Part shown: positions 1-50,244 of the stretch, one piece after another
Layout of the letters: each line of letters starts with the position of its first letter
Numbering within the stretch: the stretch's first letter is position 1
Origin: Chloroflexota bacterium
GTDB lineage: Bacteria; Chloroflexota; Limnocylindria; P2-11E
NCBI GenBank assembly: GCA_005889295.1
Contig: VBEY01000242.1
Location: forward strand, 1-50,244
Length of the DNA: 50,244 nt
Direction: 5' to 3'
Position numbers and translations under genes: made by a program
The notes under the pieces: model-generated
What the model saw: the letters and a program-made list of their open reading frames with translations, nothing else
Told to the model about the DNA's origin: nothing
Database searches by the model: none

Positions 1-506
1 AGCTCGGCACCGCGCACGAAGATCTTCTGACCCGCTGCACACTGCTCCGGCTCGAAGGTGCAGCGGTTGTACGTGAGAACGACCGAGGGATCGACCTTGA
101 AGTGGCTTGCGATCGTGTCGACCGTGTCGCCGTCTTTCACCGTGTACAGGGCGCCTTCCGCCGGCGGTATGACGAGCTTCTGGCCGAGCTGCAGAGCGCG
201 CGCGTCGGTTAGACCGTTGGCGAAGGCGACAGCTTCGACCGAGACGTCGTAGTAGTTCGCCATCGTCGCGAGGGTGTCGCCTTCGTGGATCGTGACCTCC
301 ACCACCGGCCGCGTGCCTTCGGCGGCAACCGTCACCGGATTTCGGCTAGCCGCGATGGCAGCCCCGCGAGCGACCGGTTGGGCGCGCGAAGCGTCGCCGG
401 CTATCACGGCCCCCGCGGCGATGGTCGGGGGGACCGTGCTCGCGCGAGACGCGGCCGTGGCCGCGAACGGAAGCGACAGAACGAGCACCGCGACGGAGGT
501 GTTCAT
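1..506 (-). CDS. Secreted LysM-domain protein, partial (C-terminus runs off the window start)
   Basis: Own minus-strand translation from the ATG at 506-504 gives MNTSVAVLVLSLPFAATAASRA..., a signal-like N-terminus. Two LysM-like repeats follow: HEGDTLATMANYYDVSVEAVAFANGL and YTVKDGDTVDTIASHFKVDPSVVLTYN. It is absent from the ORF track because there is no stop codon inside the window. Confidence 0.75.
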   Translation of the reverse strand, partial: MNTSVAVLVLSLPFAATAASRASTVPPTIAAGAVIAGDASRAQPVARGAAIAASRNPVTVAAEGTRPVVEVTIHEGDTLATMANYYDVSVEAVAFANGLTDARALQLGQKLVIPPAEGALYTVKDGDTVDTIASHFKVDPSVVLTYNRCTFEPEQCAAGQKIFVRGAE

Positions 507-936
507 GGCGAGGCGCAGGCCTCGCACGCCGACAAGACCGGTGAGGTAGCCGCTCGTGCCCTCGAGAGCGACAAAGGAAAGGTGCCGAACCCGTGCGCCG
601 AGCGAAGCGGCGCCGAGAGAAAGAAGTCGAGCGTGACGCTGGAGGATCCGTTTCGGGTTAGGCGTGGCCTGCGAACGTCGGCTCTGTTGTCCCAACCCTT
701 GCGGTTCCTCCCAACCTACAAAACTCGGCCCGCTCTTTTTGGCCGGTCTCTGTTCGTTCCGTCCCTTCGCTCGCCATCGACGTCTTCGGTCGACCTCCCG
801 AGCCGCGCGCATGTACGGATTGCGTACTGAGCGTGCAGGGAGGACTGCACCGTAAACCCGCTCCAACAGATGTGTCAACCGTGCAACGCGGTAGCACCAA
901 GCAAGGTATTGGTGGAAATCCGGTTTCGGCGCCGGT

Positions 937-965
937 TTGCTCGCATGAGTACCCCTACGTAGGCT
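937..965 (+). promoter_or_regulatory. Possible sigma70-type promoter of the nuo operon (TTGCTC, 17 nt, TAGGCT)
   Basis: The -35-like TTGCTC lies at 937-942 and the TAnnnT -10 TAGGCT at 960-965, with a 17-nt spacer. Only 7 nt separate the -10 from the nuoA GTG at 973, and there is no Shine-Dalgarno sequence. This would imply a leaderless or near-leaderless mRNA. Confidence 0.3.
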
Positions 966-972
966 TCTTTCG

Positions 973-1338
973 GTGCCCGACTACAGCCTTTCGTACGTTT
1001 ACGTGTTCGCGTTCTTCGTGGTCGGGGCGATCTTCGTTACCGCACTGCTGACGCTCGCTCGCCTCGTCGCTCCCCGGAAGGCAACGAAGGAAAAGCTCCG
1101 CACGTACGAATCGGGTGAAGAGCCGATCGGCCAGGCGTGGGGCAGGTATCCGACACACTTCTATGTCTTCGCGTTGCTCTTCGTGGTGTTCGACGTCGAA
1201 GTGATTTTTCTTTTTCCGTGGGCGGTGCTCTTCAGATCGCTCGGTGTCGCCGGCCTCATCGAAGTGGTCGTGTTCATAGGCATCCTCGTCGTGGGTCTCT
1301 ACTACGCATGGAAGAAGGACGCGCTGAATTGGTACTGA
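973..1338 (+). CDS. nuoA: NADH-quinone oxidoreductase subunit A
   Basis: 121 aa with three TM segments. Carries the typical NuoA core YESGEEPIGQAW...FYVFALLFVVFDVEVIFLFPWAV. It is the first gene of the nuo run. Confidence 0.9.
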   Translation: MPDYSLSYVYVFAFFVVGAIFVTALLTLARLVAPRKATKEKLRTYESGEEPIGQAWGRYPTHFYVFALLFVVFDVEVIFLFPWAVLFRSLGVAGLIEVVVFIGILVVGLYYAWKKDALNWY

Positions 1339-1817
1339 GCGCGCCGCGCCCGCCGGCCGCGCTCGCCGATCTTCGGTCGTACCTGGTGACCCAGCTGGGC
1401 GAGAAGGCTCGCGTGTCGACGCTGCACGACATGCTCGTGCTCGACGTCGATCGCGAGCGGCTCGTCGAGGTCGCGACGTTCGTTCGGGATGACGCGCGGA
1501 CCGCCTGCGATCTGTATTCGGTCAACGCAGGCGTCGACATGGGCACAGAGCTGCGCTCGGTGACGTTCGTTCGTGGCACCAGCACGAAGGTCTCGGTCAT
1601 GCTGCGCACCTCGTGCACGGAGCTCGATCCACACATCCCCACGCTCGTCCCGGTGTGGGAAGGCGCCAATTGGTGCGAGCGCGAGACGTACGACATGTTC
1701 GGGATCGAGTTCGATGGGCATCCCGACCTCCGCCGCATCTTCCTCGAGGAGAGCTTCCCCGGTCATCCGCTTCGCAAGTCGTTCCTGCCCCCGCGTAGCG
1801 ACGCGCGCGGCGGATAG
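1329..1817 (+). CDS. nuoC: NADH-quinone oxidoreductase subunit C (30 kDa subunit)
   Basis: The C-terminal part of track ORF 1137-1817 reads ...PTLVPVWEGANWCERETYDMFGIEFDGHPDLRRIFL..FPGHPLRK, the NuoC signature. The start is uncertain: a TTG at 1329 overlaps the nuoA stop, and a GTG at 1386 is the alternative. Confidence 0.8.
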   Translation: MVLSAPRPPAALADLRSYLVTQLGEKARVSTLHDMLVLDVDRERLVEVATFVRDDARTACDLYSVNAGVDMGTELRSVTFVRGTSTKVSVMLRTSCTELDPHIPTLVPVWEGANWCERETYDMFGIEFDGHPDLRRIFLEESFPGHPLRKSFLPPRSDARGG

Positions 1818-1819
1818 AG

Positions 1820-2971
1820 ATGCCCGTCGGTCCCTTTGGCATCGATCCGCTCATCTGGGCGCCGCTGCGCCTGATCATCGCGGTGGGCCTCGCGCTCTTC
1901 CTCGTTCTGAACGGTGCGCTGCTGCAGATCTACCTCGAGCGCAAGATCCAGGCGATCATCCAAGACCGACTCGGCCCCTATCACGTCGGACCGTTTGGCC
2001 TCCTGCAGACGTTCGCGGACGCGCTCAAGCTCATCTCGAAGGAGGACGTCCGCGCGGCCGCGACCGACGGCTGGTTCTTCGTTGCGGCGCCCGCGCTCGT
2101 CTTCTGCCCCATGCTCGCTTCCTGGGTCGTCCTGCCGTTCGCCCAGGACATCGTTGGCACGAACCTCAACATCGGGCTCCTTTATCTGACGACGCTCGGT
2201 TCAATGACAGTGCTCGGCATCGTCATCGCCGGCTGGGCCTCGAACAACAAGTACGCGCTCATGGGCGGCCTTCGCTCGGCCGGTCAGCTCATCTCGTACG
2301 AGATCCCCCAGATCCTCGCGCTCGTGTCAGTAGTACTCGTCGTCGGATCCCTGTCGATGATCGATATCACGCGCTCCCAGGCGGGCCCGCTCGTAAACGT
2401 CCTGATCCTTCCGTTCCCGTTCCTGATCTACTTCATCGCGGCGCTGGCCGAGACGAACCGCACGCCGTTCGATCTGCCCGAAGCCGAGTCCGAGCTCGTG
2501 GCCGGCTGGCTCACGGAGTACTCCGGCATGCGGTGGGGCACGATGCTGGCGCTCTCGGAATACGGCAACGTGACGGTGGTCTGCGCCATCGTCACGACGC
2601 TCTGGTTCGGTGGCTGGCAGGGGCCCGGTGTCGATGCGATCCCGCTCCTTGGGGTCCTGTGGTTCACGCTCAAGGTCTACGCGTTCATCCTGATCATGAT
2701 GTGGATCCGCGCGACGCTGCCGCGTCTGCGGATCGACCAGCTGATGAGCTTCTGCTGGAAGGGGCTCATTCCGGCGGCCCTCGTGAACATCCTCGTCGTC
2801 GCCACGCTCGCGCTCGCGTTCCCGACAACGAAGATCCCGATCGCGATCGCGAGCTGGGTGCTCGTGGTCCTCTTCGTCGCCGGTATCCCATTCGTGCAGC
2901 GTCGGCGGCTGCGAGTACTTCGCGCGCGAGCCCGCGCCTCGGCGGCACCGGCGGTCCGCGCGGTCAGCTGA
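1820..2971 (+). CDS. nuoH: NADH-quinone oxidoreductase subunit H
   Basis: 383 aa and polytopic. Contains RLGPYHVGPFGLLQTFADALKLISKEDV and ETNRTPFDLPEAESELVAG, both classic NuoH/ND1 motifs. Confidence 0.95.
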   Translation: MPVGPFGIDPLIWAPLRLIIAVGLALFLVLNGALLQIYLERKIQAIIQDRLGPYHVGPFGLLQTFADALKLISKEDVRAAATDGWFFVAAPALVFCPMLASWVVLPFAQDIVGTNLNIGLLYLTTLGSMTVLGIVIAGWASNNKYALMGGLRSAGQLISYEIPQILALVSVVLVVGSLSMIDITRSQAGPLVNVLILPFPFLIYFIAALAETNRTPFDLPEAESELVAGWLTEYSGMRWGTMLALSEYGNVTVVCAIVTTLWFGGWQGPGVDAIPLLGVLWFTLKVYAFILIMMWIRATLPRLRIDQLMSFCWKGLIPAALVNILVVATLALAFPTTKIPIAIASWVLVVLFVAGIPFVQRRRLRVLRARARASAAPAVRAVS

Positions 2972-2978
2972 CAACGGG

Positions 2979-3506
2979 GTGACGTTCGACTTCATCGAGC
3001 CGGTGGTGTTCGCCCTTCTGGCGATCGGGGTGATCGCCGGTGGCGCGGCGGTCGTGCTGCTCAGTCGGATCACGGCGGCGGCCCTGCTCATGGCCTTCAC
3101 GTTCCTCAGCATGGCCGGGATGTTCGTCCTGCTCGGTGCGGAAACGCTCGCCGCGTTCCAGGTCCTCATTTACGTCGGCGCGATCACCGTGCTGATCCTC
3201 TACGGAGTCATGTTCACCAAGTTCAGCGATCGTCCGCGCGCGCTCTTCTTCCAGCGTCAGACGCCCCTCGCGGTGGTGTTCGTCGCCGCGGTCGCCATCC
3301 CGGTGGCACTCCTTTCGTTCTCGTTCACGAGCGCGTCGCCTCGGCCGGGCGGCGGCGATCTGTCCGCGCTGGCGACCAGCGTCTTCACGGATTTCGCTTT
3401 CCCGTTCGAGATCGCGTCGGTGCTCCTTCTCGCGGCGATGGTCGGCGCGATCGTGCTCACCGGGCGCGACGACCCTGAAGAGGCGGCGCGGAGGCGACGC
3501 CGATGA
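2979..3506 (+). CDS. nuoJ: NADH-quinone oxidoreductase subunit J
   Basis: 175-aa membrane protein with QVLIYVGAITVLILYGVMF, typical of NuoJ/ND6. It sits between nuoH and nuoK. Confidence 0.85.
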   Translation: MTFDFIEPVVFALLAIGVIAGGAAVVLLSRITAAALLMAFTFLSMAGMFVLLGAETLAAFQVLIYVGAITVLILYGVMFTKFSDRPRALFFQRQTPLAVVFVAAVAIPVALLSFSFTSASPRPGGGDLSALATSVFTDFAFPFEIASVLLLAAMVGAIVLTGRDDPEEAARRRRR

Positions 3507-3814
3507 CCGTGCCACTCGGCGCCTACGTCGCCGTATCGGCGGTGCTCTTTTTTATCGGGTGCGCGGGCGTGCTCGTCCGGCGCAACGCCGTCGTCATCCT
3601 CATGTGCGTCGAGCTCATGCTGAACGCGGCGAACCTGGCCCTCGTCGCTTTCTCGCGCAAGTACGGCTCGATCGACGAGCGCGGGAGCGTCTTCGTTGTC
3701 TTCGTGTTTGTCATCGCGGCGGCCGAGGTCGCGGTCGGCCTCGCGATCATCCTCTCGGCCTACCGGAATCGGCCGGTGGTGGACGTCGACCAGATCCACC
3801 AGATGAAGGGATGA
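3503..3814 (+). CDS. nuoK: NADH-quinone oxidoreductase subunit K
   Basis: 103 aa with LMCVELMLNAANLALVAFS, the NuoK/ND4L motif. Its start overlaps the nuoJ stop as ATGA. Confidence 0.9.
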   Translation: MTVPLGAYVAVSAVLFFIGCAGVLVRRNAVVILMCVELMLNAANLALVAFSRKYGSIDERGSVFVVFVFVIAAAEVAVGLAIILSAYRNRPVVDVDQIHQMKG

Positions 3815-3818
3815 CCGA

Positions 3819-5726
3819 GTGATCTCCCTCGTCTGGCTGATCCCGGCGCTGCCGCTCGCGGCGTTCCTGGTGAGCGGCCTCTTCGGCCGCCGCTGGCTCG
3901 GCCACATGACCGGGGTCATCGCATCGGCTGCGGTGGGTCTCTCGGCGCTCCTCTCGATCGGTGTCTTCCTCGAGGTGCTTGGCGGAAAGACGCAGACGGT
4001 GGTCCCGCTGTACCGGTGGATCGCGGTCGGCGATTTCTCAATCAACGTCTCAGCGCTGGTCGACCCACTCTCGTCGGTGATGCTCCTCGTCGTAACCGTG
4101 GTCTCATTCCTGATCTTCGTGTACTCGAACGGCTACATGGAGCACGAGGCCGGCTTCTACCGCTTCTTCACCTGGCTCTCGCTATTCGTATTCGCGATGT
4201 TGATCCTGGTCATGGCGGACAACTACCTGCTCATGTTCGTGGGCTGGGAAGGCGTCGGCCTGTGCAGCTACCTCCTCATCGGGTTCTGGTTCGAGCGACC
4301 CGAGCCGTACCTCGCGGCGAAGAAGGCGTTCGTGATGAACCGGATCGGCGACTGGGGCTACACGATCGGGATCATCACGATCTTCCTCGTCTTCGGCTCG
4401 ATGAACTTTATCGACGTGTTTAGACGGCTCGAGGTGAGCGCGCCCGCTCAGGCGACGCTGACCCTCATCTGCGTGGCGCTCTTCTTCGGCGCGACCGGTA
4501 AATCGGCGCAGATTCCGCTCTACACGTGGCTTCCCGACGCCATGGAGGGGCCAACGCCCGTGTCGGCGCTCATCCACGCCGCGACGATGGTCACGTCGGG
4601 CGTGTACCTGGTCGCGAGGTCCATGCCGCTTTTCGAGGTCGCCGGCCCGTCGCTGCAGATCGTCGGCACCATCGGCGCGGTCACCGCGATCTTCGCCGCG
4701 ACGATCGCGCTCGTGCAGTTCGACATCAAGCGGGTGATGGCGTACTCGACGGTCAGCCAGCTCGGCTACATGTTCCTCGCGCTCGGCGTCGGCGCGCCCA
4801 TCGCTGCCATCTTCCATCTCGCGACGCACGCCTTCTTCAAGGCGCTCCTCTTCCTTGGGTCCGGGTCGGTGATCCACGGCCTCGGCGGGGAGCAGGACAT
4901 GCGCCGAATGGGCGGCCTTCGCCGCAAGATGCCGGTGACCTTTTGGACGATGCTGATCGCGGGTGGGGCGCTCGCGGCGCTGCCGCCGCTCGCGGGTTTC
5001 TGGTCGAAGGACGAAATACTCGGCGCCGCGTTTGTGAACGGCCACCTCCTGCTGTACGCGATCGGGATCATCACGGCCGTGCTCACCGCCTTCTACGTGA
5101 CCCGTGCGCTCTGGATGACGTTCTACGGAGAGCCGCGCGATCACCATCTCTACGACCACGCGCACGAATCCCCGCGCGTGATGACGCTTCCCTTAGTGGC
5201 GCTCGCCGCCGGCTCGGCCGTGCTCGGTATCGTCATCGGCTTCCCGCCCGAGCAGGGCTTCGTCCATCGGTTCCTGAACCCCGTCGTCGAGGCAGCCGGC
5301 ATCGCCGAGCACGTGCCGGAGCTCGTCACGATCGTCGCCTTGGCGTTTGTCTCGGTGCTCGCGGGTGTCATCGGGATCGCGATTGGCGTCTCGATGTACG
5401 TGCGCCACCGTCCGGACCCCGCCGCGCTCACCCGTGCGGCCGGCCCCGTCTACCGGATCCTCGTCAACAAGTACTACGTCGACGACCTGTACGACCATCG
5501 CTTCGTCGACGCCGCCCGCGCGTTCGCGGGCGCGGCCTGGGCCTTCGACATTCACATCATCGATGGGCTCGCGAACCGCCTCGGCTGGGCGCTCGCGCTC
5601 GGTGGCCAGGGCTTACGTCGCGCGCAGACCGGGATCGTGGGCAATTACGCGCTCACGATCGTCGCGGGTCTCCTGCTGGTGCTCGTGGCGTACGGCGGTT
5701 ACGCCGCCGGGATCCTCGGCCGATGA
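3819..5726 (+). CDS. nuoL: NADH-quinone oxidoreductase subunit L
   Basis: 635-aa antiporter-like subunit. Contains WEGVGLCSYLLIGFW, TWLPDAMEGPTPVSALIHAATMV and KRVMAYSTVSQLGYMF. Confidence 0.95.
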   Translation: MISLVWLIPALPLAAFLVSGLFGRRWLGHMTGVIASAAVGLSALLSIGVFLEVLGGKTQTVVPLYRWIAVGDFSINVSALVDPLSSVMLLVVTVVSFLIFVYSNGYMEHEAGFYRFFTWLSLFVFAMLILVMADNYLLMFVGWEGVGLCSYLLIGFWFERPEPYLAAKKAFVMNRIGDWGYTIGIITIFLVFGSMNFIDVFRRLEVSAPAQATLTLICVALFFGATGKSAQIPLYTWLPDAMEGPTPVSALIHAATMVTSGVYLVARSMPLFEVAGPSLQIVGTIGAVTAIFAATIALVQFDIKRVMAYSTVSQLGYMFLALGVGAPIAAIFHLATHAFFKALLFLGSGSVIHGLGGEQDMRRMGGLRRKMPVTFWTMLIAGGALAALPPLAGFWSKDEILGAAFVNGHLLLYAIGIITAVLTAFYVTRALWMTFYGEPRDHHLYDHAHESPRVMTLPLVALAAGSAVLGIVIGFPPEQGFVHRFLNPVVEAAGIAEHVPELVTIVALAFVSVLAGVIGIAIGVSMYVRHRPDPAALTRAAGPVYRILVNKYYVDDLYDHRFVDAARAFAGAAWAFDIHIIDGLANRLGWALALGGQGLRRAQTGIVGNYALTIVAGLLLVLVAYGGYAAGILGR

Positions 5727-7249
5727 CGAACGTGCTGTCGCTGCTCGTCGTCATCCCGCTCGCGGGACTCGTCCCGCTCTTTTTCTTCCGCCGTGACGAG
5801 CGCGCCGCGAAGCAGGTCGCGATCACCACAACGTTCGTGGAGTTCTTGGTCTCGCTTTGGATGCTCACTCAATTCCACGTGCAGGCCGGCTTCCAGCTCG
5901 TCGAGCGACTCGAGTGGCTCCCGAGTCTTGGGATCAGCTATCTCGTCGGTGTGGACGGCATCTCCGTTTTCCTCGTCCCGATGACCACCTTGCTGACGTT
6001 CATCGCCGTCCTGTACTCGAGCGGCGGCGCGATCAAGACACGGATCGTCGAATACATGACGGCGTTCCTGTTGCTAGAGGTCGGTATGGTCGGGGTGTTC
6101 ATCGCGCTCGACCTGTTCCTCTTCTACATCTTCTTCGAGCTGATGCTCGTGCCGATGTATTTGATCATCGGGATCTGGGGCGGCCCCCGGCGGATCTACG
6201 CGACGCTCAAATTCGTGATCTTCACGCTCGCAGGTTCGCTGCTCATGCTCGTGGGCATCGTCGCCGTCTACATCCAGTCGGCCGACGCCACGGGCTCGCG
6301 CACGCTCTCGCTCCCCGACCTCATCGAGCTGCGCGGCCGTTTTCCGGCGGACTTCCAGTTCTGGGTGTTCCTGGCCTTCGGGCTCGCGTTCGCGATCAAG
6401 CTGCCGATGATCCCGTTCCACACCTGGCTTCCCGACGCGCACGTCGAGGCGCCGACCGCGGGGTCGATCGTCCTCGCCGGTGTTCTCCTGAAAGCGGGCG
6501 GCTATGGTTTCCTCCGCTTCGGGCTGCCGCTCTTTCCACTCGGGGTCCAGGCCTGGCTACCGGTCCTCATCGTTCTCTCGGTTGTCGCGATCCTCTACGG
6601 GGCAACCGTCTCCGCGGTGCAGAAGGACCTCAAGAAGCTCGTCGCCTACTCCTCGGTGGCGCACATGGGCTTCGTCACGCTCGGCATATTCGTTCTCAAC
6701 CTGCAGGGCGGCGTCGGCGCCGTGCTGCAGATGTTGAACCACGGTTTCGTGACCGGCGCGCTCTTCCTCTTCGTCGGCATCCAGTACGAGAAAACGCACC
6801 GGCGGATGATCGCTGACCTCGGCGGTCTCGCGAACATGTGGCCGCTCTTCACGACCTTCTTCGGCGTGTTCGTTCTCGCCTCGCTCGGACTGCCCGGCCT
6901 CAATGGTTTCGTCGGGGAGTTCCTTGTCCTCCTGGGGACGTTCGGCTTCTCCGGCGCGCCGCCGCTCGGTGGTCTCTTCTGGGGACCGCTCGCCGCCATC
7001 GGCGTCATCCTCGCCGCCGTCTACCTCCTCTGGATGTTCCAGCGCGTGATGTACGGTCCGGTGCGAGAGGCCTTCCGGTCGCTGCCAGACCTGTCGCGGC
7101 TCGAGATCGCGTGCGCGCTTCCGCTCCTGCTACTTACCGTGATCCTCGGCGTGGTCCCGCAGCCGTTCATTGCCTACATCGAGCCTTCGCTCGACCGGGT
7201 CATCCGCCTCGCAACCGACCCGTCCTTCACTGTGGTTGCATTTAGATGA
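5723..7249 (+). CDS. nuoM: NADH-quinone oxidoreductase subunit M
   Basis: The real start is taken as the ATG at 5723, which overlaps the nuoL stop as ATGA, inside the long track ORF 4526-7249. The product begins MTNVLSLLVVIPLAG and contains FHTWLPDAHVEAPTAGSIVLAGVLLK and LVAYSSVAHMGFV. The upstream 400 codons of that ORF are Arg/Pro-rich out-of-frame nuoL sequence. Confidence 0.9.
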   Translation: MTNVLSLLVVIPLAGLVPLFFFRRDERAAKQVAITTTFVEFLVSLWMLTQFHVQAGFQLVERLEWLPSLGISYLVGVDGISVFLVPMTTLLTFIAVLYSSGGAIKTRIVEYMTAFLLLEVGMVGVFIALDLFLFYIFFELMLVPMYLIIGIWGGPRRIYATLKFVIFTLAGSLLMLVGIVAVYIQSADATGSRTLSLPDLIELRGRFPADFQFWVFLAFGLAFAIKLPMIPFHTWLPDAHVEAPTAGSIVLAGVLLKAGGYGFLRFGLPLFPLGVQAWLPVLIVLSVVAILYGATVSAVQKDLKKLVAYSSVAHMGFVTLGIFVLNLQGGVGAVLQMLNHGFVTGALFLFVGIQYEKTHRRMIADLGGLANMWPLFTTFFGVFVLASLGLPGLNGFVGEFLVLLGTFGFSGAPPLGGLFWGPLAAIGVILAAVYLLWMFQRVMYGPVREAFRSLPDLSRLEIACALPLLLLTVILGVVPQPFIAYIEPSLDRVIRLATDPSFTVVAFR

Positions 7250-8694
7250 CGGCCGCTGATCTGGTCGCCGTCTACCCCGAGATCATCGTCACGGCGGTGG
7301 CGATGATCGCGCTCGTCGTCGATGCGCTGCTCGACCGCCGTCGCGCGGCGCTGGCGCTGCCGATCATCACGATCGCGGGGCTCGTCGTGGCGCTTGCGTC
7401 GGTCTTCAACTTCGTGCCAGCGGGCGCGTACTTCCGCGGATTCGTGACGATCGACGCCTTCACCTCGTTCTTCCGCGCGGTCTTCATCGTGCTCGCGATC
7501 TTCGCCGCGGCCGTTTCGCCCGCGTACCTGGCGCGCCGAGGCGTTCCGGCGGGGGAGTACTACGCGATCATCTGCTTCTCGACGGTCGGCGCGATGACCA
7601 TCGCGCTGTCCTCGGATCTCATCACCCTTTTCGTCGGCCTCGAGACGATGACGATTCCCATCTACGTGCTCGCCGGGATTCAGCGGACGGACCGGTTCGC
7701 GAACGAAGCCGCGATCAAGTACTTCCTCCTCGGCGCGTTCAGCTCGGCCCTCCTTCTCTACGGGCTGGCGTGGCTGTACGGCGTCACGAAGGCCACCGAC
7801 TTCGCGACGATCGCGAACGTCCTCGCCGCGCAGGGCATCGCGAACGGCCCGACGATCGTCGCGCTCGCCCTCATCACGGTGGGTCTGGGGTTCAAGGCCG
7901 CGATCGTTCCGTTCCACCAATGGACGCCCGACGCGTACGACGGCGCACCCACCCCGGCGACCGCGTTCATGTCGGTCGGCCCGAAGGCCGCCGCCTTCGC
8001 GGCGATCCTCCGTGTTCTCGTCGGCGCCCTCGGTCCACTCGGTGTGGACTGGAGCGCGGTTCTGGCGATCCTTGCGGCGGTCACGATGACGGGTGGGAAC
8101 ATCGTCGCGCTCGCGCAGACAAACACGAAGCGGATGCTCGCGTACTCGAGCATCGCGCACACCGGCTACATCCTCGCGGCGGTCGCGGCGGCGAAGGCTG
8201 GTCCGAGCGCCGGCGCGGCGGTCCTCTTTTACGTCTTCGCGTATGGAGTCATGAATCTCGGCGCGTTTGCGTGCCTTCTCTACTTCGACCTCGAGGGCAC
8301 GCGCGGCGCGTCGCTCGACGAGCTGAACGGCTTCGGTCGGAGACAGCCGCTCGGTGCCCTCGCGTTCGCGATCTTTCTCGTGTCACTCACCGGGATCCCG
8401 CCGACCATCGGCTTCGTCGCCAAGTTCGTGGTGATCCAGCCGGTGCTCGATGCAGGCCTCGCGTGGCTCGCGGTAGTCATCGCGCTGAACGCCGTGCTCG
8501 CGGCCTTCTACTACCTGCGAGTCGTCGTCCACATGTACATGTACGAGGCCGAGGAGAAGGTGCCGCGGATCGTGTCGGGGCGCTCGCTGTCGGTCAGCCT
8601 GGGGATCGCCTCGTTCGCTGTGGTCCTGCTTGGGATCGTTCCGAACTCGATCTATCAGTGGGCTCTCGAGGCCGCGCAGCCGCTCGTTCGCTAA
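7246..8694 (+). CDS. nuoN: NADH-quinone oxidoreductase subunit N
   Basis: 482 aa with PFHQWTPDAYDGAPTPATAFM and RMLAYSSIAHTGYIL. Its start overlaps the nuoM stop as ATGA. Confidence 0.9.
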   Translation: MTAADLVAVYPEIIVTAVAMIALVVDALLDRRRAALALPIITIAGLVVALASVFNFVPAGAYFRGFVTIDAFTSFFRAVFIVLAIFAAAVSPAYLARRGVPAGEYYAIICFSTVGAMTIALSSDLITLFVGLETMTIPIYVLAGIQRTDRFANEAAIKYFLLGAFSSALLLYGLAWLYGVTKATDFATIANVLAAQGIANGPTIVALALITVGLGFKAAIVPFHQWTPDAYDGAPTPATAFMSVGPKAAAFAAILRVLVGALGPLGVDWSAVLAILAAVTMTGGNIVALAQTNTKRMLAYSSIAHTGYILAAVAAAKAGPSAGAAVLFYVFAYGVMNLGAFACLLYFDLEGTRGASLDELNGFGRRQPLGALAFAIFLVSLTGIPPTIGFVAKFVVIQPVLDAGLAWLAVVIALNAVLAAFYYLRVVVHMYMYEAEEKVPRIVSGRSLSVSLGIASFAVVLLGIVPNSIYQWALEAAQPLVR

Positions 8695-9092
8695 CGGCGC
8701 GGCGGGACGTCGGCGCGCCGCGAAGGCAACAGCTGTTCGCCGACCCAACCCCCGACAGCGCCGATGACGAGCGCGATCCCGAGCGGCGCGAGCACCTCGG
8801 GAAAGTGCAGCGAGATGAGTCCGTTGAACTCCTCGACCGGTGCGGTCTGCGGACGGAAGGCCTGATGGAGCTGGGTCGCGATGATGCTTCCAACGAAGAG
8901 CGAAAAGAGGAACGCGACCGGCGCAGCGATCGCACCGCCCCTCCCGGCGATGAGGCCGGCGCAGAAGAGGATTGCGCCCGCCACACCCAGGAGGATGACC
9001 GGCGGCACCGGGAGCGGCTCCGTCAGCGCCCACCAGAACGCGAGTCCGACCGCGCTCGCCACCACCGAAGCAAACACGCGGGACCAGCTCAC
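8691..9092 (-). CDS. Small polytopic membrane protein, unknown function
   Basis: 133 aa with about 4 hydrophobic helices and high GC3. It overlaps the upstream minus-strand gene by 4 nt. It is the last gene of the pepP operon and is convergent with nuoN. Confidence 0.55.
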   Translation of the reverse strand: MSWSRVFASVVASAVGLAFWWALTEPLPVPPVILLGVAGAILFCAGLIAGRGGAIAAPVAFLFSLFVGSIIATQLHQAFRPQTAPVEEFNGLISLHFPEVLAPLGIALVIGAVGGWVGEQLLPSRRADVPPRR

Positions 9093-9439
9093 CGGCGTGC
9101 GAGCGCTCTGGCTCGAAGACCTTCGCCGAGCGCACCGGCCACCGCGCCGATGACCGCGTACGGCGCGATCGCGACGATGAGCGCGGTCTCGCCTTGAACC
9201 CTGTCAAACAAGGTCTGTCCCGCCGCGCTCGTACTTGTGAACGTGGCGATCCCGTAGAGGGCGACGCCGAGGACCACCGAGAGCGCACCGGCGAGCCACC
9301 CTCTGCGCCGGGACAAGAATCCGGCCCCGAGCGAAGCGAGCACGACGTAGAGAATCGCGGTGAGCACCACGACGCCCGGGATGAAGTAGAGGAACATCTG
9401 GGTCACGCCAGCGACGACCACGGCCAGGGCGAACCGCAC
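9089..9439 (-). CDS. Small polytopic membrane protein, unknown function
   Basis: 116 aa with about 4 hydrophobic helices. It starts 2 nt after the pepP stop and has similar architecture to the next gene. Confidence 0.55.
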   Translation of the reverse strand: MRFALAVVVAGVTQMFLYFIPGVVVLTAILYVVLASLGAGFLSRRRGWLAGALSVVLGVALYGIATFTSTSAAGQTLFDRVQGETALIVAIAPYAVIGAVAGALGEGLRARALARR

Positions 9440-9441
9440 GT

Positions 9442-10548
9442 TCAGGAAACGGTGGCGAACGCATGGTCCGCGCGATTGAGCGGCCGGGCCGATCCATCGT
9501 TGTCGATCACCGCGATGTCCTCGATGCGCACGCCGAACCGGCCGGGCAGGTAGATGCCCGGCTCGATCGAGAAAGTCATCCCCGGCTCGAGGATCTCGCG
9601 ATTCCCGCGCACCAGATAGGGATGCTCGTGCCCGTCGAGGCCGATGCCGTGACCGGTCCGATGGATGAAGAACCGGCCGTACCCCGCTTCGTCGATGACG
9701 CGGCGTGACGCACCATCGACGGACTCGGCGGATGCGCCCTTTCGCGCGGCCGCGTAGCCGGCGTCCTGGGCTCGCCGCACGACGTCGTGGACTTTCTGCT
9801 CCTCGCTGCCTCCGCTCTTTCCCACATGCACCGTCCGCGTGATGTCGGAGCGATAGCCGCGCATCGCACCGCCGAAATCAAGGACGACCGTGTCGCCTTC
9901 CGCGATGCGGCGGTCGCCCGTGTCGTGGTGCGGGGAGGCCCCGTTCGCGCCCGAGGCGACGATCGTGAACCCGACCTCCTCGTGACCCTCGGAGCGAAGA
10001 AGCTCGGCGAGGTCCACTCCGATCTCGCGCTCGGTGCGACCCGCGAAGGGACGCTCGAGGATCCGCGCGTAGGCACGGTCGGCGGACTCGGACACCAGAC
10101 GGAGCGCTTCGACCTCGGCCGCGTCCTTGCGCATCCGCAAACCGCGCGTGATCTCCGAGGCCACGGCGAACGCGCGGCGTGGGAGTGCCTGCTGGAGCCC
10201 CAAGACGAACGCCGCCCACATCTGATCGGCGACCGCGACGGTGCCGGAGGACCGGACGAGCGACGCAACCATCGCGTACGGGTCATCTGTTTCTTCCCAC
10301 GTCGCGCGCGCGAGCTCGGGGGAGGCGACGGCGGCGCGTGGCGCCTCGAACGCCGGACACACGATGGTCGCCGTTCCGTCACGGTCGAGGACCAGACACG
10401 TCAGACGCTCGCTCGCGAAGATCTGGTAACCAGCGAGGTAGAAGAGGTCCGCGCCGGGCGACAGGAGGAGCGCGCCGAAATCCCGCTCGCGCAGCTTCGC
10501 GGCCGCGCGCGTTCGCCGCTCAGCGAAGCTCGCTCGTTCGCTCGGCAT
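9442..10548 (-). CDS. pepP: Xaa-Pro aminopeptidase / M24B family metallopeptidase
   Basis: Contains the C-terminal pita-bread motifs VVLDFGGAMRGYRSDITRT and HRTGHGIGLDGHEHPYL...EPGMTFSIEPGIYLPGRFGVRIED. The start is trimmed to the ATG at 10548 (MPSERASFAERR...), because the first 51 codons of track ORF 9442-10701 are low-complexity and would overlap the divergent gene. Confidence 0.85.
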   Translation of the reverse strand: MPSERASFAERRTRAAAKLRERDFGALLLSPGADLFYLAGYQIFASERLTCLVLDRDGTATIVCPAFEAPRAAVASPELARATWEETDDPYAMVASLVRSSGTVAVADQMWAAFVLGLQQALPRRAFAVASEITRGLRMRKDAAEVEALRLVSESADRAYARILERPFAGRTEREIGVDLAELLRSEGHEEVGFTIVASGANGASPHHDTGDRRIAEGDTVVLDFGGAMRGYRSDITRTVHVGKSGGSEEQKVHDVVRRAQDAGYAAARKGASAESVDGASRRVIDEAGYGRFFIHRTGHGIGLDGHEHPYLVRGNREILEPGMTFSIEPGIYLPGRFGVRIEDIAVIDNDGSARPLNRADHAFATVS

Positions 10549-10573
10549 CCGTTCTGCATCCGAGAATAGCCGT

Positions 10574-11167
10574 ATGCCGCGCTCGTTCACGGTACTTGCC
10601 GGAGTGGTGCTGCTCGCCACGGGGGTCGCTCTCGTCACGAGTGGCGGCCTGCCGCGCGCAGGCTCGGTCGCTCCGGTGGCCGCACCAGAAGCGACGGCCA
10701 CGCCTCCGAGCGCGCAGGCGCCGACCGCGGTGGCGGCGACGGCGGCGCCGACGATCGGGCCTATCCCCGAGGGCTATCGGATCCAGATACCGCGCCTGGG
10801 GATCGCCCTGCCGATCGCGGAAGGTGACATCGAGCGCGACGTCATCGTCCAGCAGACTCCGGAGAATTTGGCGTTCCATTTCCCCGGCACAGCGATCCCC
10901 GGGACCTTCGGGAACAGCTACATCTACGCGCACGCCCGCCGCGGAATGTTCTTGTCGCTCTGGAACGCCCGCATCGGTGACCAGGTCTCGATCACCACGC
11001 CGGCCGGCATTGAACTCAAATTTGTAGTCACCGAGGTCCACCCCCGCGTTCCGCCGGAGGACACGAGCTGGGTGCAGCCCTCGGGCGACGAGCGGCTCAC
11101 GCTGCAAACCTCGACCGGGCCGAACCGCGAGGATCCGCGTTTCGTGGTGATCGCCGCTCCGGCCTAG
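10574..11167 (+). CDS. Sortase-fold protein with Ser in place of the catalytic Cys
   Basis: 197 aa. An N-terminal TM anchor and an Ala/Pro linker precede the sortase-like blocks IQIPRLGIALPI, HFPGTAIPGTFGNSYIYAHARRG and IGDQVSI. The next block is ERLTLQTSTG, where sortases have TLxTC. The conserved Arg follows in PRFVVIA. Confidence 0.65.
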   Translation: MPRSFTVLAGVVLLATGVALVTSGGLPRAGSVAPVAAPEATATPPSAQAPTAVAATAAPTIGPIPEGYRIQIPRLGIALPIAEGDIERDVIVQQTPENLAFHFPGTAIPGTFGNSYIYAHARRGMFLSLWNARIGDQVSITTPAGIELKFVVTEVHPRVPPEDTSWVQPSGDERLTLQTSTGPNREDPRFVVIAAPA

Positions 11168-11312
11168 CGCTCGCTTCCTAGTCGTAACGATCTCGTATCG
11201 CGAGAAACCTCAGTGACAGAGCGATCAACCTTACGCACACGCTGTTTATTGGTCCGCGGCGTGTTCACGAAATCGACACATTCTGGAATCGGTCCTGCAA
11301 AGCGCGCCCACC

Positions 11313-11900
11313 GTGTTTCGAGAAGCGTTGGCTCGGGCGGGCCTAGCCGCATTCGTCTTTGCCTGCCTCGTGCCGTTCCCGCGGCCCACGGTCTCCGGAC
11401 CGGTGCATCCAATATCGGTCGCTGAGGCTTTCGCGACCGTTTCGGGCGAGCCCGCGGGACTAGCGCCCGAGCGCGTCCGCGATGTCGCGCGCGGTGAGGT
11501 GCTCGGCGTGGAGGCCGCGCCGATCGCGACGGTCGAAGCACCGGTCGCGACGGCGAAGCCCACGCCGGAAGCGACTCCTGCGCCAGCTGCTCCGACGCCT
11601 GCGCCGCTCCTCGACCCGCCCACCGCGGGGATCGTCGTCGCTTCGTGGTACGGGCCCGGGTTCTACGGCAACCGCACGGCCTGCGGTCAGACGTACACGC
11701 CCGAGATCGTCGGCGTCGCTCACCGGACGCTGCCGTGCGGCACGCTCGTGGTGCTCGAGTACCGCGGACGCACCCTGACCGTGCCGGTGATCGACCGCGG
11801 TCCGTATATCGCGGGGCGCGCCCTCGATCTTTCGAGCGCGACCCACATCGCGATCGGCTGTCCCGACCTCTGCACGCTTTCGATGCGGGTCGGGCAATGA
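11313..11900 (+). CDS. RlpA-like double-psi beta-barrel (DPBB) lytic transglycosylase family protein
   Basis: GTG start, a signal-like N-terminus and an Ala/Pro-rich linker. The C-terminal part reads ASWYGPGFYGNRTACGQTYTPEIVGVAHRTLPCGTLVVLEYRGRTLTVPVIDRGPYIAGRALDLS, which is typical of RlpA. Confidence 0.8.
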   Translation: MFREALARAGLAAFVFACLVPFPRPTVSGPVHPISVAEAFATVSGEPAGLAPERVRDVARGEVLGVEAAPIATVEAPVATAKPTPEATPAPAAPTPAPLLDPPTAGIVVASWYGPGFYGNRTACGQTYTPEIVGVAHRTLPCGTLVVLEYRGRTLTVPVIDRGPYIAGRALDLSSATHIAIGCPDLCTLSMRVGQ

Positions 11901-12037
11901 GTGTCCCCCGACCGTCCGCCTAACCGCCCGGGTACCCACCGGGCGGGCGAGCGCTGGCACACGTCTTGCTGCCAGTACTTGCCATCTAGCCCGGGCAGCA
12001 CACGGCCAACTTGGATGGGCGAGAAAGGTTGTTTGCG

Positions 12038-12388
12038 ATGACGCGGAACAAGGGAGCGATGACCGTCGCCGAAGCAGGTCGCCGCGGGGGTGCCACAACG
12101 GCGCAGCGCCACGGCCCGGAGTTCTACGAGCAGATCGGCAAGAAGGGCGGCAAGACCACCGCGCAGCGCCACGGCTCGGACTTCTACGAGCAGATCGGAA
12201 AGCAGGGCGGGCAAAAAGTGAAGGAGCTCTACGGGCCGCGCTTCTACGGGCGAATTGGAAAGATCGGCGGGGACACCGTTTCCGAGAAGTACGGACACGA
12301 GCACTTCGAAGAGATCGGCAAGAAGGGCGGACAGAAAGTCGCCGAGCTCATCGCGAGAGGCAGGCAGGCGAATAACGACCTTCGTTGA
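12038..12388 (+). CDS. KGG-repeat general stress protein (YciG/GsiB-like)
   Basis: Four copies of the unit [HY]G.[ED]FYE.IGKKGG are present, for example TAQRHGPEFYEQIGKKGGKT and TAQRHGSDFYEQIGKQGGQK. The ATG at 12038 is preceded by GAGAAAGG. Track ORF 12011-12388 begins 9 codons earlier. Confidence 0.8.
   Translation: MTRNKGAMTVAEAGRRGGATTAQRHGPEFYEQIGKKGGKTTAQRHGSDFYEQIGKQGGQKVKELYGPRFYGRIGKIGGDTVSEKYGHEHFEEIGKKGGQKVAELIARGRQANNDLR
12101..12220 (+). repeat. Two near-identical 60-nt tandem units inside the KGG gene, with two more degenerate units to about 12340
   Basis: Both 12101-12160 and 12161-12220 begin gcgcagcgccacggc and continue ..ttctacgagcagatcgg.aag.agggcgg. This was read directly from the sequence. 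Confidence 0.9.
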
Positions 12389-12519
12389 CGGCACGCTGAG
12401 CGACCGAGGAACCGAGGCGCGTATTACTTTGGGCGCGCATGATCCGATTCCGATCGCGATCCATCCTCGTTTCCCATTGACACGAATGGGGCGCTCTATA
12501 TCGTCGCGATCTGTACGCG

Positions 12520-12545
12520 GAGGCCCCGTTCCGGGGCCTCTTTGT
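12520..12545 (+). terminator. Hairpin plus T-run; a likely intrinsic terminator or small structured element
   Basis: GAGGCCCCG (12520-12528), a 3-nt loop, then CGGGGCCTC (12532-12540), followed by TTTGT. This is a 9-bp perfect GC-rich stem. It lies about 130 nt after the KGG gene stop. Confidence 0.45.
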
Positions 12546-12587
12546 ACCGAGAAGCGAACGACCCGAAGAGTCGTAGAGGGAAGGGCA

Positions 12588-12884
12588 GTGAATCAGGTCG
12601 CGGCGCCGCTTGTGGCCGTCGAGTGGGAGGACATCACCGCCTACTCGCGGACTGCGCTCCCCGAGGATTTCGAACCATACCGTCTGCGGAAGCTGACCTG
12701 CGGACTTCTGTGGAAGGACACCCCCGAGTACGTTGTCGTCGTCGGCGACTATGACATCACTAACGAGGGCCGCGACTATCGGCACAACGACTTCCACATC
12801 ATTCCCCGTGGCGTCATCCGCCAGGTGACCTACCTGCGCGAGACCTCGAGCCCTCTCGTTTCGCTGCAGGGCGAAGCCAGCTAA
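12588..12884 (+). CDS. Hypothetical 98-aa protein
   Basis: The GTG at 12588 is preceded by GAGGGAAGGG, a good Shine-Dalgarno sequence. The product begins VNQVAAPLVAVEWEDITAYSRTALPEDFEPYRL... and matches no family I recognise. The upstream part of track ORF 12255-12884 overlaps the KGG gene out of frame. Confidence 0.5.
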   Translation: MNQVAAPLVAVEWEDITAYSRTALPEDFEPYRLRKLTCGLLWKDTPEYVVVVGDYDITNEGRDYRHNDFHIIPRGVIRQVTYLRETSSPLVSLQGEAS

Positions 12885-13027
12885 AGACCCCCTAAGAAAC
12901 CGCCGCAAAACAAAACCTCTCTGCCCGCCGGAGCGTATCTAGGGATACGGAAACCGAATCGGCCGATCGAACGTATTGGAACAAAGGATCGGTCTTTGCC
13001 GTTTCCCTGGTGGAGGTTTCGCGCTAG

Positions 13028-13285
13028 ATGGCCCTTCGAGCTGAGCTTTACTGCTATTTCTGCGGGCACGGCCTGGGCGAGGTGCTCGTACCCACGAGCG
13101 CGCGCCGGCCGACCGTCGAGCAACTGCGCACCGCATATGACAATGTCCGCGGCCGCGAGGCGCCCGTCTGGAACGAGGGCGACCAGCCGCTTTGCCCCCG
13201 GTGCGGCGGGCAGCTTTTCCTCGAGCGTTTCGAGCACGAGGTAATCCGCGCCAACGAGCGTCGCACGCTTAAGCGCGCGAGCTGA
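13028..13285 (+). CDS. Small zinc-ribbon protein (CxxC...CxxC), unknown function
   Basis: 85 aa with CYFCGHG near the N-terminus and CPRCGG 46 residues later. GGAGG lies 11 nt upstream of the ATG. The competing minus-strand ORF 12881-13237 has no motifs. Confidence 0.5.
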   Translation: MALRAELYCYFCGHGLGEVLVPTSARRPTVEQLRTAYDNVRGREAPVWNEGDQPLCPRCGGQLFLERFEHEVIRANERRTLKRAS

Positions 13286-13317
13286 GTTAGCGCAAGCCGC
13301 GGCCGCTCACCTTCTCG

Positions 13318-13839
13318 GTGCAGCGCGCGGTTTCCACGCTGGTCGGAGTTCTCGCTGGCTATGTGTTGGCGCGGCGTGTGCTCGCCCGGGGCGTTCGGTC
13401 AACCGCCGCGCTGACCGATCGTCAGCGCGAGGTGCTGCGCGCGGTCGCGGGCGGCCTTTCGACGAAGGAGATCGCTAACCTCCTCGGGATCACCGAGGCC
13501 AGCGTGAACACGCACATCCGCCGAGCGCGAACGATCCTCGGTGTGCCGACGCGAGCGGCCGCCGCCGCCCGCGTCACCGGTCACGTGGTCGTGGTGCCCT
13601 CGAGGCCCAGACGGTCGGCGGCTTCGTCCATCGCGCGCACGACCTCGACCACGAGATCGTCGAAGGGCATGCCCATGTCCTCGGCGCCCTTCAACATCAT
13701 GTCGCGGCTCACGGCGCGCGCGAAGGCCTTGTCCTTCATCTTCTTCCGGACGGACGTCGGCTCGACGTCGCGCACCGCCTTCGACGGTTTCACCAGCGCG
13801 ACCGCGGTCACGAACCCACAGAGCTCGTCGACCGCGTAA
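13318..13839 (+). CDS. Membrane-anchored LuxR/GerE-type HTH regulator with a long low-complexity tail
   Basis: An N-terminal hydrophobic helix (VSTLVGVLAGYVLARRVLA) precedes a GerE HTH: LTDRQREVLRAVAGGLSTKEIANLLGITEASVNTHIRRARTILGV. The frame has no stop until 13839. The last roughly 86 codons (S/T/R/A-rich) therefore lie antisense to the HD gene. Confidence 0.65.
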   Translation: MQRAVSTLVGVLAGYVLARRVLARGVRSTAALTDRQREVLRAVAGGLSTKEIANLLGITEASVNTHIRRARTILGVPTRAAAAARVTGHVVVVPSRPRRSAASSIARTTSTTRSSKGMPMSSAPFNIMSRLTARAKALSFIFFRTDVGSTSRTAFDGFTSATAVTNPQSSSTA

Positions 13840-14150
13840 AGGGTCTTCTCCATCGCCGTCACCCGAGGGATGCCGGTGTGATCGCCGTGGCTCTGAATCG
13901 CGTGCACGATGGGGCCCGGCACGCCGGCCTGCTCGAGGATCGGTTTGCCGTTCTGCGGATGCCCCGCCGGATCGCGTTCGTAATCGAAGTCGTGGAGCAG
14001 TCCGGCGATCGCCCAGGTCTCCTCGTTCTCGCCGTTCCGCCGCGCGAAGTGGCGCATCGCGGCCTCGACCGCAAGACCGTGCTTGCGAAGGCTCTCCGAC
14101 TTGGTGTGCTCGCATAGCAGGTCCCAGGCCTCATCACGCGTCACCGGCAC
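13581..14150 (-). CDS. HD/HDIG-domain metal-dependent phosphohydrolase
   Basis: 189 aa with LRKHGLAVEAAMRHFA, AGLLHDFDYE and AIQSHGDHTG, which supply the HD-domain His/Asp ligands. The frame is clean. Confidence 0.8.
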   Translation of the reverse strand: MPVTRDEAWDLLCEHTKSESLRKHGLAVEAAMRHFARRNGENEETWAIAGLLHDFDYERDPAGHPQNGKPILEQAGVPGPIVHAIQSHGDHTGIPRVTAMEKTLYAVDELCGFVTAVALVKPSKAVRDVEPTSVRKKMKDKAFARAVSRDMMLKGAEDMGMPFDDLVVEVVRAMDEAADRLGLEGTTTT

Positions 14151-14190
14151 ACCTCCCGCGCGATCCTAGCGAACGCGTTACCGTCGGCGG

Positions 14191-14382
14191 GTGACCGGCT
14201 GCGGCTGCCTGGTGCTCATCGCCGGCATCGTCACGCTTCTGGTGATCTTCATCCGCGGGTCCTTCGACGCCGGGGAGCCGATCGACACGGCCGCCGCGCT
14301 CGTCGTCGCCGCCGCGCTAGTCATCGAGTGGCGGCAGCGGGAACGGTCCGCGAACCATCTCGTACGCGCGCGCCGCGCGTAG
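14191..14382 (+). CDS. Possible 63-aa two-helix membrane peptide
   Basis: GTG start with very high GC3 over the first 45 codons. There are two hydrophobic stretches (CLVLIAGIVTLLVIFI and AAALVVAAALVI). There is no clear Shine-Dalgarno sequence, and the 3' end overlaps the amidase 3' end by 66 nt. Confidence 0.3.
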   Translation: MTGCGCLVLIAGIVTLLVIFIRGSFDAGEPIDTAAALVVAAALVIEWRQRERSANHLVRARRA

Positions 14383-15726
14383 GACCGTCGCCTCGTCCCA
14401 CATTCGTCCGGCGAATTGCAGGCCGACCGGGAGGCCGTCGGGATCCGTTCCGCAGGGCACGGAGATCGCCGGCTGGCCGGTGAGATCGAAGATGCGCGTG
14501 ACGCGCGTCCATTCGCTCGGCCGTCCGATCTCCTTCGCCTCTTCGATCGTCCAGGCGCGCGTCGGCACGGTCGGCATCGCCAGCACGTCGACCCCATCCA
14601 GGTCGCGGTCGGCTGCCCCCGCACGCGCCTCGAGCAGGAGCCGCATCGAGCGCGCGTATGTGTCCGCATCGACGTCGCCTTGCGACGCGAGGCGCGCTCG
14701 AACGAGCGGGCCGTACTCCGCCGCCCGGCCCGGGAATGCTCCCTCGTGGTACGCGCGCGCCTCGATGCCCAGGATCGCGCTCGCCGCGTTCGCGTACTCC
14801 GCGGCCCGTGGCCACCGGATCTCGCGAACGTCGGCGCCGGCGCGTGCGAGGGTTTCGATCGCCGCACGAACCGCCCGCGCGATCGCCGCATCGCACTCCT
14901 CCCAGACGTGATCGGTCGGCACGCCGACACGCAGCCCGCGCGCGCTCCGTTCGATCCCGGCGAGGAGGTCCGGGACGGCGCGGTCAGCGGAGATCGGATC
15001 GCGCGGGTCGTAGCCCGAGATCGCCTGGGTCGCGATGGCGACATCGCGCACCGTGCGCGCCAGCGGCCCGGGGTGATCGAGGGACCACGCCAGGGGAACG
15101 GCTCCGAAGAGGCTCGCGCGCCCGTACGTCGGCTTCAGGCCGACGCAGCCGCAGAGGGCGGCCGGGATGCGAATGCTTCCGCCCGTGTCGCTGCCGAGCG
15201 CCGCATACGCCTCGCCGGCGACGACGGCCACAGCCGAGCCGCCGGACGAGCCGCCCGGGATCTTCGTCGTGTCCCACGGGTTGTGCACGTCGCCGAAATG
15301 CGGGTTGACCGAGCTGATGCCGTACGCGAACTCATGCAGCCCGAGCTTGCCGAGGAGCACCGCGCCGGCTGCACGCAGCTTGCGCACGACCGTCGCGTCC
15401 TCCTCCGGAATCCACGTCGCGAGGATCCGCGATCCCGCCGTCGTGCGGATCCCTTTGGTCGCGAAGAGGTCCTTGACCGCGACCGGGATGCCGTGCAGCG
15501 GACCCCGGTACCGTCCTGCGGCGATCTCGCCTTCCGCTGCGCGCGCCTCGGCGCGTGCGAGGTCGGCTGTCACCGTCACGAACGCGTTGAGGCGGGGCTC
15601 GACCGCTTGGATCCGCGCGAGACAGGCCTCGGTCAGCTCCACCGGCGAGACGCGCCGCTCGCGGAGGAGCGTCGCCGCCTCCTCGAGCGAGACGTTGATG
15701 GTCTGGCCGGCGACAGGCACGGACAA
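14317..15726 (-). CDS. Amidase-signature family enzyme (GatA-like amidase)
   Basis: 469 aa with LHGIPVAVKDLF and KIPGGSSGGSAVAVVAGEAYAALGSDTGGSIRIPAALCGCVGLKPTYGR, which include the Ser-cisSer-Lys triad motifs. No gatC or gatB is adjacent, so it is not called gatA. Confidence 0.85.
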   Translation of the reverse strand: MSVPVAGQTINVSLEEAATLLRERRVSPVELTEACLARIQAVEPRLNAFVTVTADLARAEARAAEGEIAAGRYRGPLHGIPVAVKDLFATKGIRTTAGSRILATWIPEEDATVVRKLRAAGAVLLGKLGLHEFAYGISSVNPHFGDVHNPWDTTKIPGGSSGGSAVAVVAGEAYAALGSDTGGSIRIPAALCGCVGLKPTYGRASLFGAVPLAWSLDHPGPLARTVRDVAIATQAISGYDPRDPISADRAVPDLLAGIERSARGLRVGVPTDHVWEECDAAIARAVRAAIETLARAGADVREIRWPRAAEYANAASAILGIEARAYHEGAFPGRAAEYGPLVRARLASQGDVDADTYARSMRLLLEARAGAADRDLDGVDVLAMPTVPTRAWTIEEAKEIGRPSEWTRVTRIFDLTGQPAISVPCGTDPDGLPVGLQFAGRMWDEATVLRAARAYEMVRGPFPLPPLDD

Positions 15727-15733
15727 CCGAGGA

Positions 15734-15886
15734 CTAGCGGCTTTTCTCCGTTTGCCGTGCGGCGCGCGAGCGTAGGGCGAAGACCGCGCCGAGGATCACC
15801 GCGACCGCCGTCCCGGCGATGAGCGCCTCGAGCGTGCCGGTGCCCGCATCGGGCGAGATACCGAAGAGCTCCTCGATCCAGTCCAC
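15734..15886 (-). CDS. 50-aa membrane peptide, below the ORF-track size cutoff
   Basis: Own translation gives VDWIEELFGISPDAGTGTLEALIAGTAVAVILGAVFALRSRAARQTEKSR. The GTG is preceded by GGGGAGGAACGAACAC, a strong Shine-Dalgarno sequence at proper spacing. It fills the gap between two minus-strand genes. I recall the SPD.G.G.LE-plus-TM pattern from small hypothetical proteins, but this is memory, not a search. Confidence 0.5.
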   Translation of the reverse strand: MDWIEELFGISPDAGTGTLEALIAGTAVAVILGAVFALRSRAARQTEKSR

Positions 15887-15955
15887 GTGTTCGTTCCTCC
15901 CCGAGAGCTTTGGGTTCGCATCATCGCATTTCGTGCCCGATCGGGCGCCGACGGG

Positions 15956-16498
15956 TCAGGCCGGAACGGCCTCCACCACGATGTTGCCGGCGTTCACCGT
16001 GAGGGACGTGACGCGCATCCCCGAAGGGATGTTCGACGCAAGCACGCGCGCAAATGTGTCGGCAACGTCCTGCTTTGTGGAATCGGGAAGGCCCAGACCG
16101 GCGAACGTCGCCGACTCGACCTTCGCGGCCGCCGCGCCGTTCGTGACGAGCGGAGAAGCGACGACCACGATCTGCCCGCCGACGATGAAGGCGCGACCGG
16201 TCGCGGTCAGCGTGAGCCTTCCCGGTTCGAGCCTGATCCTCGGATCGGTCACTGTGATCCCGCTCACGCTCATTGGCATGTAGCTCTGGGCGGCCTTGGT
16301 CAGCTCCTGCTCGCTGAGCGTCACTGTGACGGCGCGAGGACCGCTCGGCGGGGCCGTCGGCGCGCGGGACGCGACGGGCCGATCGCTCTCGCGGACGGCC
16401 GGCGAGTTCGGGGAGGCGGAGGGCGCGAATTGTCCGAGAGCGGCCATGCCGACGATGAGCACGGCGAGTGTCGCGACGAGGGCGGCGAGAGCACGCAT
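15956..16498 (-). CDS. Membrane-anchored or secreted hypothetical protein
   Basis: 180 aa with an N-terminal TM/signal (ALAALVATLAVLIVGMAAL), a Pro/Ser linker and a beta-rich domain. It starts 9 nt after the M23 peptidase gene. A possible DUF2993/LmeA-like assignment is unverified. Confidence 0.6.
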   Translation of the reverse strand: MRALAALVATLAVLIVGMAALGQFAPSASPNSPAVRESDRPVASRAPTAPPSGPRAVTVTLSEQELTKAAQSYMPMSVSGITVTDPRIRLEPGRLTLTATGRAFIVGGQIVVVASPLVTNGAAAAKVESATFAGLGLPDSTKQDVADTFARVLASNIPSGMRVTSLTVNAGNIVVEAVPA

Positions 16499-16507
16499 CG
16501 CTAGACG

Positions 16508-17998
16508 TTAATGGGAGAGCGGATCGACGACCCGGCCGTTCTCCTTGACTTCCCAGTGGACGTGCGGCCCGGTCGTCGCACCAGTCATGCCGATGAGCGC
16601 GATGGGTTGCCCGCGCGCGACGCGTTCCCCGACGGAGACGAGCGCCGCGGACGTGTGGTAGTAGCAGCTCTCGAACCCTTCGGCGTGCTGCACGCAGACC
16701 CGGCGTCCGCCGACCTGGACCCAGCCGGCCGCATCGATGACGCCGTCGTCCGCAGCCACGATGATCGAGCCGTAGGGCGCGGCGATGTCGATGCCGGTGT
16801 GGTGTCCCTGGAAGAACTGGCTGACCGCGCCGGAGACAGGCCGGACAAAGCGGCGCGAGGCGTCCTCGATGCGGGTCAGGCGCGAGCGCGCGACCGGGTC
16901 GGCGCGCAGGTCGACGCCCTGCCCGCTCGCGACGCCGCACCGATAGAGCTCGAGCTGCGTCTCGTACAACCCAGTCCGGCTGACGCCCGAGAACCAGCGG
17001 CCGTCCGGGCTGAACGAGCGCGTTCCGAAGAGATTCGGGAGCGTCGCGATCCTCTTATCCCCTTCGTCGGTCGGGTCCCACACCGGTATGCGATCGAACA
17101 CGTTTCCGCCGGGCACGGTCGCGGACACCATGCCCACGAGGAGATGTCCGTCGGCGGTCCACCCGTGCACCGTGCCGGTGAAGGTCGAGAGAGGCGCTGA
17201 TTGCTCTCCGATCGCGTCGATGAGCGCGAGCTTGTCGTTCGAACGAACGAGAAGGGTTTCGCCGTGGGGCGCCCACTCGGTGAACGTCGTATCCGGATCG
17301 TCGAGCTTGGTCATCCCGCCTGTGGCGGTCACGCCGACGTACCGCTCCGTGGTGCCATCGAGCGAGTAGCGCGTGACTGTGAATCCTGTCGCGTCCGCGC
17401 TGAAGTACGAATCGTCGCGCGGATAGCGCGGGATGAGATCCGGATCGACGTGGGCGATCGTTCGCGCGACCCCCTCGTGCCAGAGGCGGATCTCATCCGC
17501 GTACCAGAAGTAGAGGTCGTCGCCGTTCCATCGCACTTCTGGAGAGGACGCCTCGATGGTCCCGGCGATCGTGCCGTCGAGATTCACGTACAGGTAGCCA
17601 TCGTCGCGCCAGTAGGAGAGATACGCGCCGGATCCGGACCATTGCGGGTGGCTGCCCTGTCCGATCTCCTGGACCCTCCCGCTCCCCAGGTAGTAGACGC
17701 TGAGACGGAGCTCCTCCTCGTAGCCGGTGATGGTGGTGCGCGAGGGGATCACGGCGATGCGCGACATGGCAACCGCGTTTGAGTCGGGCGACCACGCGAT
17801 GTTGGTGACGTTATCGAGCGCGGGGATCGTCGCGCGGTCGGTGCAGCGCAGCATGTCCACCGGAGCCGACGCGTGGCGCGGATGATCGTCGGCGAGAACG
17901 ATGTCTGCGCTCGGGACCTCGTTTGCTCGGGCTCGCGCGCATCCGGAGAGGACGACGACAAGCATGCAGATAGCCGCGAGACCCTTCCCCCTGCTCAC
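16508..17998 (-). CDS. Lipoprotein with beta-propeller-like N-domain and C-terminal M23 (LytM) peptidase domain
   Basis: Has a lipobox (VVLSGC). The C-terminus reads HHTGIDIAAPYGSIIVAADDGVI...CYYHTS...GMTGATTGPHVHWEV, which carries the M23 HxxxD and HxH zinc motifs. Confidence 0.85.
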   Translation of the reverse strand: MSRGKGLAAICMLVVVLSGCARARANEVPSADIVLADDHPRHASAPVDMLRCTDRATIPALDNVTNIAWSPDSNAVAMSRIAVIPSRTTITGYEEELRLSVYYLGSGRVQEIGQGSHPQWSGSGAYLSYWRDDGYLYVNLDGTIAGTIEASSPEVRWNGDDLYFWYADEIRLWHEGVARTIAHVDPDLIPRYPRDDSYFSADATGFTVTRYSLDGTTERYVGVTATGGMTKLDDPDTTFTEWAPHGETLLVRSNDKLALIDAIGEQSAPLSTFTGTVHGWTADGHLLVGMVSATVPGGNVFDRIPVWDPTDEGDKRIATLPNLFGTRSFSPDGRWFSGVSRTGLYETQLELYRCGVASGQGVDLRADPVARSRLTRIEDASRRFVRPVSGAVSQFFQGHHTGIDIAAPYGSIIVAADDGVIDAAGWVQVGGRRVCVQHAEGFESCYYHTSAALVSVGERVARGQPIALIGMTGATTGPHVHWEVKENGRVVDPLSH

Positions 17999-18088
17999 GC
18001 GATCGATTAAATATGCGGATCGTCGACTGGGGAAGGGCCCGTGCGTATCGAATCGAAAAGTTACTCGAGCGAGCGACCGAGCGACGCG

Positions 18089-18466
18089 TTACGCGCGCGC
18101 TGACGACGAGCGCATCGCGAGGACAAAGACCGCACCGAGCACCAGATGGATGAGGAGTCCTCCGGCAGCTTGCGTAGGAAGATCGCCGACGACGATCTCG
18201 TAGCCGTTGATGAGCAACTCGAGCGCTTGTACGACCACGTTACCGACGAGAAGCGCGCGAAGCGCGCGGCCGGTCGCGTCCCGCGCCATCCAGTTGATGA
18301 CGCCAAGACCAATGAGCGTCGCGCCGACGTCCCGCGCGAGGACCTTGGCGGCGACGGGAGTGGCGACGCCGAAGCCGGCGAGCATCGACTCCGGCGAGAC
18401 GAAGAGCGCGAGCCCGAAAATCAGCGCGGCGACGCCGCCGATCGTGAGCGCGAGGCGGGGACTCAC
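18089..18466 (-). CDS. Four-helix membrane protein, unknown function
   Basis: 125 aa with four hydrophobic segments and high GC3. No motif was recognised. Confidence 0.55.
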   Translation of the reverse strand: MSPRLALTIGGVAALIFGLALFVSPESMLAGFGVATPVAAKVLARDVGATLIGLGVINWMARDATGRALRALLVGNVVVQALELLINGYEIVVGDLPTQAAGGLLIHLVLGAVFVLAMRSSSARA

Positions 18467-18589
18467 GGCGGGAGACTACTCGCCCTCGTTCCAGCTCGGA
18501 TCCCCGTGGACGAGTTCCGGCGTTGAACACCGTAATCCCGCAACCATCGGATGTCGTACCCGCTCTCGCGATGACGCTTGTCCAGTCTG

Positions 18590-18603
18590 GCGGTCCCGAC
18601 CGG
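18590..18603. repeat. Copy of the tRNA-Asp 3'-end sequence (att-like)
   Basis: gcggtcccgaccgg is identical to 20099-20112. A second shared block, tcgaacc, follows after an extra roughly 13 nt. Confidence 0.6.
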
Positions 18604-18717
18604 GATCGGGCCAGAATATCGAACCCTCGGTGCGATCGGAGTAGAGGGCATCGAAGACCTCGTTCGCCTGACGGGCACGGTGACCTGAATCACGAGCAGC
18701 CGTGGTTTGGCCACATG

Positions 18718-19995
18718 TCATGAGTTCGCGGTCCACGAGTCGCGGAGAGTTCGGATAGGCGACGCCGCCACGGCGATGAATGGCAGCACCGCGACGCTGG
18801 CAGCGAAGAACATCGCTTCGCGCAGGCCGAATGCTCCTGCGAGTGCGCCCCCGAGAAGGGTTCCAAGCGGGAATGCGCCGGTCCCGGCGGTTGTGGTCAG
18901 GCCGATAACGCGTCCTTGCAGCCGGTCCGGTACAAGTGCTTGCCTGACGCTCGTCGCTGACACGCCATAGAGCGAGCGCGCGAGACTCTCGAGGGTCCAG
19001 CCCACGGTGACGAACACGATCGCGGTCTGTCCGGTGGCGGTGGCCATCAGGAGGGTCGCCGGGCCGAACAGGAAGAAGGACGCGACGACAACACGCCCCA
19101 CCCCGGCGCGCTGAGCGATCCTGTGCGCGAACGCCGCGCCAATCACTCCGCCGACTTGTCCGAGCGAGAGAACTACGCCGAGGGTGCCCGGCATCAGCCC
19201 GAGCACTCGCACCGCGTAGACGATCACGATCGCCCACAGAAGACCCAAAGCGAGATTCGCAAGAGCGTGCCCGACCAGGAGCGGCCGCAGGTATGGGTCG
19301 GAGAGCAGGTACCTTGCAGCCTGGCGAAGTTCAGTTCGCAGCGATGTCATCTTCGGCTGCGGCTCGCGCTGGACCTGGTCGCGTGCGTTGGCTGAGGCGA
19401 TGAGCGATCCAGAGATGAGGAACGAGGCGGCGTCGACCACGATCGCCATCGGCGCGCTGAGAAGCGTCACGAGGGCGCCGCCGATGCTCGGGCCCGCCGC
19501 CTGCGCCACGACGATCGCCGCCTGCAGTTTCGCATTCGCCTCGACCAGTTGCACACGCGGCACGACGGAGGGCAAGTAGGCCCCGGATGCGATGTCGAAG
19601 AGAACGTTGAGCGAGCCACCGATGAGCGCGACCAGGTAGAGCTGCGGGAGACTGAGCACGCCGAACACATACGCGACCGGCACAGACGCAAGCACGACGG
19701 CCCGGCCGAAGTCCGCGGCGACCATCACCGGACGCCGCTGCACACGATCGAGCCAGATACCGGCCGCGATCCCGAGCGCAAGATTCGGGACCGTTGCCGC
19801 CGTCGCCAACGCGGCGACCTCGAATGCGCTCGCGTGAAGCACCAGAATCGCCGTCAGCGGGAGCGCAAGGAGAGTCACCTGAGTGCCCGCAGCACTGATC
19901 CCTGCGGCGGTCCACAGCCGCACGAAATCGTGGTGCCGCCAGAGTCCCGCCGGCCGCCATGCACGCACTTTCTTCGCGAACTCTTTCCCAGTCAT
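18718..19995 (-). CDS. MFS transporter (EntS/MFS_3-like)
   Basis: The start is trimmed to the ATG at 19995 (MTGKEFAKKVRAWRP...HHDFVRLWTAAGISAAGTQVTLLALP) and about 12 TM helices follow. The first 60 codons of track ORF 18718-20175 are the reverse complement of a tRNA. Confidence 0.85.
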   Translation of the reverse strand: MTGKEFAKKVRAWRPAGLWRHHDFVRLWTAAGISAAGTQVTLLALPLTAILVLHASAFEVAALATAATVPNLALGIAAGIWLDRVQRRPVMVAADFGRAVVLASVPVAYVFGVLSLPQLYLVALIGGSLNVLFDIASGAYLPSVVPRVQLVEANAKLQAAIVVAQAAGPSIGGALVTLLSAPMAIVVDAASFLISGSLIASANARDQVQREPQPKMTSLRTELRQAARYLLSDPYLRPLLVGHALANLALGLLWAIVIVYAVRVLGLMPGTLGVVLSLGQVGGVIGAAFAHRIAQRAGVGRVVVASFFLFGPATLLMATATGQTAIVFVTVGWTLESLARSLYGVSATSVRQALVPDRLQGRVIGLTTTAGTGAFPLGTLLGGALAGAFGLREAMFFAASVAVLPFIAVAASPIRTLRDSWTANS

Positions 19996-20099
19996 GCGAG
20001 CGCGCTGTCTGCAGCGACTCCGGCCCGGCGGCCGCGGTGGAAGCGCCAATTGAGCGTCGCGATCCGTGAGGGCCGGATCATCTGACAAGTTCGATACTG

Positions 20100-20173
20100 C
20101 GGTCCCGACCGGATTCGAACCGGCGATCTCGTCCTTGACAGGGACGTATGCTAGGCCGCTGCACCACGGGACC
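20100..20173 (-). tRNA. tRNA-Asp (anticodon GTC)
   Basis: The minus-strand sequence is GGTCCCGTGGTGCAGCGGCCTAGCATACGTCCCTGTCAAGGACGAGATCGCCGGTTCGAATCCGGTCGGGACCG. It folds as a 74-nt cloverleaf. The acceptor stem is 7 bp (GGTCCCG/CGGGACC), the anticodon loop is CTGTCAA and the T-loop is TTCGAAT. CCA is not encoded. Confidence 0.9.
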
Positions 20174-20223
20174 AATCAAGAAGAAAGCGCGCTTTCGCGC
20201 TCTCCCCTCACTCCATTATGAAG

Positions 20224-20262
20224 AAAAAGAGGCGGCGAGTGCGCTTCCTTTCACTCGCCGCC
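20224..20262 (-). terminator. Intrinsic terminator of the lexA-dinB operon
   Basis: The stems GGCGGCGAGTG (20231-20241) and CACTCGCCGCC (20252-20262) form an 11-bp pairing with a 10-nt loop. On the minus strand the hairpin is followed by CTCTTTTTCTTC. It lies 25 nt after the orf140 stop. Confidence 0.65.
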
Positions 20263-20286
20263 CCGCCGGTGTGGCCCAACTGATGT

Positions 20287-20709
20287 TCAGCTCGCTACGA
20301 GGAGCTCTCCCCGCAGCGGCTGGTCCCCAACGCGCACTTGCCGCGCGACCTCGTTCGCGATACGGCTCGTCTTCGCGAGGCCGCTAAGCGCGAGGTCAAG
20401 ACCGACCTCGCGGAGCTCCTCGTATCCGAGTCCCCGATAGAGCTTGTTCGACGCCACGTAACACATCTCGTCATACAGGAACGGCCATTCCACAGCTCGC
20501 CGCGACAAGCAGAACGAGATGAAATCGATCGCTACCTGTGCGACTCGCTCTTCGGGCACCCCTTCCTTCCCCTTCGCCTTGTCGGCCCCGCGCATCATCG
20601 TCACGTCGTCGTCCGCGAACAAGACGATCTGTCCACGAACTTCTCCACAGACTTCTCCACAAACCCGCACCGCGTAATCCACAGCAAAATCCACACGTGT
20701 GGTGGTCAT
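20287..20709 (-). CDS. Hypothetical 140-aa protein translationally coupled to dinB
   Basis: Its ATG overlaps the dinB stop as ATGA. It has more A/T-ending codons than its neighbours. A 12-nt tandem duplication encodes VCGEVCGEV. No family was recognised. Confidence 0.6.
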   Translation of the reverse strand: MTTTRVDFAVDYAVRVCGEVCGEVRGQIVLFADDDVTMMRGADKAKGKEGVPEERVAQVAIDFISFCLSRRAVEWPFLYDEMCYVASNKLYRGLGYEELREVGLDLALSGLAKTSRIANEVARQVRVGDQPLRGELLVAS

Positions 20710-21911
20710 CGGAACCTCTGTCCGCTGAAGCGACGACGCTCTTTTGCTTCGCGGGCGCCCGCACGATCGAGTGCGCCGTCTCCGAAACGGGCGCGAACCG
20801 CGTCCAACGCGGCGTTGAGACGCGCGTGACGCGCGGCGTCGAACAATCCGAGTTGCTCTCCCGCGGTCACGCCCGAGACCGAAACGCCGACGAGCCTGAC
20901 CGGACTGGTGCGGCCGCCTTCGCGGTCCTCGGCCAGCGCCTGGCGTAGGAGCTGTCGAGCGATTCGGTAGATGGTGAGGTCGTCATCGGTTGACTCGCGA
21001 AGCGTGCGCTGTCTTGTTCGAGTCTCGAACGGAGCGACACGCAGCGTCATGGTGATCGTCCGGCCGCGCAGGGCGTGATCGCGTAGCCGCCGGCCGACGC
21101 CTTCTGAAAGGCGGAGGAGCGTCGATTCGATCTTCGCCGGATCGAGGGTGTTCTGGTCGAAGGTGTGCGAGTGGCCGACCGATTTCGGTATGTGCTCGCT
21201 GTGCACCTCGCCCTCGTCGATCCCGTTCGCGCGCTCCCAGATGTCGGCTCCATGCTCTCCCAGACGGCTTTCGAGCACCGAGCGGTCGAAGGCCGCCAGC
21301 TGGCCGATCGTCCGAAGGTCCCAACCGCTCAGAACTTCGCGCGTCCGGGGACCCACCCCCCAGAGCCGTTCCAGCGGAAGCGGCGCGAGGAACGCGGCCT
21401 CGCCGCCGGCCGGCACGACAACGAGACCGTCCGGCTTGCGGAGATCGGAGCCAACCTTCGCGCAGAGCTTGTTCGTTGCGACGCCGACGGACACCACCAG
21501 ACCGCAGCGTTCTCGCACCGCCCGCTTGATCTGCGCGGCCATGGCGATCGCTCCGCCGAAGAGATGCTCGGTCGCGGTGACATCGAGGAACGCCTCATCC
21601 AGGGAGATTGGCTCAACTAGCGGTGTCTGCTCCTCGAAGATCGCCATGACCGCGTCGGACGCCTCGAGGTACCGATCGAAGTTGCCCGGGACGTAGATTC
21701 CATCCGGGCAGAGCCGTCCGGCGATCGCAAGAGGCATTGCGGAGCGGACGCCGAACGCACGCGCCTCGTACGAGGCGGCCATCACGACCCCTCGTTCGTT
21801 TGGGCCGTCGCCGCCGACGATCACCGGCTTGCCGCGGTACTCCGGATGATCGCGCTGCTCGACGGATGCGTAGAACGCGTCGAGGTCGCAGTGCAGGATC
21901 GCGCGCGTCAT
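20706..21911 (-). CDS. dinB: DNA polymerase IV (Y-family translesion polymerase)
   Basis: Begins MTRAILHCDLDAFYASVEQRDHPEYRGKPVIVGG and continues ...SYEARAFGVRSAMP...EPISLDEAFLDVT...SVGVATNKLCAKVGSDLRKPDG. The start is the ATG at 21911 inside the composite track ORF 20706-23102. Confidence 0.95.
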   Translation of the reverse strand: MTRAILHCDLDAFYASVEQRDHPEYRGKPVIVGGDGPNERGVVMAASYEARAFGVRSAMPLAIAGRLCPDGIYVPGNFDRYLEASDAVMAIFEEQTPLVEPISLDEAFLDVTATEHLFGGAIAMAAQIKRAVRERCGLVVSVGVATNKLCAKVGSDLRKPDGLVVVPAGGEAAFLAPLPLERLWGVGPRTREVLSGWDLRTIGQLAAFDRSVLESRLGEHGADIWERANGIDEGEVHSEHIPKSVGHSHTFDQNTLDPAKIESTLLRLSEGVGRRLRDHALRGRTITMTLRVAPFETRTRQRTLRESTDDDLTIYRIARQLLRQALAEDREGGRTSPVRLVGVSVSGVTAGEQLGLFDAARHARLNAALDAVRARFGDGALDRAGAREAKERRRFSGQRFR

Positions 21912-23041
21912 GCGAACCGCACTCCGACGGTTTTCGCCTCCGGCGCGAGAAACGAGAGCAGCGCACGGGCCTCGGTCGCAACGGCCGCCCGCTCTTTCGG
22001 TGCGAGGCGCCTGAATGGCGACACGCGCAACACGGCCTCGTCCCTCGTGTGGGTGAGGGCCCAGGTCCCGGCCGCGAAGCCATCCACCATCACCACGGCC
22101 TCGACGATCGCGTTCTTTGCGTAGACCGCGCGCCGATGAGCCGGCGCGATGACGCGGTCGCGGTGCTGGTAGCTGATGAGGAGCTCGTCGTACCGTGGGA
22201 GAAAGCGGACCGGGGCCGGGAGATCGGCGGCGGGACGCGGGGCCCGCGGGAGGTCGTACAGCACGCGGCCGTCCCCGTCGCTGAAGGTCCTGAGCTTCGG
22301 AGCGATCCGCTCGAGCGTCGGACGAACGCGGGGCGGTACCTGCCCCGCGAACTTGGCGATATCCGCGAGTGTGGCCGGCCCGAACGCGGCGAGACCGCGC
22401 CGCACCAGGATCTCGAGGGCGTCGTTCTCGGACGGGCGCTCTCCCTCCGCGATCCAGTGCCGCGCGGCGACGTACGGCGCGTCCGTGCCGCCGTAGCCCC
22501 AGTGCCCGCCGGGCGGGGCGCTCACCAGGTCCGCATGCGCACTCACGAAGCGCCAGACGAGCCAGTTGAACGGACCCCCCAACTTTCCTCCGATGCGCGC
22601 CCGGAGGTGCTCGAGCACCTCCTCCTTCGGGCGAGGGTGGCGGGCGAACTCGATCGCGAGGGCGGCGACCTTCTTTGGGTCGACGCCGCGCCCGATCTGG
22701 AGGCGATTCCACGCGCCGCGTTGCAGGTCCTGCGTCGCGACCGCGTACGCGTAGAAATCGCGCGCGGAGACGAGATGAAGGGTGCCGCGCATGAGCCTTG
22801 CGCGGATCACCTCGTGCCGTTCGATCGCCGACCAGAGCTTCTCGCGTCGAAAGCCTTCGAGTCGTGACCACAGCGCGATGTACGGTGACGGCGCCCACTG
22901 CGCCTGCAGCGCCGCGAGACGCTCGATCGCCGCGACGACGCCGATCCGCGCGCGCTCGAGGAGCAGCTGCCGCGCCAGCATCGCGCGGTTCAGCTCTCGG
23001 AGGGTCAGGACGGGCCGCTCCTGGCCGCTCGGCTTTGTCAT
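21908..23041 (-). CDS. Winged-helix HTH_42 (AlkZ/YcaQ-like) putative DNA glycosylase, paralog 2
   Basis: 377 aa. Reads LTLRELNRAMLARQLLLERA...IERLAALQAQWAPSPYIALWSRLEGF...MRGTLHLVSARDF...FLPRYDELLISY, the typical DUF1006/HTH_42 layout. A Q-x-Q motif (QAQ) sits at the AlkZ catalytic position. Confidence 0.75.
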   Translation of the reverse strand: MTKPSGQERPVLTLRELNRAMLARQLLLERARIGVVAAIERLAALQAQWAPSPYIALWSRLEGFRREKLWSAIERHEVIRARLMRGTLHLVSARDFYAYAVATQDLQRGAWNRLQIGRGVDPKKVAALAIEFARHPRPKEEVLEHLRARIGGKLGGPFNWLVWRFVSAHADLVSAPPGGHWGYGGTDAPYVAARHWIAEGERPSENDALEILVRRGLAAFGPATLADIAKFAGQVPPRVRPTLERIAPKLRTFSDGDGRVLYDLPRAPRPAADLPAPVRFLPRYDELLISYQHRDRVIAPAHRRAVYAKNAIVEAVVMVDGFAAGTWALTHTRDEAVLRVSPFRRLAPKERAAVATEARALLSFLAPEAKTVGVRFA

Positions 23042-24156
23042 CCGCGCACCGCGTGGGTCTTTGAGTCGGGAGCGTAGAAATGGACGAGCTTCTCGCCCTC
23101 ATCGACGAGCGCGGCCCGGTCGGCGCGGGCCAGCGGCTTGAATGGCTTGAGCTCCAAAACCGATTCCTTCGGCCGTACCGCGATCGTCCAGCGGCCCGCG
23201 ACGAAGCCGTCGATGAGGAAGGTGGGCCAGACCTCTGCCGAGAAGATCACTTGCTTGCGGAAGGCCTCGGGCAGAACGCGGGTCCGCTCGGGCGCCGCGT
23301 GGCCGAGGATCGCGGCATCGAACCGCGCCAGGAATCGCGGCGGGGCGACGACCTCGGCGGACGGGCGCGGCGCGCGGGCGAGGTCGATGAGCTCGCGGCC
23401 CCGGTCGTCCGCGAATCGGCGCAGGTCCTTCATGCCCGCGAGCGCCGCTCGGATGTTCGGCACGCGGACGCTGCTCCAGGTCGCGATGTCGGCGACGGTG
23501 GCGGGTCCGAAAGCGCCGAGGTGCCGTCGCACGACGAGCTCGTACGCGGCCGCGGGTTTCGCCGCCTTTCGCAGTTTGGCTGGCGGGGCCACGTGCCGGC
23601 CGAGCTGCCGGTGGTCGAAATGCGCCCCCGCTGCCTCCCAGATGAGCCCGCTCGTGGCTACCGCGGCCCAGCTGAACCAGTTGCGGAGCCGCTCGTTCTT
23701 CGCCGCGCTCGGTGGCAGGTGGTCGGCGATGAACTCCTGGATCTCAACCCGCGTGCGTGGCGTCTTGGCGGCGAAGGTCATAACAGAGCGGTGGAGCTTG
23801 TCGAGATCCGCCAGCGCCGGCCCGCCAGGTGGTCGCCACGCACCGAAGCGTCCTTCCATCGTCGCCAGCGAGTACGCCGGGTACTCCCGCGCAGAGACGA
23901 GGTGCAGCGTCGCCCGCATGAGGGTCGCCTTGACGATCTCGCCGCGGTCGATCGGTCGCGTCAGGTCACTGCGCTCGAATCCCGAGAGCCTCGACCACAG
24001 CGCGACGTACGGGGAGGGGGCCCACTGGCCCTGAAGGCAAGCGAGGCGCTCGACGGCGTCGACCACGCTCAGCCGCTGGCGTCTCAGCAGAAACTGACGC
24101 GCCAGGAGCGCGCGATTCAGCTCACGAAGGGTGAGCGAGGGAACGCGTGCGGGCAT
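23038..24156 (-). CDS. Winged-helix HTH_42 (AlkZ/YcaQ-like) putative DNA glycosylase, paralog 1
   Basis: 372 aa. Reads LTLRELNRALLARQFLLRRQ...VERLACLQGQWAPSPYVALWSRLSGF...MRATLHLVSAREY...FLARFDAAILGH. It is collinear with paralog 2 and carries a QGQ motif. Confidence 0.75.
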   Translation of the reverse strand: MPARVPSLTLRELNRALLARQFLLRRQRLSVVDAVERLACLQGQWAPSPYVALWSRLSGFERSDLTRPIDRGEIVKATLMRATLHLVSAREYPAYSLATMEGRFGAWRPPGGPALADLDKLHRSVMTFAAKTPRTRVEIQEFIADHLPPSAAKNERLRNWFSWAAVATSGLIWEAAGAHFDHRQLGRHVAPPAKLRKAAKPAAAYELVVRRHLGAFGPATVADIATWSSVRVPNIRAALAGMKDLRRFADDRGRELIDLARAPRPSAEVVAPPRFLARFDAAILGHAAPERTRVLPEAFRKQVIFSAEVWPTFLIDGFVAGRWTIAVRPKESVLELKPFKPLARADRAALVDEGEKLVHFYAPDSKTHAVRG

Positions 24157-24168
24157 CGATCGATGAAA

Positions 24169-24780
24169 CTAGGACAGTTTGCGGATGACGCCGATGACCT
24201 TCCCTTGGATCTGCACCTCGCGCGCGAAGATTGGAGACATCGCGCCGTTCGCGGGCTGCAGACGGATGCGGTCCTTCTCTTTGTAGAAGCGCTTCAGCGT
24301 CGCGACGTTGTCCTCGAGCAGCGCCACGACGATGTCCCCATCGCGCGCGGTGCTCTGCTCCTGCACGACGACGAAGTCGCCGTCGTCGATGTGATCCTCG
24401 ATCATCGACTTGCCGCGAACGCGAAGGACGAACGTCTCTCGACCGCGGCCCGCGGCGAGCTCGCTTGGGAGTCCGATCGTTTCGGAGCGCTCCTCGTACG
24501 CGTGGATAGGCTGGCCTGCCGCGATCTCGCCGATGACAGGGGCCTGGACGACCCGACCGCCGTTCATGCCGGGGAGACTCAGCGCTCGCGACCGGGTGGC
24601 CTCCTTGTTGAGGCGCCCGTCCTTCTCGAGCTTGGTGAGGTGGTGGTGGACGGCTGATGTCGAGGCGAGGCCCACGGCCTCGGCGATCTCGCGGACGCTC
24701 GGCGGATAGCCGTGCTCGGAGACAGCCTCACGGATGAACGCCAGGATGCGGTCCGCCCGCTGCTGGTCTTGCTTTGTCAC
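24169..24780 (-). CDS. lexA: LexA repressor
   Basis: 203 aa with a GTG start. Has the HTH SVREIAEAVGLASTSAVHHHLTKLEKDGRL and the Ala-Gly cleavage site in GEIAAGQPI. The S24 peptidase Ser is in RGKSMIED and the Lys in ATLKRF. Confidence 0.95.
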   Translation of the reverse strand: MTKQDQQRADRILAFIREAVSEHGYPPSVREIAEAVGLASTSAVHHHLTKLEKDGRLNKEATRSRALSLPGMNGGRVVQAPVIGEIAAGQPIHAYEERSETIGLPSELAAGRGRETFVLRVRGKSMIEDHIDDGDFVVVQEQSTARDGDIVVALLEDNVATLKRFYKEKDRIRLQPANGAMSPIFAREVQIQGKVIGVIRKLS

Positions 24781-24791
24781 GCTTGGCCGTC

Positions 24792-24821
24792 AGGTTAACC
24801 GAACGGATGTTCAGTTGTCAA
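24792..24821 (-). promoter_or_regulatory. lexA operon promoter (-35 TTGACA, 18-nt spacer, -10 TAACCT)
   Basis: The minus strand reads TTGACA actgaacatccgttcggt TAACCT. The -10 ends 11 nt before the lexA GTG and there is no Shine-Dalgarno sequence, so the leader would be very short. The LexA box lies within the spacer. Confidence 0.6.
24800..24813. promoter_or_regulatory. LexA (SOS/Cheo) box CGAACGGATGTTCA
   Basis: A perfect GAAC-N4-GTTC palindrome lies 20 nt upstream of the lexA start, inside the promoter spacer. I saw no other GAAC-N4-GTTC at the intergenic regions I read, but the window was not exhaustively scanned. Confidence 0.8.
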
Positions 24822-24843
24822 GCGCGCTCGTATTCTCCGCCGG

Positions 24844-25611
24844 ATGCCGCTCGATCCGGCCGTCATCCGTGACAATCTCCTCGACTACGGCGCACGGACT
24901 TTCTGGGCGCTTGTCGTCGCCCTCATCACGCTCCTCGTCGCGAGGGGGGTGCGCGGCGCGACGATGCGCATGCTCGCCCGCAACCGCGCTCAGGCGAACG
25001 TCACGATCCTTCTCGGCAACCTCGCCCAGCTCGCGATCGTCACCGTCGGCATTCTCGCGATCGTCGCGATCTACACCCGCGACACCTTTGGCTGGATCCT
25101 CACGTCGTTCAGTGTCGTCGGCCTCGTTATCGGTCTCTCCCTGCAGGACATCCTCAAGAACTTCTTCGCTGGGGTTTGGGTTCTCGTGGAGCGGCCGTTC
25201 CGCATCGGCGACATGATCGAGGTCGCGGGGTATAGCGGTTCGGTCGAGGAAATATCCTTCCGCACCACTCAGCTGCGGACCGACGATGGCCGCGAGGTCA
25301 TCGTCCCGAACGGCACGTTCATGACTTCGGCGGTCGTGAACCTCACGCGATTCCCGACTCGACGCGCGTCCGCGTGGCTCGTGCTGCCGGCGGACGAGAA
25401 GGCGATCGCGAGCGACGACGTGCGCGCCGCGCTGAGCAAGGCCGAGGGTATCTCGGCGGAGCCTCCGCCGTCGATCGAGCTCCGGAGCGTCGCCGACGGA
25501 AAAGCGCAGTACCTGGTCACGTTCTGGGCAACGAATCGCGACGCGGCACTGGCGCAGGCCCTGCACGCGCTTCGGGCACGCTTCCCGCAGGGGGAGGTCC
25601 ATATTGGCTAA
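24844..25611 (+). CDS. mscS: Small-conductance mechanosensitive channel (MscS family)
   Basis: 255 aa with three TM helices followed by LSLQDILKNFFAGVWVLVERPFRIGDMIEVAGYSGSVEEISFRTTQLRTDDGREVIVPN, the MscS core. Confidence 0.9.
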   Translation: MPLDPAVIRDNLLDYGARTFWALVVALITLLVARGVRGATMRMLARNRAQANVTILLGNLAQLAIVTVGILAIVAIYTRDTFGWILTSFSVVGLVIGLSLQDILKNFFAGVWVLVERPFRIGDMIEVAGYSGSVEEISFRTTQLRTDDGREVIVPNGTFMTSAVVNLTRFPTRRASAWLVLPADEKAIASDDVRAALSKAEGISAEPPPSIELRSVADGKAQYLVTFWATNRDAALAQALHALRARFPQGEVHIG

Positions 25612-26041
25612 CCGGATCCGAGCGCCGAAGGACATGACGGAGGTCCTCGATCTCATCCGCCGCCTCCCGACCTACATCCGTCTGGTCTGGGCGCTCATCC
25701 GCGATGGCCGGGTCCCCGCGCAGCAGAAGCTCATCCTCGTGGGAATCGGCGCGTACCTCTTCTTTCCGATCGACCTCATCCCGGATTTTGTCCCCGTTCT
25801 CGGACAGCTCGACGATCTTGCCGTCGTGCTCCTCGGTCTCGACCTCTTCATCCGCAGCGCACCCGCGGACATCGTCGAGGAGCACCTCGCGAGGATCTCG
25901 CAGGACAAAGATCAGCTGAGCCGCGACATCGCCACCGCCGAGCGCGTCCTCGGGGACCGTTTCAGCGAGGTCCGCGATACTGTTGAGAGACTCCGCACGC
26001 GCGAGCGCAAGACGACAGGTCGGAAGAGGGGAAATACATGA
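25604..26041 (+). CDS. DUF1232 (YkvA-like) membrane protein
   Basis: Contains AYLFFPIDLIPDFVPVLGQLDDLAVV, the DUF1232 signature. The TTG at 25604 is preceded by GGGGAGG with a 6-nt spacer. An ATG at 25634 is the alternative start. Confidence 0.75.
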   Translation: MANRIRAPKDMTEVLDLIRRLPTYIRLVWALIRDGRVPAQQKLILVGIGAYLFFPIDLIPDFVPVLGQLDDLAVVLLGLDLFIRSAPADIVEEHLARISQDKDQLSRDIATAERVLGDRFSEVRDTVERLRTRERKTTGRKRGNT

Positions 26042-26217
26042 GCGACCGCGACTCCGGTCCCGGCTTCTTTGGTGTTATCGAAGCATTGCTTGCGATCGTC
26101 GGCGCTCTGACGGTGATGGGCGTGGTCGCGGTCGCGGCGTCGGTGCTTGCCTGGGAAATGGAGCTGCGGCGCAGCGAGCACGACACAGCGCTCGACGAGG
26201 CGTCCACCTCCTCCTAG
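26038..26217 (+). CDS. 59-aa single-TM peptide, below the ORF-track cutoff
   Basis: Own translation gives MSDRDSGPGFFGVIEALLAIVGALTVMGVVAVAASVLAWEMELRRSEHDTALDEASTSS. Its ATG overlaps the DUF1232 stop as ATGA. Confidence 0.45.
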   Translation: MSDRDSGPGFFGVIEALLAIVGALTVMGVVAVAASVLAWEMELRRSEHDTALDEASTSS

Positions 26218-26223
26218 ACCTGC

Positions 26224-26670
26224 GTGCGCGTCATCCTCAAGGCGGAGGTACGAGGCCTCGGTCGGACCGGCGAGATCAAGGACGTCGCCGACGGCTATGC
26301 GCGCAACTACCTCCTGCCGAAAGGCCTCGCCATAGAGGCGACCGGCGGCGAGCTCAAGCATCTCGCCCAGGAACGCCAGGCCGAAAAGACGAAGAAGGAT
26401 CGCTCACACCAGGACGCCGAAGAGCTCGCGAAACGTCTCGGCGAGGTCACCCTGATGTTCAAGCTGAAAGCGGGGGAGCAGGGCAAGACCTTCGGTAGCG
26501 TCACCGCGAAGGAAGTGGCGGAGGCCCTCAAGAAAGAGGCGAAGGCCCAGATCGACAAGACCAAGATCCTCCTTCACGAGCCCCTGCGATCGCTCGGCAT
26601 CCACAAGGTCGAGGTGCGCCTTCTACCCGACGTGCGAGCCGATGTGACCGTCGTGATCGAGCCGGCCTAG
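26224..26670 (+). CDS. rplI: 50S ribosomal protein L9
   Basis: Begins MRVILKAEVRGLGRTGEIKDVADGYARNYLLPKGLA, the canonical L9 N-domain. 148 aa. Confidence 0.95.
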   Translation: MRVILKAEVRGLGRTGEIKDVADGYARNYLLPKGLAIEATGGELKHLAQERQAEKTKKDRSHQDAEELAKRLGEVTLMFKLKAGEQGKTFGSVTAKEVAEALKKEAKAQIDKTKILLHEPLRSLGIHKVEVRLLPDVRADVTVVIEPA

Positions 26671-26671
26671 T

Positions 26672-28705
26672 TTGGTGCAGCTCCTCCACCGGCCGGGTGT
26701 TCGCCTGGTCCTCACCAGCGGAACGCTGCTCTTCGTCGAGCTGGTCCTGCTGCGGTGGATCCCCGCGAACGTCACCTACATCGGGTTCTTCTCGAATTTC
26801 CTTCTCATGGCGAGCTTCCTCGGGATCGGCATCGGCATCCTCCTCGGCAGGCGTTTCGCGAACATCGCCTGGTCTCCGTTCCCGGCTCTGCTCCTCCTGG
26901 TGGTCGGTCTCATCCTCGGGGCGAAGCTGGACGTGCAGCTTCGCGCGAGCGACGAGATCTTCTTCGGCCTCGCGGAGAGCCACGCGGCCGACGTGAACTT
27001 CGCCGTCCTCCCGCTCGTCTTCGTCCTCGTCGCCGCGGTGATGGGGGCCCTCGCGCTGCCGCTCGGCTCGCTCCTCCGCGCCATGCCGCCGCTTCGCGCG
27101 TACGCGCTCGACATCGCCGGATCGATCGCCGGTATCGCGCTCTTCACCGGGCTCGCGGTGTTGAGCTCGCAGCCGCCGGTCTGGTTCGGCGTCCTCGCGA
27201 TCCTGCTATCGGCGCTCGCGCTGGCGCGCCGCCTGACGCGCTTTTCGCTGATCAACGCCGCGTTCGTGCTGGCGACGTGCGGTCTGGTGCTCGGCGCCAC
27301 GGCGAGCGGGGACCTCTGGTCGCCGTACTACCGCATCACCGTGCAGCGGCTGGCCGGGTCGGACACCACGATCCTCGTGAACGGGATTCCGCACCAGGCG
27401 ATGCACGGCGTGCGAACGGCCGACGCCGTGAGCGAGCCCTTCTACGACCAGATCTACCAGTGGTTCCCGGGTCGCACGTTTGGGCGCGCGCTTGTCGTCG
27501 GCGCCGGCAGCGGAACGGACACGGCGTACGCGCTCGCCAACAAGGTGCGGGCGGTCGACGCGGTCGAGATTGACCCGCGCATCCTCGAGCTCGGCGAACG
27601 CGAGCATCCCGATCACCCGTACTCGGACCCGCGCGTGCACGAATACGTCGACGACGGGCGCGCGTTCTTGCGCTCGAGCTCAGAGCGCTACGACCTGATC
27701 GTTTTCGCGCTGCCGGATTCGCTGACGCTCGTGAGCACGAGCGCGAACGTTCGCCTCGAGTCCTTCCTCTTCACCCGCGAGGCGTTCGCCAGCGCGCGCG
27801 ACCATCTCACGCCGGATGGAGTCTTCGTCCTCTACAACTACTACCGGCAGCCGTGGCTGCTGTCGAAGATCACCGGCATGCTCGCGGACGTCTTCCAGAC
27901 CAAACCACTGGTGCGCCGGTACGACGCGGCGATCGGGTCGGCGGCCGTACTAGCGGCGAGCGCAGCGGTGCTTCCGGTCTCAGGCCAGGCGTCGCTCGCG
28001 AGCGTGAGCGAGCCACCGCAGGCGGCGACCGACGATTGGCCGTTCCTCTATCTCCGCGATCGCGCGATCGCCTCCTACTACGTCATCGCCCTCGCCTTCG
28101 TGCTGTTCGTCGCCGGCCTCGGGGCCGTGCTCGCCGCGCGGGCGACGACCGTGCCGCTCGCGGCGTTCAGCCCGCATTTCTTTCTGCTCGGCGCGGCCTT
28201 CCTGTTGCTCGAGACGCGGAGCCTCACGATCTTCAGCCTTCTGTTTGGCACGACCTGGACCGTCAACGCCATGGCCTTCGCGGCGATCCTCACCAGCGTG
28301 CTGCTGGCGATCGCCGTGAACGCTGTGACGACGCCGCCCCGCGCGATCCTGTACTCGGGCCTCGGTGTCGCCCTCCTCAGCGCGTACCTACTCCCGCCGT
28401 CGGTCCTCCTGTTCGACCCGGCCTGGCTGCGCTACCTCGCGGCGGCGGTCATCGCCTTCGCGCCGGTCTTCTTCGCCAATCTCGTCTTCACTGCATCGTT
28501 TAAAGACACGAAGACGGCGGACATGGCCTTCGCGTCCAACCTCATCGGTGCCATGGTGGGTGGCGTGCTCGAGTACGCCGCGCTCGTCACCGGCTACCAG
28601 GCCCTGCTGATCGTCGTCGCGGCGATTTACGCGGCGGCCTACATCGCCGGGTCGCGCGTTCGGCTGTTCGCGGACCGCCGTCTGGTCGCGGCCGAGCCGG
28701 CCTAG
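26672..28705 (+). CDS. Polytopic membrane protein with central spermidine-synthase-like (SpeE) methyltransferase-fold domain
   Basis: 677 aa with about 7 TM helices, then ALVVGAGSGTDTAYAL..VRAVDAVEIDPRILELG...DDGRAFL...YDLIVFALPDS, then about 6 more TM helices. It starts 1 nt after rplI. Confidence 0.75.
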   Translation: MVQLLHRPGVRLVLTSGTLLFVELVLLRWIPANVTYIGFFSNFLLMASFLGIGIGILLGRRFANIAWSPFPALLLLVVGLILGAKLDVQLRASDEIFFGLAESHAADVNFAVLPLVFVLVAAVMGALALPLGSLLRAMPPLRAYALDIAGSIAGIALFTGLAVLSSQPPVWFGVLAILLSALALARRLTRFSLINAAFVLATCGLVLGATASGDLWSPYYRITVQRLAGSDTTILVNGIPHQAMHGVRTADAVSEPFYDQIYQWFPGRTFGRALVVGAGSGTDTAYALANKVRAVDAVEIDPRILELGEREHPDHPYSDPRVHEYVDDGRAFLRSSSERYDLIVFALPDSLTLVSTSANVRLESFLFTREAFASARDHLTPDGVFVLYNYYRQPWLLSKITGMLADVFQTKPLVRRYDAAIGSAAVLAASAAVLPVSGQASLASVSEPPQAATDDWPFLYLRDRAIASYYVIALAFVLFVAGLGAVLAARATTVPLAAFSPHFFLLGAAFLLLETRSLTIFSLLFGTTWTVNAMAFAAILTSVLLAIAVNAVTTPPRAILYSGLGVALLSAYLLPPSVLLFDPAWLRYLAAAVIAFAPVFFANLVFTASFKDTKTADMAFASNLIGAMVGGVLEYAALVTGYQALLIVVAAIYAAAYIAGSRVRLFADRRLVAAEPA

Positions 28706-30030
28706 GCGCCCTCGCGCGTCTCACCGAGATCGCGGAACCGCGTGAGGTCGGATTGGAAGTGCAGATCGAAGTCGCCGGTGGGCCCGTTGCGGTGTTTCGC
28801 GAGCTTCAGACGAACGACGCCTTCTTCGCGGTCCTTGCGGTCCTTCTGCCACAGGAAGAGGACAAGGTCCGCGTCGGCTTCCAAGGCACCTGACTCGCGA
28901 AGGTCTGAAAGCATCGGCTCGGTGCCACGCTGCTCGATCTGCCGTGAGAGCTGGGAGAGCGCGATCACCGGCACCTCCAGCTCGCGCGCGATCGCCTTGA
29001 GCGCGCGGCTGATGCGAGCGACCTCGAGAACGCGGCTTTCCTCCTCCTGGATGCCTTCGATGAGCTGCAGGTAGTCGATCACCACGAGGTCGAGCCCGCG
29101 CTCGGCCTGAAGCCGTCGCGACTTCGCCAGGATGTCGGTCACCGTCAGGCGGCTCGACTCCTCGACGAAGATCGGCGCCTGCTGCAGCTCGCTCGACGCG
29201 GCGGAGATCGCGGTGAACTCCTGGGTGGAGAGGCGGCCGCGGCGCATGCGGTTGCCGTCGATCTCGGCGAGCATCGAGACCAGGCGCTGGACGACCTGCA
29301 TCTCGCTCATTTCCATCGAGAAGAAGGCGCAGGTCTTGCGCTGCACGACGGCGGCGTGCTCGACGAGGTTGAGCGCGAGGCTCGTCTTGCCAAGCCCGGG
29401 TCGACCGGCGATGAGGATGAGGTCCGACGGCTGGAGCCCGCCGGTCTTCTTGTCGACCGACTCGAGCCCGGTGCGGATTCCGACGCGGAGGTCCCCGCGC
29501 GCGTCGATCTGCTCCGCATAGCGGCGCAGCGCGACGTCCAGCGGGACGATGTCGCGATGGAGGGTCGATTCGCTGACCGCGAAGAGAAGCTCCTGCGCGT
29601 CCGCGACCGCGGCTGTCGATTCGTCGCGGGTCAGCGCGAGGCGCGCGATCTCGTTCGCGACGCCGATGAGCCGCCGCAGCAGCGCGGTGCGCTCCACGAT
29701 CGCGGCGTAGCTCGAGGCATGGGCCACGGTCGGCACGTTCTGCATGAGACCGACGAGGAACTGGGCGCCGCCGATCGCGTCGAGCTCCTCATGCGCCACG
29801 AGGTCCGACTGCACGCTCGCGAATCCGACCTGCTCGCTGCGCTCCGCGACACGAGCGATCGCCCCGAGAACGATGCGGTGCTGCTCGCGCGAGAGATCGG
29901 CGGGCACCAGGCGCCCCCGCGCGACCTCGTTGTAGAGCGCGCCGTCCATGAGCATCGCGCCAAGGAGCGAGGCCTCGGCTTCGGGCTTCTCGGGCGGCGG
30001 CTTGACGCCGCGGTCGGTTTGCAGCGTCAT
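28702..30030 (-). CDS. dnaB: Replicative DNA helicase DnaB (downstream, more canonical copy)
   Basis: 442 aa from the ATG at 30030, which overlaps the upstream copy's stop as ATGA. Has Walker A GRPGLGKTSLALN and Walker B LVVIDYLQLI. Also has SRALKAIARELEVPVIALSQLSRQIEQRGTEPMLSDLRESGALEADADLVLFL. Confidence 0.9.
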   Translation of the reverse strand: MTLQTDRGVKPPPEKPEAEASLLGAMLMDGALYNEVARGRLVPADLSREQHRIVLGAIARVAERSEQVGFASVQSDLVAHEELDAIGGAQFLVGLMQNVPTVAHASSYAAIVERTALLRRLIGVANEIARLALTRDESTAAVADAQELLFAVSESTLHRDIVPLDVALRRYAEQIDARGDLRVGIRTGLESVDKKTGGLQPSDLILIAGRPGLGKTSLALNLVEHAAVVQRKTCAFFSMEMSEMQVVQRLVSMLAEIDGNRMRRGRLSTQEFTAISAASSELQQAPIFVEESSRLTVTDILAKSRRLQAERGLDLVVIDYLQLIEGIQEEESRVLEVARISRALKAIARELEVPVIALSQLSRQIEQRGTEPMLSDLRESGALEADADLVLFLWQKDRKDREEGVVRLKLAKHRNGPTGDFDLHFQSDLTRFRDLGETREGA

Positions 30031-31355
30031 GCCGGCGGCCCGCCGTCGTCGGACGCCTTCGAGAAGAATTTGGCCTGCTCGCTCTCGAAGAGGAGCTGGA
30101 ATCCGCCGGTCGGACCGTTGCGGTTCTTCGCGATCGAGCCGTTGATGAGCCGCGGCGCCCCGGGAGGTGTCTCCTCGCGGTCCCGCCACAGCATGATGAC
30201 GATGTCGCTGTCTTGCTCCAAGCTACCGCCCTCACGAAGGGTCGAGAGCTTCGGCTCGCCGCCGGAGTCGCCCGCGGCGCGAGACAGCTGCGAGAGTCCG
30301 ATGACGACCACGCCGAGCTCGCGCGCGAGCGACTTCAAATTCCGCGTGATCGTCGCGATCTCCTGAACGCGGTTCTCGTCGTCCTCGCCGGTGCGGATGA
30401 GCTGGATGTAGTCGACGATGATCACTTCGATCTTCTCGTGCGTGCTCGCGCGGCGGGCCTTTGTGCGGAGCTCCATGATCGAGATGCCCGGCGTGTCGTC
30501 GATGAACACTGGCAGACCGTGGAGCGCCGCCGCCGCGTCGGTGTCGATGATGTTCCCGGTCCGAAGCGCGAGGAGATCCATGCGCGAGTTCAGCGCGAGG
30601 TAGCGCGAGACGATCTGCTTTGCGTCCATCTCGAGCGAGAAGAGGAGCACCGGATGCCCGCGCCGCGCGATGTTGAAGCTCATCCCGAGGGCGAGGCTCG
30701 TCTTGCCGACGGACGGCCGCGCCGCGAGCACGATGAGGTCGCCGACGGTGAAGCCCTCGGTGTAATAGTCGACCTCGCGGAAGCCCGAGGGGATCCCGCT
30801 CACCTCGAAGGGACGCTCCATGCGGTCGGTCAGGTGCTCGTAGTTGGATTGCAGTGAGGCGGTGATGTGGCGGAGCTGAGCATTCGCGGACTCGTCGCGG
30901 AGTGCGAAGAGCCGTTGCTCGGCGCGGTCGAGCGCGAGCGCGATGTCGGTCGGCTCGTCGTACGCGTCCGCCGCAATTGACGTGGCCGCGCCAAGCAGGC
31001 GCCGCAGGATGGCGCGGTCGCGGACGATGCGGCCGTACCGCTCGATCTCGGCGGCCGTGGGGACGCTCTCGGCGAGCGCGCGGAGGTAGGCCTGGCCGCC
31101 GGCGCGATCGAGCTCCTCGCGCCTCGCGAGCTCCATTTGGATGGTGAGCGGATCGATGCGCTCGCGCCGCTCGAGAAGCGCCTGCGCGACGGCATAGATC
31201 CGCTGGTGACGCGGGGCGTAGAAGTCGTCGACGCGAAGCAGGTCCGCCACCTTGAAGATGGCGTCGCGATCGATGAGCAGGCTTCCGATGACGTGCTGCT
31301 CGGCAGCCTCGTCGAAAGGCACCTGCCGGTCAGCCACGCGGGCCTCGAGGGTCAC
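30027..31355 (-). CDS. DnaB-family helicase paralog (upstream, more divergent copy)
   Basis: 442 aa with a GTG start. Has PFDEAAEQHVIGSLLID, Walker A ARPSVGKTSLALG and Walker B VIIVDYIQLI. Also has ITRNLKSLARELGVVVIGLSQLSRAAGDSGGEPKLSTLREGGSLEQDSDIVIML. Confidence 0.85.
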   Translation of the reverse strand: MTLEARVADRQVPFDEAAEQHVIGSLLIDRDAIFKVADLLRVDDFYAPRHQRIYAVAQALLERRERIDPLTIQMELARREELDRAGGQAYLRALAESVPTAAEIERYGRIVRDRAILRRLLGAATSIAADAYDEPTDIALALDRAEQRLFALRDESANAQLRHITASLQSNYEHLTDRMERPFEVSGIPSGFREVDYYTEGFTVGDLIVLAARPSVGKTSLALGMSFNIARRGHPVLLFSLEMDAKQIVSRYLALNSRMDLLALRTGNIIDTDAAAALHGLPVFIDDTPGISIMELRTKARRASTHEKIEVIIVDYIQLIRTGEDDENRVQEIATITRNLKSLARELGVVVIGLSQLSRAAGDSGGEPKLSTLREGGSLEQDSDIVIMLWRDREETPPGAPRLINGSIAKNRNGPTGGFQLLFESEQAKFFSKASDDGGPPA

Positions 31356-31527
31356 GGGACCATTATGAACAGGCGTTCTAATCGCCTAAGCGCCACGCGC
31401 AGGCGACGACCGGAATCCCGTTCTGTCGGCATCGACCACATCCCCAATGCGCTGCCCGGCGGGAGCTCGCCGACAGTTCTCTCGCGCGGGACATTGGGCC
31501 GCACGGAAGGACCTCTGTCCATCATCT

Positions 31528-31581
31528 TCTCCACCAACTCGTCCACCGCGGCTCCACCAACTTCAAGATCGGTGGACAACC
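31528..31581. promoter_or_regulatory. Cluster of CCACC-core repeats resembling DnaA boxes, upstream of the dnaB pair
   Basis: The 11-mer CTCCACCAACT occurs twice (31529-31539 and 31552-31562). The inverted pair GTCCACC (31541-31547) and GGTGGAC (31571-31577) is also present. The minus strand at 31579-31571 reads TTGTCCACC. Confidence 0.3.
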
Positions 31582-31615
31582 GCACGACTCCCAACTGCGT
31601 AATCTCGGCACCACC

Positions 31616-32527
31616 TTGAGAGTCCTCGTGACCGGCGGCGCGGGTTTCCTCGGTAGCCACGTCGTCGATGCGCTCCTCGCGCGCGGTGACGAGGTCGTTG
31701 TCGTCGACGATCTTTCGACGGGCAACCGCGCGAATCTCGATCCGCGCGCCACGCTATGCATCGCCGATGTTGGGGAATCCGCCGCGCTCGAGCGCGCGCT
31801 CGCCGGCCAACGGATCGATGGCGTCGTCCACTGCGCCGCGAAGACCAAGGTCGTCGAGTCGATGGAGAAGGAGGACCTCTACGAGCGCGTCATCGTCGAA
31901 GGCACCTACAACGTGCTGGAGATGGCCCGCCAGCTTCACGTCTCGATCTTCGTGAACATCTCGACGGGAGGCGCGATCTACGGGGAGACGCCGGTATGCG
32001 CGAGCGAGGGGGTCCCGATAGATCCGCGATCGAATTACGGACGGTTCAAAGCGAAAGCTGAGAAGCTGGTCGAGTCCGCCGGCCTTCGGTCGGTAACCCT
32101 GCGGCTTGCCAACATCTATGGCCCGCGCCAGCGCACGGACCTCGAGGGCGGGGTGATCGCGATCTTCGTTGGCTGTTGGAAGCGCCGCGAGCCGATCACC
32201 CTATTCGGCGACGGCCGCTACGAACGCGACTACGTGTACGTCGCCGATGTCGTCGAATCGATCCTGGCCGCGCTCGCCGGAAAGCACACCGGCGTCTACA
32301 ACATCGGCACCGGCATCGCGACGAGCGTGAACGCGCTCGTATCCGCGCTCACGTCGGTCCTCGGACCTCCACCCGGCATCCGGAGGGCGCCCGCTCGACC
32401 GGCCGAGGTATTGCGTGGCTGTGTGGATCCGACGAAGGCCGCCCGCGAAGGACTCTGGAGACCAATGACCGCGCTCGCGGAGGGACTCCGGCTCACCGCC
32501 GCCGCGGAAGGCGCCTTGTTGCCGTAA
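31616..32527 (+). CDS. NAD-dependent epimerase/dehydratase (UDP-glucose 4-epimerase-like SDR)
   Basis: Begins (L)RVLVTGGAGFLGSHVVDALLARGDEVVVVDDLSTG, a Rossmann GxxGxxG motif. An extended-SDR YxxxK is likely at YGRFKAKAEK. TTG start. Confidence 0.85.
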   Translation: MRVLVTGGAGFLGSHVVDALLARGDEVVVVDDLSTGNRANLDPRATLCIADVGESAALERALAGQRIDGVVHCAAKTKVVESMEKEDLYERVIVEGTYNVLEMARQLHVSIFVNISTGGAIYGETPVCASEGVPIDPRSNYGRFKAKAEKLVESAGLRSVTLRLANIYGPRQRTDLEGGVIAIFVGCWKRREPITLFGDGRYERDYVYVADVVESILAALAGKHTGVYNIGTGIATSVNALVSALTSVLGPPPGIRRAPARPAEVLRGCVDPTKAAREGLWRPMTALAEGLRLTAAAEGALLP

Positions 32528-32581
32528 CGGCGTGATCCATTTCCCCACGTGCTCGAACTACAGAGGGAAATGGAGGCGGCT

Positions 32582-33622
32582 ATGAAACTCGGCTGGCAAA
32601 AACTCTTCTCGCTACCTCTCGCGATCGTCCTGGCGCTTTCGCTGCGGCCCGTGCCCGCGGCTGCCGGCGCGGACAAGGAATACAGCGTCCACCCGCTCGT
32701 CTCGAACGTCGCGGGCGCGGCGCCGAGGACCGATCCGAACCTCGTCAACGCCTGGGGTCTGGTCGCCGGACCGGCGACGCCCTGGTGGGTCGCCGACAAC
32801 GGCACGAGCCTTTCGACCCTTTACCGAGCCGACGGCTCGATCGTTCCGCTCGTCGTTCAGGTTCCCGTCCACCCGACCGGTGCGGTCTTCTGGGCCGCCG
32901 GGGTGCGCGCCAGATTCGTGTTCGACACCGAAGCGGGCCAGGTCCGCGGCTGGCTTCCCGCCCAAGGGAACCAGACGATCGTCCTTGCCGATCGCTCCGC
33001 GGTCGGCGCGATCTACAAGGGCCTCGCGCTCGCGACGACGGCCGCGGGCGACCGCTTCTACGCGACCGACTTCCACAACGGCAGCGTCGACGTATTCGAT
33101 TCGAGCTTCAACCTCGTGACGGGCGCCGGTGCATTCGTCGACCCGGCTCTGCCCTCCGGCTATGCGCCATTCGGGATTCAGACGATCGGCTCGCGAGTTT
33201 TTGTGACGTATGCCAAGCAGGGCCCCGATGCCGTTGACGAAATCCACGGGCAGGGAAAGGGTTTCGTCGACGTCTACGACACGTCCGGCCTGCTGCTCGC
33301 TCGTGTCGCGCAGCACGGTCAGCTCAACGCACCGTGGGGACTCGCGCTCGCTCCCGCCGACTTCGGTCGCTTCAGCGGCGTTCTCCTGGTCGGCAACTTC
33401 GGCGACGGGCAGATCAACGCCTACGAAGAAATGGCGAACGGAAAGTTCGAGCACCGCGGCGAGCTGCGGGGCACCGACGGTGAGTCGATCTCGATCGACG
33501 GCCTGTGGGCGCTGCAGTTCGGCCATGGGACAGTCAACAACGGGCCGACGAACACGCTCTTCTTCACGGCCGGCCCGACCGACGAGACGGACGGGCTCTT
33601 CGGTTCGATCACCGCACCCTGA
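32582..33622 (+). CDS. Secreted beta-propeller protein, TIGR03118-like
   Basis: The ATG at 32582 is preceded by GGAGG with a 5-nt spacer. A signal peptide is followed by HPLVSNVAGAAPRTDPNLVNAWGLVAGPATPWWVADNGTSLSTLY and LNAPWGLALAPADFG...LLVGNFGDGQINAY. I recall this pattern from the TIGR03118 family. Confidence 0.65.
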   Translation: MKLGWQKLFSLPLAIVLALSLRPVPAAAGADKEYSVHPLVSNVAGAAPRTDPNLVNAWGLVAGPATPWWVADNGTSLSTLYRADGSIVPLVVQVPVHPTGAVFWAAGVRARFVFDTEAGQVRGWLPAQGNQTIVLADRSAVGAIYKGLALATTAAGDRFYATDFHNGSVDVFDSSFNLVTGAGAFVDPALPSGYAPFGIQTIGSRVFVTYAKQGPDAVDEIHGQGKGFVDVYDTSGLLLARVAQHGQLNAPWGLALAPADFGRFSGVLLVGNFGDGQINAYEEMANGKFEHRGELRGTDGESISIDGLWALQFGHGTVNNGPTNTLFFTAGPTDETDGLFGSITAP

Positions 33623-33725
33623 GCCATGCGGTGGCGTGGCGGCGCGGCACGCGGCCGCGCCGCCGCGGCCTGGGCCAAGCGGCATTTGACGCCCCGGCAT
33701 AGGATTCCGCCGGGGGAGCGCGCGA

Positions 33726-34037
33726 ATGGCGATGACGTTGACCGACAAGGACCTGGTCTGCCGCGAGTGCGGGAATTCCTTCGTGTGGACCGCGGGCGAG
33801 CAGGAGTTTTACGCGCAGAAAGGCTTGCTCCATGAGCCGCAGCGCTGCCCCGATTGCCGGCGACGCGCAAAGGCCGAGCGCGCCGCGGCCAGAGCTCAGA
33901 GCATGCACGACATCGTGTGCTCGAACTGCGGCCGCCCCGGCCAGGTTCCCTTCGCCCCGCGGACGGACCGGCCCGTCTATTGCTCCGAGTGCTTCGAGGC
34001 ACGACGCACCGCGCCGAATCCGATCGCCGCGAACTGA
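33726..34037 (+). CDS. Double zinc-ribbon protein
   Basis: 103 aa with two zinc-ribbon modules: CRECGNSFVWTAGEQEFYAQKGLLHEPQRCPDCR and CSNCGRPGQVPFAPRTDRPVYCSEC. Confidence 0.7.
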   Translation: MAMTLTDKDLVCRECGNSFVWTAGEQEFYAQKGLLHEPQRCPDCRRRAKAERAAARAQSMHDIVCSNCGRPGQVPFAPRTDRPVYCSECFEARRTAPNPIAAN

Positions 34038-34070
34038 TAGACCGGCCCCTTTCCTGCACCCGCGACCCCT

Positions 34071-34652
34071 GTGAGACGCTTTTTCCTCGGTGTACTCGTG
34101 GGCGCGATCTCGATCGTTGCCGTTCTGGTCGGAATCGGCCATTGGCTCGATCTCACCGATCCACCCGCGAAGGCCGACGCGATCGTCGCGATATCGGGTG
34201 ACACCGGGGCCCGGGTGGAAACGGCGATCGCGCTCTGGAAAGAGGGCTACGCACCGGTGCTCATCTTCTCCGGCGGCTCAAGCGACCCCGAATCGGTGGC
34301 CTCGGCCGAGCTCATGAAGCGCACCGCCGTCGCGGCCGGCGTCCCCGCGACCGCGATCGTCGTGGAAGGCACCTCGGCGACCACGGAGGAGAACGCGCAG
34401 CGCGTCGCGGAGCTCATGCAAAACCGCCATCTGCGTTCCGCGATCCTCGTGACGAGCCCGTACCACCAGCGCAGGGCGGCCATGCTGTTCGAGCGCGAGT
34501 TCGGGCGAGCCTCGCTCAGCTTCCGCAATCATCCCGCGGATGATCCGGACTGGGACGCGAGCTTCTGGTGGACCCGTGAGCCATCGCGCAGCCTCACGCT
34601 GGTTGAGCTCGCGAAGCTCGGAGCGCTGGTCGCGGGGCAGCGCCCGGGATAG
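34071..34652 (+). CDS. DUF218 / YdcF(SanA)-like membrane-anchored protein
   Basis: An N-terminal TM helix precedes ADAIVAISGDTGARVETAIALWKEGYAPVLIFSGG...TSATTEENA...SAILVTSPYHQRRA. Confidence 0.75.
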   Translation: MRRFFLGVLVGAISIVAVLVGIGHWLDLTDPPAKADAIVAISGDTGARVETAIALWKEGYAPVLIFSGGSSDPESVASAELMKRTAVAAGVPATAIVVEGTSATTEENAQRVAELMQNRHLRSAILVTSPYHQRRAAMLFEREFGRASLSFRNHPADDPDWDASFWWTREPSRSLTLVELAKLGALVAGQRPG

Positions 34653-34663
34653 CATTCGAATAC

Positions 34664-35926
34664 GTGCCCGTGACGGCCATCGTCGGTGCCCAGTGGGGCG
34701 ACGAGGGCAAAGGCAAGATCACCGACCTCCTGGCGCAGGAGGCGGATGTGGTCATCCGATTCCAGGGCGGCAACAACGCCGGCCACACCGTCGTCAACCA
34801 GCACGGGACGTTCAAGCTCCATCTCGTCCCCAGCGGGATCTTCAACCCCGACGCGCTCTGCGTGCTCGGTCCGGGTTGCGTCGTGGACCTGGCGTTCCTC
34901 TGTCGCGAGCTCGCCGACCTCGAGCGAAGCGGGATCTCGACCGCGAACCTCCGCGTGAGCGACCGGGCTCATCTCATCATGCCGTGGCACATCGCGCTCG
35001 ACCGTCTCGACGAGCGCGAGCGCGGACGCAAGAAGCTCGGGACGACCGGCATGGGCGTGGGGCCGGCGTATTCGGACAAGGTGGGCCGCCATGGCATCCA
35101 GGTCTACGAGGTGCGCGATCCGAAGAGCTTTCGCGCTCGCGTCAAGCGGGAGCTCGCGACGAAGAACGCCATCCTCGAGCGTTTTGGCGACGCACCACTC
35201 GACGATGAGAAGGTCGCCGACGGCGTCCTCGCCGCCGCGGCGAAGCTCGGCGACCGGATCGTCGACACGCTCCCCCTCGTGGAGTCGGCGCTCGCCAAGG
35301 ACGCGCGGGTGCTGCTCGAGGGCCAGCTCGGCGCGATGCGCGATCTCGACTGGGGCATCTACCCGTATGTGACGAGCTCGAATCCCCTCGCGGGCGGCGC
35401 CAGCGTTGGGGCCGGAATCCCCCCGCGGAAGATCACCCGCGTCATCGGCGTCGTGAAGGCGTACTCGACCGCGGTCGGCGAGGGCCCGTTCCCGACCGAG
35501 CTGCGCGGCGAGGAAGCCACCGCGCTCCGCGAGCGCGCGCACGAATACGGCGCGACGACGGGTCGTCCGCGCCGGGTGGGGTGGTTTGACGCAGTCGCAG
35601 CACGGCACGCGCACCGCCTGAACGCCTTCACCGAGCTCGCTGTCACCAAGCTCGACGTCCTGGACGTGTACGACCGGATCCCGTTCTGCGCGAGCTACGA
35701 GCTCGACGGCAAGCGGACCTCCGATATGCCGACGACGCTCGTTCTCGAACGCGCGCGTCCGTGTTACGAGACGCTCGAAGGGTGGTCGACGGCCATCACC
35801 GGGGTGACCGAGCGCCGGGCGCTCCCGCCGAAGGCCGTCGCGTATCTCGATCGGATCGCGGAGACCGTCGGCGCGCCTGTCGGAATGATCGGCGTTGGAC
35901 CCGAGCGCGCGGCGACCCTCCTCTAA
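34664..35926 (+). CDS. purA: Adenylosuccinate synthetase
   Basis: Reads VGAQWGDEGKGKITDLLAQEADVVIRFQGGNNAGHTV and continues ...GTTGMGVGPAY...GATTGRPRRVGWFD. Confidence 0.95.
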   Translation: MPVTAIVGAQWGDEGKGKITDLLAQEADVVIRFQGGNNAGHTVVNQHGTFKLHLVPSGIFNPDALCVLGPGCVVDLAFLCRELADLERSGISTANLRVSDRAHLIMPWHIALDRLDERERGRKKLGTTGMGVGPAYSDKVGRHGIQVYEVRDPKSFRARVKRELATKNAILERFGDAPLDDEKVADGVLAAAAKLGDRIVDTLPLVESALAKDARVLLEGQLGAMRDLDWGIYPYVTSSNPLAGGASVGAGIPPRKITRVIGVVKAYSTAVGEGPFPTELRGEEATALRERAHEYGATTGRPRRVGWFDAVAARHAHRLNAFTELAVTKLDVLDVYDRIPFCASYELDGKRTSDMPTTLVLERARPCYETLEGWSTAITGVTERRALPPKAVAYLDRIAETVGAPVGMIGVGPERAATLL

Positions 35927-35938
35927 GATCGCGGCGGC

Positions 35939-36262
35939 GTGAGCAGCCTCATCGACATCGCGTTCCCCTACCGCCGCAGACGCTCGTTCGGGGCGGCGTC
36001 GTTCGCGTTCACGTTCCTGGTGCTCCTCTTCGAGGTGGAGCTCCTGGCATTTGTCGGCATGGCTCTCGTGGCACGCCAGCTTCAGCTCTGGTGGGACCTT
36101 CAGTCGGTCTTGTTTCCGACAGCGTGCCTCATCAGCCTGGCCGCGGCGATCGTGTTCTGGTGGCGGGCCCGGTCCTGGAGCCGGCACCGCGTCGCGATCG
36201 CCGAGGGGTGGGCTCGCGGTGGCCCGACACTTGGGCAACAGCTCGCGCAAAAACGCGACTAG
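35939..36262 (+). CDS. Small membrane protein, unknown function
   Basis: 107 aa with a GTG start, high GC3 and two or three hydrophobic helices. It lies between purA and guaB. Confidence 0.45.
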   Translation: MSSLIDIAFPYRRRRSFGAASFAFTFLVLLFEVELLAFVGMALVARQLQLWWDLQSVLFPTACLISLAAAIVFWWRARSWSRHRVAIAEGWARGGPTLGQQLAQKRD

Positions 36263-37420
<1,158 letters not shown>

Positions 37421-37423
37421 TCC

Positions 37424-39007
37424 ATGAGCCGCGCGGAGACCGTTCGCCCCGAGACCGGGGCGAAGGCCGCATCGCCCGCCCGGCCCACCGTCGCGATCCT
37501 CGACTTCGGCTCGCAGTACACCCAGCTGATCGCGCGCCGCGTCCGCGAATCGCGGGTGTACTGCGAGATCTTTCCGCACGACGTGACGCCCGCCGAGCTG
37601 CGGGCGCGGAACGTCATCGGCGTGATCCTCTCCGGGGGTCCGGCGAGCGTGTATGAGCCGGGCGCTCCGAGCGTCGATCCGGGCATCATCTCGGGAGACT
37701 TTCCCGTCCTCGGCATCTGCTACGGGATGCAGCTCATGGCGCACCTTCTGGGGGGCGACGTCGTGGCGGAGGGAAAGCGCGAGTACGGCCCCGCGACCGT
37801 GGAGATCCGCGACCGTGCCGGGATCTTCGAGGGCCTCTCCGCTCAGGAACGGGCCTGGGTGAGTCACGGCGACACCGTGCGTCGACCTCCGGAGGGCTTC
37901 TCCGTCGTGGCGAGCACGACGAGCGTCCCGGTAGCTGCGATGACCGACGGCCATTCGCGCTACGCAGTGCAATTTCATCCCGAGGTCGCCCACACGCCGC
38001 ACGGCGCCGAGATCCTGCGCAACTTCCTCTACCGCGTCTGCGGCGCGACCGGCGACTGGACACCGGCGTCGTTCGTCGAGGAAGCCGTGCGCGAGCTCCG
38101 GGAGAGGATCGGCGACCGCCACGCCATCTGCGCGCTCTCCGGCGGCGTCGACTCGGCGGTCGCAGCGGCGCTCGTCGCGCGCGCGATCGGCGACCGGCTC
38201 ACCTGCGTGTTCGTCGACACCGGTCTCCTCCGCGCGAACGAGGCCGAGGAGGTCGTGGCGACCTTCGGGCCGCGCCTTCGGCTCATTCACGTCGACGCGG
38301 CGGATCGCTTCCTCGCGAAACTCAAGGATGTCGCGGACCCCGAGCGCAAGCGCACGATCATCGGCGAGGAGTTCGTGCGCTGCTTCGAGGAGCAGGCCGA
38401 GCGCGCCGGACGTGTCGATCTCCTCGTACAGGGGACGATCTATCCCGACGTCATCGAGTCGCGGTCACGCGAGTCGAAGACGAGCGCCCGCATCAAGACC
38501 CACCACAACGTCGGGGGGCTTCCCGAGGTCATGGCGCTCGAGGTGGTCGAGCCGCTCCGCCGCCTCTTCAAGGACGAGGTCCGCCGCGTGGGTGCCGAGC
38601 TCGGCATACCCGAAGACATCCTCTGGCGGCACCCATTTCCAGGCCCTGGCCTCGCGGTGCGTGTGCTCGGCCCGGTCGAACGCCAGAGTCTCGACACCCT
38701 TCGGCGCGCGGACGCGATCTTCCTCGAGGAGCTCCGCGCCGCGGATCTCTACCGGACGGTCGCGCAGGCGTTCGCGGTGCTCACCCCGGTCCGGAGCGTC
38801 GGCGTTCAGGGTGACTTCCGCACGTACGGCGCGCTCGTCGCGCTCCGCGCCGTGACCACCGAGGACTTCATGACCGCGGACTGGGCGCGTCTGCCGTACG
38901 ACCTGCTGGAGCGAGTCTCGACGCGCATCGTCAACGAGGTGCCGGGAGTGAATCGCGTCGTGTACGACGTATCGTCGAAACCGCCCGCGACCATCGAATG
39001 GGAGTGA
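37424..39007 (+). CDS. guaA: GMP synthase (glutamine-hydrolysing)
   Basis: Has the GATase part ([18 protein letters not shown]...GICYGMQL...QFHPEV) and the ATP-PPase motif [10 protein letters not shown]. The C-terminus ends PPATIEWE. Confidence 0.95.
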
Positions 39008-39016
39008 GGTTGATCG

Positions 39017-40144
39017 GTGTACCCGAGCGAGCTTCGTGCGCGGATGATCGATCAGCTGAAGGGTCGCGGGCTCGAGATGGCGCCGGCGATCGAAGAGGCT
39101 TTTCGCGCGGTGCCGCGCGAGGCGTTCCTCCCGGGCATTCCGATTGAACGGGTTTACAGCGGCGATGCCATCATCACGAGGAGCGACGAACAGGGCCGTC
39201 CGATCAGCTCGTCGAGCGAGGTCGGGATCATGATCGCCATGGCGCAGCTCCTCGACGTTGCGCCGGGTCAGCGGATTCTGGAGATCGGTGCGGGGACCGG
39301 TTACAACGCCGCCGTCCTCTCGCGGCTTGTCGGCGACCGGGGCGCGATCACAACGATCGACATCGACCCCGATATCGCAGCCGAGGCGCGCGATCATCTG
39401 ACGCGCGCGGGGTTCGACCGAGTCGCGGTGGTCACCGGGGATGGCTGGGAGGGCAAGATCCCGGGCGCTCCCTACGATCGGATCGAGGTCACCGCGAGCG
39501 TGGCCGATCTCTCGCCGAATTGGTTCGCGGAGCTCGTCGAGGGCGGAAAGATCGTTTTCCCCTTGGTGCTGCGAGCCGGGATCCAGACAGTCGTCGGCCT
39601 GCAGAAAATGGGGACCGAGCTCGTCAGCACGAATCTCGTCCCCGGTGGCTTCATGCGGTTGCGCGGTCCCGGTGGTCCGCAAGGTCAGACCCGGAGTTTC
39701 GACGGCCTGACCGTAGAGCTCGCGGACGCGGAACTCGCCGCAGACGATCGGTTGGGCGCGCTGCTGCGGGAGCCTCCTCGGATGACCGTCACGCCGCCAC
39801 TTGGGTGGGAGGCGCTCACTCTTCTTGCCCTCCTTCACGGCAATGTCACCGTCACTGGAAAAGGGCGTCCGGGATTCGCGGTCGGGATCTTCGATCGCGA
39901 TGGCGGATTGGCTCTCGTGGAACTCGCCCAGGGCGCTATCGCCGGTCCGCTCAGTCTCATCACCGCGTTCGGTTCGGATGCGGCTCGGGCTCAATTGATC
40001 GCCGGGATCGAGAACATCCGAGGTCTTCGGCTGAACGATCTGCGCGTCGTTGTCAGCCGGATCGATTCCGCGGGACCCGATGGCGATGTGGTCCTCCGTC
40101 GCGGTGCGTTCAAATTCGCGTTCAGCATCATGGCCCGTTCGTGA
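39017..40144 (+). CDS. Long protein-L-isoaspartate O-methyltransferase (PIMT)-family protein with a roughly 170-aa C-terminal extension
   Basis: Contains AFRAVPREAFLP and the SAM motif RILEIGAGTGYNAAVLSRLVG. The DRIEVTA and LVEGGKIVFPL blocks follow. An unrecognised C-domain completes 375 aa, versus about 210 aa for housekeeping Pcm. The GTG is preceded by GAGG. Confidence 0.7.
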   Translation: MYPSELRARMIDQLKGRGLEMAPAIEEAFRAVPREAFLPGIPIERVYSGDAIITRSDEQGRPISSSSEVGIMIAMAQLLDVAPGQRILEIGAGTGYNAAVLSRLVGDRGAITTIDIDPDIAAEARDHLTRAGFDRVAVVTGDGWEGKIPGAPYDRIEVTASVADLSPNWFAELVEGGKIVFPLVLRAGIQTVVGLQKMGTELVSTNLVPGGFMRLRGPGGPQGQTRSFDGLTVELADAELAADDRLGALLREPPRMTVTPPLGWEALTLLALLHGNVTVTGKGRPGFAVGIFDRDGGLALVELAQGAIAGPLSLITAFGSDAARAQLIAGIENIRGLRLNDLRVVVSRIDSAGPDGDVVLRRGAFKFAFSIMARS

Positions 40145-41499
40145 AAGGCATCTTCGGCGGCGAAGCCGTCTACAAGACGATCCGGGAGCACCGCCGGCAG
40201 CGGAGCCCGCGGCGGTCGGCGGGTGCGCCGGGTCTCAATTGCCTCGTGCTCGGTGGAGGCGGCCGCGAGTACGCGATCGCCTGGCGCCTTGCGAACTGCA
40301 ACAGCGTGGCGACCATCGACTCGCTCCCGGGCAACGCCGGCCTCTCGCTTTTCACGCGGGTCCTCGATCGGAAGCCGGACGACGTGGCCTGGCTCGACGA
40401 GCATGTGCTCGCCTCGTTCATCGACCTCGCGATCGTCGGTCCCGACGATCTGATCGCCGCGGGGATCGCCGATGCCCTGCGCCGCTCGGAGATCGCGGTG
40501 GTCGGACCGTCCAAGGACGCGTCGAAGATCGAATGGTCGAAATCCTTCGCCAAGGAGCTCATGGCGGAGGCGGGCGTGCCCACGGCACGGTCGGAATCGT
40601 TCGCCGACGCGGCCAGCGCGAAGGACGGGCTGGGTCGCTGGAACGCGCCGGTCGTCGTGAAGGCCGACGGCCTCGCGCTTGGCAAGGGCGTAACCGTCGC
40701 GCGAACGCCCGAGGAAGCGGTCGAGGCGCTCGCGACACCGCCCTGGAACAGCGGCCGCGTCCTTCTCGAAGAGTTCCTCGAGGGCGAGGAGGTCTCACTG
40801 CAGGCGCTCGTGGATGGCGAGACCGTCGTCGCGCTCCCGCCGGCGCGCGATCACAAGCGCGCGCGTGACGGTGACGCCGGCCCGAACACCGGCGGGATGG
40901 GCGCGTTCTCGCCCACCGCGGTCTTGCCCGACGACCAGGCGCAGACCGTCGCGGCCGAGGTCATCGCGCCCATCGCGGCGGCGCTCGCAAAACGCGGGAC
41001 GCCGTATCGCGGCGTGCTGTACGCGGGCCTGATGAAGACAAAAGTGGGCTGGAAGGTGCTCGAGTACAACGCGCGCTTCGGTGATCCGGAGGCCGAGGTC
41101 ACCCTTCCGCGGATCGAGGGCGATTTCGCCAAGCTACTCCTCGCTCTGGGCGAAGGCCGCCTCGCCGAGTACGTAGCCGCCGAGCCGATCCGCTTCAGCA
41201 GGCGGGCCTACGTCGATGTCGTGCTGTGCGCCGAGAACTATCCGGGGCCGCCACGGACCGGCATGGCCGTCGAAGGACTCGATCGCCTGCCCGAGAGCGT
41301 GTTCGCGTTCCACGGAGCGACCAAGCGCGGTCCGGCCGGCAACGTCATCGTGAATGGCGGTCGAGTCATGCACATGGTCGCGAGCGGCGACAACATCGCC
41401 GAGGCACGCGACCGCGCGTACGCGGGTGCGGAGCGCGTGACCTTCGAGGGCAAGTTCTATCGTTCGGACATCGCGCAGCAGGAGGTGGCGGTCGCGTGA
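40141..41499 (+). CDS. purD: Phosphoribosylamine-glycine ligase
   Basis: Reads [16 protein letters not shown]...[13 protein letters not shown]...[22 protein letters not shown]...[11 protein letters not shown]. The start is uncertain: a GTG at 40141 (GTGA overlap) gives a roughly 33-aa N-terminal extension. The rest of track ORF 39520-41499 is out-of-frame overlap. Confidence 0.85.
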
Positions 41500-41844
41500 C
41501 GTCAGCCAAGGTCGCGATCGTCATGGGTTCCGCGTCCGACCAGGCGACGATGCGCCTGGCCGCGGACGCGCTCGAAAATCTCGGTGTCGAGTGCGAGACG
41601 CGCGTCCTTTCCGCGCATCGCACGCCCGAAGCGCTTCGCGAGTGGGTCGATTCGCTCGAGGGCCGCGGGGTCCGCGTGGTGATCTGCGGCGCCGGTGGCG
41701 CGGCGCACCTCGCGGGTGCGGTCGCCGCGCTCACGACGCTGCCGGTGATCGGAGTCCCGCTCGTGGCCCCGATCTGACGGAGCAGTTGCAGGGCGCTTGC
41801 GAGCAATGCGCGAAGAAATGGCGGCGAAAGTGTTGACGCGATGA
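41496..41844 (+). pseudogene. purE: purE (N5-CAIR mutase) with an internal out-of-frame deletion
   Basis: The N-terminal 93 codons are typical: [15 protein letters not shown]...VLSAHRTPE...[28 protein letters not shown]. The frame stops at 41777. In another frame, 41782-41844 reads AVAGRLRAMREEMAAKVLTR*, which resembles the PurE C-terminal helix. The segment carrying the SLLSIVQMP.G.PVATV motif is missing. Confidence 0.65.
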
Positions 41845-42004
41845 GAATGGATGCGTTGCGGGCCTCGGGTCCTGTCCCGGGGTCGGGGTTGCGCGCTCGG
41901 CTACCGGCCCACTGCGCCCGCGTTGCCAACCCTTCCGCGCGACGCGGCCGGATGAACGCCTCGCGCGCAACCCGCTCCCCCGTGCCACCCGAGGCCCGCC
42001 CCGC

Positions 42005-43411
42005 ATGACGATCACAAATCGCTTCGACACCGTCTCCCCGCTCGACTCTCGTTTTTATGGGGGCGATCCCGCTCTGTACAAAGCCTTGCATCCGTATCTG
42101 TCGGCCGCGGCCGCGATCAAGTACATGGCGAGAGTCGAGGGCGCACTCGCACTCGCGCTCGCGGATGTGGGCATCAGCGACAAGGCGACTGCGAACGCGA
42201 TCGCCAGCGCGGCCGATCGCATCACCGCGCAGGAGGTGGCCGAGGAGGAGACCCGCACGCGGCACGACGTGCGCGCGCTCGTGAATGTCATCCGCTCGCA
42301 GGTGCCTGACGAGGCCAAGCGCTTCGTGCACCTCGGCGCGACCAGTTACGACATCGTCGACACCGCGAACGCGCTCCGCTACCGCGAGTGCGTCGACCGG
42401 GTTCTCGTGCCCACTCTCGCCGTGCTCATCGCCAAGTGCATCTCCATCGCCGAGGCCGAGGCCGACACGGCCCAGATCGGCCGCACGCACGGCCGTCACG
42501 CCGAGCCCGTGACGTTCGGCTTCGCGATGGCCGAGTACGTCTCCCGCCTCGGCGATCGGCTCGAGGGATTACGCCTGGCGGCGCGGCGCCTTCCGGGCAA
42601 GCTCTCCGGCGCGGTCGGCGCGTACAACGCGCTCGCGCTGCTCGCCGAAGATCCCCGCGCGCTCGAGCGCAGGTTCCTGGGGAGCCTGCAGCTCCACGCG
42701 GCTCCGGTCTCCACGCAGATCGTCCCGCCCGAAGGGTGGACCGACCTGGCGCACTCCTGCGTGAGCGCGCTCGGGGTGATGGCCAACCTCGCCGACGACA
42801 TGCGGCAGCTCCAGCGGAGTGAGATCGGCGAGGTGGCCGAGTCCTTCGGCACGGAGCAGGTGGGATCGTCGACGATGCCGCACAAACGCAATCCGGTCTC
42901 CTTCGAGAACGTGAAGTCGATCTGGAAAGCGATCGCGCCGCGGATGCTCACGACATACATGGACCAGATCAGCGAACATCAGCGCGACCTCACGAACTCC
43001 GCGTCGCAGCGCTTCCTCGGCGAGATCCTCGCGGCGACCACGTATGCCGCGGGCCGTCTCGCATCGTCACTCGACGGCATGCGCGTCGACCGCGACCGCC
43101 TGAAGGCCAACCTCGCGATGTCTCGCGGGGCGATCGCGGCCGAGCCGCTCTACATCCTTCTCGCCAAGTACGGCCACCCCGACGCCCACGAGGCCGTGCG
43201 CCGGCTCACGCTCGAGGCCGAGCGCGGGTCGCGCTCGCTCCTCGAGGTCGCGACGCTCGACAACGATCTTCGCGAATACTTGAAGAAGTTCACGCCCGAC
43301 GAGCGGCGCATCCTCGAGCGACCCGAGGAATACCGCGGCCTCGCCGCCGAGGTCGCGCGGGATATCGCCTCGACGTGGCGCGAGCGCCTCAAGGGCATCC
43401 TTCCCGAGTGA
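42005..43411 (+). CDS. purB: Adenylosuccinate lyase
   Basis: 468 aa with SPLDSRFYG, GATSYDIVDTA, GRTHGRHAEPVTFG and the signature GSSTMPHKRNPV. Confidence 0.95.
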   Translation: MTITNRFDTVSPLDSRFYGGDPALYKALHPYLSAAAAIKYMARVEGALALALADVGISDKATANAIASAADRITAQEVAEEETRTRHDVRALVNVIRSQVPDEAKRFVHLGATSYDIVDTANALRYRECVDRVLVPTLAVLIAKCISIAEAEADTAQIGRTHGRHAEPVTFGFAMAEYVSRLGDRLEGLRLAARRLPGKLSGAVGAYNALALLAEDPRALERRFLGSLQLHAAPVSTQIVPPEGWTDLAHSCVSALGVMANLADDMRQLQRSEIGEVAESFGTEQVGSSTMPHKRNPVSFENVKSIWKAIAPRMLTTYMDQISEHQRDLTNSASQRFLGEILAATTYAAGRLASSLDGMRVDRDRLKANLAMSRGAIAAEPLYILLAKYGHPDAHEAVRRLTLEAERGSRSLLEVATLDNDLREYLKKFTPDERRILERPEEYRGLAAEVARDIASTWRERLKGILPE

Positions 43412-44295
43412 GCGTCCTCCTCGAATCGCGCGTCGATGGAGCCAGCCTCTTCCGTCGCGGCAAGGTGCGCGACGTGTACGAAGCGGGCGGGGACAAGCTC
43501 GTCATCGTCGCGAGCGATCGGCTGTCGGCGTTCGACGTCGTCCTCCCCACGCCGATTCCGGACAAGGGCCGCGTTCTCACGCAGCTTTCCAACTTCTGGT
43601 TTCGGAAAACCGAGAAGATCGTGCCGAACCATCTCGTCTCGACCGATCTCCGCCGCTTTCCGAAGGCGTTTCGCGGGTCGCGTTCGCTCGCCGGCCGCGC
43701 CGTCCTGGTGGAGCACTGCGAGCGCATCGACGTCGAGTGTGTCGCCCGCGGCTACATCTCCGGTTCCGCATGGACCGAGTACAAGGCGCTCGGCACCGTC
43801 GCCGGCGAGGAGCTCCCGAAGGCCCTGATCGAGTCAGAGCAGCTCGCCGAACCGATCTTCACGCCCGCGACAAAGGCAGAGTCCGGCCACGACCAGAACA
43901 TCAGTCGCGCGCAGCTCGCCGGGATGATCGGCACCGAGCTCGCCCGCGAGCTGGAGCGCCTGACCCTCGCGCTCTACCGCTTCGCGCACGACTACGCGGC
44001 GTCGAAGGGGCTTCTCCTCGCCGACACGAAGTTCGAGTTCGGCATGCACGACGGCCGGATCACGCTCATCGACGAGGTCCTCACCCCGGACTCGTCGCGG
44101 TACTGGGACGCCGCGGCGTACAAGCCCGGAAGCTCGCCCGCCTCCTTCGACAAGCAGTACGTGCGCGACTTCCTCCTACAGAGCGGTTGGAACAAAGAAC
44201 CTCCCGCCCCGGCGCTCCCGCCCGAGGTGGTGAAGGGGACGAGCGACCGGTATCGCGAGGCGTACAAGCGGATCGTCGGGAAGGCGCTCGCGTGA
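43408..44295 (+). CDS. purC: SAICAR synthetase
   Basis: The GTG at 43408 overlaps the purB stop as GTGA. Reads LFRRGKVRDVYEAGGDKLVIVASDRLSAFDVVLPTPIPDKGRVLTQLSNFWF...LADTKFEFG...DEVLTPDSSRYW. Confidence 0.9.
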   Translation: MSVLLESRVDGASLFRRGKVRDVYEAGGDKLVIVASDRLSAFDVVLPTPIPDKGRVLTQLSNFWFRKTEKIVPNHLVSTDLRRFPKAFRGSRSLAGRAVLVEHCERIDVECVARGYISGSAWTEYKALGTVAGEELPKALIESEQLAEPIFTPATKAESGHDQNISRAQLAGMIGTELARELERLTLALYRFAHDYAASKGLLLADTKFEFGMHDGRITLIDEVLTPDSSRYWDAAAYKPGSSPASFDKQYVRDFLLQSGWNKEPPAPALPPEVVKGTSDRYREAYKRIVGKALA

Positions 44296-44555
44296 GATTC
44301 GTCGCTCGCGTCCTGGTGCGGCCGAAGGCCGAGGTGCGCGATCCGCAGGGGGAGGCCGTGCTCGCGGCGCTGCGCTCGCTCGGGCACGACGTCGCGGAGG
44401 TGCGCACCGGCAAGGAGATCGTCGTCACCTTTGAGGCGCGCGACGAGAACGCAGCGCGAGAGACCGCGGATCGGATGGGCGACCAGCTCCTCGCCAACCC
44501 CGTCATCGAGAGCTACGCGGTCGAGGTCGAACGCGAGACCGCTAGGGCCCGCTGA
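44292..44555 (+). CDS. purS: FGAM synthase subunit PurS
   Basis: 87 aa. The GTG overlaps the purC stop as GTGA. Reads VRFVARVLVRPKAEVRDPQGEAVLAALRSLGHDVAEVRTGKEIVVTFEA...LANPVIESY. Confidence 0.85.
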   Translation: MRFVARVLVRPKAEVRDPQGEAVLAALRSLGHDVAEVRTGKEIVVTFEARDENAARETADRMGDQLLANPVIESYAVEVERETARAR

Positions 44556-45147
44556 GCTTCATCTCCGCGAGCTCGCGATCGCTGAAGACGCTTGGACAGA
44601 TCGGATCGCTACCGGGGGTGGCGGTGCAGGTCATCGGCGAATTCATGATCCCGACGCTCGAAAAGCCCGTCGGTGCTTCCTCCCAGTGGCCGTCCTTCGT
44701 TCCTGGTCCGAAGCAGCACCAGATGTGGCCCAGCTCGTGGAGGACCGTCGCCATAAGCTCGGGCACCGTGAGGCGTCGGCTCCCGTCGATCGTGTGGACC
44801 GCGATCATCCGCGAGGTCACCCGTCCGCCCCTTTGGTGCTGCATCAGCGCGGAGGTGCCGCTTGTGCCGTCGAGCTCGACATCGATGTCGCCGTCGGTAC
44901 GCACCGACAGGTGCCCTCGCCCAACCGTCGCAGTCGCCCAGGCGTTCGGCAGCGCGCCCGCAATCGCGTCACGCAGCTGCGGTAAGCGAGCTTTCTCCTG
45001 GGCGTCACCGTTATCGCCGATGAAAAGGTGAACGCTCAGGAACGCGGCCGAGATGAGCGGCGCGATCGTCGGGCCGGGTCGCAGGTCGCCAATAACCCCG
45101 CATGACGACGCAACGATGAGCACGAGCGCGCACGACGCGGCCTTCAC
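44542..45147 (-). CDS. Putative zinc metalloprotease lipoprotein (HExxH)
   Basis: 201 aa. Has a signal with a lipobox-like IVASSC and the zinc motif VLHELGHIW. Several Cys residues are present in the C-terminal half. It lies on the opposite strand inside the pur cluster, and its 3' end overlaps the purS 3' end by 14 nt. Confidence 0.6.
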   Translation of the reverse strand: MKAASCALVLIVASSCGVIGDLRPGPTIAPLISAAFLSVHLFIGDNGDAQEKARLPQLRDAIAGALPNAWATATVGRGHLSVRTDGDIDVELDGTSGTSALMQHQRGGRVTSRMIAVHTIDGSRRLTVPELMATVLHELGHIWCCFGPGTKDGHWEEAPTGFSSVGIMNSPMTCTATPGSDPICPSVFSDRELAEMKLSGP

Positions 45148-45198
45148 GAACCGAAATTACGTCCCACCACCTCGTGCGCATGCATCAAACTGGTGGTG

Positions 45199-45912
45199 AT
45201 GACGCGCGTCGCGATCCTCCGCTACCCCGGCACGTGGAGCGAGCGCGACTTCGCGCACGCGCTCTCGCTCATACCGGGCGTCGAGTCGGAGGTTCAGTGG
45301 CACGAGGACACGAACCTGCGCGGGTTCGACGCTGCGATCGTGCCGGGTGGCTTCAGCTATGGCGACTACCTCCGCGCCGGCGCGATCGCGAAGCTCTCAC
45401 CCGGGACGAAGGAGCTCCGCCGTTTCGCTTCGGAGGGCGGCGCGATCCTCGGGAGCTGCAATGGCTTTCAGATCCTCTGCGAGGCCGGACTCCTGCCGGG
45501 CGCCCTCATCCGCAACGCTGACCTTGCCTATCGCTCGGACTGGGTGCGCATCCGGGTCGAGAGTGACCGCACGCCGTTCACCAATGGACTTCGCGGCGCG
45601 GTCCTCCGTATGCCGATCGGCAACGGCGAAGGCTGCTGGGTGGCTGATCCGGAGACGAACGCACGCGTCGAGGCAGCCGGACAGGTCGCGTTCCGCTACG
45701 TCGATGAGCGTGGCGTCGCAACAGCGGCCGCGAATCCCAATGGATCACTTGGAAACATCGCCGGTGTCACGAATGAAACCGGCAACGTCCTGGGACTTAT
45801 GCCGCACCCGGAACGCTGCGTGGAAGCGCTCCTGGGGGGTACGGATGGGTATCGGATGCTGGGGAACCTCGCAGGAGCCCGCCACGGCACGGCTCCTGCC
45901 TTATATAGATAG
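45199..45912 (+). CDS. purQ: FGAM synthase glutaminase subunit PurQ
   Basis: Reads MTRVAILRYPGTWSERD...AAIVPGGFSYGDYLRAGAIA...GSCNGFQILCEAGLLPG...GLMPHPER, which covers the catalytic Cys and the HPE motif. The track start (GTG at 45193) is two codons earlier. Confidence 0.9.
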   Translation: MTRVAILRYPGTWSERDFAHALSLIPGVESEVQWHEDTNLRGFDAAIVPGGFSYGDYLRAGAIAKLSPGTKELRRFASEGGAILGSCNGFQILCEAGLLPGALIRNADLAYRSDWVRIRVESDRTPFTNGLRGAVLRMPIGNGEGCWVADPETNARVEAAGQVAFRYVDERGVATAAANPNGSLGNIAGVTNETGNVLGLMPHPERCVEALLGGTDGYRMLGNLAGARHGTAPALYR

Positions 45913-45914
45913 GT

Positions 45915-46766
45915 ATGGACCTCTTCGAAAAGCAGGCCCAGCTGCAAAGTCTGTTTCAGACTTCGCCGGTCGACGCGGCCTATGCCCAGGGGACGGTCAC
46001 GGGCCGGCGCATCGCGGGCACTTACCAAGATCTCGACGTCGCCCTTCTTCTGCTTTCGCGAGTGAACGCGAGCGAGTTCTTCGACTATCAGGTGTACTTC
46101 GTGAGCGAGCTCTCCAAAACGCTCGAGACCGAGGGCCTCGACGTCGTGATCCTGAACCAGGCATCGCTCCTTCAGCGCGCGCAGATCATCCGCAGCTGGA
46201 GTCTCCTCTACCAGCGCGACCAGAAGCGGCGCGTGCACTTCGAGGCGCGGTCGGTCATGGACTACCTCGAGTTCAAGAAGTACGACGACGTGCAATCGAA
46301 GGCGCTCGCCGAGCGCACCCGCGGCGAGCGCTTCGCGATCGACGCCGCGTACGTGCGCGCGCGCATCGCTCGACTGCGCGAGTACACGACCCTCCTGGGT
46401 GACCTTCGGGCGATCGAGCACACCAAGTTCAAGGCGGACCCGAAGCTGTACGGCCTCGCGCAGTGGCACCTGCAGCAGGCGGTCGAGCTCCTCTTCGGCA
46501 CCGGCGCGTATCTCGTTACCGCGCTCGCGCTCCCCAAGCCCGAGGCCTACCACGACATCCTCGACGCAATCGCCGGCCACGGGGTGATCGAGCGGGCGCT
46601 CGCGTACCGGCTCGAGCACCTCGCGAACTTGCGGAACCTGCTGGCCTTCGACCGCGAGCAGACCGACATCGACGACGTCTACAGTCAGATCCAGACACGG
46701 ATCCCGGACCTCGTCGCCTTCGCCGATCAGGTCGAGAAATTCGTGGGTACCGGAGACCTGTCCTAA
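45915..46766 (+). CDS. Single-chain fusion of minimal nucleotidyltransferase (MntA-like) and HEPN/DUF86 (HepT-like) domains
   Basis: The N-half reads AQGTVTGRRIAGTYQDLDVALLL...GLDVVILNQASLLQRAQIIRSWSLLYQRD and carries an NTase G[ST]...DxD plus the typical MNT tail. The C-half reads ADPKLYGLAQWHLQQAVELLFGTGAYLV...HDILDAIAGHGVI...LRNLLAFDRE, the DUF86 layout. F replaces the catalytic His of the RNxxxH motif. Confidence 0.65.
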   Translation: MDLFEKQAQLQSLFQTSPVDAAYAQGTVTGRRIAGTYQDLDVALLLLSRVNASEFFDYQVYFVSELSKTLETEGLDVVILNQASLLQRAQIIRSWSLLYQRDQKRRVHFEARSVMDYLEFKKYDDVQSKALAERTRGERFAIDAAYVRARIARLREYTTLLGDLRAIEHTKFKADPKLYGLAQWHLQQAVELLFGTGAYLVTALALPKPEAYHDILDAIAGHGVIERALAYRLEHLANLRNLLAFDREQTDIDDVYSQIQTRIPDLVAFADQVEKFVGTGDLS

Positions 46767-46792
46767 CTTTTCGCGCTTCCCAATATCGGCGT

Positions 46793-47812
46793 GTGGGCTA
46801 TCGCCGCAGGTTGGGGTTCGCCTCAGTCTTTGGCGCGGTCCTCTTAGCCTCCTGCCTGCAGTCCGCGAGCGCACCCTCTCCATCGCCCGCTGTCCCTTCT
46901 GCCTCGCCGACGATCGTCTCTTCGAGCGCCACTCCGCTCACGACAACGGCACAAGGGACGGCACCGGCGGCAGCGAAGCCTTCACCTCGACCGGTCGCTG
47001 CCGAACGTCCATCCGACCTGGTCATTCGGCTTGAATTGGCCGGCGATACGTGCTGTCCCATCCCGTGGGCTGTGCTGACCGCCGACGGCCGCTTCGTCAC
47101 GAGAACGGACGAGGCCTTGGTGCGAGAACGCAGACTCACGCCCGCTGGCGTGCAGCTCGTGCGCGACGAGATCGCCTCCACAGGTCTGTTCGAGCGCGAC
47201 CAACAAGTTCCGCTCGAGCCGCGGCCGGGCGCGAGCGCGCCGCAACGTGGAGTGGGAGCTCTTTTGTTCAAGGTTTGGCGCGACACGCGCAGCGTTGAGG
47301 TGGGAACAGCTACGGATCAGGGGGCGGACGAGGTCTTTTTCCAGCCGTCAGCCGCACGAACACGCTTGGACCGGCTCTCGAAGCAACTCTTGAAACCCGA
47401 GACCTGGCTTCCCGCGAACCCGTGGGCTGACTCCGTACCACGGGCTTACGAGGCGGCGACGTTCGCGTTGCTCCTTCGTACTGAGATCGGCCAAGCGAAT
47501 GAGCGACCAATGATCGACACGCTCCAGGCGACGTGGCCCTTCTCCGTAGGGCCCCTCGACCTCGGTCAGCCTCTCCCCGCGACTGCGGGCCCCGGGGCCG
47601 ACATGACCAGATGCTCTGTGCTGACGCGTGAGGACATGGTCGCGGTCGCGAATGCGATGGTGCGGGCTAGTGAGCCCGATCCGGTCTACACCTTGTCGGA
47701 CGGCACGCTCCTAACCTCGTTTGCCCGGGCGGACAACCAGGGCCGACTTGTCGTGACACTGCGTCCGCTCCTTCCGGATCGTCGGTCGTGCAACGGCGAG
47801 TACACCCAGTAG
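46793..47812 (+). CDS. Lipoprotein of unknown function
   Basis: The GTG at 46793 lies within track ORF 46463-47812. The product begins VGYRRRLGFASVFGAVLLASC (lipobox LASC). A Ser/Pro/Ala/Thr linker and a roughly 270-aa domain with no recognised motif follow. Confidence 0.6.
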   Translation: MGYRRRLGFASVFGAVLLASCLQSASAPSPSPAVPSASPTIVSSSATPLTTTAQGTAPAAAKPSPRPVAAERPSDLVIRLELAGDTCCPIPWAVLTADGRFVTRTDEALVRERRLTPAGVQLVRDEIASTGLFERDQQVPLEPRPGASAPQRGVGALLFKVWRDTRSVEVGTATDQGADEVFFQPSAARTRLDRLSKQLLKPETWLPANPWADSVPRAYEAATFALLLRTEIGQANERPMIDTLQATWPFSVGPLDLGQPLPATAGPGADMTRCSVLTREDMVAVANAMVRASEPDPVYTLSDGTLLTSFARADNQGRLVVTLRPLLPDRRSCNGEYTQ

Positions 47813-47873
47813 GATCCTTTGTCCTGGTCCGCTACTCTTTCCCCCTGATGGCGCCCGGAGCGAACCCCCGAAC

Positions 47874-50177
47874 GTGAGTGCGTCCCCGGCCTTGGGGACG
47901 ACGAAAACGGCGCAGCCTAACCAGATTCCACAGGACGCAGGCCTCACCGAACACGAGGCTGCCCTCGTGCGCGATCTCAGCGGCCGCGAGCCGAACGCGC
48001 TCGAGTGGGCGATGTTCGGCGCGATGTGGAGCGAGCACTGCGCGTACAAGCACTCCAAGAAGCTCCTGCGGACGCTGCCCTCGCGCGGCCCGTCCGTCGC
48101 CGTGGGACCGGGCGAGAACGCGGGCGCCGTCGATCTCGGCGATGGACTCCTCTGCGTCTTCAAGGTCGAGAGCCACAACCACCCGTCCGCGATCGAGCCG
48201 TTCCAGGGCGCGGCCACGGGCGTCGGCGGAATCCTCCGCGACGTCTTCGCGATGGGCGCGCGGCCGACCGCCGTCTTGAACGCGCTCTTCTTCGGAGACC
48301 CAGGCGATGCCCGCGTCCGCCGCACGATCTCGGGGGTCACCGGCGGCATCTCGTTCTACGGAAACTGCGTCGGCATCCCCGACGTCGCCGGGCACATCTC
48401 CTTCGAGCCGTGCTATGCCGAGAACCCGCTCGTGAACGCGATGTGCGTCGGCTTCGCGCGAGCCGAGGATCTCCGCAAGGCGAGCGGCGCACGGCCGGGG
48501 AGCGCCGTTTACCTCGTCGGCAGCGACACCGGCCGCGATGGGATCGCGGGCGCGTCGCTGCTCGCGTCATTCGAGCTCGGCACGGGCTCAGACCAAAAGC
48601 GCCCATCCGTCCAGGTCGGGAACCCGTTCCTCGAGAAGCTGCTGCTCGAAGCCACGCTGGAGCTCGTCGCAGCCGACGCGATCGAAGCTGTGCAGGACCT
48701 CGGCGCCGCCGGGCTGACGTGCGCGACGAGCGAAGTCGCCGCAAAGAGCGGCGTCGGTATGCGCATCGACGTCTCACTCGTTCCCCGTCGGGCACTCGCG
48801 ATGACGCCATACGAGGTGATGCTGTCGGAGTCCCAAGAAAGAATGCTCGTCGTCGCGCGTCCCGGCCGCGAGCGCGACGTCGAGCGCATCTTTACGCGCT
48901 GGGAGCTGCACGGCACCCGCATTGGCGAAGTGACCGCCGAGCCCCTTCTCAAGATCTTCGATGCCGACAATCTGGTCGCCGAGCTGCCGCCTCGAGCTCT
49001 CGCCGACGACGCTCCCGAATACGACATACGCGAGCTAGCGGCGTCGTATCGCGGATCGGACGAGGGGGCTGTCGGCGCAGTGGGACCCGGCGACCCTGCG
49101 TGGTCGACGGAGGGACCCGCGAGCACGACAGCCCCCTTGGCCGAGCCGCAACGGGCGACGGCCAAGATCGGTCTTGAGCTGCTCGATTTGCTCGCGTCCC
49201 CGGCGATCGCATCGCGACGGCTGATCTATCGAACCTATGACCAGATGGTCGGCACGGACACGGTCGTCGGACCCGGCGCCGATGCGGCGGTCATGCGTAT
49301 TAAGGGTCGGCCAGACGGCATCGCGCTCGCGATCGACGCGCAGCCGCGACTCGCGGCGATCGATCCATTCGTCGGCGCCGCGGCCGCGGTCGCCGAGGCG
49401 ACGCGCAATCTCGTGTGCATGGGCGCGACGCCACTCGCCATCACCGACTGCCTGAACATCGGCAACCCCGAGCGGCCCAAGGGCGCCTGGCAACTCACCC
49501 GCACCGTCGAGGGGATCGCCGCCGCGTGCGATGCGCTCGGCGTTCCGGTCGTCTCCGGGAACGTGTCCCTCTACAACGCCACGCACGGCGCCGACATCTG
49601 GCCGACCGCCGTCATCGGTGCCGTCGGCCGATTTGTCGACGTCACGAAGCACCTCGCACCGACGAGTGGCAGGCCGGGCGATCTCGTGCTGCTCGCGGGC
49701 AGCGCTCAGGTGTCCATCGGCCCATCGGCGTACGGCGCTGCGCGTGGCATCCACGAGGGGCCGGTCGCGATCGATCTCGACCTCGAGGCGCGGCTGCAGC
49801 GCTTCGTTCTCGCGGGGCATTCAAAGGGGGCGATCCGCGCGGCGCACGACCGCGATGCGGGCGGCCTCGGCGTCGCGCTGGCGGAGGTCGCGATCCGCGA
49901 TGGCATCGGCATGAAGGTCACACTTCCCGCGATCCGGGGGATCGACAAACGGGTCGCGCTCTTCGGCGAAGCTCCGTCAGGGATCGTTCTCGTCGTCGAC
50001 CCTGCGCGCGAGAGCGACGTGCGCGCGCTCGCGTCCCAGCACGAGGTGGCGCTCTGGACCCTCGGCACGGTCGGCGGCGACCTTCTGGAAGTCGCGCCGG
50101 TCCTCGGGACGCCGGTCAGCGCGTTGGCCGACGCGCACGCGCGCGGACTCGGTCGCGCGCTCGGGAGGGATGCATGA
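47874..50177 (+). CDS. purL: FGAM synthase II (large subunit PurL)
   Basis: 767 aa with EWAMFGAMWSEHCAYKHSK, VESHNHPSAIEPFQGAATGVGGILRD and PYEVMLSESQERML. Confidence 0.95.
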   Translation: MSASPALGTTKTAQPNQIPQDAGLTEHEAALVRDLSGREPNALEWAMFGAMWSEHCAYKHSKKLLRTLPSRGPSVAVGPGENAGAVDLGDGLLCVFKVESHNHPSAIEPFQGAATGVGGILRDVFAMGARPTAVLNALFFGDPGDARVRRTISGVTGGISFYGNCVGIPDVAGHISFEPCYAENPLVNAMCVGFARAEDLRKASGARPGSAVYLVGSDTGRDGIAGASLLASFELGTGSDQKRPSVQVGNPFLEKLLLEATLELVAADAIEAVQDLGAAGLTCATSEVAAKSGVGMRIDVSLVPRRALAMTPYEVMLSESQERMLVVARPGRERDVERIFTRWELHGTRIGEVTAEPLLKIFDADNLVAELPPRALADDAPEYDIRELAASYRGSDEGAVGAVGPGDPAWSTEGPASTTAPLAEPQRATAKIGLELLDLLASPAIASRRLIYRTYDQMVGTDTVVGPGADAAVMRIKGRPDGIALAIDAQPRLAAIDPFVGAAAAVAEATRNLVCMGATPLAITDCLNIGNPERPKGAWQLTRTVEGIAAACDALGVPVVSGNVSLYNATHGADIWPTAVIGAVGRFVDVTKHLAPTSGRPGDLVLLAGSAQVSIGPSAYGAARGIHEGPVAIDLDLEARLQRFVLAGHSKGAIRAAHDRDAGGLGVALAEVAIRDGIGMKVTLPAIRGIDKRVALFGEAPSGIVLVVDPARESDVRALASQHEVALWTLGTVGGDLLEVAPVLGTPVSALADAHARGLGRALGRDA

Positions 50178-50244
50178 CCGAGCCTCATAAGACGACACGG
50201 GAAGTCCTCGACGGAATCGCCCGCGAGCGCGCGCGACTCGAAGC
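50174..50244 (+). CDS. 5' end of an unidentified CDS translationally coupled to purL
   Basis: The ATG at 50174 overlaps the purL stop as ATGA and the frame stays open to the window end (MTEPHKTTREVLDGIARERARLE). It does not resemble the MCG.. N-terminus of PurF, so no product is called. Confidence 0.3.
   Translation, partial: MTEPHKTTREVLDGIARERARLE

Follow-up and report, generated by a model that had tools for sequence, protein, structure and literature searches.

Toxin–antitoxin (TA) modules are usually regarded as mobile, fast-evolving and selfish, and the locus described here raises the question of what a protein built like such a module does between two genes of purine biosynthesis. The window, i.e., the whole analyzed stretch of 50,244 nucleotides from a Chloroflexota contig, carries on one strand, in this order, purQ, a gene encoding a fusion of nucleotidyltransferase (NTase) and HEPN domains (283 aa, hereafter X), a gene for a putative lipoprotein (339 aa) and purL. 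The features of the locus are as follows:

44292–44555, plus strand: purS, FGAM synthase small subunit, upstream context (PF02700 PurS, 90.6 bits)
44542–45147, minus strand: 201-aa HExxH lipoprotein-like ORF between purS and purQ, context and not part of X
45193–45912, plus strand: purQ, FGAM synthase glutaminase subunit (PF13507 GATase_5, 146 bits)
45900–45917, plus strand: purQ–X junction, AT-rich run TATATAGATAGG, read directly from the sequence
45915–46766, plus strand: X, one 283-aa chain combining MNT (MntA-like NTase) and HEPN (HepT-like) domains, RNase site dead
45942–46223, plus strand: MNT/pol-beta-type NTase domain of X, residues 10–103 (PF18765, MntA_antitoxin, Foldseek)
46374–46730, plus strand: HEPN/HepT-like domain of X, residues 154–272 (PF01934, Foldseek)
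46632–46655, plus strand: degenerate R-x4-H helix of X, R240-N-L-L-A-F245-D-R247 (alignment to Shewanella HepT LRNIAVHDY)
46793–47812, plus strand: putative lipoprotein, 339 aa, in the X–purL spacer
46844–46855, plus strand: lipobox L-A-S-C (Cys21), read from the sequence
47874–50177, plus strand: purL, small-type FGAM synthase (ORF call)

The purQ stop codon TAG ends at 45912 and the ATG of X lies at 45915, leaving a gap of 2 nt; X ends at 46766, 26 nt before the GTG of the lipoprotein gene at 46793, which in turn ends at 47812, 61 nt before the GTG of purL at 47874. These coordinates agree with the two extra same-strand genes and the three gaps that the first-pass annotation described between purQ and purL. 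The junction run TATATAGATAGG holds the purQ stop codon, plus an AGG shortly 5′ of the X start codon, an arrangement consistent with translational coupling; most orthologous loci keep this AT-rich junction or one resembling it. An Rfam search of the unit gave no match, so no riboswitch was found, and neither a consensus terminator nor a consensus promoter was detected inside the purQ–X–purL unit, the latter search being uninformative for a Chloroflexota promoter. Upstream, purS and purQ are separated by the minus-strand 201-aa ORF, which the first-pass annotation had missed. It has no Pfam or NCBIfam match above cut-off, and its homologs occupy the purS/purQ position only in the genomes nearest to that of the window, making it genus-specific.

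The C-terminal part of X (residues 154–272) belongs to the HepT-like/DUF86 family PF01934, scoring 59.5 bits against a Pfam cut-off of 23.5, and residues 10–103 match the Polbeta NTase family PF18765 at 25.9 bits, slightly below the cut-off of 26.9. Two NCBIfam models, the equivalog HepT_toxin (NF047751; 57.4 bits) and MntA_antitoxin (NF047752; 44.9 bits), both stay under their cut-offs of 60, the former leaving X short of assignment to type VII HepT. Sequence matches in the PDB are HepT and MntA. An AF2 model of X reached a pLDDT of 82 with a pTM of 0.50, so that the geometry between the domains is uncertain; taken by halves, the HEPN part aligned in Foldseek to HEPN toxin structures 7ae6, 7ae8 and 7ae2 with TMt of 0.85–0.91, and the NTase part to MntA chains 6m6v_A and 7bxo_A with TMt of about 0.72. 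Profile matches and the modeled structure of both halves thus bear out the proposed fusion of a minimal NTase to a DUF86/HEPN domain, and every motif quoted for it is present (G26-T27..G30-R-R, D39-L-D41-VALLL, L75-D76-VVILNQASLL and L239-R-N-L-L-A-F245-D). The other layout put forward, that of an ANT(4′)-type enzyme, fared worse: the best full-length Foldseek alignments of X to AAD(9) (6xz0) and to 3c18 gave TM of 0.25–0.29 with rmsd of 15–20 Å, far from the values for HEPN toxin and MntA, and Pfam at E ≤ 1 yielded no PF07827 (Aminoglycoside_NT_C) or DUF4037 match. An ANT(4′)/AAD-type enzyme was rejected on these grounds.

The HEPN helix of X corresponding to the R-x4-H RNase motif is degenerate. 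Across 70 X orthologs the His column holds Tyr in 67 proteins, Phe in three and His in none; the protein of the window carries Phe245. The first-pass annotation had read this as replacement of the catalytic His by Phe: the loss of His stands and makes RNase activity unlikely, but Phe is a minority state in a family whose consensus is Tyr. A sequencing error masking a His was rejected, as no ortholog has one. In type VII HepT a Tyr two residues after the His receives oligo-AMP from MntA; this column is Arg247 in X, with Arg in 69 of the 70 orthologs and Lys in the remaining one. Judged by these residues, the HEPN RNase site of X is dead, having neither the His nor the acceptor Tyr. The helix itself is invariant in the X family (R-N-L-L-A-[Y/F]-D-R-E-Q-T-D), and X contains no cysteines.

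The comparison of synteny in relatives, which the first-pass annotation had suggested, covered loci from about 80 species genomes across the order, and in each of these loci X separates purQ from purL; this holds for all Limnocylindria genomes sampled in which the junction exists. Wherever the locus extends far enough, a purL ortholog lies 3′ of X, the purQ–X gap is mostly 2–10 nt, and in 46 of 68 loci the X stop and purL start overlap by 4 nt (ATGA). Three order-level genomes have no X, and purQ is absent from their assemblies too. The dN/dS of X is 0.03–0.13, at or below that of purQ and purL. In the phylogeny, the proteins without the His form a single clade (support 100/100) that lies within fused proteins retaining RNxxxH. 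In this 92%-complete genome X is the sole PF01934 match, and the idea that it acts as antitoxin of another HepT in trans was rejected accordingly; the lack of PHROGs or PADLOC matches likewise led us to reject a phage or defense origin for X or the lipoprotein. As these sequence comparisons read, X is vertically inherited, single copy and strongly constrained. In another family of the class, the purQ–purL junction carries an unrelated zinc-ribbon membrane gene.

The closest described architecture is that of FhepTA (SO_1440), a fused MNT–HEPN toxin–antitoxin of 276 aa from prophage CP4So of Shewanella oneidensis (Yao et al. 2026, PMC13000451). Like FhepTA, X is a single chain of roughly 280 residues (283 against about 276) in which a short linker joins an MntA-like NTase at the N-terminus to a HepT-like HEPN domain at the C-terminus. 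Unlike X, FhepTA retains the R-phi-xxx-H motif with its adjacent Tyr, performs auto-oligoAMPylation, possesses two regulatory cysteines in HEPN, releases a HEPN half that is toxic when freed and is carried by mobile elements. In X, His has given way to Phe/Tyr and Tyr to Arg, there is no cysteine, and the gene, which is under strong purifying selection, occupies a fixed site in the purine operon rather than one on a prophage or mobile island. It is highly improbable that X still works as an FhepTA-type toxin–antitoxin or defense module stabilizing itself within an essential operon. Such a reading would draw on the shared architecture and size, as well as on the database name "type VII toxin-antitoxin system HepT family RNase toxin" given to some proteins of a sister subfamily; against it stand the missing His, acceptor Tyr and cysteines, single-copy vertical inheritance away from mobile elements, a dN/dS at the low level of core enzymes and the lack of a PADLOC match for X.

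Two-gene type VII HepT/MntA systems, namely Shewanella SO_3166/SO_3165 (PDB 5yep, 6m6u, 7bxo) and the Aphanizomenon HEPN/MNT pair (PDB 7ae2–7ae9), are the best matches in sequence and structure for both halves of X. They share with X the D39/D41 numbering of the NTase residues. They differ in being encoded by separate genes, in their active Rx4H RNase and Tyr acceptor for AMPylation, and in being typically mobile and multicopy.

The criteria used here for a minimal MntA-type NTase were the motif G-S-x(9–11)-D-x-D, an additional (third) acidic residue and a score exceeding the profile cut-off. X of this genome retains G26-T27, D39-x-D41 and D76, as do about 46 of 70 orthologs, and enzymatic activity may persist here. 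About 24 of the 70, however, carry substitutions in the catalytic motifs, replacing D41 with Ser, Gln or Gly (n = 14) or S/T27 with Met, Asn, Leu or Arg (n = 10). For the NTase domain, dN/dS is 0.052 in the D41-less clade, equal to the value elsewhere. As an NTase catalytic residue is lost in about a third of orthologs without relaxed constraint, the conserved role of X is probably binding or regulation rather than catalysis.

These data bear on the possibility that X is an active nucleotidyltransferase, acting on a protein (as an AMPylase) or on a small molecule, whose dead HEPN domain binds the substrate and whose target is a protein or metabolite of the purine pathway. This route of exaptation has been described: HEPN domains fused to MNT are domesticated TA systems whose catalytic residues are usually missing, and a dead HEPN domain has been proposed as the substrate-binding module of GlnE/GlnD and kanamycin nucleotidyltransferase (KNTase) (Anantharaman et al. 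2013, PMC3710099). X resembles these proteins in combining a TA-derived MNT with a dead HEPN, a pair they reuse for binding or regulation in metabolism. It differs in staying close to HepT/MntA proper and in having an NTase site that is decaying in about a third of species; Pfam at E ≤ 1 gives no GlnE/GlnD NTase or PF08335-type match. The intact motifs of the majority, along with catalytic motifs invariant in all 27 Ktedonobacteraceae-type members compared, speak for an active enzyme. With the motif losses, the unchanged constraint in the D41-less clade, no fold likeness to ANT/AAD enzymes and no Pfam match to GlnE, GlnD or Aminoglycoside_NT_C set against them, we consider it unlikely.

The Ktedonobacteraceae-type proteins form a sister subfamily (e.g., P0272; at least 1187 proteins), 40–46% identical to X over the full length. 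They share the N-terminal M-[DN]-LFEKQ, the same architecture and a HEPN His that is not conserved. Unlike X, they are encoded after moaD–moaE with gaps of 120–500 nt and outside a pur operon, keep invariant NTase catalytic residues and are hypervariable at the HEPN "His" position (Y, H, R, S, C, N, W). Further relatives (P0135, P0139) have unrelated gene neighborhoods. The moaD–moaE location weakens a strictly purine-specific role. It fits, together with the unrelated contexts of the other relatives, a general housekeeping role apart from purines, X merely riding a constitutively expressed operon at a permissive purQ–purL junction. The zinc-ribbon gene at the same junction elsewhere in the class points the same way, as fixation of X may reflect a permissive site and not function, and so does the varied cargo of the X–purL spacer. 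Such a role is a real possibility, if a rather doubtful one: the tight coupling on both sides of X is maintained across the whole order, and invariance of the HEPN helix arose only in the pur-linked subfamily, the sister being hypervariable at the "His" position, which suggests a new constraint gained with the new context.

The gene downstream of X encodes a putative lipoprotein, predicted from an N-terminus consisting of an RRR n-region, a hydrophobic h-region and L-A-S-C21, which conforms to the lipobox [LVI][ASTVI][GAS]C; homologs such as L025 retain LLASC. In agreement with the earlier reading that it has no recognizable domain, Pfam gave no match above cut-off (a SPAN match was sub-threshold only), NCBIfam, PHROGs and PADLOC gave none, and its AF2 model (pLDDT 80.7, pTM 0.74) found no PDB fold at E ≤ 0.001, the best being a partial Mago match with TMt of 0.56. 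Only 39 homologs were found, each named "hypothetical". The first-pass annotation had treated X and the lipoprotein as a pair, which does not hold: X is fixed in about 80 species genomes and the lipoprotein occurs at the X–purL position in only three of the genomes sampled, with paralogs at other places. In other genomes the spacer carries Hen1 and Pnkp, an AAA_16–LuxR gene, a flavin monooxygenase-like gene or an ABM gene. The lipoprotein was rejected as a conserved partner of X for these reasons; in this genus the X–purL spacer is a hot spot for insertions, and the lipoprotein is a recent strain-level insertion unrelated to X.

Our preferred explanation, which we consider probable, is that X is a domesticated, RNase-dead descendant of a fused MntA–HepT (type VII) module, itself probably non-catalytic, with the lipoprotein as an unrelated insertion. 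The ancestry, the loss of the catalytic motif, the fixed synteny and the purifying selection we regard as established. As precedents we count the domesticated MNT-fused HEPN domains described by Anantharaman et al. (2013, PMC3710099) and the PurF–HEPN fusion of Methanospirillum hungatei (PMC3261824). The first-pass annotation had offered a domesticated TA module or a purine-linked nucleotidyltransferase; synteny and selection favor domestication, and nucleotidyl transfer is weakened by the motif losses and the moaD–moaE sister. According to this explanation, a fused MntA–HepT module would have lost its RNase chemistry and stopped behaving as a selfish or defense element. X would then be a cytoplasmic protein whose translation is coordinated with that of PurQ and PurL on the purQ–X–purL unit, its start codon adjoining the purQ stop and its stop codon overlapping the purL start. 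The fold and the invariant HEPN helix are kept where NTase residues are lost, so the conserved activity is most likely non-catalytic. We infer a binding or regulatory role connected with FGAM synthase, in which the old NTase/HEPN cleft of X may serve to bind a partner protein or a nucleotide, X acting as a regulator or adaptor. For the purine link gene order is the evidence, and from the operon position the candidate partner is FGAM synthase (PurL/PurQ/PurS) or the feedback exerted on it by purine nucleotides.

A more specific version, which we hold to be distinctly unlikely, adds X to the small-PurL FGAM synthase system of Limnocylindria as a fourth component, hitherto unrecognized and without catalytic activity. 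A TA-derived pseudoenzyme made stoichiometrically with PurQ and PurL would hold a purine nucleotide through residues of the relic cleft (R240, N241, the aromatic residue 245, D246 and R247) and tune the assembly or activity of the PurL–PurQ–PurS complex. In the literature, the only remark found that ties HEPN to such enzymes concerns PurF of Methanospirillum hungatei, which bears a C-terminal HEPN-type domain with a suggested nucleotide-binding role (Brown et al. 2011, PMC3261824). Like X, it is an independent tie of a HEPN-type domain to a glutamine-dependent enzyme of purine biosynthesis; unlike X, the domain is fused to PurF rather than encoded by a gene beside purQ/purL, and has no MNT domain.

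X is a variant of the known fused MNT–HEPN (FhepTA-like) architecture, domesticated and RNase-dead, with a putative present function. The names that databases currently give to these proteins, HepT ribonucleases or toxins, are unsupported by sequence and need correcting. With X, a fused MntA–HepT module has been fixed in a core biosynthetic operon throughout the history of a bacterial order, a clean natural case of TA domestication into a pseudoenzyme and a testable candidate for an accessory factor of FGAM synthase or another housekeeping process.

The pur cluster of the window carries a gene, here called X, that encodes a 283-aa protein combining an MntA-like nucleotidyltransferase (NTase) and a HepT-like HEPN domain in one chain. 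The ORF map and the sequence give the following layout:

42005–43411, purB
43375–44295, purC
44292–44555, purS
44542–45147, minus strand, 201-aa HExxH lipoprotein-like ORF
45193–45912, purQ
45915–46766, X, 283 aa
46793–47812, 339-aa lipoprotein ORF
47874–50177, purL

The gaps from purQ to X, the lipoprotein gene and purL are 2, 26 and 61 nt, as the first-pass annotation had reported. GC content is 0.62–0.68 across X and the lipoprotein gene versus 0.66–0.71 in the neighbours, with no sharp break. The purQ–purL interval yielded no match to a consensus terminator or promoter and no Rfam element, though the consensus may not fit Chloroflexota promoters. The minus-strand 201-aa ORF separates purS from purQ; it marks a second invasion of the pur cluster, a recent one, since homologues at the same position occur only in the genomes nearest to that of the window.

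Residues 154–272 of X match the HepT-like family PF01934 (59.5 bits vs a cut-off of 23.5), and residues 10–103 score 25.9 bits with the pol-beta NTase family PF18765, just below its cut-off of 26.9. The NCBIfam scores for HepT_toxin (57.4) and MntA_antitoxin (44.9) both stay under the equivalog cut-off of 60. A PDB sequence search returned only Shewanella HepT (5yep, 6m6u, 6m6w). In an AF2 model built from 30 relatives (pLDDT 82, pTM 0.50), the C-terminal half superposes on the HEPN toxins 7ae6, 7ae8 and 7ae2 (TMt 0.85–0.91) and the N-terminal half on MntA chains (TMt about 0.72), whereas the best full-length enzymes with an NTase plus a helical domain, AAD(9) 6xz0 and 3c18, reach a TM of only 0.25–0.29. 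X is therefore a single-chain MntA-HepT; the fusion proposed in the first-pass annotation stands, and its alternative of an ANT-type enzyme is not supported. The proposed replacement of the HEPN catalytic His by Phe is also borne out, as LRNLLAFDR of X aligns to LRNIAVHDY of Shewanella HepT. The same alignment places Arg where HepT carries the Tyr that is oligo-AMPylated by MntA. X contains no cysteines.

An exhaustive, profile-free search recovered many fused MNT-HEPN proteins of 270–300 aa, at 26–33% identity, which retain RN(I/L)LVHxY. Maximum-likelihood phylogeny groups the His-less proteins (the purQ–X–purL orthologues plus the relatives P0130, P0135 and P0139) into one clade, supported at 100/100 and nested on a long stem among His-bearing fusions. 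A fused, active MNT-HEPN form, FhepTA of a Shewanella prophage, is now a described toxin-antitoxin (TA) type (PMC13000451), and MNT-fused HEPN domains have been noted as usually lacking catalytic residues and representing domesticated TA systems (Anantharaman et al. 2013, PMC3710099). X is a new, well-defined case of this route, which supports the domesticated TA module suggested in the first-pass annotation.

Against close relatives, dN/dS is 0.03–0.13 for X, 0.05–0.17 for purQ and 0.09–0.25 for purL. The HEPN helix R-N-L-L-A-[Y/F]-D-R-E-Q-T-D is invariant across 70 orthologues, none of which has His at the catalytic position. Because Tyr occupies the aromatic position in 67 and Phe in 3 of them, the Phe of the window is a minority state and the hydroxyl would be dispensable. 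The NTase site is less conserved than this helix: 14 species have S, Q or G in place of D41, 10 others have M, N, L or R in place of S/T27, and about one third of species lack at least one residue of the catalytic motif. In the clade without D41, NTase-domain dN/dS is 0.052, equal to the value elsewhere and lower than for purQ and purL; catalysis therefore does not account for the constraint on the fold. As far as sequence comparison can indicate, this suggests a role in binding, scaffolding or regulation.

Across 41 related genomes, a single intact copy of X is present in that of the window, in 19 of 21 others of the genus, in 3/3 further genera of the same family and in one of two genomes of the order's second family; none of the 14 genomes of the class that fall outside the order has it. 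purQ is likewise missing from the assemblies of the three order-level genomes that lack X, so these absences reflect assembly incompleteness. A scan of species-representative genomes yielded 80 loci, and every sufficiently long one keeps the order purQ–X–purL, usually preceded by purB–purC–purS. The purQ–X gap is mostly 2–10 nt, and of 68 scorable loci, 46 have an ATGA shared between the stop codon of X and the start codon of purL; the spacer is 45–65 nt in 12 loci, including most close relatives of the window, and holds 1–5.4 kb of extra DNA in 8, including the window. Such short gaps and overlaps are the signature of a predicted translationally coupled operon member. At the extreme end of purQ (45900–45914), an AT-rich run, TATATAGATAGG or similar, is kept in most orthologous loci, with CGTTCAATAGG in its place in other clades; the host genomes have 65–70% GC. 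The run contains the purQ stop and an AGG immediately before the ATG of X, which would fit translational coupling; an internal promoter is conceivable here as well. Six short contigs (L023, L036, L040, L067, L068, L088) bearing Limnocylindria-type purQ–X–purL at 72–97% identity are filed in MAGs titled Bathyarchaeia, Acidiferrales, Udaeobacter, Gaiellaceae and Saccharimonadales; they are most likely binning contaminants of those assemblies.

The first-pass annotation had paired X with the 339-aa lipoprotein. This partnership is not supported: among the sampled genomes, just three (the window, G002/L023 and G014/L025) have the lipoprotein in the X–purL spacer, its paralogues (37–40% identity) lie at other loci, and the same place holds unrelated cargo, namely a flavin monooxygenase-like gene (L023, L024), a minus-strand AAA_16-LuxR regulator (L026, L042), an ABM-domain gene (L035) and a Hen1+Pnkp RNA-repair pair (L059). 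The spacer (46767–47873 in the window) is a recurrent insertion site in the genus and family. The ORF carries a clear lipobox (LASC), and its homologues number only 39, every one of them labelled hypothetical; no above-cut-off family match was found in Pfam, NCBIfam, PHROGs or PADLOC. Its model is confident (pLDDT 80.7, pTM 0.74), with no PDB match at E ≤ 0.001. It is a lineage-specific envelope protein inserted at this hot spot. A public 261-aa gene call, P0143, fuses the last part of X (PF01934) with the beginning of the lipoprotein, so the arrangement occurs in at least one further metagenome contig, miscalled as one protein.

A phylum-wide scan revealed a sister subfamily, 40–46% identical to X, in Ktedonobacteraceae (at least 1187 proteins) and a few other families. 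No pur genes were found near it in the Ktedonobacteraceae loci; in about 20 of 23 loci the gene follows moaD–moaE after 120–500 nt and is convergent with a TPR gene. A GntR regulator lies nearby in loci L129–L155 and L156–L163. This subfamily shows no variation at the NTase residues and is hypervariable at the HEPN "His" position; the label HepT toxin that some records give its members finds no support in the motif. A purQ-like gene precedes the one for P0130 (44% identity), and the genes for P0135 and P0139 lie in other housekeeping neighbourhoods.

Elsewhere in the class, purL directly follows purQ in one family, and another family carries an unrelated membrane gene between them:

L105:2242–3156 and L108:2242–3240, double-zinc-ribbon gene, about 300 aa, several membrane helices, end overlapping the purL start

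The junction has thus been invaded independently and is a permissive site. This permissiveness, the moaD–moaE context of the sister subfamily and the settings of P0135 and P0139 count against a strictly purine-specific role. A context-specific role is favoured by the tight order-wide coupling and by a HEPN helix that is invariant only in the pur-linked subfamily, and a PurF-HEPN fusion in Methanospirillum hungatei offers an independent purine–HEPN precedent (PMC3261824). A direct role with FGAM synthase (PurL/PurQ/PurS) appears rather unlikely. We propose that X, probably non-catalytic, is most likely a non-toxic nucleotide- or protein-binding adaptor that would be synthesised together with PurQ and PurL and for which FGAM synthase is a candidate target.
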